Source: Alphaproteobacteria bacterium (lineage in GTDB: Bacteria; Pseudomonadota; Alphaproteobacteria; Bin95). Taken from it: 64,000 nucleotides of DNA. The stretch covers positions 1,344,001 to 1,408,000 of the forward strand of contig OZ219786.1 in the NCBI GenBank assembly GCA_964291285.2. Direction: 5' to 3'. The position numbers and the translations under genes are program-made. Below the pieces are notes generated by a model, which had not been told where the DNA came from, did no database searches, and worked only from the letters and a program-made list of their open reading frames with translations. Of this stretch, positions 1 through 64,000 are shown piece after piece (position 1 is the stretch's first letter; every line of letters begins with the position of its first letter).

Positions 1-7363
<7,363 letters not shown>

Positions 7364-7547
7364 GTCCGATCCACCCTGTTCCACGCCGGCCGGCGGCCGG
7401 CGGCAAGATCATTGTTTAACTGGGTTGCGGCACGAAAATGGCAAACGGCAGCGAAGCCGCGCGCCCCTCTTCCGGGCCCGCAGCCGCGCCTGCCCCTGAT
7501 TTCCGGCCCGGAAACCGGGCCGTTGTCCATTCGGCCGGTCAATCCGG

Positions 7548-7922
7548 CTACTTCAGTTCTACCGTGGCGCCCGCTCCTTCGAGCTTCTCCTTCAACTCCT
7601 CGCCTTCGTCCTTGCTCACGCCTTCCTTGACGGGCTTCGGCGCGGACTCGACCAGCTCCTTGGCCTCCTTGAGGCCGAGGCCGGTAATGGCCCGGATTTC
7701 CTTGATCACATTGATCTTCTTTTCGCCGAAGGACGCCAGGATGACATCGAATTCGGTCTGCTCTTCCACAGCGGCGGCAGCTTCGCCGTTCGACGCCGCG
7801 GCGACCGCGACCGGCGCGGCGGCGGACACGCCCCACTTCTCTTCGAGCATCTTGGACAATTCCGCCGCCTGGATGACGGTCAGTTCCGAAAGTTCGTCGG
7901 CGAGTTTCTGTAGATCGGCCAT
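7548..7922 (-). CDS. rplL: 50S ribosomal protein L7/L12
   Basis: [30 protein letters not shown]; synteny. Confidence 0.99.
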
Positions 7923-7986
7923 CTGTTGTTACTCCTGGGTTCGCTTTCCGGTTCGTGTTTGGCTCAAGTCTGCCGGCTGCGGGCGG

Positions 7987-8496
7987 TCAGCCCGAGTCGC
8001 CGCGGGCCGAGAAGACGCGCGCAAGCTGCGCGCCGGGTTCGCCCAGCAGGCGCGCAATCTTGCTTCCCGGCGCCTGCAGCAGCCCCACGATCTTGCCCCG
8101 CAACTCGTCCAGCGAGGGCAGCTTCGCGAGCGTGTCCACCCCCACTTCGTCCAGCGTCTCGGCACCGAGCATGCCGCCCAGCACGGAGAGCTTGCCGTTC
8201 TCATTGGCATAGTCGACGGCCACCTTGGCCGCCGCCACCGGGTCGGCCGAGAACGCGACCGCCGTCGGGCCGGAGAACAGGGGCTGGATATCGGCGAAGG
8301 CTGTCTTTTCCAGCGCGCGTTTCGCCAGCCGGTTCTTGGTGACCCGGAACGTAACGCCCGCCGCGCGCATGCGCCGGCGCAGGTCCGTCATCTCGGCCAC
8401 CGTCAGTCCGGAATGCCGGGTCACGACCATGAGTTCGGCGCTGCCGAAGCTCTCGGTCATGTTCCGGACCAATTCCTCTTTCTGCTTCTTGAGCAA
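7987..8496 (-). CDS. rplJ: 50S ribosomal protein L10
   Basis: TTG start; GLTVAEMTDLRR, VTKNRLAKRAL, LPSLDELRGKIVG; synteny. Confidence 0.97.
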   Translation of the reverse strand: MLKKQKEELVRNMTESFGSAELMVVTRHSGLTVAEMTDLRRRMRAAGVTFRVTKNRLAKRALEKTAFADIQPLFSGPTAVAFSADPVAAAKVAVDYANENGKLSVLGGMLGAETLDEVGVDTLAKLPSLDELRGKIVGLLQAPGSKIARLLGEPGAQLARVFSARGDSG

Positions 8497-8603
8497 GGGG
8501 TCCTCTCCTGGGTGGGGCCTGGGCCCCGGTTGGTGTTGACCGCCCTTGCGGACGGCGTCGGACCCTGTCCCGGAAGCGGACGCCGGTCGCCCGGCGCCTT
8601 CCT

Positions 8604-8676
8604 CCCGTCTAGCGTCGGCGCTTTCGCTTTAGGTCCGGCCTGCGGGCAGGCGCGGACACCGACGGTCTCGGACAGG
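8604..8676 (-). promoter_or_regulatory. L10 ribosomal protein leader (autoregulatory RNA)
   Basis: rplA-rplJ spacer reads CCTGTCCGAGACCGTCGGTG...CCTAAAG...GCCGACGCTAGACGGG on the minus strand, resembling the proteobacterial L10 leader; boundaries approximate. Confidence 0.6.
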
Positions 8677-8695
8677 TTTCTTTCGGCGGCCCGGT

Positions 8696-9400
8696 TCAGC
8701 CCGCTCCGCCGAGAGCGCTTGCATCCACGCGCACGCCCGGCCCCATCGTGGAACTCAGCGTGACGCGCTTGATATAGGTTCCCTTGGCGCCGGTGGGCTT
8801 GGCGCGCAGTATGGCGTCGAAGAAAGCGCGGGCATTGCCTTCCAGCGCCTCCTGCTCGAAGCTCGCCTTGCCGATGCCGGCATGCACGATTCCGGCCCGT
8901 TCGACCCGGAACTGCACCTGGCCGCCCTTGGCCGCCCGCACGGCGTCCGCCACATCCATGGTCACGGTGCCGAGGCGCGGGTTCGGCATCAGGCCGCGGG
9001 GGCCCAGAACGCGGCCGAGCCGGCCCACCACCGGCATGGTGTCCGGCGTGGCGATGGCGCGGTCGAAGGCAATCTCGCCCCCGCTGATCGTCTCGGCGAG
9101 ATCTTCCGCGCCCACCAGGTCGGCGCCCGCCTCCCGGGCCTCGTCGGCCTTCGCGCCGCGCGCGAACACCGCCACCCGAACCGGCTTGCCGGTGCCGTGC
9201 GGCAGGTCGCAAACCCCGCGCACCATCTGGTCCGCATGGCGCGGGTCGACGCCGAGATTGATCGCGATATCGACCGTTTCGTCGAATTTGGCGCCGGCCC
9301 GCTCCCGGACCAGGCGCACCGCTTCCGTGAGTTCGTGCTCGACGGTGCGGTCCACGCCGTCCCACGCGGCGCGCATCCGCTTGCCCTTGCGGCTCGCCAT
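8696..9400 (-). CDS. rplA: 50S ribosomal protein L1
   Basis: [42 protein letters not shown]. Confidence 0.99.
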
Positions 9401-9404
9401 CGCG

Positions 9405-9836
9405 TCAGCCCTCCGTCACTTCGAGGCCCATGGACCGGGCGGAACCCGCAAGCATGGCCTCGGCGGCGTCGAGGTCGTTGGCGTTCAGGTCCTCCATCTT
9501 CGTCTCCGCGATCTCCCGCAGCTGCGCGCGCGTGACCTGGCCTGCACTCTCCCGGCCGGGCGTCTGGCTGCCCTTGTCGAGCCCCGCCGCGCGCCGCAGC
9601 AGGAAACTCGCCGGCGGCGTCTTCATCGTGAAGCTGAAGGACTTGTCCGCATAGACGGTGATGATCGTCGGAATCGGCATGCCCTGTTCCTGGGCCTGCG
9701 TTGCGGCGTTGAATGCCTTGCAGAACTCCATGATGTTCAGTCCGCGCTGTCCCAGAACCGGACCGATGGGCGGCTGCGGCGTGGCCTGCCCCGCCGGAAC
9801 CTGCAGCTTGATGTAGCCGCTGATTTTCTTTGCCAT
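9405..9836 (-). CDS. rplK: 50S ribosomal protein L11
   Basis: [34 protein letters not shown]. Confidence 0.99.
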
Positions 9837-9923
9837 TTCGGCTCCCCATATGCGGCGGCGCTGCTGCCGCCGGCGGTCACGGCCGGGGTCGGCCTCCCGC
9901 CTTCGCCTCGTTGCTGTTTGCGG

Positions 9924-10499
9924 TCAGGTTTTTTCCACTTGCGAATATTCGAGATCGACGGGCGTCGCGCGCCCGAAGATCGACACCGAAACCTTGAGCC
10001 GCGCGCGTTCCTCATCGACCTCTTCCACCACGCCGGTGAAGGAGGTGAACGGGCCGTCCGAGACCCGGACCTGCTCGCCGATGTCGTAGATGACCGAGGG
10101 ACGCGGGCGTTCGACCCCTTCGCTGACCTGGTAGAGGATGCGGTTGGCCTCGGGCTCGGATATCGGAATCGGCCGGTTGCCGCCGCCGCCGAGGAAGCCC
10201 GTGACCTTCGGCGTGTTCTTGACCAGATGCCAGACACGGTCGTCCGGACGGCTGCCCGTCCGCTCGGGCCGCTCGGCGTTCTGCTGCGTTTCCATCTTGA
10301 TGAGCACATAACCCGGGAAGAACTTGCGCTCCCCGGTCACGCGCCGCCCGCGCCGGATTTCGGCGACCTTTTCCATGGGCACGCTGATCTCCTCGATCAG
10401 CCCGCCCACGCCCTGCCGGTCCGCCTGCTCGCGGATCGCCGCTGCGACCTTCTGCTCGGAGCCCGAGTGGACATGGATGACGTACCAGAGCGCGGTCAC
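9924..10499 (-). CDS. nusG: Transcription termination/antitermination factor NusG
   Basis: WYVIHVHSGSE, KFFPGYVL, KOW motif VSDGPFTSFTG, SIFGRATPV. Confidence 0.98.
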   Translation of the reverse strand: MTALWYVIHVHSGSEQKVAAAIREQADRQGVGGLIEEISVPMEKVAEIRRGRRVTGERKFFPGYVLIKMETQQNAERPERTGSRPDDRVWHLVKNTPKVTGFLGGGGNRPIPISEPEANRILYQVSEGVERPRPSVIYDIGEQVRVSDGPFTSFTGVVEEVDEERARLKVSVSIFGRATPVDLEYSQVEKT

Positions 10500-10503
10500 G
10501 GCG

Positions 10504-10701
10504 CTATCCCCCGAGCCCGAGCACGACGCGCACGATCCACGCCAGGGCCTGGTCCACGACGAAGAAGAACAGCGCCGCCAGCGTCACCATGACGAACACC
10601 ATGGCCGTGGAGACGCCGGTCTCCCTGCGCGTCGGCCAGGTGACCTTCGCCGCCTCCTGGCGGACCTGGCGGATGAAAGCGCCGGGGCTGGTTCGCGCCA
10701 T
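10504..10701 (-). CDS. secE: Preprotein translocase subunit SecE
   Basis: FIRQVRQEAAKVTWPTRRET followed by one TM helix; between tRNA-Trp and nusG. Confidence 0.96.
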   Translation of the reverse strand: MARTSPGAFIRQVRQEAAKVTWPTRRETGVSTAMVFVMVTLAALFFFVVDQALAWIVRVVLGLGG

Positions 10702-10713
10702 GGCAGCCTCAGA

Positions 10714-10789
10714 TGGCAGGAGCAGCAGGACTCGAACCCGCAACCCCCGGTTTTGGAGACCGGTGCTCTACCAATTGAGCTATGCTCCT
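10714..10789 (-). tRNA. tRNA-Trp (CCA)
   Basis: AGGAGCATAGCTCAATTGGTAGAGCACCGGTCTCCAAAACCGG...GGTTCGAGTCCTGCTGCTCCTGCCA; cloverleaf, encoded CCA end. Confidence 0.98.
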
Positions 10790-10853
10790 ACTGAGATTCA
10801 TGGCTTTACTTTCGGCCCTCCGCCGTTCAGTCATCGTTCGAGGCGCTGGCGCC

Positions 10854-12044
10854 TCAGTCGTCGATGGAGGCGACGACGCCGGCGCCGACGGTGCGTCCGC
10901 CCTCGCGGATCGCAAACCGCAACCCCTCGTCCATCGCTATCGGCGCAATCAGGTTCACCCCCATCGACACATTGTCCCCGGGAAGGACCATCTCAACTCC
11001 CTCAGGCAACTCTACCGTCCCCGTAACGTCCGTCGTGCGGAAGTAAAACTGAGGACGGTAGTTCGAGAAAAACGGCGTGTGACGACCGCCCTCGTCCTTC
11101 GTCAGAACATAGCACTCGCAGTGGAACTTCGTGTGAGGACGGATCGAACCGGGGCGCGCCAATACCTGACCGCGCTCCACCTCGTCACGCTTCGTGCCAC
11201 GAAGCAGAACACCCACATTGTCACCCGCCTCGCCCTGGTCCAGAAGCTTCCGGAACATCTCGACGCCCGTGCAGACCGTCTTCGTCGTCTCCTTCAGGCC
11301 CACAATCTCAACATCGTCGCCCACCTTCACGATACCCTGCTCGACACGCCCCGTAACAACCGTCCCGCGTCCCGAGATCGAAAACACGTCCTCGATCGGC
11401 ATCAGAAACGGACGGTCCTTCGGGCGGTCCGGCTGCGGCACATACTCATCCACCGCCTCCATCAGGTCCAGAACCGACTGGCGACCCTGCGCAACGTCAC
11501 CGTCCTCAAGCGCCGCCAAAGCCGAACCCTTCACCACCGGAATGTCGTCGCCCGGAAAGTCGTAGCTCGACAAAAGCTCACGGACCTCCAACTCGACAAG
11601 CTCCAGAAGCTCCTCGTCGTCAACCTGGTCGACCTTGTTCATGTAAACAACAAGTGCCGGAACGCCGACCTGGCGCGCCAGAAGAATGTGCTCCCGCGTC
11701 TGCGGCATCGGGCCGTCCGCTGCGCTCACAACGAGAATCGCGCCGTCCATCTGCGCAGCTCCCGTGATCATGTTCTTCACATAGTCCGCATGGCCCGGGC
11801 AATCCACATGCGCGTAGTGGCGCGACCCCGTCTCATACTCGACATGCGCCGTCGAGATCGTGATGCCCCGGGCCTTCTCCTCCGGAGCCTTGTCAATCTG
11901 GTCATACGCCGTGAACTCGGCGCCACCGGCCTCCGCCAGGATCTTCGTGATCGCCGCCGTCAGCGTCGTCTTGCCATGATCAACATGGCCGATCGTACCT
12001 ATGTTGCAATGCGGCTTCGTGCGCTCAAATCGAGCCTTGCCCAT
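10854..12044 (-). CDS. tuf: Elongation factor Tu
   Basis: [26 protein letters not shown] motifs; 396 aa. Confidence 0.99.
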
Positions 12045-12110
12045 CGACCTCGTCCCGCTGCGATACCTGGGTTCTGGTTTCTAGTCGGTTCCGTTCGTCC
12101 CGGCCGAAGC

Positions 12111-12184
12111 TGGAGCGGGTGACGGGAATCGAACCCGCACAACCAGCTTGGAAGGCTGGGGCTCTACCATTGAGCTACACCCGC
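12111..12184 (-). tRNA. tRNA-Gly (TCC)
   Basis: GCGGGTGTAGCTCAATGGTAGAGCCCCAGCCTTCCAAGCTGG...GGTTCGATTCCCGTCACCCGCTCCA. Confidence 0.98.
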
Positions 12185-12267
12185 CGGCGCTCCGTCCCGG
12201 TTTCCGTCCGTGCAGTCCTGCGCTGCGCTCACACCCCGCCGTTCGACCGTCGTCCGGGCCGTCCGAA

Positions 12268-12352
12268 TGGTGGAGGGGGTTGGATTCGAACCAACGTAGG
12301 CAACGCCAACGGGTTTACAGCCCGTCCCCTTTAGCCACTCGGGCACCCCTCC
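12268..12352 (-). tRNA. tRNA-Tyr (GTA)
   Basis: GGAGGGGTGCCCGAGTGGCTAAAGGGGACGGGCTGTAAACCCG..., long variable arm, GGTTCGAATCC, CCA end. Confidence 0.98.
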
Positions 12353-12398
12353 GTTCCGTCCCCGAAACGGCGGGCGAAAATGATATGCTCATGCAGCA

Positions 12399-13181
12399 AT
12401 GTCAATGGCCAATCGGACGCAAAATCGCGGCAAACCGCCCGCGGCCGGCGAACTCTGGCTTCATGGCCGCCACACCGTGGCCGCGGCCCTGGCGAACCCT
12501 TCCCGCAAGGTTCGCCGGCTCCTCCAGACGGAGGCCGGCGAAGCGGAGGCCGCGGCGCGCCGGCGCGGCATTCCCGTCGAAACCGTGGAGCGCCGCCTGC
12601 TCGACCGGCGCTTCGGCACCGGCGCCGTCCACCAGGGCATCGCGCTCCACTGCGAGCCGCTGCCCCCGCCCGACCTGGACGCCATCGCGGCGGAGCCCGG
12701 CCCGGCGCGCCTGCTGCTGCTCGACCGGGTAAGCGATCCGCGCAATGTGGGTGCGGTGCTTCGCTCGGCCGAAGCCTTCGACGTGCGCGCCGTCATCATG
12801 CCGGCCGCCGGTGCGCCGGCGGAGACCGCCGCGCTCGCCAAGGCCGCGGCCGGGGCGCTGGAGCGGGTGCCGCTCGCCCGTGTCGTCAATCTCGCCCGCA
12901 CGCTGGAGCGCCTCAAGGCCGCGGGATACTGGTTCGCCGCGCTTGACGGGACGGCGGACCTGCCGCTCGCGCGCCTCGATCTCACCGGCCGGGTCGGCCT
13001 TGTGCTGGGAGCCGAGGGCGCCGGCATCCGCCGCCTGGTGCGCCGCGCCTGCGACTTCGAGGCCGCAATCCCGATGAGCGGCGGCGCCGACAGCCTCAAT
13101 ATCGCCGTCGCGGCCGGCATCGCCCTTTACGAAGCGCATAGGCAGTCCTACATGGCCAATGCTGCCGCCGGGGCGCCCTGA
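12399..13181 (+). CDS. rlmB: 23S rRNA (guanosine-2'-O)-methyltransferase RlmB (TrmH/SPOUT family)
   Basis: HQGIAL, LDRVSDPRNVGAVLRSA, LGAEGAGIR, IPMSGGADSLNIAVA; usual position divergent from tRNA-Tyr. Confidence 0.9.
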   Translation: MSMANRTQNRGKPPAAGELWLHGRHTVAAALANPSRKVRRLLQTEAGEAEAAARRRGIPVETVERRLLDRRFGTGAVHQGIALHCEPLPPPDLDAIAAEPGPARLLLLDRVSDPRNVGAVLRSAEAFDVRAVIMPAAGAPAETAALAKAAAGALERVPLARVVNLARTLERLKAAGYWFAALDGTADLPLARLDLTGRVGLVLGAEGAGIRRLVRRACDFEAAIPMSGGADSLNIAVAAGIALYEAHRQSYMANAAAGAP

Positions 13182-13228
13182 AGCCGCCGCAGCAGCGCCG
13201 GTCAACCGAAAACCTCACGGGAAACACC

Positions 13229-13864
13229 ATGTCTCTGCGTCTAGGCGACGATGCTCCGGACTTCACCGCGGAAACCACCGACGGCGAAGTCTCCTTCCAC
13301 GATTATCTCGGCGACGGCTGGGGCGTCCTCTTCTCCCATCCCGCCGATTTCACCCCGGTCTGCACGACCGAGCTCGCGGCCGCCGCGCGCCTCAAGGGCG
13401 ATTTCGAGAAGCGGAATTGCCGCATTATCGGCCTTTCCGTCGATCCGCTGGGCAGCCACAGGGAATGGGCCAGCGACATCGAGGAAACCCAGGGCCAGGC
13501 GGTCAACTTCCCGATCATCGCCGACCATGACCGGAACGTGTCCACGCTCTACGACATGATCCATCCCAATGCCGCCGAGACGGTGACGGTGCGCTCGGTG
13601 TTCTTCATCGGGCCCGACAAGAAGGTGAAGGCGACGATCACCTACCCGCCTTCCACCGGGCGCAATTTCGACGAGATCCTGCGCACGCTCGATTCGCTCC
13701 AGTTGACCGCCAGCCACAAGGTGGCGACGCCGGTGAACTGGCAGCAGGGCGACGATGTCATCATCCTGCCGGCGCTCACCAACGAGCAGGCGAAGGAGCT
13801 GTTCCCCGATGGCTGGGACGAGCAGAAGCCCTATCTGCGCGTGGTCCCGCAGCCGGGGCGCTGA
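13229..13864 (+). CDS. 1-Cys peroxiredoxin (Prx6 type)
   Basis: FSHPADFTPVCTTE, YPPSTGRNFDEILR, ATPVNW. Confidence 0.95.
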   Translation: MSLRLGDDAPDFTAETTDGEVSFHDYLGDGWGVLFSHPADFTPVCTTELAAAARLKGDFEKRNCRIIGLSVDPLGSHREWASDIEETQGQAVNFPIIADHDRNVSTLYDMIHPNAAETVTVRSVFFIGPDKKVKATITYPPSTGRNFDEILRTLDSLQLTASHKVATPVNWQQGDDVIILPALTNEQAKELFPDGWDEQKPYLRVVPQPGR

Positions 13865-16044
13865 GCGCCGGCTCCCGCCGACAGGCAGAGGTCCCCGGGC
13901 GGTCCCGGCAGCACCTCGCCGACGACCGCCGCCTGCGCATAGCCGGCGGCGGCGAGCGCGGCCAGGCAATCGGCCGCCCGGTCCCCCGGAACGCCGGCCA
14001 GCAGCCCGCCGGCCGTCTGCGGGTCGAACAGCACCGGGCAGTCTTCCGGGTCGAAGGCCGCCGCCGCCTCATTGGCGGGGTGCAGCGTGCTGCGCACGCC
14101 GCGCGCGATGAGGTCGCGGGCGCCCGGCAGCACGGGCAAGGCGTCGGGCCACAGAACGGCCGCGCGGCCCGAGGCCCGGAGCATTTCGCCGAGATGGCCC
14201 GCAAGGCCGAAGCCGGTGACATCGGTGACGGCGACCGCGCCATGCGCGCGGAACGCCTCGCCCGCCTCGCGGTTGGACTGCTGCATGGCGGCAAGCGCCG
14301 CCCCCAGCCACTCGCCCCGGCAGCGGCCGGCCATGTGCGCGGCGAGGATCGCGCCGGTCCCGAGCGGCTTGGCGAGCACGAGCCGGTCTCCGGCTTCCAG
14401 CCCGTCCTTGCCCGTCAGCCGGTCCTCGCGGCCGTGGCCGTCGAGGGCGAAGCCGAGCGCCAGTTCCGCCCCCTCCGCCGTGTGGCCGCCGACCAGCGCG
14501 CAACCGGCGTCGTTCAACACCTCCAGCGCGCCGCGCAACAGCGCTTCCAGGTCCCGTTCGAGCTTCTCGTCGGGCGCGTGCGGCAAGGTCGCCAGGGCGA
14601 GCGCGGTCTGGGGCTCGGCGCCCATGGCATAGATGTCGCCGAGCGCGTGGTTCGCGGCGATGCGCCCGAAGAGCCAGGGGTCGTCGATGAAAGCGCGGAA
14701 CTGGTCCGCCGTGCGGACGGCGACCCGGCCGGGCGGCGGGCGCACGACCGCGGCGTCGTCGCCGAGGCCGAGCGCCACATCCTCGCGCGGCGCAACCTCC
14801 AGGCGGGCCAGCACGCGCGCCAGCGGGTCCGCCGGCAGTTTCGCGCCGCAGCCCCCGCAGCGCATGTCTTCGGCCCCCGGCATTGCCGGCAGGTCGCGGT
14901 AGCGGTCCATCCAGCGCCGGTCGATGCGGTCCTTCCAGCGCCATGCCCAGCCGCCGGCGGCCGCAAACGGCCCCCAGGAGGCGACCGCCTGCCCGCTCTC
15001 GGTCGAAATCAGCGCGAGCGTCCGTTTCTGCGGCTTGTAAGGGCGCAGGGAGTCGGAGCCCGCCGCCAGCCGGCGCAGGTTCTCCGCCAGAACCGGACCC
15101 TGCCGGACCGCGAAGACGCCCGATTTCGGCAAGGCGCGCGCCCCGAACGCGGCGATATCCCCCGCCGCGAAGACCTGCGGGTGGCTGCGCGAGCGCAGGT
15201 TCCGCCCCACCTCGACGAAACCCCGCCCGTCCACCGCAAGCCCGGAGGCCGCAACCCAGCCGGCCGGGGCCGCCGGCGTCGCCAGGATCACCGCGTCCGC
15301 CGGCAGCATCTCGCCGGTCTCCGTCACCGCGCCGCCGGGCTTGACCGCCGCCACCCGAACGCCCGTCCGCGGCTCGATCCCGCAGCGATGCAGCGCCGCC
15401 CCGATCCTCAGGCGCGCCGCCCGGCCGTAAGCCGGCAGGACCTCGCGCATGTCCGAGACGACCGTGAAATGCGGCCCTTCCGCGGAAATGCCCTGTTCCG
15501 CCAGACGCGCGGCCAGCCTGCGTTTCAGCGCAAGCGTGAGCTCGACGCCGCCCGCGCCCGCGCCCACGGTGACGAGCCGGAACCGCCCCCCGGCCTCCAC
15601 CGCACGGCCCTCGACTTCCTCCCAGTGTTCGAGGAACCGGTCCACCGGCTTGACCGGCAGGGCGTGCTCCGCCCCTTCGATGCCTGCCGGGGACGGCGTC
15701 GAGCCGATGTCGAGCGAGACAAGGTCGAAGGCCAGCGCCGGCCGGCCGTCGATTGCGGCTTCATTGCGGTCGAGGTCGAGGCCCGTCACGGCCCCGTGAA
15801 TGAGCCTCGCGCCGGCGAAGGCTGCCAACGGCGCCAGATCGACATGCGCCTCGTCATGGCTGTAATGGCCCGCGACCAGCCCCGGCAGCATCCCGGAGTA
15901 GGGCGTGGCCAGGTCGCGCGTGGCCAGCGTCAGCCGCACGCCCGGGACCGGGGCCATGCCGAAGCGGCGCAGCACCTCCACATGGGCGTGGCCGCCGCCG
16001 ATCAGCAGGATGTCGGTGCGGACCGGCGCCGGCGCGGGCATCAT
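13831..16044 (-). CDS. selD: FAD-dependent oxidoreductase fused to selenide,water dikinase (SelD)
   Basis: N-terminal LLIGGGHAH, VGAGAGG, FAAGD flavoprotein motifs; C-terminal RCGGCGAK, GDDAAV, DIYAMG, GGHT, TDVTGFGLAGH, DPQTAGGLL SelD motifs. Confidence 0.9.
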   Translation of the reverse strand: MMPAPAPVRTDILLIGGGHAHVEVLRRFGMAPVPGVRLTLATRDLATPYSGMLPGLVAGHYSHDEAHVDLAPLAAFAGARLIHGAVTGLDLDRNEAAIDGRPALAFDLVSLDIGSTPSPAGIEGAEHALPVKPVDRFLEHWEEVEGRAVEAGGRFRLVTVGAGAGGVELTLALKRRLAARLAEQGISAEGPHFTVVSDMREVLPAYGRAARLRIGAALHRCGIEPRTGVRVAAVKPGGAVTETGEMLPADAVILATPAAPAGWVAASGLAVDGRGFVEVGRNLRSRSHPQVFAAGDIAAFGARALPKSGVFAVRQGPVLAENLRRLAAGSDSLRPYKPQKRTLALISTESGQAVASWGPFAAAGGWAWRWKDRIDRRWMDRYRDLPAMPGAEDMRCGGCGAKLPADPLARVLARLEVAPREDVALGLGDDAAVVRPPPGRVAVRTADQFRAFIDDPWLFGRIAANHALGDIYAMGAEPQTALALATLPHAPDEKLERDLEALLRGALEVLNDAGCALVGGHTAEGAELALGFALDGHGREDRLTGKDGLEAGDRLVLAKPLGTGAILAAHMAGRCRGEWLGAALAAMQQSNREAGEAFRAHGAVAVTDVTGFGLAGHLGEMLRASGRAAVLWPDALPVLPGARDLIARGVRSTLHPANEAAAAFDPEDCPVLFDPQTAGGLLAGVPGDRAADCLAALAAAGYAQAAVVGEVLPGPPGDLCLSAGAGAQRPGCGTTRR

Positions 16045-16063
16045 GGCGCGGAACGCGGCAGCG

Positions 16064-17209
16064 TCAGCGCTGCTTCACGGCCCCGACGGCGTTCAGGCGG
16101 GCGATCTCGGCGGCCGCGAAGCCCCAGTCGCCAAGCGCCTCGTCCGTGTGCTCGCCGGCATGGGCCGGGCCCCTGGAAACGCCGCTCGGCGTGCCCTCGA
16201 ACACCGGGGCCGGCCCCGGCTGGCGCACGCCGTCCACATCGACGAAGCTGCCGCGGGCGACATTGTGGTGGTGCTCCATCGCCTCGGACATGGAGAGCAC
16301 CGGGCCGAAGCAGATGTCGGTCTGCTCCATGATCGCCGTCCACTCGTCGCGGGTCTTGGTCTTGAAGATTTCGCGCAGGCGCTCGCGCGTATCGCGCCAG
16401 CGGGGCCGGTCGAGCTGGTCCGGCAGGTCGGCGTCCTCCAGCCCGGTATGCTTGAGCAGCAGCGCATAGAATTGCGGCTCGATGGAGCCGACCGAGACAT
16501 GCTTGCCGTCGGCGGTCTCATAGACATTGTAGTAATGCGCGCCCTTGTCGAGCCGGTTCTTGCCCCGCTCCTCGACCCAGGCTCCGGAGGCCAGCGCGCC
16601 GTACATCGGCGTCATCAGCGAGGCCGAGCCCTCGACCATCGAGCAGTCCACCACCTGGCCCTTTCCGGTCGTGCGCGCGCTGACGATGCCGGCCAGCATG
16701 CCGACGGCCATGTAGAGCGCGCCGCCGCCGAAATCGCCGACGAGGTTGAGCGGCGGCACCGGCGGGCCGTCCTCCTCGCCGATGGAGTAAAGCGCGCCCG
16801 AGAGCGAGATGTAGTTGATGTCGTGCCCGGCCGTGTGCGCGATGGGTCCGGTCTGGCCCCAGCCGGTCATACGCCCGATCACGAGCTTGGGATTGCGTTC
16901 GAGCAAGGTGTCGGGTGCGAGGCCGAGGCGCTCCATGACGCCCGGCCGGAAGCCTTCCACGACGGCGTCCGCGCCGTCGCAGAGCCGGAGCGCCGTTTCG
17001 CGCCCGTCCGGATGCTTGAGGTCGATGGCGATGTTCTTGCGGCTCCGCAGCAGGGTGTTGAACTTCGGGTGCTCGGCCTCCCTGCCGACATTGGCCGCGC
17101 GGTCCACGCGCAGCACGTCCGCGCCCATGTCCGCGAGCAGCATGCTGCAAAACGGCCCCGGCCCGATGCCGGCGAATTCCACGATCCTGACCCCGTCCAA
17201 CGCGCCCAT
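16064..17209 (-). CDS. CaiB/BaiF CoA-transferase family III, alpha-methylacyl-CoA racemase-like
   Basis: EFAGIGPGPFCSMLLADMGADV, EGFRPGVMERLG, GHDINY, NLVGDFGGG. Confidence 0.92.
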   Translation of the reverse strand: MGALDGVRIVEFAGIGPGPFCSMLLADMGADVLRVDRAANVGREAEHPKFNTLLRSRKNIAIDLKHPDGRETALRLCDGADAVVEGFRPGVMERLGLAPDTLLERNPKLVIGRMTGWGQTGPIAHTAGHDINYISLSGALYSIGEEDGPPVPPLNLVGDFGGGALYMAVGMLAGIVSARTTGKGQVVDCSMVEGSASLMTPMYGALASGAWVEERGKNRLDKGAHYYNVYETADGKHVSVGSIEPQFYALLLKHTGLEDADLPDQLDRPRWRDTRERLREIFKTKTRDEWTAIMEQTDICFGPVLSMSEAMEHHHNVARGSFVDVDGVRQPGPAPVFEGTPSGVSRGPAHAGEHTDEALGDWGFAAAEIARLNAVGAVKQR

Positions 17210-17274
17210 GGCCTCATTGCTCCCTTTCGGCGTTATGGTGGCGCGAGCATAGCGCGCAAGGAAGGACCCGCAAC

Positions 17275-18489
17275 ATGACCAGGCCGTTTTCCGGCATCCG
17301 CGTCCTGGACTTCACCCAGGTCTTCGCCGGGCCGTTCGGCAGCTACCAGCTCGCCCTGCTCGGTGCGGATGTCATAAAGATCGAGCGGCCGGGCGGCGAG
17401 GACATGCGCTTCTCCCCGCCTTCGAAGCTGTGGGCGGAGCGCGCGATGGCGCCGATGTGGGCCTCGGCCAACGCCAACAAGCGCAATCTCGCGCTCGACC
17501 TGAAGGACCCGGACGCCGTGGCCGCACTCCGCCACATGGCGAAGGGTGCCGATGTGGTGATGGAGAACTTCCGCCCGGGCGTGATGGACCGGCTCGGCCT
17601 CGGCTACGAGGCGCTCTCGGACATCAACCCGCGGCTCATCTATTGCGCGGTTTCGGGCTTCGGCCAGAACGGGCCCGACCGGGAGACGGCGGCCTATGAC
17701 GGCAGGATCCAGGCGACCTCCGGCATCATGTCCGTCACCGGCCATGCCGAGACCGGGCCCGTCAGGGCGGGCTTCGCGGTCTGCGACGCCATCGGCGGCA
17801 TGACGGCCGCCTTCGCCGTGGCGAGCGCGCTCTTCCAGCGCAGCCATACCGGCAGGGGCCAGATGGTCGATGTGGCGATGCTCGACGCCGCGCTCTCCTT
17901 CATGTCGCCGGCGGTGGTGGAATATCTGGTCGCCGGCCACCTGCAGGGCCAGTACGGCAACCAGGCGGTGAGCCGGAAGCCGACCGCCAACCTGTTCAGG
18001 GCGGGCGACGGCCACCTCCTCCTTGCCGTCAACAACGAGAAACAGTTCCGGGCGCTCTGCGCGGCGCTCGGGCGCGAGGACCTGCTGGAGGACCCGCGTT
18101 TCGCCGACTGGGACGCCCGCACCGCCCATGCCGACGAGTTGCGCGAGATTATCGAGGCGGCCTTTGCGGACGGGGGCGCGGAGGCCTGGGAAGACCGGCT
18201 GGAGGACGCCGGGGCGCCGTCCGCACGCATCCGCAGCATCGCCGAGGCGGTCGGCCACCGTCAGCTCGCCCACCGCGACGTGATCCAGGATGTCGAGGGA
18301 CCCTGGGGGCCGATGCGGCTGGTGGGGTCCGGCTTCAAATTGGCGCACGGCTCCGGCGCCATCGACCGGCCGCCGCCCCTGCCGGGGCAGCACAGCGAGG
18401 AGGTGCTGCGCGAAGCGGGCCTGGACGAGGCCCTGCTCCAGCGCCTGCTCGCCCGGTCCGCAACCGACACAGGCGGAGAGACGCCATGA
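17275..18489 (+). CDS. CaiB/BaiF CoA-transferase family III
   Basis: RVLDFTQVFAGP, LGADVIKIE, ENFRPGVMDRLGLGY, SGFGQNGP. Confidence 0.92.
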   Translation: MTRPFSGIRVLDFTQVFAGPFGSYQLALLGADVIKIERPGGEDMRFSPPSKLWAERAMAPMWASANANKRNLALDLKDPDAVAALRHMAKGADVVMENFRPGVMDRLGLGYEALSDINPRLIYCAVSGFGQNGPDRETAAYDGRIQATSGIMSVTGHAETGPVRAGFAVCDAIGGMTAAFAVASALFQRSHTGRGQMVDVAMLDAALSFMSPAVVEYLVAGHLQGQYGNQAVSRKPTANLFRAGDGHLLLAVNNEKQFRALCAALGREDLLEDPRFADWDARTAHADELREIIEAAFADGGAEAWEDRLEDAGAPSARIRSIAEAVGHRQLAHRDVIQDVEGPWGPMRLVGSGFKLAHGSGAIDRPPPLPGQHSEEVLREAGLDEALLQRLLARSATDTGGETP

Positions 18490-19601
18490 GCAAACGGCGA
18501 CCGCCCTTCCGCGCCGACCATGTCGGCAGCCTGCTGCGTCCGGCAAGCGTCGTCGAGGCGCGCCGCAAGTGCCTCGACGAGAAGACCATGCCGGCCGAGG
18601 AGCTGCGCGCGATCGAGGACGAGGCGATCACGCAAGCCATCCGCATGCAGGAGGATATCGGGTTCGAGGCGGTGACCGACGGCGAGTACCGCCGCCTGTT
18701 CTGGCATTACGACTTCATGGAGATGCTGACCGGGTTCGAGTTCGAGACGCGCGAACTGGGCGTGCAGTTCGCCGGCGTGCGCCTGCCGCCGCTCTACCCG
18801 ACGATTACGGCCCGGCTCGACTTCCCCGACGACCACCCGATGCTCGACCACTTCAAATTCGTGGCCGCCAACACCACGGTGGCGCCGAAGATCTCGATTC
18901 CCGGCCCGAGCTGCTGCCATTTCCGGCTCACGCCGGACGACATTCATGTGCCGGAATACGCGGACACCGACCTCTTGTTCGCGGACATCGCGGCCACCTA
19001 CCGGAAGGCCGTCGGAGCGTTCTATGCCGCCGGCTGCCGCTATATCCAGCTCGACGACATCTTCTTCGCCTATCTCTGCGACCCGAAGCACCGCGCGGAG
19101 AAGCAGCAGCAGGGCTGGGACCCGGACCGGTTGATCGACCGCTATGCCTGGATGATGAACGAGGCGATCAGGGACCGCCCGGACGACATGACGGTCGCGA
19201 TGCATCTCTGCCGCGGCAATTTCCGGTCCGCCCACGCGGCGGAAGGCGCTTACGACCCTGCCGCCGATGCCGTCTTCAACCGGACCGGGGTCGATATCTT
19301 CTTCATGGAATACGACACCGAGCGCGCCGGCGGGCTGGAGCCGCTGGGTCTGCTGGCCAAGGGCCGCCAGCGCGTGCTGCCGGGCTTCATCACCACCAAG
19401 ACGCCCGAGCTCGAGAGCCTCGACGGCCTCAAGCGGAAGTTCGACGAGGCGTCGCGATATGTCGATCTCGACCAGCTCGGCATCGCGCCGCAATGCGGCT
19501 TCGCCTCGACCGAACACGGCAACAGGATCAGCCATGACGACCAGCGGCGGAAGCTCGAACTGGTGGTGACGCTCGCCGAGGAAATCTGGGGAGGGGTGTA
19601 A
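18486..19601 (+). CDS. Cobalamin-independent methionine synthase catalytic-domain (MetE C-terminal-like) protein
   Basis: ADHVGSLLRP, TDGEYRR, Zn ligands HLCRGN, MEYD, APQCGFAS; ATGA overlap with upstream gene. Confidence 0.88.
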   Translation: MSKRRPPFRADHVGSLLRPASVVEARRKCLDEKTMPAEELRAIEDEAITQAIRMQEDIGFEAVTDGEYRRLFWHYDFMEMLTGFEFETRELGVQFAGVRLPPLYPTITARLDFPDDHPMLDHFKFVAANTTVAPKISIPGPSCCHFRLTPDDIHVPEYADTDLLFADIAATYRKAVGAFYAAGCRYIQLDDIFFAYLCDPKHRAEKQQQGWDPDRLIDRYAWMMNEAIRDRPDDMTVAMHLCRGNFRSAHAAEGAYDPAADAVFNRTGVDIFFMEYDTERAGGLEPLGLLAKGRQRVLPGFITTKTPELESLDGLKRKFDEASRYVDLDQLGIAPQCGFASTEHGNRISHDDQRRKLELVVTLAEEIWGGV

Positions 19602-20043
19602 GCCCGCCTGGTACGACATCCGGTCCTGTCGGATCGTGACGAAGGAAGGGCAAGGACCGTCGTCCCGGCCCCCGCCTGTTCTCGCCCCCGGGCGGGGAAT
19701 CCGGTAGCTGGTCGGGCTTGCGGCAATTTGTTCTCAATATTCAGGCAATATTTCTCCATTCGGGGCTTGCGTTTTCAGAAATTGTGGTATGATGGGTGCA
19801 AGGGAGGAGGCATCCGGAGCCGCTTCCCGCCCGCGCCGGCCCGGTGCGGAACGACCCCGATTCAGCCGACAGGCGAGGTGCGCCCTGTGCCTGCCTCGCG
19901 CCCGCGCAATCAGGCGCGCGAACCGCGCCGGCGCCGACACCCGCCCGCGCCGGCACAGGCGCGCGCAGGATACGCGCGGATAAGGGTCGCTCCCCGCCGG
20001 GCCTGCCTGTCGAACGCCAGCGGAACGAAAGGAGCCGCACACC

Positions 20044-21033
20044 ATGCCCGTCATCGACCCCGCCGTCGCGCTTTCCACCCGCCAGGAAGCCTTCTGCCGC
20101 CACTACACAGCGTCCGGCAATGCCGCAGACGCTGCAAGGCAGGCCGGCTATGCCGAGCGCTCCGCAAGGCAGACCGGATGCGCCCTGCTGGAGCGGCCCT
20201 GGATCGTCGAGCGCGTGCGCCGCATCCGCCTGTCGTGGCGGCGCACCGAACGCGACGAGGCCCGCATCCTGCTCGCCCGCTCGGAGCAGGCCTGGGACGC
20301 CGCCGTCGCCAGCGGCTCGGCTTACATGATGCTCCGGGTGCTGCGCTTCCAGGCCGAGATCGCCGGGCTTGTCAGTCCGGCCGGCGCGAACCGGGCCCGC
20401 CTCTGGCCGCTGCCGCACGAGGACGAGTTCGGCGAGATCGAAGCGGGCGAGGCGCATGTGACCGGCACCGAGCCCGGCCCGCTCGCAGACGCCGTGCGCA
20501 GCGGCCATGCCCGGGCCGAACGAGCGCTCGCCCGCCACCGCGAGCGGCGCGAGGCGATGGAGGCGCAGGAGGGCTTCGACGGGGCCGCGCATGAGGAGGC
20601 CGCCCGCAGGCTCGCCGCGGCCGTCGAGGAGCGCTCCCGCCTGCCCGTCGGCTTCGGCCCCCCGCCCGCGCCGGCAAACGACCTGCCGCCGGCCGACGAC
20701 CCGCCCGAGGAAACCTACGAATACTGCCCCTGGGCCGCCGCCGCCGCACCCGGCCACGAGGACAGCACCGACGACGACCGGGCCGACGGCGCCGAACATG
20801 ACTGGCTCTACCAGCGCCGCAACGGCTACGACGACATCTACGACCCCTGGGCCCCGGAGGAGGTCGAGGAGCGCAGGCAGAGCCGCCTCGAACGGGAAGA
20901 GCGGGGCGAAGACGAAGACAACGACTGGAGCGGACCGGCGGCGAGGAGGAAGAAGCAGAAAAAGAAGAAGGGGAAGAAGCGGAGGACCGGCCCGGAGGAC
21001 GCCGGTTCCGCCCCCGACCATGACAAAACATGA
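20044..21033 (+). CDS. Protein with N-terminal phage terminase small-subunit-like HTH and low-complexity acidic/basic tail
   Basis: LSTRQEAFCRHYTASGNAADAARQAGYAERSARQTGCALLERP resembles the TerS N-terminal pattern; GGAG Shine-Dalgarno upstream. Confidence 0.65.
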   Translation: MPVIDPAVALSTRQEAFCRHYTASGNAADAARQAGYAERSARQTGCALLERPWIVERVRRIRLSWRRTERDEARILLARSEQAWDAAVASGSAYMMLRVLRFQAEIAGLVSPAGANRARLWPLPHEDEFGEIEAGEAHVTGTEPGPLADAVRSGHARAERALARHRERREAMEAQEGFDGAAHEEAARRLAAAVEERSRLPVGFGPPPAPANDLPPADDPPEETYEYCPWAAAAAPGHEDSTDDDRADGAEHDWLYQRRNGYDDIYDPWAPEEVEERRQSRLEREERGEDEDNDWSGPAARRKKQKKKKGKKRRTGPEDAGSAPDHDKT

Positions 21034-21078
21034 CATTCCATGACACGGCGCCAGGGAAGCGCTTTCCGAAGCACAGCC

Positions 21079-21204
21079 GTCGCCCCGGCGCGGAGCCGGG
21101 GGCCAGCCCTGACTCTCGCGGCAGCCTCGGCGGTGCCGCCCTCTTTCCACCGGCTGCGGCGGCATCTGGAGTCAGGGATGGGTCCCCGCCTTCGCGAGGA
21201 CGAC
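21079..21204. repeat. Pair of inverted REP-like palindromic elements
   Basis: GTCGCCCCGGCGCGGAGCCGGGGGCCA (21079-21105) and, on the minus strand, GTCGTCCTCGCGAAGGCGGGGACCCA (21204-21179), resembling alphaproteobacterial GTCATCCCCGCGAAGGCGGGGATCCA-type repeats. Confidence 0.55.
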
Positions 21205-21330
21205 GAAAAGGGAGCAAAGGTCCGCGCAGCCGGGTCGTCGGACGCACCGCAGACAAGCCGAAACGGAAGTCGGGCCTCCGGCGAGCTCGGGACAGGCCCC
21301 TTCGTTCCAGACCGGTCGGATTCCGCTCTA

Positions 21331-22182
21331 GGTTCAATCGACATACAGGATTCCCTGGGAAGACATTATGTGATTCATGACGCTCCAACTGATTTTCGGT
21401 TGGAGTTGGGCGTATGGTGAAGCGCTATGAGCTGACGGATGCGCAGTGGGTCCGCATCGAAGGTCTGCTTCTGGGCAAGCCGGGCGATCCGGGGCGTTCG
21501 GGAGCAGACAACCGGTTGTTCGTCAACGCGGTTCTGTGGGTGCTTCGTTCGGGCGCCCACTGGCACGACCTGCCGCCGCGCTATGGGAAGTGGAAGTCGG
21601 TGCACAAGCGTTTCACACGCTGGGCCAAAGTGGGCGTGTGGGAGAGGGTGTTCGATACCCTGACGGCGGATCGCGACAATGGCTATCTCATGCTCGACAG
21701 CACCATCGTGCGCGCGCATCAACAGGCGGCGACCGGAAAAGGGGGGGCCGGGATCAGGCTCTGGGGCGTTCCAGAGGCGGACTGACGACCAAAATACACA
21801 TCGCCTGCGACACTCTCGGACGACCGCTCCGCGTGATCCTCTCGCCCGGACAGGCCGGCGACGCGCCAAAGGCCCTGGCGTTGATGGAGGGGTTTCGGCC
21901 CCGCCATGTGCTCGCCGACGCTGCTTACGACGCCAATGCCATCCGCAACCGCATCGCCGACATCGAGGCCGAGGCCGTCATCCCCTGCAATCCAACGCGA
22001 AAGCGTCTCATCGGCTATGACGCCGAAATCTACAAACACCGAAACCGCATCGAGCGCTACTTCAACAAGATCAAACACTTCCGCCGCATCGCAACCCGAT
22101 ACGACCGAAAAGCAATATACTTCCTCGCCTTCATACACATCGCTTCTGCTATCCTCTGGATGCGATGAATGTCGATTCTGCC
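21331..22182 (+). mobile_element. IS5-family insertion sequence (852 bp, IS427-like two-ORF type)
   Basis: Imperfect terminal IRs GGTTCAATCGACAT / ATGTCGATTCTGCC, CTAG at both junctions (TA duplication). Confidence 0.88.
21414..22168 (+). CDS. IS5-family transposase, -1 frameshift joins orfA (21414-21785) and orfB
   Basis: ELTDAQW, WHDLPPRYGKW, LDSTIVRAHQQA; slippery AAAAGGGGGGG at ~21737-21747; then GRSRGGLTTKIH, ADAAYD, RNRIERYFNKIK. Confidence 0.9.
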
Positions 22183-23252
22183 TAGCGGACGTAGAGGCGG
22201 ACTTCCTCCACATTCAGGTCGTTGTCCGCCCGCGTCGCGATCCTGAGCCTGGATGCCGCGACGCCCATGCGGCGCAGGCTCCGGTGGACCTTGTCGGCAT
22301 AGTCCGCGGCCGCGGCCATGCTGCCGCCGGGCGACACGCCGACGACCTCGAATGTCGTGCCGGGCCGGCGGTCGAGCACCTGCTGGACGGCGGCCGACAG
22401 GGCTTCCTCGAAAGCGACATTCGGATCGTCGAAGCGGACCACCGCCAGCGGCCGCTCCTCCGCGGCCCGCGCGGCGTAGGGACCGCTCGCCACGCCGTCC
22501 TCCAGGCTGCCGGCGTCGATCGCCTCGGCCAGAAGCGCGAGTTCGCGCCGCTCGGCCGTCACCAGCCGGCCCTGCCGCTCCGACGCGGCCGAGACCTCGT
22601 CCAGAAGCCGGGTCACGGTGACCGTCATATGCGCCGTCCTGTCGCCGATGGCGTGCAGCGCCTCGTGGTCTTCCTCCACCGCGCCCGACAGCTCGAAGGC
22701 GTTCAGCACCGAGTCGTTGAGGAATGCGGCCCTGGAATCGGCCTCGGCGGCGCGTGTCCGCAGCACGTCCCAGGCGCCGACATCGCGGTCGAGCGCCGCC
22801 AGCATCGACTGCGCGACATTCCACTCGGCCCTCAGTCTCGGATTGGCGCGGGTCGTGCCGATCTTGAGGCGCGCCTCGATGGCGCCGACGCGCTGATGAT
22901 AGGTCGCGGCGCGCTGGCGGGCGCCGTCCCGGAGGCCCGCATGCGCCTTCTCCAGCCCGTCGATCACCTCGGCGAGCGCATCCGCCTCGCCGGCAAGCTG
23001 GCGGACCTTGCTGACGACGAAGCTCTCCCCGCCCTGTCGCGACGCGGGCGCCGCGGCCGCCTGCCGGGCCACCGGAGCCGGCGCCTCGCGGACGGCGGGT
23101 GCCGCCGGAGCCGGCGCTTCGCGGACGGCGGACGCCGGCGGAGCGGCGACGCGGGTCGAGTCGGGCGGCAGGCCGGCATCCGGGTTAACGCAACCTGCAA
23201 TGCCCAGAAGCCCGCCTAAAAGGAGGGCGCTCGCGCTCGTCCGTTTACGCAT
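22182..23252 (-). CDS. Hypothetical lipoprotein (coiled-coil region plus C-terminal OmpA-like-looking domain)
   Basis: Signal peptide with lipobox IAGC, Pro/Ala linker with repeated AVREAPAP; ends EEVRLYVR. Confidence 0.75.
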   Translation of the reverse strand: MRKRTSASALLLGGLLGIAGCVNPDAGLPPDSTRVAAPPASAVREAPAPAAPAVREAPAPVARQAAAAPASRQGGESFVVSKVRQLAGEADALAEVIDGLEKAHAGLRDGARQRAATYHQRVGAIEARLKIGTTRANPRLRAEWNVAQSMLAALDRDVGAWDVLRTRAAEADSRAAFLNDSVLNAFELSGAVEEDHEALHAIGDRTAHMTVTVTRLLDEVSAASERQGRLVTAERRELALLAEAIDAGSLEDGVASGPYAARAAEERPLAVVRFDDPNVAFEEALSAAVQQVLDRRPGTTFEVVGVSPGGSMAAAADYADKVHRSLRRMGVAASRLRIATRADNDLNVEEVRLYVR

Positions 23253-23408
23253 AATGTTCCGCCTGAAACGCCACCGGTTTTCCGCCCTTTGCCAGACAGT
23301 AGCGTGTTATTGCAGCTTCTGCCAATGACTTATCCAAAGGCGGGGAACGGTTCGCGGCAATGCTTGCGCGGACGCCGGGCCGGGGCTAAATTCGCCCTCT
23401 CGTCAACG

Positions 23409-23485
<77 letters not shown>

Positions 23486-23567
23486 GATTTCCATTTCATG
23501 CGAGGATACCGCCCGCGGCGCGCATGGCGACGGCCGCTCCCGGGGCGGGCGGGCCGAGCGAGGCGGG

Positions 23568-25187
23568 ATGAGCGGAACAGATCTTGATGTCGCGATCGTC
23601 GGCGCGGGGGTCGGCGGCCTTTATGCGATCCACCGGCTGCGGAAGTCCGGGTTCCGGGTGCGCGCCTTCGAGGCTGCGGACGGCATCGGCGGCACCTGGT
23701 ACTGGAACCGCTACCCCGGCTGCCGCTGCGACGTCGAGAGCATGGAATACTCCTATTCGTTCTCGGAAGACCTGCAGCAGGACTGGCGCTGGCCCGAGCG
23801 TTACGGGACCCAGCCGGCGATCCTCTCCTATGTGAACCATGTCGCCGACCGGTTCGACCTCCGCCGGGATGTCGAGCTGAACACGCGCATCCGCTCGGCC
23901 CGTTTCGACAGCGAGGCCGGCCTCTGGACGCTGGAAGCGGAGAACACGGAGACCGGCGCCGTCCGGTCCGTGCAGGCGCCCCACTGCATCATGGCGACGG
24001 GCAACCTCTCGACGCCGCGCACCCCCGGCTATCCGGGGCTGGAGCGCTTCCGGGGCCGCTGGTACCACACCGGCCTCTGGCCGCATGACGGCGTGGACTT
24101 CACCGGGCAGAGGGTCGGCATTATCGGCACGGGTTCGTCCGGTGTGCAGTCGATCCCCCATATCGCGCGCGAGGCGAAGCATCTGCACGTCTTCCAGCGC
24201 ACCGCCAATTTCAGCCTGCCGGCCCGCAACGAGCCGATGCCCGAGGAAAAGGAAAACCGCCACAAGGCCGAATATGCCGAGCGCCGCCGCGCCGCCTATA
24301 CGACGCCCTTCGGCATCGCCGGCTACCCGCCGCCCGGCAGATCGGCGCTCGACGTCCCCGAGGACGAGCGCAACCGCATCTACGAGGCCAAGTGGCAGGA
24401 GGGCGGCAGCATCAGCTTCCTCTATTCCTTCAACGACCTCCTGGTGAACCGGGAAGCGAACGAGACCGCCTGCGAGTTCGTGCGCCAGAAGATCCGCCGG
24501 ACGGTGAAGGACCCGGAGACGGCCGAGCTGCTCTGCCCCAACGACCACCCGATCGGCACCAAGCGGCTGATCCTCGACACGAACTATTACGAGACCTACA
24601 ACCGCGACAACGTGACGCTCGTGGATGTCCGCAGCGCGCCGATTCGGGAAATCCTGCCGGACGGGCTCAGGACGGACGAGGCCAGCTACGAGCTCGACGC
24701 CATCGTCTTCGCCACCGGCTTCGACGCGATGACCGGGGCGATGAAGGAGATCGACATCCGCACCGACCGGGGCGCGGTCATCGGCGAGAAATGGGCGGAC
24801 GGGCCGCAGACCTATCTCGGCATCATGATGGCGGGCTTCCCCAACCTCTTCATGGTCACCGGCCCGCAGAGCCCCGGCGTGAAGAGCCAGATGATCCTGT
24901 CCTGCGAGCAGCATGTGGACTGGATCGCGAACTGCCTGGAGCATCTGCGCGCCGAGGGGCTCGGCCGCATCGAGCCGGAGGAGGCCGCCGAGCGGGCCTG
25001 GGTGCGGCACAATAACGAGGTTGCGGACTCGACGCTCTACCCGCTCGCCAACTCCTGGTATGTCGGCGCCAACATCCCCGGCAAGCCGCGCATCTTCATG
25101 CCCTATGTCGGCGGGGTGGACCGCTACAAGCAGCGTTGCGACAAGGTGGCCGCGAACGGCTATGAGGGCTTCCGGACCGCCGGATAG
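23568..25187 (+). CDS. Type I Baeyer-Villiger monooxygenase
   Basis: IVGAGVGG, GGTWYWNRYPGCRCD, fingerprint FRGRWYHTGLWP, IIGTGSSG, ATGFDA. Confidence 0.94.
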   Translation: MSGTDLDVAIVGAGVGGLYAIHRLRKSGFRVRAFEAADGIGGTWYWNRYPGCRCDVESMEYSYSFSEDLQQDWRWPERYGTQPAILSYVNHVADRFDLRRDVELNTRIRSARFDSEAGLWTLEAENTETGAVRSVQAPHCIMATGNLSTPRTPGYPGLERFRGRWYHTGLWPHDGVDFTGQRVGIIGTGSSGVQSIPHIAREAKHLHVFQRTANFSLPARNEPMPEEKENRHKAEYAERRRAAYTTPFGIAGYPPPGRSALDVPEDERNRIYEAKWQEGGSISFLYSFNDLLVNREANETACEFVRQKIRRTVKDPETAELLCPNDHPIGTKRLILDTNYYETYNRDNVTLVDVRSAPIREILPDGLRTDEASYELDAIVFATGFDAMTGAMKEIDIRTDRGAVIGEKWADGPQTYLGIMMAGFPNLFMVTGPQSPGVKSQMILSCEQHVDWIANCLEHLRAEGLGRIEPEEAAERAWVRHNNEVADSTLYPLANSWYVGANIPGKPRIFMPYVGGVDRYKQRCDKVAANGYEGFRTAG

Positions 25188-25196
25188 GCCGCAGCC

Positions 25197-25561
25197 CTAC
25201 CAGGTCTCGCCGAAGGGGCGCAGCTCGACCCGGAAGGACCAGGCGGAGCGGTCCTGGTGGGCAACGCGGTAGATTTCCTCCGCGATCGCCGGGGGCTTGG
25301 CGAAGAAGTCGTCCGGCCTGCCCGGCGCGCGTCCATCTCCGCCTTCACGCGCGAGACGGTCTCGACCAGGGCGTCGAGGTCGGCGACGTCGCACCCGTAG
25401 GCGCGGCAGTCCCCGTATTTGCCGGCGAGCGCGGCCAGATTGTCCGCATTGCGGGCCAGCATGGCGACCCGGTAGCCGGCCTCGCTGAAGCGCCTCGCGG
25501 TCTCTGCGCCGGTGCCGCCTTCGGGCCCGACGCCGGTGACGAGGCAGACAGGCTTGCTCAA
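25197..25561 (-). pseudogene. Short-chain dehydrogenase with large internal deletion and frameshift
   Basis: N-terminus SKPVCLVTGVGPEGGTG...CDVAD...VKAEM joined out of frame at ~25330 to C-terminus RPDDFFAKPPAIAEEIY...ELRPFGETW; the catalytic middle is missing. Confidence 0.8.
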
Positions 25562-25571
25562 CGCCGCCTCC

Positions 25572-26204
25572 CTAGAGTTGGAAGGCCGGCCGCGCCGATA
25601 CCTTCCGGAACCAGGCGTGGATGGCGGGCCAGGACGCGCCGATATCCATCTCCAGCGCATAGGCCATGCGGAGCGTGAAGAAGCCGGTAATGTCGGCGAC
25701 GGTGAAGTCCGGCCCGGCGACGAATTCGTTCCTCGCCATATGCGGCTCGGCGCGGTCGAAGAGCACGCCGGCCATCTCCCTGCCCCGGCCGACCATGGCC
25801 TCCGACTGCGGGAGGTCCGTGCGGGTGCCCGGCACGACCTTGCCGGCGAAGTTCGGCAGCCGGTTGCGCAGCGCGTGCAGGAGCGGGATGAAGGCGTCCA
25901 GCTCGAAGCGCCGCATCCACATGTCGATAACGGCGCGCTCGGCCGGCGTGCGTCCGAACAGCGGCGGCTCCGGGTGCAGCTCTTCCAGATAGCTGCAGAT
26001 CGACATGGATTCGGCGATCACCGTGCCGTCGTCCAGCGCCAGGAACGGCACGCAGTGGAAGGGGTTCATCGAGGTGAAGGGCTCGGCGAACTGCTCGTCC
26101 TCGCGCACGTTCAACTGCTCGGTCGGCAGCTCCAGCCCCTTCTCGGCCAGATAGACGCGGACGCGCTGGGAGCTGGGCGCCGGCGTGAAATCGTAGAACT
26201 TCAT
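25572..26204 (-). CDS. Glutathione S-transferase family protein
   Basis: APSSQRVRVYLAEKG, NPFHCVPFL, AESMSIC, FVAGPDFTVADI. Confidence 0.92.
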   Translation of the reverse strand: MKFYDFTPAPSSQRVRVYLAEKGLELPTEQLNVREDEQFAEPFTSMNPFHCVPFLALDDGTVIAESMSICSYLEELHPEPPLFGRTPAERAVIDMWMRRFELDAFIPLLHALRNRLPNFAGKVVPGTRTDLPQSEAMVGRGREMAGVLFDRAEPHMARNEFVAGPDFTVADITGFFTLRMAYALEMDIGASWPAIHAWFRKVSARPAFQL

Positions 26205-26287
26205 GGGTCGTTTCCTCTTGCCCCGGCGGCTAAACCATAGACGAGCCGGGTCCCGCCTCCAAACCGCGCCCCGGCTCCGAAGCGCCC

Positions 26288-26395
26288 TCAGGGCTCCCCC
26301 ACCCTGACAGGCGCATCCCCCGCCGCCTCGATGAAGCGCCGGTCGAAAGTCAGCATGGCCTCGCAATCCCCTGCGGCGCCGAGATGCAGCGCAAA
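26288..26395 (-). pseudogene. C-terminal remnant of a PIN-domain (VapC) toxin
   Basis: Manual translation ALHLGAAGDCEAMLTFDRRFIEAAGDAPVRVGEP* resembles the PIN C-terminus (DALHL...TFD); no N-terminal part present. Confidence 0.6.
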
Positions 26396-26405
26396 GGCCC
26401 TGCCG

Positions 26406-27353
26406 TTACTCCGCCGCCAGGTCCTTCTGGTCGTCCGCGTTGTAGTTGGCGTCGTACCACCAGGCGAGGTGGTCCTCGTAGATGACGGGCGGCCAGCGGG
26501 GCGGGTTGTCCGGGCCGGTGCAGGTCGGCGCGCAGCGGATTTCGGCGTCGAGGTTCGGGCCGAAGAAATAGGGGATGGCGTAGCGGTGCCGGTCCTGAGG
26601 CGGCTGGGCGCGGTGCGGGGTGGACTGGTAGCGCCCGTTGGTCCAGCGGTGCAGCATGTCGCCCGTGTTGACGACGAAGCTGTCCTCGACGAACGGCACG
26701 TCCTCCCAGTCTCCGCCCTCCGGCCGGATCTGCAGGCCCGGCACGTCCGACTGCGCGAGGAAGGTGAGGAAGTTGGTGTCGGTGTGCGGCGCGATGCCGT
26801 AAAGGCCCGGCTCGCGCGCGGCGGGCGGGTAGTGCGAGAGCCGGAAGGAGAACTGGCTGCGGGTGAAATGCGGGTCGAACCAGTCCTCCGGCAGGCCGAG
26901 GGAGAGCGAGAGCGCCGGCAGCACGCCGAGCGCCAGCCGGTCGATCGTCCCGCAATAGTCGAGCACCGTCTCGCGGAAGCCCGGCAGGTTCTCCGGCCAG
27001 CGGTTCGGACCGGCGAAGCGCCGCCCGGCGAGCGGGTCGTCGGGCCCGCGCTCGCGCTTGATGAAGAAGGCCTCGTTCATGTCCGGTTTGGCTTCCGCCT
27101 CGCTCACGCGCGAGGTGCGCACATTGTAGCGCGCCATTGCCATGTAGCCGTTATTGTGCTCGTTCATCAGCACGGCGTGCTTGGCTTCGTCCGGCTGGGC
27201 GTGGAAGCGCCGGGCCTCCGCGAACATGGCGGCGATCTTCTCCTGCGGCACGCCGTGGTTCACGACGATGAAGAAGCCCACATGCTCCAGCGTGGCGGCG
27301 AGCGCGTCGGCGACTTCCTCCCGGCTCCGGGACAGGTCGATCAACGGAATCAT
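26406..27353 (-). CDS. 2-oxoglutarate/Fe(II) oxygenase, isopenicillin N synthase family
   Basis: IPLIDL, GFFIVVNHGV, HTD, VNTGDML, STPHR, RYAIPYF. Confidence 0.93.
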   Translation of the reverse strand: MIPLIDLSRSREEVADALAATLEHVGFFIVVNHGVPQEKIAAMFAEARRFHAQPDEAKHAVLMNEHNNGYMAMARYNVRTSRVSEAEAKPDMNEAFFIKRERGPDDPLAGRRFAGPNRWPENLPGFRETVLDYCGTIDRLALGVLPALSLSLGLPEDWFDPHFTRSQFSFRLSHYPPAAREPGLYGIAPHTDTNFLTFLAQSDVPGLQIRPEGGDWEDVPFVEDSFVVNTGDMLHRWTNGRYQSTPHRAQPPQDRHRYAIPYFFGPNLDAEIRCAPTCTGPDNPPRWPPVIYEDHLAWWYDANYNADDQKDLAAE

Positions 27354-27383
27354 GGCGCCGTCTCCCTCCGTTGCTCCCCCAGT

Positions 27384-28775
27384 CTAGCCGATTACGACCG
27401 GCTCGACCGCCTCCAGCAGCCAGCGGGCGAAGCCGGTCATGCGCGCGTCCGCGCCGAAGGCCCCCATCACCTGCGCGCCGACCGGCAGGCCGCCCACCGC
27501 CATCAGCGGCATGGAGACCGCAGGCGCGAACAGGATCGAGGCGGGCGTGTTGAACACCGCATCGCCCGTCGGTCTGGCCAGCGGCGGCTCGCCCGGCCTG
27601 TCGCCGGCCCACACATGCGCCGGGCCCGGGCAGCTCAGCATCAGCGCGCCGTCTACCGCCTCCAGCGCGCGGGCCCACGCCGCCTGCGCCGCCTCGCGCC
27701 CGTCGAGCGCGGCATGGTAGTCCGCCACGCTCATCGCCTCGGCGGCCTCCAGCGACTGGCGGGCGCGGAAGCTGATCGCGTCCGGGCCCATGTCCGCGAG
27801 CGCCCGGTGCAGCCAGCGGTTTTCCCAGCCGATGATCGCGTAGCAGATGGCCGACGCCCGCATGAGTTCCGCGTCGAGGGCCGCCAGCAAAGGGTCGTCC
27901 GCCGGGCGCAGCACCGTCACGCCCGCCGCCACCACGGCTTCCAGCAGGCGGCCGAACGCCTCTTTGGCCGCATCGTCGAGCATGGGCCAGCCCGTGCCCT
28001 CGATAGCCAGCAGGCGGCGCGGCTTTTCGGCCGGCGGCGGGTCGGACGGGCCGGCGAGGCCGCGATGGCCGGGGTCGCCGCCCGCGCGCTTCGCGATCTC
28101 GGCCGCCATCCGCCACATGTCCTCAATGGAATTGGCGTGGACGCCGTTGACGCTCTGGCTGCTCGCCTGGCGCTCGCCGCGGTTGATCGCGCCCTTGCTC
28201 GGCTTCAGCGCGATGTTGCCGCAATAGCCCGCCGGGCGGACGATGGAGCCGCCCACCTGGCTGCCGATGGCGGCCGGCAGCATCCCCGCCGCCACCGCCG
28301 CCGCCGAGCCCGAGGAGGAGCCGCCGGGCGTGCGCGCCGGGTCGAAGGGGTTGGTCGTCGGGCCCGGATGCGCGCCGCCGAGCTCCGAGGTCACGGTCTT
28401 GGCGAGCACGACCGCGCCGGCCTCGCGCAAGGCCGCCACCGCCGCATTGTCGCGCTTGGGGAAATTGCCCCGGTAGGCTTCGCAGCCCATCTGGGTCGGC
28501 ATGGTGCGCGTTTCCAGCAGGTCCTTGATGCCGACCGGCATCCCGTCAACGGGCGAGAGGGCCCGGCCCGCCCGCCAGCGTGCGGCGCTCGCATCCGCCG
28601 CCTCGCGCGCGCCCTCGATGTCGGTCGCAACCAGCGCCTGCACCGCCGGCTCCCGCGCCTCGACGGTTTCGAGGCAACGCTCCAGGTAGGCGCGCGGCGT
28701 ATCGCTGCCGTCGCGGAAGCCGGGCAGCGCGTCGTGGAAGGTGAGGCCGCGGAAGGTCTTCGGATCGTATCGCAT
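27384..28775 (-). CDS. Amidase signature family protein
   Basis: GMPVGIKD, RTPGGSSSGSAAAVAAG, GSQVGGSIVRPAGYCG. Confidence 0.92.
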   Translation of the reverse strand: MRYDPKTFRGLTFHDALPGFRDGSDTPRAYLERCLETVEAREPAVQALVATDIEGAREAADASAARWRAGRALSPVDGMPVGIKDLLETRTMPTQMGCEAYRGNFPKRDNAAVAALREAGAVVLAKTVTSELGGAHPGPTTNPFDPARTPGGSSSGSAAAVAAGMLPAAIGSQVGGSIVRPAGYCGNIALKPSKGAINRGERQASSQSVNGVHANSIEDMWRMAAEIAKRAGGDPGHRGLAGPSDPPPAEKPRRLLAIEGTGWPMLDDAAKEAFGRLLEAVVAAGVTVLRPADDPLLAALDAELMRASAICYAIIGWENRWLHRALADMGPDAISFRARQSLEAAEAMSVADYHAALDGREAAQAAWARALEAVDGALMLSCPGPAHVWAGDRPGEPPLARPTGDAVFNTPASILFAPAVSMPLMAVGGLPVGAQVMGAFGADARMTGFARWLLEAVEPVVIG

Positions 28776-28916
28776 GGCGCGAGCCTAGCCCGGTTGCCTC
28801 CCGCTTGTCATGGCCGGCTCCCGCATTGCGCCCCGGCCCCCTGTATCGGGGACGCCGATGCCGCTAGGCTTCGGCCTTGCCCGGCGCGCCGGCCCCTGCC
28901 GGGCGGAGGACACGCC

Positions 28917-30089
28917 ATGCCGCGTTTCCGGACGGTCTGCCTTGCGCTCCTTCTGGTCCTGCCCGCTGCGGCCGACGGGAAGGACCTGAAGCCGAAACTC
29001 GGGGATATCGGCGGGGCCTTCTATGCGGAGGTGTCGGAGAGCCGCGGGGTCTGCCGGAGCGCGGTCGAGGGCAGGATCGCGCTCTGCCGTCTGAACACGG
29101 GCTTCGAGGACGAGGCCGGGAACCGGGAATACGCAAGCTGCCTGCCGGTCTTCGAATGGCAGGCCGAGAGCTGCGCCGCCCATTTCCGGCGCCAGGCCGG
29201 CAAGTGCGAGGGCCGGGGCCCGGCGCGCATCGACGGCTTCGCCCGCTTCGGCTGCACGGTGGCGGCGAAGGCCGGGGAGGAGAGCGGCGGGCCGGTCGTC
29301 GCGCCGGTCGACCGGGCGATGCAGGCGCGGGTGCGGACCGGTATCCGCAGCGGGCCCGGACCCGGCCACGCCAGGACCGGGGTGCTGGAAGCCGGCCGGG
29401 AGGTGCGGGTGACGGGCGAGGCCGGGGCGTGGCTCAGGATCGAGGCGCCCGGCGGCGGCGCGGCCTTCGTCCACGGCTCGCGGCTCGTCCCGCCCGGCCC
29501 GAAAGAGCGGGACCCGGCCGCCGGCCTCGCGCCGACATGCGTGGGCATGAGCCCGGGCGCGGCCTGCTGGCACGAACTCGCCGACCCGCCGGGCTGCCGC
29601 TTCTGGTACGACTACTACAATCCCGGGTTGAGCTGGGCCTGGTCGGGCGCGTGCAGGGCCGGCGTCGCCGAGGGGCAGGGCGCGCTGGCGGCGGCGTCCG
29701 CCGGCGGGTCGGTCCACCTCATCGGCGCGTTCGGCGGCGGCAGGATGCAGGGCCTGTGGGTCGTCCGCTACGCCGACGGCAGGATCGACCGCGGCCCCTA
29801 CCTGGACGGCAGGCGGCACGGCCGCTGGGTGGACCGCTACGCCGACGGCAGGGTCGATGAAGGCGCCTACGCGCACGGCAGGAAGCACGGCCGCTGGGTG
29901 GATCGCTACGCCAGCGGCAACCGCCTCGAATACGAATATCGCGACGGCTCGGTGGACGGGCTGCCGGGGGTCTATATCGCCGCGGACGGGGAACGCCGTC
30001 CGGGGCGCTGGTCCGGCAACTGCTTCCTGGACGGCGAAGGCCGTCTGCTGGTCCAGCGCGGCGGCGGGGAGACATGCCCGCCGGGATAG
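28917..30089 (+). CDS. Secreted Cys-rich protein with bacterial SH3 domain and MORN-like repeats
   Basis: GGAGG RBS; signal peptide; IRSGPG...WLRI...FVHG SH3 pattern; three ~23-aa GxWVxRYADG repeats. Confidence 0.7.
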   Translation: MPRFRTVCLALLLVLPAAADGKDLKPKLGDIGGAFYAEVSESRGVCRSAVEGRIALCRLNTGFEDEAGNREYASCLPVFEWQAESCAAHFRRQAGKCEGRGPARIDGFARFGCTVAAKAGEESGGPVVAPVDRAMQARVRTGIRSGPGPGHARTGVLEAGREVRVTGEAGAWLRIEAPGGGAAFVHGSRLVPPGPKERDPAAGLAPTCVGMSPGAACWHELADPPGCRFWYDYYNPGLSWAWSGACRAGVAEGQGALAAASAGGSVHLIGAFGGGRMQGLWVVRYADGRIDRGPYLDGRRHGRWVDRYADGRVDEGAYAHGRKHGRWVDRYASGNRLEYEYRDGSVDGLPGVYIAADGERRPGRWSGNCFLDGEGRLLVQRGGGETCPPG

Positions 30090-30116
30090 CGGAAGGCGCT
30101 CCGGTTCGCGCGAACG

Positions 30117-30385
30117 TCACGCCGGAGGCAGGGCCAGCGGAACGAGTTTCGACTGTCCGATCACCCGGTTGCGGGTAAGCAGGGGAACGTTATGCACGGC
30201 GCTGGTCGCCGCGATGATCCCGTCGGCCGGGTCGGCGCGGAAGTCGAGCTGGACCGGCTTTGCAAGCTCCCACAGCACGATGGCCGAAATCGACCAGCCG
30301 TTCCGCTCCAGCAAGGCGCTCTCGGCAGGCCGAAGCCCGCCGGAGAGGGCGAAAACGAGGATGTGGGTGTCAGGATTCGGCGCCG
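30117..30385 (-). pseudogene. Degenerate VapC/PIN toxin (no start codon, internal deletion)
   Basis: DTHILVFAL...SISAIVLWELAK directly joined to LDFRADPADGIIAATS...PLLTRN; expected start position reads GCG. Confidence 0.75.
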
Positions 30386-30594
30386 GCGTTCCACTCGAGG
30401 CCCGTGCTGAAGATGTCGCCCCGGACCTTCACCTTGTGGCTGAGGCTGCCGATGAGCCCGGCGTGCCGCCGCTCGTAGGGAAGCAGGCGCGCGACCGGTT
30501 TTCCACGCCTGGTGATGACCAGGCCGTCATCGCCGAGGTCGTCCAGCAGGGCCAGGCACCGCTCCTTGAATTTCGCGGCGTCGATGGTCTTCAT
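30370..30594 (-). CDS. Phd/YefM-family antitoxin
   Basis: MKTIDAAKFKERCLALLD...VITRRGKPVARL; GGAGG RBS; directly upstream of the PIN gene. Confidence 0.88.
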   Translation of the reverse strand: MKTIDAAKFKERCLALLDDLGDDGLVITRRGKPVARLLPYERRHAGLIGSLSHKVKVRGDIFSTGLEWNAGAES

Positions 30595-30744
30595 CGTTCC
30601 GCCTCCCCGTAATGCGTCACAATTTTGCGGCCAGCCAATCAAAGTGTCCATATAGAAGCATGTGCGGCTGTGCCCGGTCCGCCTTGATTGCCCGGAGCGG
30701 AAATGCCATGCCTTGAGCCGGCGGCGGAACGCGGGGGACGCGGG

Positions 30745-32055
30745 ATGGCGGAATATCTGAAGCGGGGCCGGACGGCGGCCGAGCGCGCGGCGGCGGATGC
30801 GAAGGTGCGCGCGGCCGTCGAGGCGATCCTGGAGGACATAAGCGCGCGCGGCGACGAGGCGGTGCGGGCGCTCTCGGAGAAGTTCGACGACTGGTCGCCG
30901 GAGAGTTTCAGGCTTGGCGAGCAGGAGATCGAGCGGGCGCTCTCGCAGGTGGCGAAGCGCGACCTCGACGACATCCGCTTCGCGCAGGCCCAGGTGCGCG
31001 GCTTCGCGGAGCACCAGCGCGCCGCGCTCCGGGACATCGAGGTGGAGACCCTGCCGGGCGTCGTGCTGGGGCACCGCAACATCCCGGTGAACTCGGTCGG
31101 CTGCTATGCGCCCGGCGGGAAGTATCCCATCGTCGCCTCGGTGCATATGAGCGTGGTGACGGCCAAGGCCGCCGGCGTGCCGCGCATCGTAGCCGCCGCC
31201 CCGCCCGCGCAGGGCGGCGGGCCGCATCCGGCGACGGTCGCCGCCATGCATATGGGCGGGGCTGACGAAATCCTGGTGCTGGGCGGCGTGCAGGCCGTGG
31301 GCGCGATGGCGCTCGGCACGGAGACGGTCGCGCCGGTGGACATGCTGGTCGGCCCCGGCAACGCCTTCGTCGCCGAGGCCAAGCGCCAGCTCTTCGGCCG
31401 CGTCGGCATCGACCTGCTGGCGGGCCCGACCGAGACCCTGCTGATCGCCGACGACACGGTGGACGCCGAGCTCTGCGCGACCGACCTGCTGGGCCAGGCC
31501 GAGCACGGGCCGGACAGCCCGGCCATTCTGGTCACCAATTCGCGCGCGCTCGCCGAAGCCACCATGGCCGAGGTCGACCGGCTGCTGGCGATCCTGCCGA
31601 CAGCCGCCAATGCGGGCGCCGCCTGGCGCGACTATGGCGAGGTGATCCTCTGCGCGGACCATGACGAGATGCTGGCGGAAGCCGAGCGCCTCGCCTCGGA
31701 GCATGTGCAGGTGATGACCGACCGCGACGAGTGGTATCTGGAGCACATGACCTGCTACGGCGCGCTGTTCCTCGGGCCGCGCACCAACGTCTCCTACGGC
31801 GACAAGGTCATCGGCACCAACCACACGCTGCCCACCCGCCGCGCGGCGCGCTACACGGGCGGCCTCTGGGTCGGCAAGTTCATCAAGACGCATACTTACC
31901 AGCGCATCCTGACCGACGAGGCCTCGGCGGTGCTCGGCGAGGTCTGCTCGCGGCTCTGCATGCTGGAGGGCTTCGTCGGCCATGCCGAGCAGGCCAATAT
32001 CCGCGTCCGCCGCCTCGGCGGCCGCAACATCCCCTACGGCGCGGCGGCGGAGTGA
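30745..32055 (+). CDS. Histidinol dehydrogenase-family protein (HisD paralog, HpsN-like)
   Basis: [41 protein letters not shown]; not in a his operon. Confidence 0.85.
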
Positions 32056-32068
32056 CGGGACAGGTGAA

Positions 32069-33599
32069 ATGGACACCGGATCGAAGAAGCCCATTTTAGC
32101 TTTCGCAGCGGCGGCGGCGCTGTTCTTGTGCGGCTGCGTCGCCACCCCGGGGGGCCAAGCCGCGCGCGACGCAGGCGGCGTGCCGATCAGCCTTTCGCAA
32201 TGGACGCCGATGGACATAAAGGACTTCGCCATCGATACCCTTGACGTCGGGGTTCATTTCTATGCCGCCCCGGAACGGCGCATCCGCAACAACAGCATGG
32301 AGCAGCAGCGCATAAGGTTCGACGGAGGGCAGCTCTATGTAGAAAGAGTCGGCAGGACCGGAGTCTACAGCTACGGCACCACGTCGCGATTGATTTCCGA
32401 GGAGAATTTCAGAAGCGCAGCGGAACACTAGGCCCTGTGGACGTATTGACTCAGGAGCGTGTTCAGGGATTCCCGTGCGAGGATTTGTCTGAATCATGAG
32501 GCGTCGGCGATTCGGGGGTTTCGTTGATGTCGACGAAGATGACGAATGGAGACTGGGAGGTTGCGCTGGAGGTTTTCCGGCTTTGCCTTCCGAGGCGGGG
32601 TGCGAAGGCGAAGGACGACCGTCTGTTTCTGGAGGCGCTGCACTTCTTTGCGGTTCACAACATCACCTGGCGGGCGCTGCCGGAGCGGTTCGGGCACTGG
32701 AATACGGTATGGCGGCGTTTTCACCGTCTGAGCCGTTCAGGGGTGTTCGAGGACTTTTTCGCCACGCTGGCGGATTTGAGCAGCACGGCGCACCTGGTTC
32801 AGATGTTCGATTCGACCGTGACCCGCGCGCATGTATCGGCGGCCGGCGCAAAAGGGGGCAGCAGGGTCAGGCGCTTGGACGCTCGCGGGGCGGTTTCAGC
32901 ACCAAAATCCACCTGAAGACCGATTTCGACGGCCTGCCGATCGCCTTCGACCTGACCGGCGGCGAGGCAGCCGACAGTCCGCATTTCGAGACCCTGATGG
33001 ACATCGGCCCCGATGTCCGGCCCCGCGCCATCGTCGCCGACAAGGGCTATGACAGCGCCGGAAACCGCCAACTCGCCCGGAAAAGAGGCGCCCTGACCGT
33101 CATTCCCTACCGGAAGAACATCAAAAACAGGCCAAAGCGCTTCGCAAGCGCGCTCTACAGAGGACGGGCGCGCATCGAACAGGCCGTCGGCAAGCTCAAA
33201 CGCTTCAAACGCATCGCCCTGCGCTGCGAAAAGACCGCCACAAACTTCAGCTCCTTCGTCGCACTCGCCGCTGCCTTCATCTTGATCAAATCCGTCCACA
33301 GGACCTACTACAGGAAAAACAAAGGAGCTGCTGTGATCGGGAAAATCGAAACGATAAGGAAATACAACGAACGCGCCGGCCACGTGGCTACCGTGCTCCA
33401 GGGAAACGGACAAGCCTGCATCTATGGAAGAGTGGCCTTTCTGAGCGCGGGGAAGTCGAATCCGAGACCCGACGAGCGGTTCGATACCTATGTCGATCTC
33501 GGGAACTGCGCCAAAGGCTGGACACTGGAAAAGCTGGCCTCCTGGCTGCGGACCGTGAACATCCGCCCCGCAGCCGGCGGGAAGACCCCGGAAGCATGA
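32069..33599 (+). pseudogene. Hypothetical lipoprotein interrupted by IS5-family element
   Basis: Lipobox LCGC; removing 32431-33305 and one TA restores the frame ...AAEH-YYRKNKG...KTPEA*. Confidence 0.8.
32431..33305 (+). mobile_element. IS5-family insertion sequence (875 bp) with -1 frameshifted transposase
   Basis: IRs GGCCCTGTGGACG / CGTCCACAGGACC, TA duplication; orfA 32524-32916, slippery AAAAGGGGG at ~32850; orfB GRSRGGFSTKIH, ADKGYD, RARIEQ. Confidence 0.93.
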
Positions 33600-33606
33600 G
33601 CGAATA

Positions 33607-34677
33607 ATGACGGCCCTGCCCCCCGGCGCGATAGATTGCGACCTGCATCCGGCGCCGCCTTCCGTCTCGGCACTGCTGCCCTGGCTGGAGCCGCACTGGG
33701 CGGATGCGGCGGGGCAGCGGGGGCTGCACGAGCTGGAGACCATTGCCTGGCCGCCCGATGCGCCGCTCTCCTGCCGCCCGGACTGGCGCGATGGCGCCGC
33801 GCGGCCCGGCAGCGACCCGGCGCGCCTCATCCGGGACGCGGTGGACGGGTTCGGCACGCGCTACGCCATTCTCAACTGCCTCTACGGCGCGCCGATGCTC
33901 TATTCCGAGGACATGGCGGCCGGCTTCTGCCGCGCGCTGAACGACTGGCTCAGGGCCGAGTGGCTCGACCGCGACCCGCGCCTGCGCGCCTCGATAACCG
34001 TGCCGCCCCATGCCCCGGAACTCGCGGCTGAGGAGATCGAACGCGCGGCGGAGGACCGGCGCTTCGTGCAGGTTCTGCTGCCGGTGATGGGTGAGACGCC
34101 GCCCGGCCGGCGGGTCAACTGGCCGGTCTACGCCGCGGCCGAGCGGGCGGGCCTGCCGGTCGCCTTCCACGCCGGCTCCGCCTACCGCCACCCGCCGACG
34201 CCGGTCGGCTGGCCCTCCTACCTCGCCGAGGACTATGCCGCGCAGGCGACCGCCTTCCAGGCTGCGCTCACCAGCCTGATTGCCGAGGGCGTGTTCCGGA
34301 AGTTTCCGGAGCTCACCGTCGTCTTTGCGGAATCGGGCGTCGCCTGGCTGCCGGCGCATCTCTGGCGGCTAACGAAATACTGGCGGGGGCTGCGCATGGA
34401 GATCCCTTGGGTGGACCGCAGCCCGGAGGAGATCGTGCGCGAGCGCGTGCGCTTCACCATCCAGCCTTTCGATGCGCCGGAGGAGCCCGACGCCGTCGCC
34501 CGCCTGCTCGACCATCTCGGCTCCGACGACATGCTGCTGTTCGCCACCGACTACCCGCACTGGCAGTTCGACGGCATGGGCGCGCTCCCGGAAGGCTTGC
34601 CGGAGGGCCTCGTTCGGCGTATTGCGGTGGACAACCCGCTCAGCACCTATCCGCGCCTTGGGGAGGGAGAGCCATGA
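33607..34677 (+). CDS. Amidohydrolase-fold protein (Amidohydro_2; AibH/PtmU3-like)
   Basis: IDCDLH, ALNDWL..EWLD, AFH, FAESG, FATDYPHW. Confidence 0.85.
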   Translation: MTALPPGAIDCDLHPAPPSVSALLPWLEPHWADAAGQRGLHELETIAWPPDAPLSCRPDWRDGAARPGSDPARLIRDAVDGFGTRYAILNCLYGAPMLYSEDMAAGFCRALNDWLRAEWLDRDPRLRASITVPPHAPELAAEEIERAAEDRRFVQVLLPVMGETPPGRRVNWPVYAAAERAGLPVAFHAGSAYRHPPTPVGWPSYLAEDYAAQATAFQAALTSLIAEGVFRKFPELTVVFAESGVAWLPAHLWRLTKYWRGLRMEIPWVDRSPEEIVRERVRFTIQPFDAPEEPDAVARLLDHLGSDDMLLFATDYPHWQFDGMGALPEGLPEGLVRRIAVDNPLSTYPRLGEGEP

Positions 34678-35792
34678 CGGTAGAGGTCCTGGACCGCCCG
34701 GCCGGCGAGAACGCCGCAGAGGCCGACACGCGGATCGCCGACTGCGACATCCATCCGAGCCCGAAATCGCTGGAGCGCGAGATCTACCCCTTCCTGGAGA
34801 AGCGCTGGCAGCGCCATATGGAGCGCTACGGCGCGCGGCCCCGCCAGCCTTTCCTGAACGGCCCGGCCTATCCGAAGGGCCAGCCCGACGCCGCCCGGCG
34901 CGACGCCTACCCGCCCGCCGGCGGCAGGCCCGGCAGCGACCTCGCCTTCATGCGCGAACAGCATCTCGACCCGCACGATATCGGCTTCGGCGTGCTGAAC
35001 CCGCTCAAGTCCGGCCAGGGCCTCCAGAACCTCGACTTCGCGGACGCCTATTGCCGCGCGATCAACGACTGGCAACTCGCCTTCTGGACCCGCGAGGAGC
35101 CGCGCCTCAAGGCCTCGATCGTCGTTCCCTACGAGGACGCGGCGGCGTCGGTGCGCGAGATCGAGCGCTGCGCAGGCGAGGAGGACTATGTCCAGGTCTT
35201 CATGCTGAACCGCACGGCCGAGCCGATGGGCCAGCGCCGCTACTGGCCGATCTACGACGCCGCGGCGGCGGCCGGCCTGCCGCTCGCCGTCCACGCCTTC
35301 GGCTTCGGCGGCGCGCCGATCACCGGCGGCGGCTGGCCCTCCTACTATATCGAGGACATGACCGGCCACGCCCAGTCCAGCCAGGCGGTGCTCACCAGCA
35401 TGGTCTTCGAGGGCGTGTTCGACCGGCTGCCGGGCCTCAGGATGGTGCTGATCGAGAGCGGCTTCGCCTGGCTGCCGGCGCTCTGCTGGCGGCTGGACCG
35501 GGTGTGGATGCGGATGCGCGACGAACTGCACCGCTGCAAGCGCCGGCCGAGCGAGATCGTCCGCGAGCAGGTGTTCCTCACCACCCAGCCGATGGAAGAG
35601 CCGGGCCGCCCGCGCCAGCTGGTCGAGTGCATCGACTGGATCGGCTGGGACAGGCTGCTCTTCGCGACCGACTACCCGCACTGGGACTTCGACCAGCCGG
35701 ATCGGGTGCTCCCCTCCTGGGTGGACGCAGGGAAGCGCCGGGCCTTCTTCACGGACAACGCGCTCAGGGTTTACGGCCGGCAGATGCCGTGA
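34674..35792 (+). CDS. Amidohydrolase-fold protein (Amidohydro_2; AibH/PtmU3-like)
   Basis: ADCDIH, AVH, LIESG, TTQPMEEP, FATDYPHWDFD; ATGA overlap. Confidence 0.87.
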   Translation: MTVEVLDRPAGENAAEADTRIADCDIHPSPKSLEREIYPFLEKRWQRHMERYGARPRQPFLNGPAYPKGQPDAARRDAYPPAGGRPGSDLAFMREQHLDPHDIGFGVLNPLKSGQGLQNLDFADAYCRAINDWQLAFWTREEPRLKASIVVPYEDAAASVREIERCAGEEDYVQVFMLNRTAEPMGQRRYWPIYDAAAAAGLPLAVHAFGFGGAPITGGGWPSYYIEDMTGHAQSSQAVLTSMVFEGVFDRLPGLRMVLIESGFAWLPALCWRLDRVWMRMRDELHRCKRRPSEIVREQVFLTTQPMEEPGRPRQLVECIDWIGWDRLLFATDYPHWDFDQPDRVLPSWVDAGKRRAFFTDNALRVYGRQMP

Positions 35793-36187
35793 CCCGGCAT
35801 GTCGTCGGCCCGGTGTCCGGGTTCCCGCCGGGCACGCGGCGTTGCGTGGTGCTGGAGGGCCGGCGGATCGCGCTCTTCAACGTCGGCGGGCGCTATTTCG
35901 GCCTGCTGGACCGCTGCCCGCACCAGGGCGGCCCGCTCTCCGAAGGGGTGCTGACGGGGCTGGTCGAGGCGGGCGCGCCCGGCGACTACCGCTTCTCGCG
36001 GCCGGGCGAAATCCTGCGCTGCCCCTGGCACGGCTGGGAGTTCGACCTCGCGACGGGCGAAAGCCGCTTCGACCCCCGCCGCCACCGCACCCGCGCCTTC
36101 CGCGTCACCGCCGAACCGGCCGAGGACCTCCGCGCCGAAACCGTCCCCGTCCGCGTCGAGGAGGACTATGTGGTCGTGGAGACGTGA
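35789..36187 (+). CDS. Rieske [2Fe-2S] ferredoxin
   Basis: CPHQGGPL and CPWHGWEFD; GTGA overlap with upstream gene. Confidence 0.92.
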   Translation: MTRHVVGPVSGFPPGTRRCVVLEGRRIALFNVGGRYFGLLDRCPHQGGPLSEGVLTGLVEAGAPGDYRFSRPGEILRCPWHGWEFDLATGESRFDPRRHRTRAFRVTAEPAEDLRAETVPVRVEEDYVVVET

Positions 36188-36280
36188 GGCGGGCTAAGCC
36201 GACAAGATAGGCACAAGCACCACTCACGGTATTATGTAATCCCAAGTTCACTACTCTCTATCCGCCTGCCGCGGATCCTA

Positions 36281-37057
36281 GGCCCTGTGGACGTATTGAC
36301 TCAGGAGCGTGTTCAGGGATTCCCGTGCGAGGATTTGTCTGAATCATGAGGCGTCGGCGATTCGGGGGTTTCTTTGATGTCGACGAAGATGACGAATGGA
36401 GACTGGGAGGTTGCGCTGGAGGTTTTCCGGCTTTGCCTTCCGAGGCGGGGTGCGAAGGCGAAGGACGACCGTCTGTTTCTGGAGGCGCTGCACTTCTTTG
36501 CGGTTCACAACATCACCTGGCGGGCGCTGCCGGAGCGGTTCGGGCACTGGAATACGGTATGGCGGCGTTTTCACCGTCTGAGCCGTTCAGGGGTGTTCGA
36601 GGACTTTTTCGCCACGCTGGCGGATTTGAGCAGCACGGCGCACCTGGTTCAGATGTTCGATTCGACCGTGACCCGCGCGCATGTATCGGCGGCCGGCGCA
36701 AAAGGGGGCAGCAGGGTCAGGCGCTTGGACGCTCGCGGGGCGGTTTCAGCACCAAAATCCACCTGAAGACCGATTTCGACGGCCTGCCGATCGCCTTCGA
36801 CCTGACCGGCGGCGAGGCAGCCGACAGTCCGCATTTCGAGACCCTGATGGACATCGGCCCCGATGTCCGGCCCCGCGCCATCGTCGCCGACAAGGGCTAT
36901 GACAGCGCCGGAAACCGCCAACTCGCCCGGAAAAGAGGCGCCCTGACCGTCATTCCCTACCGGAAGAACATCAAAAACAGGCCAAAGCGCTTCGCAAGCG
37001 CGCTCTACAGAGGACGGGCGCGCATCGAACAGGCCGTCGGCAAGCTCAAACGTTTCA
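36281..37057 (+). mobile_element. Second, 3'-truncated copy of the 875-bp IS5 element
   Basis: Near-identical to 32431-33207; similarity stops at AAGCTCAAACGTTTCA; last ~100 bp and right IR are missing. Confidence 0.92.
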
Positions 37058-37230
37058 GTATTCCACCGTACGCCTGTCTGTTCGTGGCAACTGATGTCAA
37101 AGGAAATCGTTGTGTATCAATGAAGTATTGGTTTTCCCGGTGGACAAGGCGCGCCAGGACTACGCCCCGGTTGACTTTCATGTGTTGACCTGTATGGTGA
37201 TATTCAGGGCTGTTTCGAAGGAATATCACT

Positions 37231-38499
37231 ATGTCAACACAGACCGGCAAGCGCACTGCAAACCTCAAGCTCACCCTCAACAAGCGAAACGTCGAAGCCC
37301 TCAAGCCCCGGCACAAACCCTTCATCGCATGGGACGACCGCCTCACCGGATTCGGCATCCGCGTCCAGCCCTCGGGCATGCGCTCCTACATCGTCAACTA
37401 CCGCGCCGGCGACGGCGGGCGCAAGGCCGCCAACCGGCGCCTCGTCCTCGGCCGCCACGGCCGCATCACCCCCGAACAGGCCAGGCGCCTCGCCCGGGAG
37501 ACGCTGGGCCGCGTCGCCGCCGGCGAGGACCCCGCCGCCGGGCGCACCCGCGCCCGCGCCATGCCGACGGTGCGGGACGCCTTCGAGGACTATCTCGCCG
37601 CCGGGCCGGCGCGCAAGGACAGTACCGTTGCGGTATACCGCAGCACCGTCCACAAGGACCTCGGTGACTGGCTCGACCGCCCTCTCGACACCATCGGGCG
37701 CCGCGATGTCGAGCAGCGCTTCCGGCGCCTGAGCGAGAATGCCGGGTGGGTGCAGGCCAACAATGCGATGAAGATGCTGCGCGCCCTCTACCGCCGCCAG
37801 TGCCTCGACCATGAGGGGCTGCACAATCCGGTGGACCAGTGGCGCGTCGCGGGCGGGCGGCCCCATCGCCCGAAACGGCGCATCATCCAGCCGCCGGCCG
37901 AGGTGCTGCCGCGCTGGCACCGCGGCATCGAGGCGGCGGTGCGTAACCCGGTCGCCCGCGACGCCTTGCACTTCGGCCTCTATACCGGCATGCGCCGGGC
38001 CGAAGTATTCGGCCTCGCATGGGCGCGGGTGGACAGGGCGGCGATGGTGTTCCGGGTCGAGGACACCAAGACCGGCGCGCCGTTGGCGCTTCCCGTCACC
38101 CGGCAGCTCGCGGCCATTCTCGAACGCCGCCTGGCCGAACGCGACCGTGTCCCCGAGGCGAACCGGGGCTGGGTGTTCCCGTCCGAAACCAGCAGGTCCG
38201 GGCGTCTCACCGGCATGCAGCACATGAATGCGCGCATCGGCGAGGCGGGCGGCGCGAAATTCTGGTTCCATGCCCTGCGCAACTGCTTCATCACCGTCGC
38301 CGACCGCGACCTGATGCTGCCGGCCAGCCTGACCAAGCGGCTGGTCAACCACGCCCGGCCCCGGGACGTGACCGAGGGCTATGCCGCCGACTGGACCATG
38401 GAGCAACTCCGCGACGCCGCCCAGCGCATCTCTGACAGGATCGACGCATTGATCCGCGAAGGCATTCCCGCGCCACCGGCCTTGCCGCCGACAGCATGA
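37231..38499 (+). CDS. Tyrosine recombinase/integrase with N-terminal arm-binding domain
   Basis: WDDRLTGFGIRVQPSG arm domain; YTGMRRAE (R), DTKTG (K), HALR, LVNH, TEGY (Y). Confidence 0.94.
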   Translation: MSTQTGKRTANLKLTLNKRNVEALKPRHKPFIAWDDRLTGFGIRVQPSGMRSYIVNYRAGDGGRKAANRRLVLGRHGRITPEQARRLARETLGRVAAGEDPAAGRTRARAMPTVRDAFEDYLAAGPARKDSTVAVYRSTVHKDLGDWLDRPLDTIGRRDVEQRFRRLSENAGWVQANNAMKMLRALYRRQCLDHEGLHNPVDQWRVAGGRPHRPKRRIIQPPAEVLPRWHRGIEAAVRNPVARDALHFGLYTGMRRAEVFGLAWARVDRAAMVFRVEDTKTGAPLALPVTRQLAAILERRLAERDRVPEANRGWVFPSETSRSGRLTGMQHMNARIGEAGGAKFWFHALRNCFITVADRDLMLPASLTKRLVNHARPRDVTEGYAADWTMEQLRDAAQRISDRIDALIREGIPAPPALPPTA

Positions 38500-38502
38500 C
38501 GC

Positions 38503-38830
38503 GTGGACCTTTTCCGGGCCCTCGACATGGGTGCGGGTGGTGATGCGCTTGCCGTGCTTCTCGATGGTGGCCTCTTGCAGGAGGTCGAGGTCGCGGATCA
38601 GGTCGTGCCATTCGATGCTGACGCCAGCGGCGGCGCATCGGTCGGCCAGTTCCTTCTGGAGGACCAGCGCGAGGAAGGAGCAGAAGACGTGGCCGCGGAT
38701 CGCGGCGTTGCAGGAGTGGTAGATCGGTCGGGTGCGCAACTGGGCCTTCGCCCGGCGGAACAGGTCTTCCACCGTGAGCAGCTCCCGGTAGCGGAGCACG
38801 GCGTTGAGCGGCGTCATGCCGGCGTTGGTG
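38503..38830 (-). pseudogene. IS1634-like transposase C-terminal remnant
   Basis: YRELLTVEDLFRRAKAQLRTRPIYH...IRGHVFCSFLAL; truncated on both sides. Confidence 0.75.
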
Positions 38831-38949
38831 CGCCGGCCTATCTGGGGATATACCGGTGCGAGCCTCGCAAGGCGACGATGTAGAGGTCCATCGGGTCGCG
38901 GGTGCGGGAGACCGGGCGGCGGATGGCGTCGTGGCCGTGAGCCTCCCGC

Positions 38950-39363
38950 TCACCGGCGGCCTTGTCCGGTGCCGGCCAGCACGCCGTCGACCCGGGCGCG
39001 CGAGAGGCGGAACCGGCCCGAAGCTGTCCCCGTAGACAGCGCGTCGCGTCGACCCGGGCGCGCGAGACGCGGAACTCCCGCGCGATCGCCGCCGGCCTGA
39101 GGCCGGCCTCGAAGGCGGCGAGGATCGGCCTTTTCCTGCCCCTGCGTCACCGGCCTGGCGCGCGCCCTTCCTCCGGATGTCTTGCCGGCCTGCCGCCCGC
39201 GCCTGCGGGCCTCGGCTGTCGCCGCTTCGACCGGCCGGTCGAGGTCCGCGTCGTCGAGATGGCGGAGCAAACGGTCGAGGCTCCCGCCGCGCTTTCCCGT
39301 CCCGCCACCCGAGCGCGCCGTCCTTCCTGCGCGTTGCCCCGTTTTCGTGGTCCTTCCTGTCAC
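38950..39363 (-). pseudogene. Frameshifted small HTH protein
   Basis: LRHLDDADLDR...VTQGQEKA then, in a shifted frame, ILAAFEAGLRPAAIAREFRVSRARV; ~28-bp internal duplication (38985-39012 / 39048-39075). Confidence 0.4.
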
Positions 39364-39614
39364 CTACAACCGGTGAGCGCATCGCGTGTGCGCTGGTCGA
39401 TTGCAGCCCGAACGTGCCGGTGTGGCCATGGCCAGGGTGCTCTCCAGCTACCGGTCACCCGTGCCGCCGGCCCGCCGCCCGCCGTCGGGAACGCCGCCTC
39501 CCCCGCTCCGCGCCGGCAGGAGGGAAGGTCTGGCCGTGAGCGGGGCGGCGGTCGGCGCTTCGGAGAGCGGGGCGCTGCCGCCGGGTTCCACCACGGCACG
39601 ATGGAGACGGCAGC

Positions 39615-39947
39615 ATGACGGCAGCAACGATGGCGATGCCCGGCAATACGGCAAGCACGTTCCTGGTCCACTATTTCGGCGGCGGCCTCGACGGCGACGA
39701 CCGCTTCGTGGTCGAGCGGTTCCGCGCCCTGGCCTGCGGCGACATTCGTCCGGTCCGGGACGGCGAGGAGAACGCGAAGGGGCGGCGCAAGGTCAGGCGC
39801 ACCGTGGTCTCGCGCAAGGAGGCCGAGGCGATGCGCCCGGAGCGCACCGAGATCATCATCTGCACCGGCCTTCGCACCCGCGGCGGGAAACAGGCCTGGG
39901 GTTCGGTTGCGGCGGGCCTCCTGTGCGACCGCAAGCAGCGCGGCTGA
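39615..39947 (+). CDS. Hypothetical protein
   Basis: GGAG RBS, GC3-biased codons, 110 aa. Confidence 0.55.
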   Translation: MTAATMAMPGNTASTFLVHYFGGGLDGDDRFVVERFRALACGDIRPVRDGEENAKGRRKVRRTVVSRKEAEAMRPERTEIIICTGLRTRGGKQAWGSVAAGLLCDRKQRG

Positions 39948-40034
39948 GCGCTTTCCCGAGGGACGTCCCGCCGGCCCGGCCGGGTCGGCGGGACGATCCT
40001 CTTCCGTTTTCCCCACGGCAAGGAGAACGCTCCC

Positions 40035-41057
40035 ATGTGCGAGCAGCAGGACATCGGGGCCCGGCGCGCGCGGAACCTGGAGCGCTGGCGTCGTCGGGTT
40101 GCCGACCGGCGCGCGCGCGGCAAGTGCATCGGGTGCGGCAAGCGCGAACCCGAGCCCGCGCGGACCCTGTGCGCGCCCTGCGGCGAGAAGCGGAACCGGG
40201 CGAGCCGGGCCAGGGACGCAAGGCTGCGCACCGCCGGCCTCCCCCGGAGAGACCCCGACAAGGCCCGCGCCCAGGAGCGCGACCGGTCCCGCCGCGAGGC
40301 TGAAATGCGCCGCGACGCCGGGCTCTGCATCCGGTGCGGCAAGCAGCCGGCCGCCGATGGCCGTGCGTCCTGCCAGCCGTGCCTGGAGAAGCGCCGGGCA
40401 GCGGACCGCGCGAAATACGCCGCCGGGAAAGCCGCCGGCCTCAGGTATGGCGGGGCCGATGCCGAGGCCAAAAGGCGCGCCGCCCGGGCGAAGAGCAAGC
40501 GCCGCCAGAAAGCCCGGATCGAGGCGGGACTCTGTATCCGCTGCGGCAGGCAGCCCCCTGCCGGGGGCGGAACCACCTGCCAGCCCTGCCGGGACAGGAG
40601 GCAGGCGGCGGAACGCCGGAAATACCGGGACCGGCGCCAGGCCGGGCTCTGCACCCGGTGCGGCGCCGCCGTCCATGACGGTCTGTCGCGCTGCGCGCCG
40701 TGTGCCGCCATCGAGGAGGCCAGCCACAACCCGGAGCGCAAGAACGCACGCTCGCGGCAGTTGTACGCCCGGCGCCGGGCCGCCGGCCTGTGCACGGCCT
40801 GCGGGGCGCCGTCACAGGGGGCGGCGCGCTGTGCGCCCTGTGCCGAGAGGTCGTATCAAGGGTCGGGGCATTTCAGGGGCATCCCGGTCCACGAGCCGGT
40901 CTGGACCGTGATCGAACTGGAGACCGGCCGCGAGCACGGTCCGTTCGACGATCCGGCCGATGTCGCCCTCTGCCTCGCCTTCGGGAAGCTCGACCGCAAC
41001 CGCGTCGAGATCGTCGCCGACGCCCCCGTCACCGCCTCCTTCACCGCCTGGACCTGA
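40035..41057 (+). CDS. Basic protein with five C4 zinc-finger-like repeats
   Basis: Five GxCxxCG-x9-11-CxPC units separated by Arg-rich helices; AAGGAG RBS. Confidence 0.8.
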   Translation: MCEQQDIGARRARNLERWRRRVADRRARGKCIGCGKREPEPARTLCAPCGEKRNRASRARDARLRTAGLPRRDPDKARAQERDRSRREAEMRRDAGLCIRCGKQPAADGRASCQPCLEKRRAADRAKYAAGKAAGLRYGGADAEAKRRAARAKSKRRQKARIEAGLCIRCGRQPPAGGGTTCQPCRDRRQAAERRKYRDRRQAGLCTRCGAAVHDGLSRCAPCAAIEEASHNPERKNARSRQLYARRRAAGLCTACGAPSQGAARCAPCAERSYQGSGHFRGIPVHEPVWTVIELETGREHGPFDDPADVALCLAFGKLDRNRVEIVADAPVTASFTAWT

Positions 41058-41247
41058 CATGCTGTCCCGGGCGGCGATGGCGGCGCTCGCCTGGCCGCGG
41101 TCCGCCGCGCCGTCCCTGTGTCGTGGAGAGGAGTAAAGCGCCTGCCGGGCGAGTGTCCGGCAGGGCGGAGGAGAGGACTCCCCGCCGATGCCGGATCGAT
41201 GTCCGGCACAGGTCGCCGGGCAGGACAACGGCAGAGGAGTTCCCGCC

Positions 41248-41454
41248 ATGTTTCATCCCGATACATCCCTCGACCTCCCGACCGGCTGCGACCTGCTCGC
41301 CGAACTCGGCGTCGACCGTCGCACCGTCCGCGAGATCGCCGAGGACGAGCGCGCCATCCGCTGTCCCGACCGGGGCGCGGCCTGTCCGGTGCACGGCTTC
41401 GCGAGCCTCTTCCCGGAACCGGCGTCGTCGTTCTCTCCGGGCGGTCAGGGGTAG
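41248..41454 (+). CDS. Small hypothetical protein
   Basis: GAGGAG RBS, MFHPDTSLDLPTGCDLLAELG..., 68 aa. Confidence 0.5.
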   Translation: MFHPDTSLDLPTGCDLLAELGVDRRTVREIAEDERAIRCPDRGAACPVHGFASLFPEPASSFSPGGQG

Positions 41455-41558
41455 AGGAGGGCCTGAAGAGATTGAACGGGCAGGGGTTCGGGGGAGTGAC
41501 CCCGGCCCCGGTCGTTCGCAACCCATCGTCATCAACACGAACCTGAAGGAGTATCGCA

Positions 41559-41987
41559 ATGAGCTTCGGATTGAACAAGGTGCAGATCATCGGCCGCCTC
41601 GGCGCGGACGTCACCATCAACCACCTGCAGAACGGCGGCCGCGTGGCCAATCTGAGCGTTGCCACCGACGAGAGCTACATCGACCGGAACGGCAGCGGCG
41701 AGCGGATCGACAGGACCGAGTGGCACCGGGTCGTGACCTTCCAGGACGGGCTGATCGACATGCTCGCCAGGCACGCCACGAAGGGCCGGCTGGTCTACAT
41801 CGACGGCAAGCTCCAGACCCGGCGCTGGAAGAAGCCGGGCGAGGACTCCGACCGCTTCTCGACCGAGATCCTGCTGGTCCCGGGTGGGCGCGTCCAGTTC
41901 CTCGACAAGGCGAACGGCAACGCCGCGCAGCCCGGCCCGGACGCGGCGGGCGGCGACCCGATGGATGGGGATCAGATCCCGTTCTAG
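41559..41987 (+). CDS. ssb: Single-stranded DNA-binding protein (mobile-element type)
   Basis: LNKVQIIGRLG, TEWHRV, KGRLVYIDGKLQTRRW, acidic C-terminal DQIPF. Confidence 0.95.
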   Translation: MSFGLNKVQIIGRLGADVTINHLQNGGRVANLSVATDESYIDRNGSGERIDRTEWHRVVTFQDGLIDMLARHATKGRLVYIDGKLQTRRWKKPGEDSDRFSTEILLVPGGRVQFLDKANGNAAQPGPDAAGGDPMDGDQIPF

Positions 41988-42017
41988 AGCTTCCCGTTCT
42001 TCCCCCCCCCCCCCCAC

Positions 42018-42048
42018 AGGGCCGGCGCCTCGCGCGTCGGCCCTTTTC
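42018..42048 (+). terminator. Probable intrinsic terminator after ssb
   Basis: Stem AGGGCCGGCGC / GCGTCGGCCCT followed by a T run. Confidence 0.6.
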
Positions 42049-42175
42049 TCATGCGGGCAGGTTCAAGTCTCGCCGCGGCGCATACGGGAGTGGGAGCGAG
42101 GCTGGAAAGCGGGTGAACCGCGCGAGGAGGAGAGGGAGCCCGCTCGCGCACCCGTCACGCTACCCGGAGAACCCG

Positions 42176-42403
42176 ATGAGCACCATCTCCTTCCGCCGCA
42201 TCGCCCCCGACGAATCCCGCATCTACCGGGACGGCGACCATGTCGGCGACGTCCACGCCTTCGACGACAGCATCCGGCCGGGGCGCAGGGTGTTCGCCAT
42301 ACATCTCGACGAGGACCCGCGCGGGCCCGTCTATCTCCACGACCGCACCCGCATCCGCGAGGTCGCCGGGCGCCTGGTCCTCTCCCATCCCCTGTGGGGT
42401 TGA
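42176..42403 (+). CDS. Small hypothetical protein
   Basis: GGAG RBS; MSTISFRRIAPDESRIYRDG...HPLWG, 75 aa, strong GC3 bias. Confidence 0.65.
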   Translation: MSTISFRRIAPDESRIYRDGDHVGDVHAFDDSIRPGRRVFAIHLDEDPRGPVYLHDRTRIREVAGRLVLSHPLWG

Positions 42404-42775
42404 CGCAAGGGCGGGCAACGGCGCCTCCCGCTCCGGCGCCGTGCCGGCCGAACCGACGATGGGGTCCGTGCAGGGCGAGAGAAATACGCCACCCCGCTGT
42501 GATGTCCAATCGTGTCACACGGGCTCGCGACAGCAACCCCTGCGGGGTCCTCCGGTCGCTCCGCTCCCTGCGGCCCGGCCAAGAAGCTCCAAGGGCGGAC
42601 CGTGAAAGTCGACGACCGTGAAGATCGCAGGGCGATCTTCCGCACCACTCGCCGACTTTCCGCACCACTCCGCCCAGGAGCTTCTACGCCCGGGTGCTTC
42701 TGCTGCGCGCGCGTGCCCCGACAGGACATCACAACGGGGATCGGCCCCGAACGTGAAAACCGAAAGGAAAACGAC

Positions 42776-43702
42776 ATGACCTTCCATACCGATACCACCG
42801 AAACCGCAGCACAGTCCGCAACCGCGATCGTCTGCGACAACGCCGCTCTCTTCGGCGCAACCCCCGAGCGCGACGAGTTCGATACCCGCGAGATCTGGGA
42901 CCAGGACGAGGCCATCACCGCCGTCACCGAAGCCTTCCGCATCCTCAGCCGGGGCGTCGCGCCCGACGGATACCAGATGGCAGACGAACGCGAGAGCCTG
43001 CTCTGGGGCTTCGTCAACATGCTCCACGCCCAGACACAGCGCCTCGACCGCAGCGTCGACAAGCTCACCCCCGAACTCCAGGACCTCCAGCGCACACAGG
43101 ACGGCTCCGAGATCAGGTCCCTGGAACTGGAACTCGTGACCGACCGCGCACAGTGCCTCACCGCACGCCGCGACGCCTTCGAGACATTGCGCAACGAGGC
43201 CGCCGAAGCCTACCGCGCAGACACCGGCGACACATGGCGGCCCCGGCGCGGCAGCCACGCCAGCCAGACCGGACATCTGACCTCCGCTGCCATCGACGCC
43301 CGCGACTTCGTCCGCGCCCGAAAGGACCGCAAGACACAGGCCCACCTGCCCCAGGGAACCCTCGTCGCCATCGCCGGCGGAAAGGACATCGCAAACCCGG
43401 CAGCCGTCATCGAGCGCCTCGACAAGGTCCGCGCCAGGTATGCCGACCTCGTCCTCGTGCATGGCGGCGGTCCCGGCGTCGAGAAGATCGCGGCGCGCTG
43501 GGCCGAGCGCAACGGTGTCCACCAGGTCGTCTGCAAGCCCGACTGGGACCGCCACGGTCGCGCCGCACCCTTCCGCCGCAACGACGAACTGCTCAACCTC
43601 CTGCCGAAGGGCGTCATCGCCTTCCCCGGCTCCGGCATCACCGACAACCTCGTCGACAAGGCGAAGCAGCTCGGCATCCCGGTGATGAAGGTAGCAGCCT
43701 GA
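42776..43702 (+). CDS. DUF2493 / SLOG-like domain protein of alphaproteobacterial plasmids and ICEs
   Basis: AAAGGA RBS; VAIAGG, LVHGGGPGVEKIAARWA, KPDWDRHGRAAPFRRND, FPGSGIT. Confidence 0.82.
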   Translation: MTFHTDTTETAAQSATAIVCDNAALFGATPERDEFDTREIWDQDEAITAVTEAFRILSRGVAPDGYQMADERESLLWGFVNMLHAQTQRLDRSVDKLTPELQDLQRTQDGSEIRSLELELVTDRAQCLTARRDAFETLRNEAAEAYRADTGDTWRPRRGSHASQTGHLTSAAIDARDFVRARKDRKTQAHLPQGTLVAIAGGKDIANPAAVIERLDKVRARYADLVLVHGGGPGVEKIAARWAERNGVHQVVCKPDWDRHGRAAPFRRNDELLNLLPKGVIAFPGSGITDNLVDKAKQLGIPVMKVAA

Positions 43703-44485
43703 CCGCAACGCATCGCGGGCCGTGTCGTCGCTCCGGCGGCGGCACGGTCCGTTTCCTCTTTCGCACATCGATGACGCGGCAACGCCAACCTCGCGCGCTT
43801 CGCGCCGCACTCGTGCTCCGGCTTCGCCGATCGCGCTTGCGTTCCGCGTCCGCGTCACGCGCCGCTGCACCATGCTTCGCCCGGGTGCATCGCCGTCCGC
43901 GCCGATCCCGGCGCACCGCCCGCCGCACTTCCGCCAGCGTGACTGTCGACGGCACTGCCGGCGCTGCCGCCCGTCCGCTCGGCACGGTGCTTCGCACCAG
44001 TGCCCGCGCTCGCGCCGGCGAGGCCGTCCGCTCACACGCCGCGGCGGCTCCCCTCCGCCGGGTTCCCCGGCGTCGATTTCCCCATCGTGTATGCTATCCC
44101 TTCCGGCTCTGTCTCGACGGCGGAGCCGCTATTTCGTCACACCCCACGCGCCAGGGGCGCAGTCGGCGCATGCGTGGCCTGGAGAACCCTCCCGGTGCCA
44201 CAAGGCGCCAGACGGGGCCTACAGTATGATGGGAACCTGTAGTGCGCTTTGTGTTACGGACAAACCTCTGGAATCATTGTATGTGTTTCTATCGTGTTCG
44301 CCGTGTATGCTCACGGAATACCGTCCGCATTGCGTGCCATTGCGGCCAGGGACGGATGAAATACGGGATTGCCGCCCACGGGCAGGTAGGCCAATGGACC
44401 GGGAAACAGCTCCGTGGCCGTCCGAAACCACTCGACAACGGAGTGCGCGGCGACGCAGGTTCGGGCTCGAACATGGGAGGTGACG

Positions 44486-44827
44486 ATGGCAAACAGGAGC
44501 TTCCAGCGCTCGATCCGGTTCACGAAAAACGAGTGGGATGCCGTGGTCGAGGCCGCCGAGAAGGCCGGAATTACTCCCGGCTCGTTCGTGCGCAGGGCCG
44601 CCGCGCGCGCCGCGGCAGACGGTCTCCATCTCCATGGCGGCGGCCTGACGCCGGAATTGGCCGAGCTGATCGAGAGAACCTTCCGCGGCGTCCACCTGCT
44701 GGCGTACCTGAAGCAGGAGGAACTCGCCGGATCGGACAGGGAAACGCTCTTCGACAGGGCCGCCGAAGACGCCCGCGCCGCCCAGATCAAGGCGCTGGGG
44801 ATGGACCGCTCAGGCGAAGAGCTGTAG
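44486..44827 (+). CDS. Ribbon-helix-helix (CopG/MobC-like) protein
   Basis: GGAGG RBS; RSIRFTKNEWDAVVEAAEKAGITPGSFVRRAA beta-helix-helix pattern. Confidence 0.65.
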   Translation: MANRSFQRSIRFTKNEWDAVVEAAEKAGITPGSFVRRAAARAAADGLHLHGGGLTPELAELIERTFRGVHLLAYLKQEELAGSDRETLFDRAAEDARAAQIKALGMDRSGEEL

Positions 44828-45904
44828 CGTCTGCCTTCCGAGACGCTGGCAAAAGCACACAAGGAGTCAGTCGTGGCCGGGGCTGTCGAAGCTTCAGATC
44901 GCATACCTGCCGCCGATCCAGGACAGCCACTCGCGCCAAGGGCCGCCTCGTCATGTGCCCATATCGGTCGATGAGACATTGATCTCGTACCACTCGACCT
45001 GGTGGCAAGTGATGAATTCGCGCCGGAAAAGCACGCTTTGGTTCGATCGTCGCGGACCGAATTCGGCAACATTCAGGCAAACTCGCGGCGGAGGGCAGAA
45101 CTTGAAGGGACAGAGAATCGCGGCCAGGTGAACGTCCGAACCGGATTCCCGTAGAGTTCGAGGGCATGACCGTGTCCCATGCGGCGGCGTCAACGATGTC
45201 GGCCAGAATAGAGCGAACACTCGCGCACGAGCAGCAGGATGGCAGGCAGTCGGTCATTCGCCAGGACGGGATACTCTCGTTCTGCGATCCTGTTGTGATC
45301 CTCGGCGATCCCGGCCTGGGGAAGACCGTGCTCACCAAGTGGCTCGGCGAGCAGCCCGGCATGAAGTTCTTTCCGGCGGGCACGTTCGTGCGCGCAGCCC
45401 TTCCAGCGAATTCGGCTTCCGGAAGCGAGCGCATCGTCGTCGACGGCCTCGACGAAATCGCCTCCGCTGCGCCGGGCGTTGCGGTCGACGAGGTGCTGAA
45501 GCAACTGTCGCTGATCGGCAAGCCGCCCTTCATCCTTTCCTGCCGCGCCGCCGACTGGCGGGGCGCCGCCGACCGGGTGAAGATCGAGGACGACTATGGT
45601 GCAGCACCCGTACTGCTTCATTTGCAGCCGTTCACGGAAGATGACGCCCGCGCTTTCCTCTCCGAGGAGTTTCCGGGGATCGATTCTACCGGGGTGCTGG
45701 AGCACCTGGCGCGCTGCGGGATCGAATCCCTGTACGAGAATCCTCTCACGCTGCGAATGCTTGGCGAGGTGGCGCAGGACGATGGTCCTCTTCCCGAGAC
45801 CCGTGCTCAACTGTTCGACCGCGCCTGCCGCGTCATGCTCGAGGAGAAAAATCGGCGTCACCATCAGGGTTCCCACGTTCGCAGAAGCGAGGAAGAACTG
45901 CTGG

Positions 45905-47120
45905 CAGGGGAATCGCTTTTGAAGATTAGCTTTTAGGAGTTTGCGTTTTCGATTCACACTCCCGTTTTCGTTTCTGTTGAGTTGGGGTGTGAGATGGAGG
46001 AGTTTTCGTCAGTATTCGAAGGAGTTACGGATCCGCGTCGCAGCAATGCGACGCGCCACTCTCTGCACGAGATGCTTATGATCGCGCTGCTCTCGACCTT
46101 GTGCGGCGGGGAGGGATGCGCGGACATGGAGCGTTTCGGTCGGGCGAAGGAAGGGTTTCTGCGCCGTTTCATGGAGTTGAAGCACGGCATCCCGAGCCAC
46201 GATGCGTTTTCGGACCTGTTCAACGCCCTCGATCCCGACAGCCTGCAGAAAGTGCTGCTGCGGCTTCTGGAGGACTGGGCGGCGGTTCTGGACGGCGATG
46301 TGATCGCGATTGACGGCAAGTCGCTGCGGCGTTCCTTCGCCGATGCCGCGGCGCGCTCGCCGGTGCATCTGGTGCAGGCCTTCGCCGCCGGGACCCGCCT
46401 GATGCTCGGCCAGGTGAAGGTCGATGACAAGTCCAACGAGATTGCGGCGATGCCGAAGCTGCTGGAGATGCTGGCGCTCAAGGGCCGGATCGTGACGGCG
46501 GACGCGATGCATACCCAGCGGGCGACGGCCGAGGCCGTTACCGCCAAGGGCGGGGACCATGTGCTGGCGCTCAAGGGCAATCAGGGCAGCCTGTATGAGG
46601 ATGTGCGCCTGTATCTGGACGATCCCGCCCAGGCGGACAAACTCCAATCATGTCAGCATGTCGATGGCGATCACGGGCGCATCGAGACGCGCCGCGCCTC
46701 GGTCTGCCACGAGATTGCATGGCTGCGCGAGCGCCATGACTGGCCGGGGCTGGCCGCCATCGGCAAGATCCAGGCCAGGCGCGAAACCGCAAGGAGCACC
46801 AAAACCGAAACCCGCTACTACATCATGAGCGCGCCGCTCGCGCCCGAGCGCTTCCAGCACGCCGCGCGCGCCCATTGGACCATCGAAAACTGCCTGCACT
46901 GGGTGCTCGACGTGACCATGAACGAGGACCGACAGCGAAACCGCAAGGACCACGGACCCGAAAACCTCGCCCTGATCCGACGCCTCGCCCTCAACATCGC
47001 ACGCCGCGAACCCACAAAAGACGCCATGCGCGGAAAACTCAAGCGCGCCGCCTGGAACGACGACTTCCTCCTCAACTTGATCCGGGCCGCAGCATGACAG
47101 GCCCAAAAGCGATTGCCCTG
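45905..47120 (+). mobile_element. ISAs1-family insertion sequence (1216 bp)
   Basis: IRs CAGGGGAATCGCTTTTG / CAAAAGCGATTGCCCTG; 10-bp target duplication GAACTGCTGG (45895-45904, 47121-47130). Confidence 0.96.
45982..47097 (+). CDS. ISAs1-family transposase
   Basis: DPR, GIPSHD, IAIDGK, KSNEI, TADAMHTQ, LKGNQ, HGRIETR, HWTIENCLHWVLDV; start may be the ATG at 45993-45995 region. Confidence 0.95.
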   Translation: MGCEMEEFSSVFEGVTDPRRSNATRHSLHEMLMIALLSTLCGGEGCADMERFGRAKEGFLRRFMELKHGIPSHDAFSDLFNALDPDSLQKVLLRLLEDWAAVLDGDVIAIDGKSLRRSFADAAARSPVHLVQAFAAGTRLMLGQVKVDDKSNEIAAMPKLLEMLALKGRIVTADAMHTQRATAEAVTAKGGDHVLALKGNQGSLYEDVRLYLDDPAQADKLQSCQHVDGDHGRIETRRASVCHEIAWLRERHDWPGLAAIGKIQARRETARSTKTETRYYIMSAPLAPERFQHAARAHWTIENCLHWVLDVTMNEDRQRNRKDHGPENLALIRRLALNIARREPTKDAMRGKLKRAAWNDDFLLNLIRAAA

Positions 47121-48551
47121 GAACTGCTGGCAGGGGCCGGCGCCCTGTGCGCCGCACAACTGTTGTGCGGCCGCCTCGGAATATTCGACGGTCCGAACAT
47201 GGAGACGCCGGATGGATACCTGAATGCGGTCGACGTTGAGGAGCTTCCGTGTGGCGGGGCGGCGAACGACGCGCTCAGGGTCCGTCTTTTCCATTCCGAA
47301 GGCGAAAGCCGTTTTACCCACGTCCATCGTGTGATCGCGGAGTATCTCGGCGCCAAATGGCTCGCCCGGTCCTTCGAAGCCGGCGTCTCCGAACAGAGAA
47401 TATTCGCGTTGTTCCGCCAAGCCGAAAGGGTGCCGACCTCACTGCGCGGACTGCATGCATGGATGGCTCATTTCAGCGATGTGCTGGCCCGGCGCTGCAT
47501 CGAAGCCGATCCTTATGCCGTCCTACGGTACGGCGACGCCGAGACCCTGAGCCTCGACCAGGCGCGATCCCTGCTTTCCGCCCTGAAGAATCTGTCCGAA
47601 AATGACCCGTTTTTCCGGGCCGAGGACTGGGGCCGCCATCCCGTATCCGGTCTGCTACGTATCGAACTCGAGGACGACATTCGCGCCGTCATCGAGACGT
47701 CCCACAGCCACATACAGCTGGCGAGCCTGTTACTCGAAGCGATGGCTGGAAAGGATCTGGCGCATGCGCTTGCACCGACGCTGGAAGCTATCGTTTACGA
47801 CCGCAACCGATTTTACGATGCACGACATTCCGCCCTGCTGGCCTGGCGCGATGCCGATCCGCATCCTGGCCCCGAAGCAATCATTCGTCGCCTTCTGGAA
47901 CTCAAGGATCCCGGTTCTGCGCGGCTGGCCTTCGATCTTCTGCTTCTCATCGGCGTTCCAAATCTCTCCGTCGCCGCCGCCGCCGATACTGTGCTGGCGC
48001 ATCTGGGCTTCGCGGCAACGCCGGAAGAAGCATGGGAGTGCGTCGAGTCCCGATATGTTCCCGACTGCCTGTTCAGAGACATCGACGCGGTGACGCTTGG
48101 ACCATTGCTCGATCGCCTGGCCGACGGCGCACGAACATTGACACACGGTAACGACCGGGACCCGAAATCCGACCTTGCAGACCTTGTCAGGCGTCTGGTT
48201 GTCCAGTTCCTGTCATCCGGCGTTGCGGTCGAACCGGCCCGATTATGGTCTTGGATCGGTTGGCTCGATGGGCGCCACGGCTACAGCGACACGAAAAAGG
48301 GGCAGCTGGCTGCGATCCTTCGCGACAACCGTACGCTACGCGCTGCATTGGTCGAACACGTGCTGCTTTCTCCCGGCGTCGATGGTGTCTTGATGGCTGG
48401 CCTTCGTCTCGCCCGAATCAAAGCCGGTCTGTATCCGACAGTCGACGATCTGGCGGGCATATTGCGGGGTTTGCCTGATCGAGCGGCTGCCGGCCCGATC
48501 GACCCGAAAATCTATCACGACCTGCTCTTGCTGGGGAGTACCGAGGAAGGC

Positions 48552-50490
48552 GAGAAATTTGCGCTGTGGGGTTTTTCCGGTCGGATGGGACGTTGGGTCC
48601 GGGTGTTGATGTTGTTTGTTCCGGCGTTCGAGGCGGTCGCCGCGGTTGCTTTTCGAACTTGAGCGGCCCAGCCCGGCAGCATCGCCGGCCTTCGGTCGCG
48701 TTTGTCCGTATGCCGGGGTCCGGCGGGTTGGGTCAGCGTTGTCGGCAGTCGGCTGAGGGGTCAGCCGGTATCGAGGTATGGCGCCGGGCCGACCAGGGAG
48801 CGCATGCGTGCGACGCGTCCGGCGCGGGCCTGTGCAAGCGCCATGGCCATCATGACCGCCAGGGCCAGCCCGATGCGGGTCTTCATCTTCGCGCGTCCGC
48901 GGATGTAATGGGTCTCGAAGTTGAAGCTGCGGTCGAGGCGGGCGTTGATCCGCTCCATGGCGGTGCGCCGGTTGTATCCGCGCCGCCATGACGGGCTGCC
49001 CCAGGGCGTGGGCGTGAAGATACGCCGGTCATGGCTGTCGAGGTCGACGCGCAGGATGCGGCCGTATTCGCCGGACTTCACCCCACCCGCCCGATGGCAG
49101 GCCCGGCGTCCCTTGCACTCGAAGCCGAAGGCGGCTGCGGGGCAGCGGTATTTGAGCGTGCCGCAGACGCCGCGCCCGACCTCGAACCCCTGGAAGGCCA
49201 TGGCGCGGACCTCGCCGGTCTGCGGGCACACGCAGGACACCCGGCCGCGTTCGTCATGAACGATGACGTCGGCGCGCCCGGGGAACAGCGGTCGCGTGAT
49301 CGGCCGGGCCGGGTCATGGCCCGGCTCCTTCTTCTCGACCCGCCACATCAGGCGCGTGTCGATCAGCGGGCGGATATGCCACCTGTCCCACAGCCGCGCC
49401 TTCAGGCGGGCGTTGTCGAGACCGCGGTCGGCGCTGAAATCGGCGCAGCGCCCGGCCATCTCCGGCGCCTCGGCGAACAACTCCTCCAGCATCCCGGACA
49501 GCACCCCGGGTTCCGATGCCGACGCCCGCGTCACCTCGAAGGCCACAGGAACCTCGTGGTCCGTGTCGGCGATCAGGTGCAGCCCGTAGCCGAACCACGA
49601 CTTCACCTTCTTCCACACCGCGCCGGTCTTCGCGTTCACCCCGCCCGTCTCGTGCCTGCCCCAGTCCGCATCGGGGTCCGAGGTCTGCCCCCTGGCCCCG
49701 GCAACCCGGCCCGTCGAGTGGCTCGCCACCGCCTTGCCGTCGTAGCCGAGATGGCGACCGAAGTCCGGCAACTCCTCGAACAGCGAGGCGCGCAGACGCC
49801 CGATCATCCCCGACACAAGGCCGCGCTCGTCCTCAAGGCGCACCACGCGCCCCAGGAACCGCGAGAAGTTCCAGGCGCCCGGCACCGTCGAGCGCAACGG
49901 CGCCGGACGCCTCACCGCGCGCCCTGCGCAAAGCGCCACCACCGGCGCACCCTGCAAGGGCAGCGCCTCGAACCCGCAAATCTCAAGCAATGCCGGGTTG
50001 CGGCCCAGCTCACGCAGCAGCGACTGCATCGAGGCATGCTGGAACACGATCCCCGCGATCAGAGCCCGCCACATCGCCCGCACCGGGTAGTCGTTGCGAC
50101 CCCGGCCTCGACCCGCCTCAAGCGCCGCCACAACCTTCTCGTCGGGAAGCGTGTCGAGCACCACACGCAGACGCTCAAGGTCCGCAAGGCCCTCCACAGA
50201 CCACCACGAAAAGGCTAACTTCTCCGCTGTCGCCATCACGTTCTCCCAACCAGCGCCGGTGGATGGAACAAGGGCCGCAGGCCCGATGGCGACACCTTCT
50301 ACTCAGTCCCGCGCCTCAACGCGACGCGCCCGAAAACCAGCCCGCGCACGGCCATGGGGTGGAAATCCACAAAACCTTTCCCTCCAAACCGCAAAAACCC
50401 CGGAAATCAGCCATCCTGACGGGGTAAGAAAAATCCAGACCCTCCGCAATGCCTTGCTCAGAAAGCACTTCCAAACAGCGCACACGCCTC
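48552..50490 (-). mobile_element. Insertion sequence, copy 1 (1939 bp, IS1182/IS5-like DDE)
   Basis: Imperfect IRs GAGAAATTTGCGCTGT / ACAGCGCACACGCCTC; flanked by AAGGC (48547-48551, 50491-50495). Confidence 0.92.
48761..50239 (-). CDS. DDE transposase (IS1182/IS5-like)
   Basis: GRNDYPVRAMW, GYDGK, SDPDADWG, WFGYGLH, ADRGLD, YNRRTAMERINARL. Confidence 0.9.
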   Translation of the reverse strand: MMATAEKLAFSWWSVEGLADLERLRVVLDTLPDEKVVAALEAGRGRGRNDYPVRAMWRALIAGIVFQHASMQSLLRELGRNPALLEICGFEALPLQGAPVVALCAGRAVRRPAPLRSTVPGAWNFSRFLGRVVRLEDERGLVSGMIGRLRASLFEELPDFGRHLGYDGKAVASHSTGRVAGARGQTSDPDADWGRHETGGVNAKTGAVWKKVKSWFGYGLHLIADTDHEVPVAFEVTRASASEPGVLSGMLEELFAEAPEMAGRCADFSADRGLDNARLKARLWDRWHIRPLIDTRLMWRVEKKEPGHDPARPITRPLFPGRADVIVHDERGRVSCVCPQTGEVRAMAFQGFEVGRGVCGTLKYRCPAAAFGFECKGRRACHRAGGVKSGEYGRILRVDLDSHDRRIFTPTPWGSPSWRRGYNRRTAMERINARLDRSFNFETHYIRGRAKMKTRIGLALAVMMAMALAQARAGRVARMRSLVGPAPYLDTG

Positions 50491-50495
50491 AAGGC

Positions 50496-51568
50496 GAGAA
50501 ATTTGCGCTGTGGGGTTTTTCCGGTCGGATGGGACGTTGGGTCCGGGTGGTGATGTTGTTTGTTCCGGCGTTCGAGGCGGTCGCCGCGGTTGATTTTCGA
50601 ACTTGAGCGGCCCAGCCCGGCAGCATCGCCGGCCTTCGGTCGCGGGTGTCCGTATGCCGGGGTCCGGCGGGTTGGGTCAGCGTTGTCGGCAGTCGGCTGA
50701 GGGGTCAGCCGGTATCGAGGTATGGCGCCGGGCCGACCAGGGAGCGCATGCGTGCGACGCGTCCGGCGCGGGCCTGTGCAAGCGCCATGGCCATCATGAC
50801 CGCCAGGGCCAGCCCGATGCGGGTCTTCATCTTCGCGCGTCCGCGGATGTAATGGGTCTCGAAGTTGAAGCTGCGGTCGAGGCGGGCGTTGATCCGCTCC
50901 ATGGCGGTGCGCCGGTTGTATCCGCGCCGCCATGACGGGCTGCCCCAGGGCGTGGGCGTGAAGATACGCCGGTCATGGCTGTCGAGGTCGACGCGCAGGA
51001 TGCGGCCGTATTCGCCGGACTTCACCCCACCCGCCCGATGGCAGGCCCGGCGTCCCTTGCACTCGAAGCCGAAGGCGGCTGCGGGGCAGCGGTATTTGAG
51101 CGTGCCGCAGACGCCGCGCCCGACCTCGAACCCCTGGAAGGCCATGGCGCGGACCTCGCCGGTCTGCGGGCACACGCAGGACACCCGGCCGCGTTCGTCA
51201 TGAACGATGACGTCGGCGCGCCCGGGGAACAGCGGTCGCGTGATCGGCCGGGCCGGGTCATGGCCCGGCTCCTTCTTCTCCGCCCGCCACATCAGGCGCG
51301 TGTCGATCAGCGGGCGGATATGCCACCTGTCCCACAACCGCGCCTTCAGGCGGGCGTTGTCGAGACCGCGGTCGGCGCTGAAATCGGCGCAGCGCCCGGC
51401 CATCTCCGGCGCCTCGGCGAACAACTCCTCCAGCATCCCGGACAGCACCCCGGGTTCCGATGCCGACGCCCGCGTCACCTCGAAGGCCACAGGAACCTCG
51501 TGGTCCGTGTCGGCGATCAGGTGCAGCCCGTAGCCGAACCACGACTTCACCTTCTTCCACACCGCGCC
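50496..51568 (-). mobile_element. IS copy 2, left segment (transposase 3' half 50705-51562)
   Basis: Near-identical to 48552-49624; interrupted at ACACCGCGCC. Confidence 0.93.
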
Positions 51569-51687
51569 CGCACCGGTGGGTGCTAACTACCTGACATAGC
51601 GTCGTTTTTTCTCCCGAAATGTAGCGGTCGGGGAAGCGGGTCGCAAGGGCCCGTTCCCCGGCTGCAACCGGAGCCGGGAGAAACGCA

Positions 51688-52812
51688 ATGGCGAAGACTA
51701 CCCTCACCGAGGTCCGCGTGAAGGCGCTCAAGCCCCGCAGGTCCGTCCGCGAGGTCCGCGACGGCAGGCTCAGGGGGTTCGGCGTCCGTGTGTCGCCCTC
51801 GGGCCGCAAGCAGTTCTTCATCCACTGCCAGCATCGCGGCGTGCGCATCTGGAAGATCGTCGGCGACGCCGGGTCCATGAGCATCGGCGAGGCGCGGGCC
51901 GTGGCTGCGGACATGCTTGCCGCCATCAGGCGCGGCGGGGAGGCGCCGCCTGCGCCGGACGAGACGCTCTTCGAGGCCATCGCCGGGACGGTCTTCCGGC
52001 GGTATGAGCGCCTCTGGAAGGCCGGAACGCTCGCTGTCAACTGCAGCTATCTTCGCTGCCAGATCCTGCCGCATTTCGCGGGACGGCAGGTCGCGGACAT
52101 CGACCGGCAGGAGGTGCGCAACTGGTTCGCCCGTCTGCACGCGACGCCGGTGGCGGCGGACCGGTCCATGCCGGTGCTGTCCGTCATCATGAGGGAAGCG
52201 GAGGCCATGGGCCTGCGCCCGGAGGGTTCCAACCCCTGCCGGGGGATAAAGCGTTACCGCCGCAAGGGCCGCGAGCGGTTCCTCCCGGACGAGGAAATCC
52301 GCCGCCTGTCCGGGAGGCTCAAGGCGCATGAGGCCCGCTGGCCGCAGCATGTCGCCGTCATCCGCCTGCTGCTGCTGACCGGCTGCCGCAAGGGCGAGAT
52401 CCTCACCCTGCAATGGTCCGACTACCGGGAAGGCCGCCTGTTTCTCCGCGACTCCAAGACGGGCCCCCGGACGGTCTGGCTCTCCGAACCGGCCCGGGCG
52501 GTGCTTGATCGTCTCGAGCGGAAGGGGCGGTGGATATTCCCCGCATCTCGGGGCGACCGGCCCCGGAGCGGAAGCTGGCTGGACCACTTCTGGCGCAGGG
52601 TCCGCGCCGAGGCGGACCTGGAGGACGCCCGCCTTCACGATTTGCGTCATACGCATGCGAGCCTTGCCCTCCGGCAGGGCGTGACGGTGCTCGCCATCGG
52701 CCGGCTGCTGGGCCACCGCAGGCCGGAAACCACGCTGAAATATACCCATGTCGCCGACGCCATGGTGCAGGACGCAGCCGAGACGGTCGGCGCCGTGCTG
52801 GAGGCAGACTGA
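51688..52812 (+). CDS. Tyrosine recombinase A with arm-binding domain
   Basis: DGRLRGFGVRVSPSGRKQF; LTGCRKGE, DSKTG, HDLRH, LLGH, TLKY. Confidence 0.95.
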   Translation: MAKTTLTEVRVKALKPRRSVREVRDGRLRGFGVRVSPSGRKQFFIHCQHRGVRIWKIVGDAGSMSIGEARAVAADMLAAIRRGGEAPPAPDETLFEAIAGTVFRRYERLWKAGTLAVNCSYLRCQILPHFAGRQVADIDRQEVRNWFARLHATPVAADRSMPVLSVIMREAEAMGLRPEGSNPCRGIKRYRRKGRERFLPDEEIRRLSGRLKAHEARWPQHVAVIRLLLLTGCRKGEILTLQWSDYREGRLFLRDSKTGPRTVWLSEPARAVLDRLERKGRWIFPASRGDRPRSGSWLDHFWRRVRAEADLEDARLHDLRHTHASLALRQGVTVLAIGRLLGHRRPETTLKYTHVADAMVQDAAETVGAVLEAD

Positions 52813-53957
52813 TGGCGGGCCGGGAACGGATGAAATTCACCGACGCCGCCGTCGCCCGTCTCCGCCCCCGCGAGCGGGAATATACGGTCTGGGACACGCG
52901 CATCGCCGGCCTCGGCGTCCGGGTGCGGCCCACCGGCGGGCGCAGCTGGGTGCTGCTGCTCGACAGCGGCGGGCGCACCAGGCGCGTCTCGCTCGGCCCG
53001 GTTGGCGTGAAGAGCGCCGCCGAAGCCCGCCGGGAGGCTCTCGAGCGCCAGGCGGCCCCGCAGCCGGAGGAGACAGCCGCGCCGCCCGGCGCGGCCCCGC
53101 TGTTCCGGGATTTCGTCGCGGGTTCGTGGAAGCAGGCACACTTCGACCGCTACAAGCCGTCGGGCCAGCAAACCGCGTCCGGAATACTCCGGCGACAATT
53201 GCTTCCCGCATTCGGTCCGAAGCCGCTCGACCGCATTACGCCGGGCCATGTCCGGCAGTGGTTCGACCGCTACAGCCGGACCGCACCCGGCGGCGCCAAC
53301 CGCGCTTTCACCCTCCTTCACCAGATCATGAACTTCGCCCTCGCCTGCGGTCATGTCGAGGTCAATCCGGCCAGGCACATGAGAAGGAACCGCCGCCCGG
53401 CACTCACACGGTTCCTGTCCCGGGAGGAACTTGCCCGCCTTCATGCCGCCCTGAACGCGCAGACCCGGCAGGGTGCGCGGCGGCAGGCCGACATTATCCG
53501 CCTCCTGCTGCTGACCGGCTGCCGCAGAAGCGAGATCACGGGCCTCGGCTGGTCGGAAGTCCGCGAGGACGGGCTGGCGCTCACCGATGCCAAGACCGGA
53601 CCGAGAACGGTTCCACTCAACAGACAGGCCCGCGCTATCCTCTACCGGCAGACGCGCACGGGCAGCGCGTTCGTGTTTCCCTCGCCGCGCGACCCCGCCC
53701 GCCCGCGCAGCCCGGACCTGCCCCTCTGGTACCGCGTCAGACGCGAAGCCGGGATCGGGGATGTCCGCCTCCACGACCTGCGCCATACCATGGCCAGCCA
53801 TGCCGTCATGAACGGCGTGCCCGTCCCGGTGGTCTCCCGCCTGCTCGGACATTCCGATGTGCGCATGACGCTGCGCTACGCCCATATCGCCGACCGCGAC
53901 ATCGAGGCCGCCGCGGAACGCGTCGGGCAGGCCATGAACGCCGTGCTGGAGACCTGA
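52812..53957 (+). CDS. Tyrosine recombinase B with arm-binding domain
   Basis: TGATG overlap with recombinase A; WDTRIAGLGVRVRPTGG; LTGCRRSE, DAKTG, HDLRH, LLGH, TLRY. Confidence 0.95.
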   Translation: MAGRERMKFTDAAVARLRPREREYTVWDTRIAGLGVRVRPTGGRSWVLLLDSGGRTRRVSLGPVGVKSAAEARREALERQAAPQPEETAAPPGAAPLFRDFVAGSWKQAHFDRYKPSGQQTASGILRRQLLPAFGPKPLDRITPGHVRQWFDRYSRTAPGGANRAFTLLHQIMNFALACGHVEVNPARHMRRNRRPALTRFLSREELARLHAALNAQTRQGARRQADIIRLLLLTGCRRSEITGLGWSEVREDGLALTDAKTGPRTVPLNRQARAILYRQTRTGSAFVFPSPRDPARPRSPDLPLWYRVRREAGIGDVRLHDLRHTMASHAVMNGVPVPVVSRLLGHSDVRMTLRYAHIADRDIEAAAERVGQAMNAVLET

Positions 53958-53971
53958 CGCGCCACTACCGG

Positions 53972-54082
53972 GCGTTCTCCTGCCATCGCAGCGCGCCGTG
54001 CAACACGGGGCTGTCTCGGGAGCCGGACCCGGCCGGTGCACGCCCTCGAGGCCGAGGGAGAGCCCCGCGCCCAGATGGTGCG
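53972..54082 (-). repeat. Degenerate direct repeat of the autotransporter 3' end (54958-55070)
   Basis: Encodes HLGAGLSLGLEGVHRPGPAPE/DSPVLHGALRW versus RMGAGLSLGLEGAHRPGPAPEDSLMLRGALRW*; 1-nt deletion and TAG changed to CAG. Confidence 0.9.
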
Positions 54083-54124
54083 AATGGCGCGCAACGGCGC
54101 TCTCGATGTAGCAGTCCAGCAGAC

Positions 54125-54934
54125 TCAATTCCTGTTGAAGCCGAATTCCCCGCGCGATTGCAGAACCCGCTTCCAGTGCGTTTCGCGTTCGACAATCATG
54201 GCGTCGGCAATACGGGCGGTATGGCTTTCCAGAAGCAAAAACCGGAAATGCTTCCGGCAATGGTCCAGACCGCGATTCCCGAGCAATTCCTTCAGGTCGG
54301 CATTGTTGCCATGTCCGGTCGCGCTGTATTCGCGCCAACGAGACCAGACGCCGCCGTCGCCGTAGGCCGCCCCGACATACAGCCGCCCCGTTCCCGTATC
54401 GGTGATCAGATAAACGCCCTTTGCGTTCTCCAGGGCGCCGCGCCAATCGGGCCGGTCGTTGCGGATGAGCGATCCGAGCTCGCCGAAACCGATGTCGATC
54501 CGGTCATGGCCCGGAAAATCGATCCCGGAATACTCCTCCTTGAGAATTTCGCTTACCGTGAATTCGTCCAGGCGTTTCTCGAAATCCACGCGGGTTGCCC
54601 GTTGGCGCCAGGGAGAATGCAGTTTGAGGCGTCCGATGAAGCTGCGGCCCTGTTCGGTCAGGGATACGGCGTATCTGTCCGGCAGCCGCTCCACGACTTC
54701 CCACACACCGCCGAACAACCAGATGTCAGGCTCCCGATGGAAATCGATCACCGAGAAGATATACCGGCGGTTGAAATCGTTGTTTTTCGGTCGATGCTCC
54801 TGCCAGCCTTGCCATTCTTCCCGGCTGCGAACGAAAACGTCGAGCGGTTGATTGCGCTTGTTGTAGCGGGCGAAGTGCAGCTTGTAGAGAGCCGGCTCCC
54901 GTATCGGCCAAATGTCGGTGAGATGAATCACCAT
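54125..54934 (-). CDS. GIY-YIG nuclease family protein
   Basis: KGVYLITD...LYVGAAYG...SRW, ERETHWK, terminal N; lower GC than neighbours. Confidence 0.88.
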   Translation of the reverse strand: MVIHLTDIWPIREPALYKLHFARYNKRNQPLDVFVRSREEWQGWQEHRPKNNDFNRRYIFSVIDFHREPDIWLFGGVWEVVERLPDRYAVSLTEQGRSFIGRLKLHSPWRQRATRVDFEKRLDEFTVSEILKEEYSGIDFPGHDRIDIGFGELGSLIRNDRPDWRGALENAKGVYLITDTGTGRLYVGAAYGDGGVWSRWREYSATGHGNNADLKELLGNRGLDHCRKHFRFLLLESHTARIADAMIVERETHWKRVLQSRGEFGFNRN

Positions 54935-54965
54935 ACGCCCTCAGCCGAGCCGGGCCTGCGTTCTT

Positions 54966-57900
54966 CTACCATCGCAGCGCGCCGCGCAGCATGAGGCTGT
55001 CTTCGGGAGCCGGGCCCGGACGGTGCGCGCCCTCGAGGCCGAGGGAGAGCCCCGCGCCCATGCGGTAGCGCGCGCCGAGCCGCAGGGTGCGCCCGCCCGT
55101 CTCCGCCAGGCTGAGGCCCGCCCAGGGGGTGAGCACCGCCAGCGGCCCCGGACCGGGCAGGCCGAACCCGTGGCCCACCTCCGCCTCCAGGCGGCTCTCC
55201 GCCCCTTCCGGCGCCGTGCTGTCCGCCGCCGCGGGCAGGCCGTGGTCGAACAGCCGGTCCAGGCCGCTCTCAGTGCGCCCGTGCGCGGGACCGAAGGCGA
55301 GGAACGTCCCGCGCCCGTCCGCTCCGGGATCGAGGCGCACCAGCGCGCTCACGCCCCATTCGTCGCGGTCCGCCTCATGCGCCGCCAGGAGCCGCGCGCG
55401 CAACTCCGCCGTCAGGCCCGCCGCCGGGTCATGCCATGTCACGCCCGCCCCGGCCTCGAGGCCCGCCCCTTCGCCAACGTCGCCGCCGTCATGGCGCACC
55501 CCCGCCTCCAGAGCCGGCGTCAGCGTCGCGCCGCCCGCCAGCGCGTGCTCGTACGATCCCTCCAGCAGCAGCCGCAGCCGCGTCGTCCTCGCCGTCAGCC
55601 CCGCCAGGCCGTCATCGGACCCCGTGCGCAGGCGCGCCGCCGAACCCTCGCCCTTCACCGCAAGGCGCGTCATCCCGCCCGCGATGAGCTCCGCATCCTC
55701 GACCAGGACGCTGCGCCCGCCCGCCGCCGCGCTCCACTGCGTCAGGTCCGCACTGCGCGAAGGCGCGCCCTCCTCGGCAATCCGCACCTCGCCGGTCCCG
55801 TAGCCGAGGCTCGCCCACAGGGTCGAGCCGTCCGGCAGCAGCCACGCCGCATAGGGGTGCACCGACGTGATCGTGGTCTCGTGCACGCCCTTCACCCGGC
55901 CGGCGGCGCCGGTCGTCCGCGTGTCCAGCTCGCCCCGCGCATGGGAGAGCGCCGCCCCCGCCAGAAGGTCCGGGCGCACCCGCACATCCGCCCCCAGCTG
56001 CGCCGACCACAGGCCGCCGTCCCAGGTGACATCCTTCTCCGAACCCGACAGCGACAGCCACTCGCCCCGGCCCCATACCGCCAACGGCGGCGCCTCGTCC
56101 TCTCCGGCGCCCGCCGCCAGCGTGAAGGACGCCCCGTCCAGTATCTCGCTCAGCGTCGGACCGGGTTCCTCCGGGCGCGGCGGCACGGCCCGGGCGGACC
56201 GGGCATACCCGACCGGCGACGACGGCAGGGCGCCGAACCGCAGCGAACTGCCCGGCCTGCCGGACGCCGCCGCCTCGATGCGGTCCGTCACCGCCCCCAG
56301 CGTCCGCGACATCGCCGCCGCCGCCACATGCGGCAGCACCGCCGCATTCACCCGGTTCGCCCGTGACACGGACCCCGCCGCCCGGTCGCGCAGCACGCCC
56401 GCAGCCGTCGCGTCGCTCCCCACCGCGTAGCCCGCACCATCGTTCAGCGTGATGCGGTAGGCTTCCGCCCCTTCCGTATCCGCATCGGCCGCCGTCGGGA
56501 TCGTCACCACCCCCGTGGTGCGCCCCGCGGCGCCGAACACCGCGTCGAACGAACGCGGCCCCAGCCCGCCCGGAACGTCCCCGGCATCGAAGCCGCTCGC
56601 GTTGCGCGCCGACAGCGTCAGGCTGACCGTCAGGCTGCCCGTCAGCGCCCGGTCGGCGGTCACCGCGAGGCGGATGTCGTCGCCCTCGGTCACCGCCGCA
56701 GGATCCTGCGCCAGCGTCAGCACCGGCAACAGCGTCGTGTCCGTCACCGTCACCGCCACCGGATCGATCGACACCGGACCGTAGCCGCCGCCCGAGGCGC
56801 CGTGCGTCAGCGTCGCCGTGTCGTCGGTCGTGTCCTCGTCACGGGCCGCGCGCACCGTCACCGTCTGCGCCGTGTCCCAGTCGGTCGTGGTGAAGGTCAG
56901 GCTGGCCGGTTCCACCGTCACGTCGCCCGAGGCGCCGCCCACCGTCACCGTGACATCGCCCGAGGGTTCGGTGTCCAGCACCACCGTGTAGGCGGCGCTG
57001 CTGCCCTCCGCGACCGTCAGCGCGGTCGGCGTCACCGTCACGCTTCCGTCTGAAGCAGGGGTCGTACTGCCGCCGCCTCCGGAAGCCGCCGCCACCGTCA
57101 CCCGCGCCGGCGCATCCGGGCCGGCGCCGGGGCCGGCCGCGTTCACCGCGCGTACCTCGAACTGGTACGTGCCGCCGGCCAGCCCGCTCACCTCGTGGCG
57201 GGTGGTGCCCGCACCGGAGCCGGGAATGTCCTCCCACTCGCCCCAAGCGGCGCTGCCGGTCTTCCGCCGCACCTGCCACTTCGTGACCGTGGGGTTCGCC
57301 AGGTCGGTCCAGGTCAGCGTCACCGAACCGGCGCCCGCCGCGCCGGCAAGACCGGTCGGCTTCGCCGGCGCCACGCCGCTGTCCACCACGCTCACCACCA
57401 CATCGGCGATGCTCACCGAGCCGTAACCGCCGCCAGACGCGCCGTGCGTCAGCGTCGCCGTGTCGTCGGTCGTGTCCGTGTCCGTGCCCGCGTTCACCGT
57501 CACCGTCTGCGGGACGGTCCAGTTCGAAGTCGTGAAGGTCAGCGGCGAGCCTGTCACCGTCACGTCGCCCGACGCGCCGCCCACCGTCACCGTCACATCG
57601 GCCGACGGCACCGTGTCCAGCCGCACCGTGTAGCTGCCGGAGCCGCCCTCAGCCACCCGCAGCGCCGCCGTCGATACCGTCACGCCGGGCACCGTCGGCG
57701 CCAGCGGCGTCGCCGTCGCCCAGCCCGTCCCGGCACCATCGCCCGCAGGGTTCACCGCGCGCAGCCGGAAGCTGTATTCGCTGCCGTTCTCCAGGCCCGT
57801 CACCGTGTGGGTCGTCGTGGTGGCGCCCGCACCCGGAATCGCCGTCCAGGCCGCGCTTGCCCTGACGCCCGTCTTGCCGTGGCCCAGCTCGTAGCCGGTG

Positions 57901-60900
57901 ATGCTCGCATTGTCCGGGTCGGTCCAGGTCAGCACCACCTGCCCGTTACCCGCCGCCGCGGCCAGTCCCGTCGGCGCCGCCGGCAGCGAAACCGACTCGG
58001 TCACGCTCACCACCACGTTGCCGATCGAAACCGGGCCGTAGCCCCCGCCCGACGCGCTGTGCGTCAGCGTCACGTCGGGGTCCGTGTCCGCGTCCGGGTC
58101 CAGGGCGGCGTTCACCGTCACCGTCTGCGCCGTGCTCCAGTTGTTCACCGCAAACCGCAACTGCGAATCCGGCACCGTCACGTCGCCCGACGCGCCGCCC
58201 ACCGTCACCACCACCTCTCCCGAAGGCTGCGTGTCCAGCTTCACCGTGTAGGTCCCGGTCCCCCCTTCATCCACCGTCAGCGTGCCGGACGACACCGTAA
58301 CCCCCTTCGTGTCGTCCTCCGTCACCGTCACCACCACACTGTCGACCGAAACCGAGCCGTAGCCCCCGCCCGACGCGCTGTGGGTCAGCGTCACATCGGG
58401 GTCCGTGTCCCCGTCCGGGTCCTGCGCCGCGCTCACCGTCACCGTCTGCGCCGTGCCGTAGCTGGTTGTCGTGAAGGTCAGGCTCGGCGGGCTCACCGTC
58501 ACGTCGCCCGACGCGCCGCCCACCGTCACCGTCACGTCCGACGAAGGCGCCGTGCTCAGCTTCACCGTGTAGGTCCCGTTCGCTCCTTCCGCCACCGTCA
58601 GCGCCGACTTCGAAACCACCACCCCCACCGGCGTCGCCGTCACCTCGTCCGACCACACCGACTGAACGGCCGCCCCGCCGCTGCCGCGCCGGGCGAACAG
58701 CCGGAACGTGTAGGCCGTCCCGTTCGTCAGCCCCGTCACCGTCGCGCTCGTCGCACTGCCCGAGACCGTCCGGGTCGCGCCCCAGCTGCCGGCCCCGCTC
58801 TTGTACTGATAACCCCAGGTCGAGACATTCGCCTGCGCGCCCCAGCTCAGGGTGACCGAGCCGTCGCCCGCCGCCGCCGTGAGGACCGGCTTCGCCGGCT
58901 TCGCTGTCGTCGCCGAGGGCGTCGCCGTCTTCCAGTCGGTGGCGGCGCCGTCGCCGGCGGCGTTCACCGCGCGCAGCTTGAAGCTGTATTCGGCATCGTT
59001 GTCCAGACCCGTCACCGTGTGGGTCACGGTGGTAGCGCCCGAATCCGGTATGGCGACCCACGCCGCGCTTGCCCTGACGCCCGTCTTGGCGTGGCGCAGC
59101 TTGTAGCCGGTGATGCTCGCATTGTTCGGGTCGGTCCACGACAGTACCGCCTGACCGTTGCCCGCCGACGCCGTCAATCCCGCCGGCTTCGGCGGAACCT
59201 GACCCCCGCCCGAACCCACCGTCACCGACACCGTCCCCGCATCCGGGATGAACGTCTTCGAGGCCCCCGTCAGCGTGAACGCATGGTTGATCACCGCCGT
59301 CCCCGCCGCCACCCCGGTCACCGTCACCGCCTGCGCCACGTTGTAGTCGCTCGTCGTGAACGTCAGGCTCGACGGACTTACCCTCGCCTTGTCCGCCGCC
59401 GAACTCGACAGCGCAAGAGTGCCCGCAAATGCCCGGTTCAGCTTCACCGTGTATGTCGCCGTCGCTCCCGGCGAAACCGTCACCGGCGCATCCGCGAACG
59501 TCAGCGCCGGCCTGTCCGGCCTGTTGGTCGTCAACTCGATCACATTGGAATCCGGGCCGTTCAGGCTGAAGAGGCCGCCGCCGACAAACCGAGACCCGAT
59601 CGGCTGGACGTAATATTCATATACCTCGCCGTGCAACGACCCCGAACCTGACCATTGCCGGGTACCGGCGCCGCCCGTGTGGCTCGGCCCGCGCCATGAT
59701 GTACTCCCCCTGTTCCGGTAATACGCGTACCAAAAGCCGATGACATCGGCGTTGATGACGATCCTGTGCGGGCCGCCGGAGGTCGTCGTCCAGGTGAGAT
59801 TATGCGCGCCGTTGGCGCCCGCCGCGCCCGTCAGCACCGCCGCAACCGCAGCCCCCGGCGTGGCCGTCTGTTCCGCCGACGCCGTACCGTTGCCGGCATC
59901 GCTCACCGCCCGAAGCTTGAACGCATAGGCCGTGTCGTTGGTCAGACCCGTCACTTCGGCGTATGCCTTCGCCGCTGTGGAACCCGGAATCGCCGTCCAC
60001 GAGCCGTAACTTCCGGCCCCCGCCTTCCGCTGATACTCCCAGCCGGTGATGCTGGCGTCGTCCGGGTCGGTCCAGGTCAGCCATACCTTCGTGTTGCCCG
60101 GAGACACCGCGAACCCCGCCGGCGCAGCCGGCACGGGAGACGCCTCGGTGGTCGCGCTCCGCTCCCCGGAGGCCGCGCCGGCGCCGGCCGCATTCCTCGC
60201 CCGGATCCGGAACGTGTAGGCCGTGCCGGCCTTCAGGCCCGTCACCACATGGCCGATGGTTGTCGCCGTCGAACCCGGAACCGCCCTCCACGCGCCGTAA
60301 CTCCCGGTGCCCTCCTTGTACTGGTATTCCCAACCGGTGATGCTGGCGTCGTTCGGATTGGCCCACGCAAGCGTGACCCGATCCGAGGCCGGCAGGGCGG
60401 CAGTCAGGGTCGGCTGGCCCGGAACCTGCACGACGGTATAGGTGGTCTCCGTCTGCGCTTCCGTCGCCGCCGTGCCGTCATGGCCCTTCCAGTGCCAGCG
60501 GACAGTATGGACGCCGACGCCCAGCGAGGCGCAGGGATACAGGTTCTGGCCGCGTCCCGTCCGCACGCCGGCGATATTGCTCGAGACCCGGACACCGTGG
60601 GTGCCGTGCGACAGCGCCGAATGCGCGGCCTTGGGCGTCCTGCCGGGGCGCGACTCCAGATAGGTCGAGGTGGCCGTCGTGACCGCAAGAAGGTTGAAAC
60701 ACGCCTGCACCGTCCCGCCGGACGGCACGGCCAGGGTCCGGCTCGGCGTGGAGACCAGCGTCGGGGTCTCCGCCCGCGGCGTGGCTTCGGCCCAGCCCCT
60801 GTTGGCGATGACGTTGGTATGCTGATTGCCGGTGTTCGATTCGTGGGCCACAAGCTGGTAGGAGTACTTCTTGCCGTTGGTCGTCGACAGGCTGAAACTG

Positions 60901-61637
60901 GCCGTGTGCTGGTTGGCGTCGTGCTTTATCGAACCGACCACTCCCGGGGTACCGCTGCCCAATGTGTACCAACCATAGGTAATACCGTCCACGACCCACC
61001 GGATGGACCAGCGCACGACAGGATTGCCCAAGCCGCTGACCGAGGCGCTGATATCCACCCAGCCGTCGTTCGCAGTCGCCGTGACGCTGACCGTGCCGGG
61101 GGTGACCGCCGTGGGCGTCGCGGTGACTGCGTTGGAAATGAAGACGATATCCGGTGTGCCCGGGATCGGGTTGTCGTAGTGGATAGCGACCTGGAAGGTG
61201 TATTCGCTGCCGTTGTCCAGACCCGTCACGGTGTGCGTTCGAATGGTCCCCGCGCCAGAAATCCTCTGCCAATTACCGTAGCTTCCCGTACCCTTCTTCT
61301 GCCGATACCGCCAAGGATTCGGATCCAAGTCAGAGTCCAAAGTCAAGGCCCAGTTCAGCGTCACCTGCCCGTTGCCCGGCGTGGCGGTCAGGGTGGTGCC
61401 TGATTGCGCTTGCGCGTCCTGGGGCGCGAGGGCGGCGGCCAGCGTGATGAGGAAGAGGGCAGCGAGTCCCGCCTTCAGGCGGCGGGCGGTTCTCCCGGGG
61501 GCGCCCACCGGCTCAGCCCCGCGCCCTGACTCTTGAGGGGGGGGGGGTACAACGAGTTCGGGTTCGCGCGCGCGTGAGGCGCCCCGCCCGAAGAGCCGCA
61601 GGTCATGCATCCCGATATCGCCCGGCATCCGCGTCAT
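54966..61637 (-). CDS. Giant autotransporter-type adhesin with fibronectin type III and Calx-beta/cadherin-like repeats (~2220 aa)
   Basis: GGAGG/GAGG RBS before ATG 61637; extended signal region ending AQA; repeated LTWT...GWEY...VTGL.NG..Y.F..RA.N FN3 units; LTVAEG..YTVKL repeats; beta-barrel ending in W. Confidence 0.88.
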   Translation of the reverse strand: MTRMPGDIGMHDLRLFGRGASRAREPELVVPPPPQESGRGAEPVGAPGRTARRLKAGLAALFLITLAAALAPQDAQAQSGTTLTATPGNGQVTLNWALTLDSDLDPNPWRYRQKKGTGSYGNWQRISGAGTIRTHTVTGLDNGSEYTFQVAIHYDNPIPGTPDIVFISNAVTATPTAVTPGTVSVTATANDGWVDISASVSGLGNPVVRWSIRWVVDGITYGWYTLGSGTPGVVGSIKHDANQHTASFSLSTTNGKKYSYQLVAHESNTGNQHTNVIANRGWAEATPRAETPTLVSTPSRTLAVPSGGTVQACFNLLAVTTATSTYLESRPGRTPKAAHSALSHGTHGVRVSSNIAGVRTGRGQNLYPCASLGVGVHTVRWHWKGHDGTAATEAQTETTYTVVQVPGQPTLTAALPASDRVTLAWANPNDASITGWEYQYKEGTGSYGAWRAVPGSTATTIGHVVTGLKAGTAYTFRIRARNAAGAGAASGERSATTEASPVPAAPAGFAVSPGNTKVWLTWTDPDDASITGWEYQRKAGAGSYGSWTAIPGSTAAKAYAEVTGLTNDTAYAFKLRAVSDAGNGTASAEQTATPGAAVAAVLTGAAGANGAHNLTWTTTSGGPHRIVINADVIGFWYAYYRNRGSTSWRGPSHTGGAGTRQWSGSGSLHGEVYEYYVQPIGSRFVGGGLFSLNGPDSNVIELTTNRPDRPALTFADAPVTVSPGATATYTVKLNRAFAGTLALSSSAADKARVSPSSLTFTTSDYNVAQAVTVTGVAAGTAVINHAFTLTGASKTFIPDAGTVSVTVGSGGGQVPPKPAGLTASAGNGQAVLSWTDPNNASITGYKLRHAKTGVRASAAWVAIPDSGATTVTHTVTGLDNDAEYSFKLRAVNAAGDGAATDWKTATPSATTAKPAKPVLTAAAGDGSVTLSWGAQANVSTWGYQYKSGAGSWGATRTVSGSATSATVTGLTNGTAYTFRLFARRGSGGAAVQSVWSDEVTATPVGVVVSKSALTVAEGANGTYTVKLSTAPSSDVTVTVGGASGDVTVSPPSLTFTTTSYGTAQTVTVSAAQDPDGDTDPDVTLTHSASGGGYGSVSVDSVVVTVTEDDTKGVTVSSGTLTVDEGGTGTYTVKLDTQPSGEVVVTVGGASGDVTVPDSQLRFAVNNWSTAQTVTVNAALDPDADTDPDVTLTHSASGGGYGPVSIGNVVVSVTESVSLPAAPTGLAAAAGNGQVVLTWTDPDNASITGYELGHGKTGVRASAAWTAIPGAGATTTTHTVTGLENGSEYSFRLRAVNPAGDGAGTGWATATPLAPTVPGVTVSTAALRVAEGGSGSYTVRLDTVPSADVTVTVGGASGDVTVTGSPLTFTTSNWTVPQTVTVNAGTDTDTTDDTATLTHGASGGGYGSVSIADVVVSVVDSGVAPAKPTGLAGAAGAGSVTLTWTDLANPTVTKWQVRRKTGSAAWGEWEDIPGSGAGTTRHEVSGLAGGTYQFEVRAVNAAGPGAGPDAPARVTVAAASGGGGSTTPASDGSVTVTPTALTVAEGSSAAYTVVLDTEPSGDVTVTVGGASGDVTVEPASLTFTTTDWDTAQTVTVRAARDEDTTDDTATLTHGASGGGYGPVSIDPVAVTVTDTTLLPVLTLAQDPAAVTEGDDIRLAVTADRALTGSLTVSLTLSARNASGFDAGDVPGGLGPRSFDAVFGAAGRTTGVVTIPTAADADTEGAEAYRITLNDGAGYAVGSDATAAGVLRDRAAGSVSRANRVNAAVLPHVAAAAMSRTLGAVTDRIEAAASGRPGSSLRFGALPSSPVGYARSARAVPPRPEEPGPTLSEILDGASFTLAAGAGEDEAPPLAVWGRGEWLSLSGSEKDVTWDGGLWSAQLGADVRVRPDLLAGAALSHARGELDTRTTGAAGRVKGVHETTITSVHPYAAWLLPDGSTLWASLGYGTGEVRIAEEGAPSRSADLTQWSAAAGGRSVLVEDAELIAGGMTRLAVKGEGSAARLRTGSDDGLAGLTARTTRLRLLLEGSYEHALAGGATLTPALEAGVRHDGGDVGEGAGLEAGAGVTWHDPAAGLTAELRARLLAAHEADRDEWGVSALVRLDPGADGRGTFLAFGPAHGRTESGLDRLFDHGLPAAADSTAPEGAESRLEAEVGHGFGLPGPGPLAVLTPWAGLSLAETGGRTLRLGARYRMGAGLSLGLEGAHRPGPAPEDSLMLRGALRW

Positions 61638-61849
61638 GACCTCATCCTCCCGTCCCTGATTCCAAGCCCGCGCCGCGCCCGCACGGCCGCAGCGAACCCG
61701 CCGGTGCAACCCATAACCCGTCCGCAGGCCGGTTTCAACACGCGCCGCGCCCGACAGCCCGGCAGCCGGACATCCTGCCATCGGCAAGCGCTTCCGGAAC
61801 CGACCGGCGTGCAGCGCAGGGTGGGCGAACCAGCCTTGCCATGACCGCC

Positions 61850-62233
61850 TCAGGGCTGCGGCGCGGGGCCGCCCTCCGGATCGGCGCTGACCGAGACCGC
61901 CTGCCAGCGCGCCGCCGCGCCGGGATCGGTCAGACGGTCCAGGTCGCCCTCACGGGAGAGCCAAGCATCGACAGCATCGCCGAGAGCGGTCCAGCGGTCC
62001 CCAAGGTCGAGGTCCTCCATGCGCTCCTGCTCGATCTTTGCCAGCACCAGCAGTTCGCGCACCGCGCGCCGCATGACGACGGCCGGCACCGCCTCCGCCA
62101 TGATGGCCCGGTGAACGATGTAGCGCGATATTTCCATGCCCGCCTCGTCGGCAAGCTCCCTGATGCGCGCCCACTCGTTCGCGGTCGCCATCACCGCATG
62201 CTGCGTGCGGCGGCCCCCCGGAGCCCGGCTCAT
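61850..62233 (-). CDS. Ribbon-helix-helix (MobC-like) protein
   Basis: QHAVMATANEWARIRELADEAGMEISRYIVHRA pattern, similar in layout to 44486-44827. Confidence 0.6.
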   Translation of the reverse strand: MSRAPGGRRTQHAVMATANEWARIRELADEAGMEISRYIVHRAIMAEAVPAVVMRRAVRELLVLAKIEQERMEDLDLGDRWTALGDAVDAWLSREGDLDRLTDPGAAARWQAVSVSADPEGGPAPQP

Positions 62234-62625
62234 GACAACGCCGCCGGACCTGCCGCAGCCATCAGAATTCCGTGCTTTACCAGCAAAGGTGCTTGCATTT
62301 CTCCCATATCAATTATCATATTCATCCTCTCACAGGTTGATTTGGTGCATCACCACGATGGTCGTGACTTTTTTCGTGCCAGAAACGCATTCATGCATCA
62401 GGCTACCCTCAATGCCCCCCGGAAACAATGCGTTGTCACTGTTTTACTTCCCCCAGTGCCACTATCGCGTTCATGACCTTCCTGTAAGTCAGTCGGATTT
62501 CGTGCCAATGCCTCTTGCCATGCCCGGAAATATACTGTATTCAAGCCCCCTTCATGGGAGGAATGCGACCCTCTGTCAGATAGTGCCCTAACTCGAAAAA
62601 TTACGTTCGGATTTTACACCGCGCC

Positions 62626-63491
62626 GGTCTTCGCGTTCACCCCGCCCGTCTCGTGCCTGCCCCAGTCCGCATCGGGGTCCGAGGTCTGCCCCCTGGCCCC
62701 GGCAACCCGGCCCGTCGAGTGGCTCGCCACCGCCTTGCCGTCGTAGCCGAGATGGCGACCGAAGTCCGGCAACTCCTCGAACAGCGAGGCGCGCAGACGC
62801 CCGATCATCCCCGACACAAGGCCGCGCTCGTCCTCAAGGCGCACCACGCGCCCCAGGAACCGCGAGAAGTTCCAGGCGCCCGGCACCGTCGAGCGCAACG
62901 GCGCCGGACGCCTCACCGCGCGCCCTGCGCAAAGCGCCACCACCGGCGCACCCTGCAAGGGCAGCGCCTCGAACCCGCAAATCTCAAGCAATGCCGGGTT
63001 GCGGCCCAGCTCACGCAGCAGCGACTGCATCGAGGCATGCTGGAACACGATCCCCGCGATCAGAGCCCGCCACATCGCCCGCACCGGGTAGTCGTTGCGA
63101 CCCCGGCCTCGACCCGCCTCAAGCGCCGCCACAACCTTCTCGTCGGGAAGCGTGTCGAGCACCACACGCAGACGCTCAAGGTCCGCAAGGCCCTCCACAG
63201 ACCACCACGAAAAGGCTAACTTCTCCGCTGTCGCCATCACGTTCTCCCAACCAGCGCCGGTGGATGGAACAAGGGCCGCAGGCCCGATGGCGACACCTTC
63301 TACTCAGTCCCGCGCCTCAACGCGACGCGCCCGAAAACCAGCCCGCGCACGGCCATGGGGTGGAAATCCACAAAACCTTTCCCTCCAAACCGCAAAAACC
63401 CCGGAAATCAGCCATCCTGACGGGGTAAGAAAAATCCAGACCCTCCGCAATGCCTTGCTCAGAAAGAACTTCCAAACAGCGCACACGCCTC
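62626..63491 (-). mobile_element. IS copy 2, right segment (transposase 5' half, start 63240)
   Basis: Near-identical to 49625-50490; followed by AAGGC (63492-63496). Confidence 0.93.
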
Positions 63492-63496
63492 AAGGC

Positions 63497-64000
63497 GTCC
63501 CGCCCGACTTGCGCAAAGCGGCCCTCGAAGTTGCCGGTTGCGATTCGGAGTTGTTGGCCATTGTTGATCAGCTATCGGACCCGCCCCAACCGGAATGGAA
63601 GATCGAGGAGGAAAGGAACCGGGTAGAGTGCGAAGCCGAACGGCAACGGATGTTCCAGTCTCACCGCGACGCCCTTGCGAAGTGGGCCGGGGAAATCTCG
63701 GCGGGGGCTATCGGCGTCCTGGTGGAGCCGGCCAACGTCTATCTCGGTCGAAGACGCATCCATGTTCGGCAGCACGCTTCGGATGGCGAGCCGTCTACCC
63801 AGGATATGATGCGTGAATATCTGGGCGGAGATCTGGCGGAACGGGTCATGGCCGGCTTCATCGCTGCCCTCGGTCGCGGCGACCTTCCGACAGCCTCGTC
63901 GATCGCGGAAGTCCACTGCGAGAGCAAGCATTGGCCAGCCGAAGCCGTGATGATCTGCGGTGTCCAGGAATTGCTTCGCCGCGGACAACCGATCCGCGCC
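63497..64000 (+). pseudogene. Continuation of the NACHT/STAND-like NTPase gene
   Basis: Stop-free frame VPPDLRKAALEVAG...LLRRGQPIRA joins in frame to ...GSTEEG at 48551 through the AAGGC duplication. Confidence 0.85.

Follow-up and report, generated by a model that had tools for sequence, protein, structure and literature searches.

An 11,057-bp insert in the 64,000-nucleotide window (the whole stretch of DNA analyzed here) is probably a relaxase-less member of a multicopy family of integrative mobilizable elements (IMEs), moved by two paralogous tyrosine integrases, IntA and IntB. As described in an earlier note on this DNA, the insert splits the second of two copies of an insertion sequence (IS) and carries the 10-mer ACACCGCGCC on both sides, at 51559..51568 (attL core, plus strand, identical to the native IS sequence) and 62616..62625 (attR core, plus strand). 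The only further match in the window lies once within the intact IS copy 1 (48552..50490, minus strand), at the docking site 49615-49624, and none of 100 shuffled controls reached three matches. IS copy 1 encodes an IS1182/IS5-like DDE transposase (48761-50239). Copy 2 consists of a portion left of the insert that ends with the attL core (50496..51568, minus strand) and a portion right of it (62626..63491, minus strand). With the insert removed, copy 2 is collinear with copy 1, showing 8 mismatches among 1,944 bases compared, and the IS ends set from other genomic copies (48552-50490) give the 1,939 bp that removal had been claimed to restore. The sequence AAGGC is found before copy 1, between both copies, and after copy 2. 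A target duplication of the DDE type was rejected because the family has no conserved transposase and its mismatched cores are derived from the donor.

IntA (Int1; 374 aa, 51688..52812) and IntB (Int2; 381 aa, 52812..53957) are encoded on the plus strand, and their frames overlap at a TGATG (52810-52814) with no gene between them. Both proteins possess Arm-DNA-bind_3 and Phage_integrase domains, and they are 40% identical to each other. The catalytic set R-K-HxxR-H-Y comprises R234, K257, H317, R320, H343, and Y352 in IntA and R238, K261, H321, R324, H347, and Y356 in IntB; these residues are invariant, and stops are absent, in all 56 adjacent IntA-IntB pairs. The initial description of two translationally coupled paralogues, each with an arm domain and a full catalytic set, was thus upheld. 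The pair also co-occurs elsewhere, as had been anticipated: IntB directly follows IntA at 47 of 52 external loci, the conserved ends recur in the genome, and the two proteins are correlated with a Mantel r of 0.89 that was matched by 0/999 permutations. Separate A and B orthologues were found on Shewanella and Vibrio plasmids, and their presence in these Gammaproteobacteria strengthens the suggestion that IntA and IntB may act as a heteromer. A XerCD-type module was ruled out on account of the arm domains and of low scores against the XerC/XerD equivalog profiles (59 to 77 bits, with cut-offs of 330 to 335). A search for arm sites among 8-mers shared between both element ends gave nothing convincing.

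The left end of the insert is a conserved block (51569..51601, plus strand) in which the hairpin C-GCACC-GGTG-GGTGC (51570-51583) is followed by TAACTACCT-G-ACATAGCG; the left inverted repeat, CTACCTGACA, lies inside the block at 51587-51596. At the right end, a conserved gene (61850..62233, minus strand) encodes a 127-aa ribbon-helix-helix (RHH) protein. Its identification as an RHH gene held, and the assignment can be refined to NikA-like (PF21983, 27.8 bits with a cut-off of 27; 20 of 30 Atlas matches concur); comparison of the protein with solved structures returned no meaningful match. To the right of the gene lie approximately 380 bp of conserved noncoding sequence (62234..62615) containing GTCAGATAGTGCCCTAAC (62575-62592), an inverted repeat of the left end that lies 23 nt from the core. 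The family-wide pattern of the left end is flank, ACACC N5-6, and CGCACC N4 GGTGCTAAC, and that of the right end is GTCAGATAGTGCCCTAAC N23, ACACC N5-6, and flank, with inverted copies of TATCTGACA at both ends.

The cargo of this copy begins with a 102-bp remnant (53972..54073) that resembles the 3′ end of an autotransporter gene and is a direct repeat of 54958-55060. It is followed by a gene for a 269-aa protein (54125..54934, minus strand) with a weakly GIY-YIG-like C-terminal half; only this likeness survives of the GIY-YIG nuclease proposed earlier, since the matches do not reach the cut-off in either Pfam (E 0.013) or NCBIfam (E 0.0023). The remainder is an FN3-repeat autotransporter (54966..61787, minus strand; ORF of 2,273 aa from a TTG, approximately 2,223 aa from the first ATG), and the expected protein of about 2,220 aa was confirmed by six fn3 stretches and a C-terminal Autotransporter beta-domain (a beta-barrel; E 7e-11). 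There is no relaxase gene in this copy.

Sequences 76 to 97% identical to the leftmost 2.4 kb of the insert and to its rightmost 0.8 kb are found elsewhere in the genome. End motifs were detected genome-wide at 23 left ends and 14 right ends, which include eight properly paired elements of 8 to 39 kb; the abundance of orphan ends indicates that rearrangement or decay has affected much of the family. The layout is fixed, with IntA-IntB at the left, the NikA-like RHH gene at the right, and cargo between them that includes FN3 autotransporters, porins, RTX proteins, and restriction and other defence genes. The family is present in 13 of 16 other genomes of the same genus that were searched, and its copies can number in the dozens in one genome. 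Two elements, E6 and E8, share 99.8% identity across 7.2 kb and occupy different sites on different replicons; to judge by this identity, these small, relaxase-less members were copied very recently. Their RHH gene is apparently degenerate, so the RHH protein appears to be dispensable in cis.

The absence of a relaxase, asserted previously, applies to the copy in the window and not to the family. A TrwC gene is present in element E1, a 97.9% identical copy lies beside a right end on C4, a remnant is found in E7, and orthologues of 86 to 91% identity reside inside family elements of two other genomes. Plasmid matches class the family's TrwC as a MobF relaxase. Because full-length members carry this relaxase, the family is probably one of integrative mobilizable elements. 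This finding, together with the highly varied cargo, contradicts the initial view of a compact, self-contained transposon specialised for adhesins.

The targets of the family fit ACACC-NNN-G-[A/C], and insertion into the IS is accounted for by the presence of this short docking sequence as a native part of that IS. In the genome, 24 copies of the IS are empty and 4 are occupied, and the empty copies number 24 and 8 in two further IS families. Related genomes retain uninterrupted unique sites for E5 (7/7 loci), E6 (7/7), and E2 (5/7). Among the eight paired elements, the two flanking cores match perfectly in four, differ at one position in three, and differ at three positions in one. Where the cores differ, the left one is that of the target and the right one is foreign: deviation from the native target was seen in 0/11 evaluable left cores and 5/11 right cores (Fisher p = 0.035), with the qualifications that the junction counts are small, the events are not independent, and, for two of the five right cores that deviate (C1:61499 and C1:802220), the target is a variable paralogous one. 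In E5, the right core ACACCCCTGA is identical to the core native to an IS with 26 copies. The 10-mer alone is insufficient to explain site choice. It occurs 87 times in the genome, and none of its 57 copies outside the IS is occupied, compared to 4 of 28 within it (p = 0.01); selection or extra context may lie behind the difference.

Taken together, the junctions and gene content suggest the following mechanism. IntA and IntB, most likely together in one synapse, would recombine the joined ends of a circle, either excised or copied out, with a chromosomal site of the target form given above. The exchanged segment would fall within core positions ∼2 to 8, and a match at NNN would be favoured without being essential. 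With unlike cores, the junction next to the integrases would retain the core of the target and the distal junction that of the previous site. Within the circle, the hairpin block of the left end would come to lie ∼400 bp upstream of the RHH gene, where it would serve as the oriT for the TrwC/MobF relaxase-helicase that full-length members encode near the RHH end. The copy in the window would then be mobilisable in trans only.

The putative assignment of oriT to the left-end block, which is a candidate MobF-type nic region and/or integrase site, draws on analogy with plasmid R388, as far as its nic site is described in PMC4176350 and in Table 1 of PMC4814116. In geometry, and only in geometry, the block fits the MOBF class, with 5-bp arms, a 4-nt loop, and a 9-nt spacer followed by a purine. 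Its hairpin arms are the same as those of the R388 nic site, the 4-nt loop is likewise free, and the spacer likewise ends in TCT; however, the spacers match at 5/9 bases, and the 3′ ATAGC is 3 nt further off in the family. The R388 module (oriT-trwA-trwC) also pairs a relaxase-helicase of the TrwC family with a small RHH accessory protein, but in the family this module is split between both ends of the integrated element. The hairpin block is confined to family ends (19 of 31 genomic GCACC-N4-GGTGC sites, with ∼28 expected by composition), and thus a role as an integrase site is just as possible. No compensating change accompanies variants of the arms such as GGTTC. TrwC loci outside the family lack the block, an observation that is neutral for the oriT reading.

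Other explanations of the same features were considered. Many islands are moved by one P4-like integrase, and IntA and IntB have the same domain layout; one of them could do the work, and its partner might be a redundant paralogue, might act as a regulator or directionality factor, or might catalyse a second reaction such as multimer resolution. We consider this unlikely, given that every catalytic residue is kept in both proteins across the 56 pairs and that the two genes are translationally coupled. Furthermore, conservation of both lineages, A as well as B, extends from this genus to the Shewanella and Vibrio plasmids, which is hard to reconcile with redundancy. There is also only a small chance that the copy in the window is immobile today, the fossil of an island that once moved, was stripped of its transfer genes, and became fixed in a dead IS. 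The missing relaxase, the many orphan ends in the genome, and the internal rearrangement of the cargo (the 102-bp repeat around the 269-aa gene) are in keeping with such a history. So is the lack of an excision product, although the data, three runs from one study in the form of short contigs, are uninformative on this point: of 42 joints for 48400-63700, none of the 15 listed joins 51568 to 62616 or the right end to the left. The intact integrase frames, the conserved blocks at both ends, and the perfect cores speak against it, as does the very recent copying of E6 and E8. Finally, insertion and excision could be the work of the MobF relaxase, rather than of the integrases, through oriT-specific recombination at nic-like sequences in both ends. 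At nic sites the R388 TrwC catalyses integration as well as site-specific recombination, according to the account in PMC4176350, and TATCTGACA is inverted at both ends. Yet the element boundaries are at ACACC cores upstream of the hairpin and away from the nic-like position, the targets contain neither hairpin nor nic-like sequence, and small members without any relaxase have moved, making this explanation very improbable.

[quoted passage not shown] The core of ∼7 bp carried along from the last site would steer the element to look-alike sites and hence to multicopy IS elements. The att junction would rebuild a MobF oriT beside the RHH gene in the circle only, such that transfer would be licensed only after excision, and the A/B pair would mark a wide, unnamed class.

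The family resembles IMEs and genomic islands that have a P4-like (Arm-DNA-bind_3/DUF4102) integrase. A catalytically complete integrase is located at one border, the insert is discrete and flanked by short direct repeats, empty sites exist elsewhere, and the cargo is varied; the relaxase and RHH accessory of full-length members, together with a candidate oriT and a presumed reliance on the mating apparatus of another element, may extend the likeness to IMEs. Unlike P4-like-integrase islands, the family has two paralogous integrases as a fixed, coupled pair, a very short and degenerate target instead of a tRNA or long identity block, a tolerance of mismatched cores with polarity, and many copies per genome, often inside IS elements.

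None of the other families compared fits, in agreement with the earlier note, which recognised no named family in the layout. There are parallels with SE, which, as characterized in PMC10214605, have an intA-tfp-intB-srap core with one large recombinase, are reported from Gammaproteobacteria only, and are putatively non-mobilizable. In both, the left end encodes two catalytic tyrosine recombinases, the termini bear imperfect inverted repeats, and preferred sites are few; both also show the target spacer at the integrase-proximal border (attL) and the donor spacer at the distal one (attR), on small, non-independent counts in the present case. In contrast to SE, the integrases of the family are both ∼375 aa with arm domains, with no large recombinase; cargo genes follow them directly, with no intervening gene and neither tfp nor srap; and large members encode a relaxase. 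Tn554 similarly combines two tyrosine recombinases with a small third protein of ∼125 aa, a site preference, and a core that travels along. As portrayed in PMC10214605 and PMC3414803, it has a large TnpB, with tnpC contiguous with tnpA and tnpB, lacks arm-type domains, reportedly leaves the target unduplicated, and resides in Firmicutes; the contiguous tnpA/large tnpB/tnpC arrangement is absent here, and gene sizes and order set the two apart. The Gamma-Mobile-Trio (GMT; GmtY, a large GmtZ, and a StbA-like GmtX in tandem, inserting between inverted repeats, as presented in bioRxiv 10.1101/2023.03.28.534373) and GInt (three recombinase-like genes plus ginD in the PMC5385486 account) also have a multirecombinase module at one island end, abundant defence and offence cargo, a circular form, and a small DNA-binding partner, but Int2 scores 24.7 bits against the GmtZ profile NF047926, with a cut-off of 600. 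RIT and BIM likewise represent tyrosine recombinase gene clusters from presumptive mobile elements of Proteobacteria; the family has two recombinases rather than the three of RIT or the one of BIM, which pairs it with an unrelated conserved protein (definitions as given in PMC3414803). A search of the full-text literature on paired recombinases, with supplements and subscription journals outside its scope, found no description of the IntA-IntB ... RHH layout.

If this reading is correct, the family would represent a fifth layout among multirecombinase integrative elements (Tn554, RIT, GInt/GMT, and SE). It would be the first to be assembled from two arm-type P4-like integrases and also the first with a link to a conjugative relaxase. 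Should the doubtful extension also hold, the A/B pair, which also occurs on plasmids of Shewanella and Vibrio, would define a wide class beside SE, GInt, GMT, and Tn554. Since natural pairs of occupied and empty sites and mismatched cores reveal how the junctions are inherited, the polarity of strand exchange is directly testable in this family, and the very short, programmable-looking core may interest integrase engineers. For the genus itself, the adhesin, porin, RTX, and defence cargo, present in up to dozens of copies and in 13 of 16 other genomes searched, makes the family a likely main route of surface and immunity variation.

Three positions in the window (49615, 51559, and 62616) match the 10-mer ACACCGCGCC, and at least three matches were found in 0/100 shuffles. 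Repeat finding across the window placed the IS copies in tandem, repeating every 1,944 bp, with copy 2 interrupted. Removal of 51569-62625 (11,057 bp) from copy 2 left a sequence that gave an ungapped alignment to copy 1, in which 8 of the 1,944 bases compared were mismatched. The earlier note's description of an insert that splits IS copy 2, is bordered by a direct 10-bp repeat, and leaves a match to copy 1 when removed is thus upheld; its IS length of 1,939 bp also agrees with the ends mapped from other genomic copies (intact IS, 48552-50490). The copies form a head-to-tail dimer (48547-63496), and the 5-bp sequence AAGGC is found ahead of copy 1, at the boundary of the two, and behind copy 2. 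Tandem IS dimers are known as transposition intermediates or products, which this dimer resembles.

The insert begins with the tyrosine integrases Int1 (51688-52812, 374 aa) and Int2 (52812-53957, 381 aa). The genes overlap at TGATG, and the proteins are 40% identical and both carry Arm-DNA-bind_3, Phage_int_M/SAM, and Phage_integrase domains (Pfam), as expected of the paralogous pair with arm-type domains claimed previously. Among solved structures, the integrase chain 5c6k is closest to them, and the HP1 integrase (1aih) matches too. The claimed FN3 autotransporter was recovered as a minus-strand ORF of 2,273 aa with six fn3 stretches and an Autotransporter beta-domain in the final 380 aa (E 7e-11). 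Its passenger (56700-60400) consists of diverged repeats of ~321 and 620-640 bp, containing FN3 and a second module, between which contigs from public runs collapse or skip. The 269-aa ORF claimed as a GIY-YIG nuclease is present and weakly GIY-YIG-like, all such signals being sub-threshold. This gene is flanked by a 102-bp direct repeat (53972-54073 and 54958-55060; 87-95% identity), the second copy of which coincides with the autotransporter gene's 3' end, and 94-97% copies of the gene occur at three further places in the genome; from its setting, it looks as if it had been inserted homing-style at the autotransporter 3' end. The RHH gene (61850-62233, 127 aa) is more exactly NikA-like, by domain match and in 20/30 Atlas hits. 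Neither a transposase nor a relaxase was found in the focal insert by domain search and relaxase comparison; the stated absence of both therefore holds for this copy, but that of a relaxase does not extend to its family, which has one in element E1 and others.

The insert was compared with all five contigs (C1 to C5) of its own 6.13-Mb genome. Its outer parts, the first 2.4 kb and the last 0.8 kb, have many further copies at 76-97% identity, and the middle mostly has none. Searching this genome for the element ends, as the earlier note had suggested, revealed a family: short end motifs identified left ends at 23 places and right ends at 14. All left junctions read flank, ACACC, 5-6 variable bases, and then CGCACC-N4-GGTGC-TAACTATCTGACA; all right junctions read TGTCAGATAGTGCCCTAAC, 23 bases, ACACC, 5-6 bases, and flank. 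Eight elements (E1 to E8; 8.2-38.8 kb) could be paired by orientation and distance, with flanking cores that are perfect in four, differ by one base in three, and differ by three bases in one. Among them is the 21.6-kb island C3:123434-145052, which has two integrases and a 10-11-bp repeat and sits in another IS. E6 and E8, on different replicons and at different sites, are 99.8% identical over 7.2 kb, which indicates recent movement. In these near-identical 8-kb elements, the RHH gene (E6, locus L090:7365-7874) is seemingly frameshifted: it agrees with the focal protein at the start (MSRPPGG) and in the later block FRYIAHRL, and the intervening stretch differs. The genome holds 28 Int1-like genes in total. 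Loci with ~60% Int1 identity (C2:637109, C2:1185341, and others) represent divergent subfamilies of the same layout, in which the hairpin is unchanged and the next block differs (GGTGCTAAGGCATTGATACAGCG and similar). Four integrase modules begin inside Int1, at about residue 131-152 (C2:224882-226730, C2:768808-770669, C3:398110-399960, and C5:324832-326692); because they share one identical foreign upstream sequence, the truncated module itself became repeated.

Int1 relatives number in the thousands, the best 120 clusters being 77-91% identical. When one genome per species was scanned, 52 Int1 loci were found, often several per genome; their hosts were uncultured Alphaproteobacteria, with several labelled Defluviicoccus and two labelled Chloroflexota. 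Int2 follows within 3-28 nt at 47/52 loci and the left-end block precedes Int1 at 43/52, with ACACC nearly always in front, so the pair co-occurs elsewhere with conserved ends. RHH orthologues (70-96%) were present in 5/5 other genomes tested, where the downstream ends likewise stop at ACACC-N5. Two further complete elements were paired in these other genomes, one of ~72 kb flanked on both sides by ACACCGTATT and one of ~34 kb with the flanking core ACACCGGAT[A/G]. Among 60 relatives scanned at E <= 1e-120, Int1 was detected in 13/16 other genomes of the same genus, in 0/20 genomes of two sister genera, and in 0/24 of other families. Across 56 adjacent pairs, there are no in-frame stops, and the R-K-HxxR-H-Y set noted previously is invariant in both proteins; their pairwise distances correlate (Mantel r = 0.89, matched by 0/999 permutations). 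The top plasmid matches, at ~40% identity, are overlapping pairs too, on the Shewanella oneidensis MR-1 megaplasmid (NC_004349.1, 32496-34993) and a Vibrio europaeus plasmid (NZ_CP064859.1); their second protein is longer (435-457 aa). Int1 scores 275-277 bits with the first plasmid gene and 158-169 with the second, and Int2 scores 251-253 with the second and 157-179 with the first. The integrase duplication is thus older than its spread across these classes, and such an old duplication with separate orthologues is the best available argument, drawn from comparison of sequences, that both integrases would be needed.

The majority of junctions fall in multi-copy IS elements. Of the focal IS, 24 copies hold a single core and four have a left junction exactly there, plus three right junctions; the IS hosting E1 is represented by 24 empty copies, in a third IS eight copies are empty and three occupied, and in a fourth, ACACCACGGC is native in some copies, one of which is occupied. 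Three elements (E5, E6, and E2) occupy unique DNA, and the orthologous sites are uninterrupted in related genomes at 7/7, 7/7, and 5/7 loci examined, respectively. The aligned junctions, from about 14 distinct native sites, can be read as the consensus ACACC-NNN-G-[A/C]. Of 87 genomic copies of ACACCGCGCC, the 57 outside the focal IS are all unoccupied (p = 0.01), so the 10-mer alone is insufficient as a target, although selection against genic insertions may explain these empty copies.

The left core equals the native target in 11/11 junctions with a known target, and the right core differs in 5/11 (p = 0.035, with non-independent events and two of the five deviating right cores resting on variable paralogues). 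E5 is the clearest case: the relatives' site and the left core are both AGACCGCCGAG and the right core is ACACCCCTGAG, the first ten bases of which are those of the core native to the 26-copy IS hosting E1. By our reasoning, ordinary two-strand exchange with replication should yield both core arrangements equally. The polarity matches that described for SE elements, in which the integrase-proximal border carries the core of the target and the distal border that of the donor (PMC10214605). Differences at positions 2, 3, 5, 6, and 8 (and 10 in one foreign element) place the carried segment at roughly positions 2-8; Tn554 is credited with a 6-bp footprint (PMC10214605).

The cargo, surveyed with Pfam on 62 crude ORFs from seven elements, includes surface-type proteins (FN3 autotransporters, RTX-repeat proteins, and porins with lipoprotein), a type I restriction system, HepT, NUDIX/NrtR, ADP-ribosylglycohydrolases, ARPP-1, and nested IS elements. 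E1 (36 kb) encodes a 1,726-aa TrwC relaxase-helicase, DUF3991, and two adjoining NikA-like genes. A 97.9% copy of this relaxase adjoins another right end on C4, E7 (10 kb) keeps its last 62 codons, and orthologues (86-91%) lie within family elements of two other genomes, a few kb from the RHH end. Because the E1 relaxase also matches plasmid MobF relaxases (28-35% identity), these occurrences identify the family as an integrative mobilizable element (IME). The genome has ~18 TrwC-like loci, one of which, C2:1409646-1412420, ~1.6 kb past the window's right end and ~3 kb right of the focal element, is 43% identical to the family relaxase.

At the R388 nic site, a hairpin (5-bp arms, free 4-nt loop) is followed by nine bases, then the cut, then a purine (PMC4176350), with the sequence GCGCACCGAAAGGTGCGTATTGTCT/ATAGCCC (PMC4814116). 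The family left end, CGCACC-N4-GGTGC-TAACTATCT-G-ACATAGCG, has identical arms and TCT at equal distance followed by a purine, whereas its loop is variable and 5/9 spacer bases are common. The hairpin block is confined to family ends and shows no compensatory arm changes. In a circle, the distance from this block to the RHH gene downstream of it would be ~400 bp; the R388 oriT likewise lies just upstream of trwA. The block is a candidate oriT, a reading to which we give an even chance.

BIM, RIT, GInt, GMT, SE, Tn554, and XerCD were rejected, each failing at least one defining feature tested, and no description of this layout was found in the openly accessible main texts searched for paired recombinases. 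The earlier view that the layout belongs to no recognised family therefore stands for named kinds but not for the generic class of IMEs with P4-like integrase, which fits. To that class the family adds a fixed integrase pair, a tiny degenerate site, and polarity. Judged from its sequence, the focal insert belongs to this integrative mobilizable element family as a reduced member.
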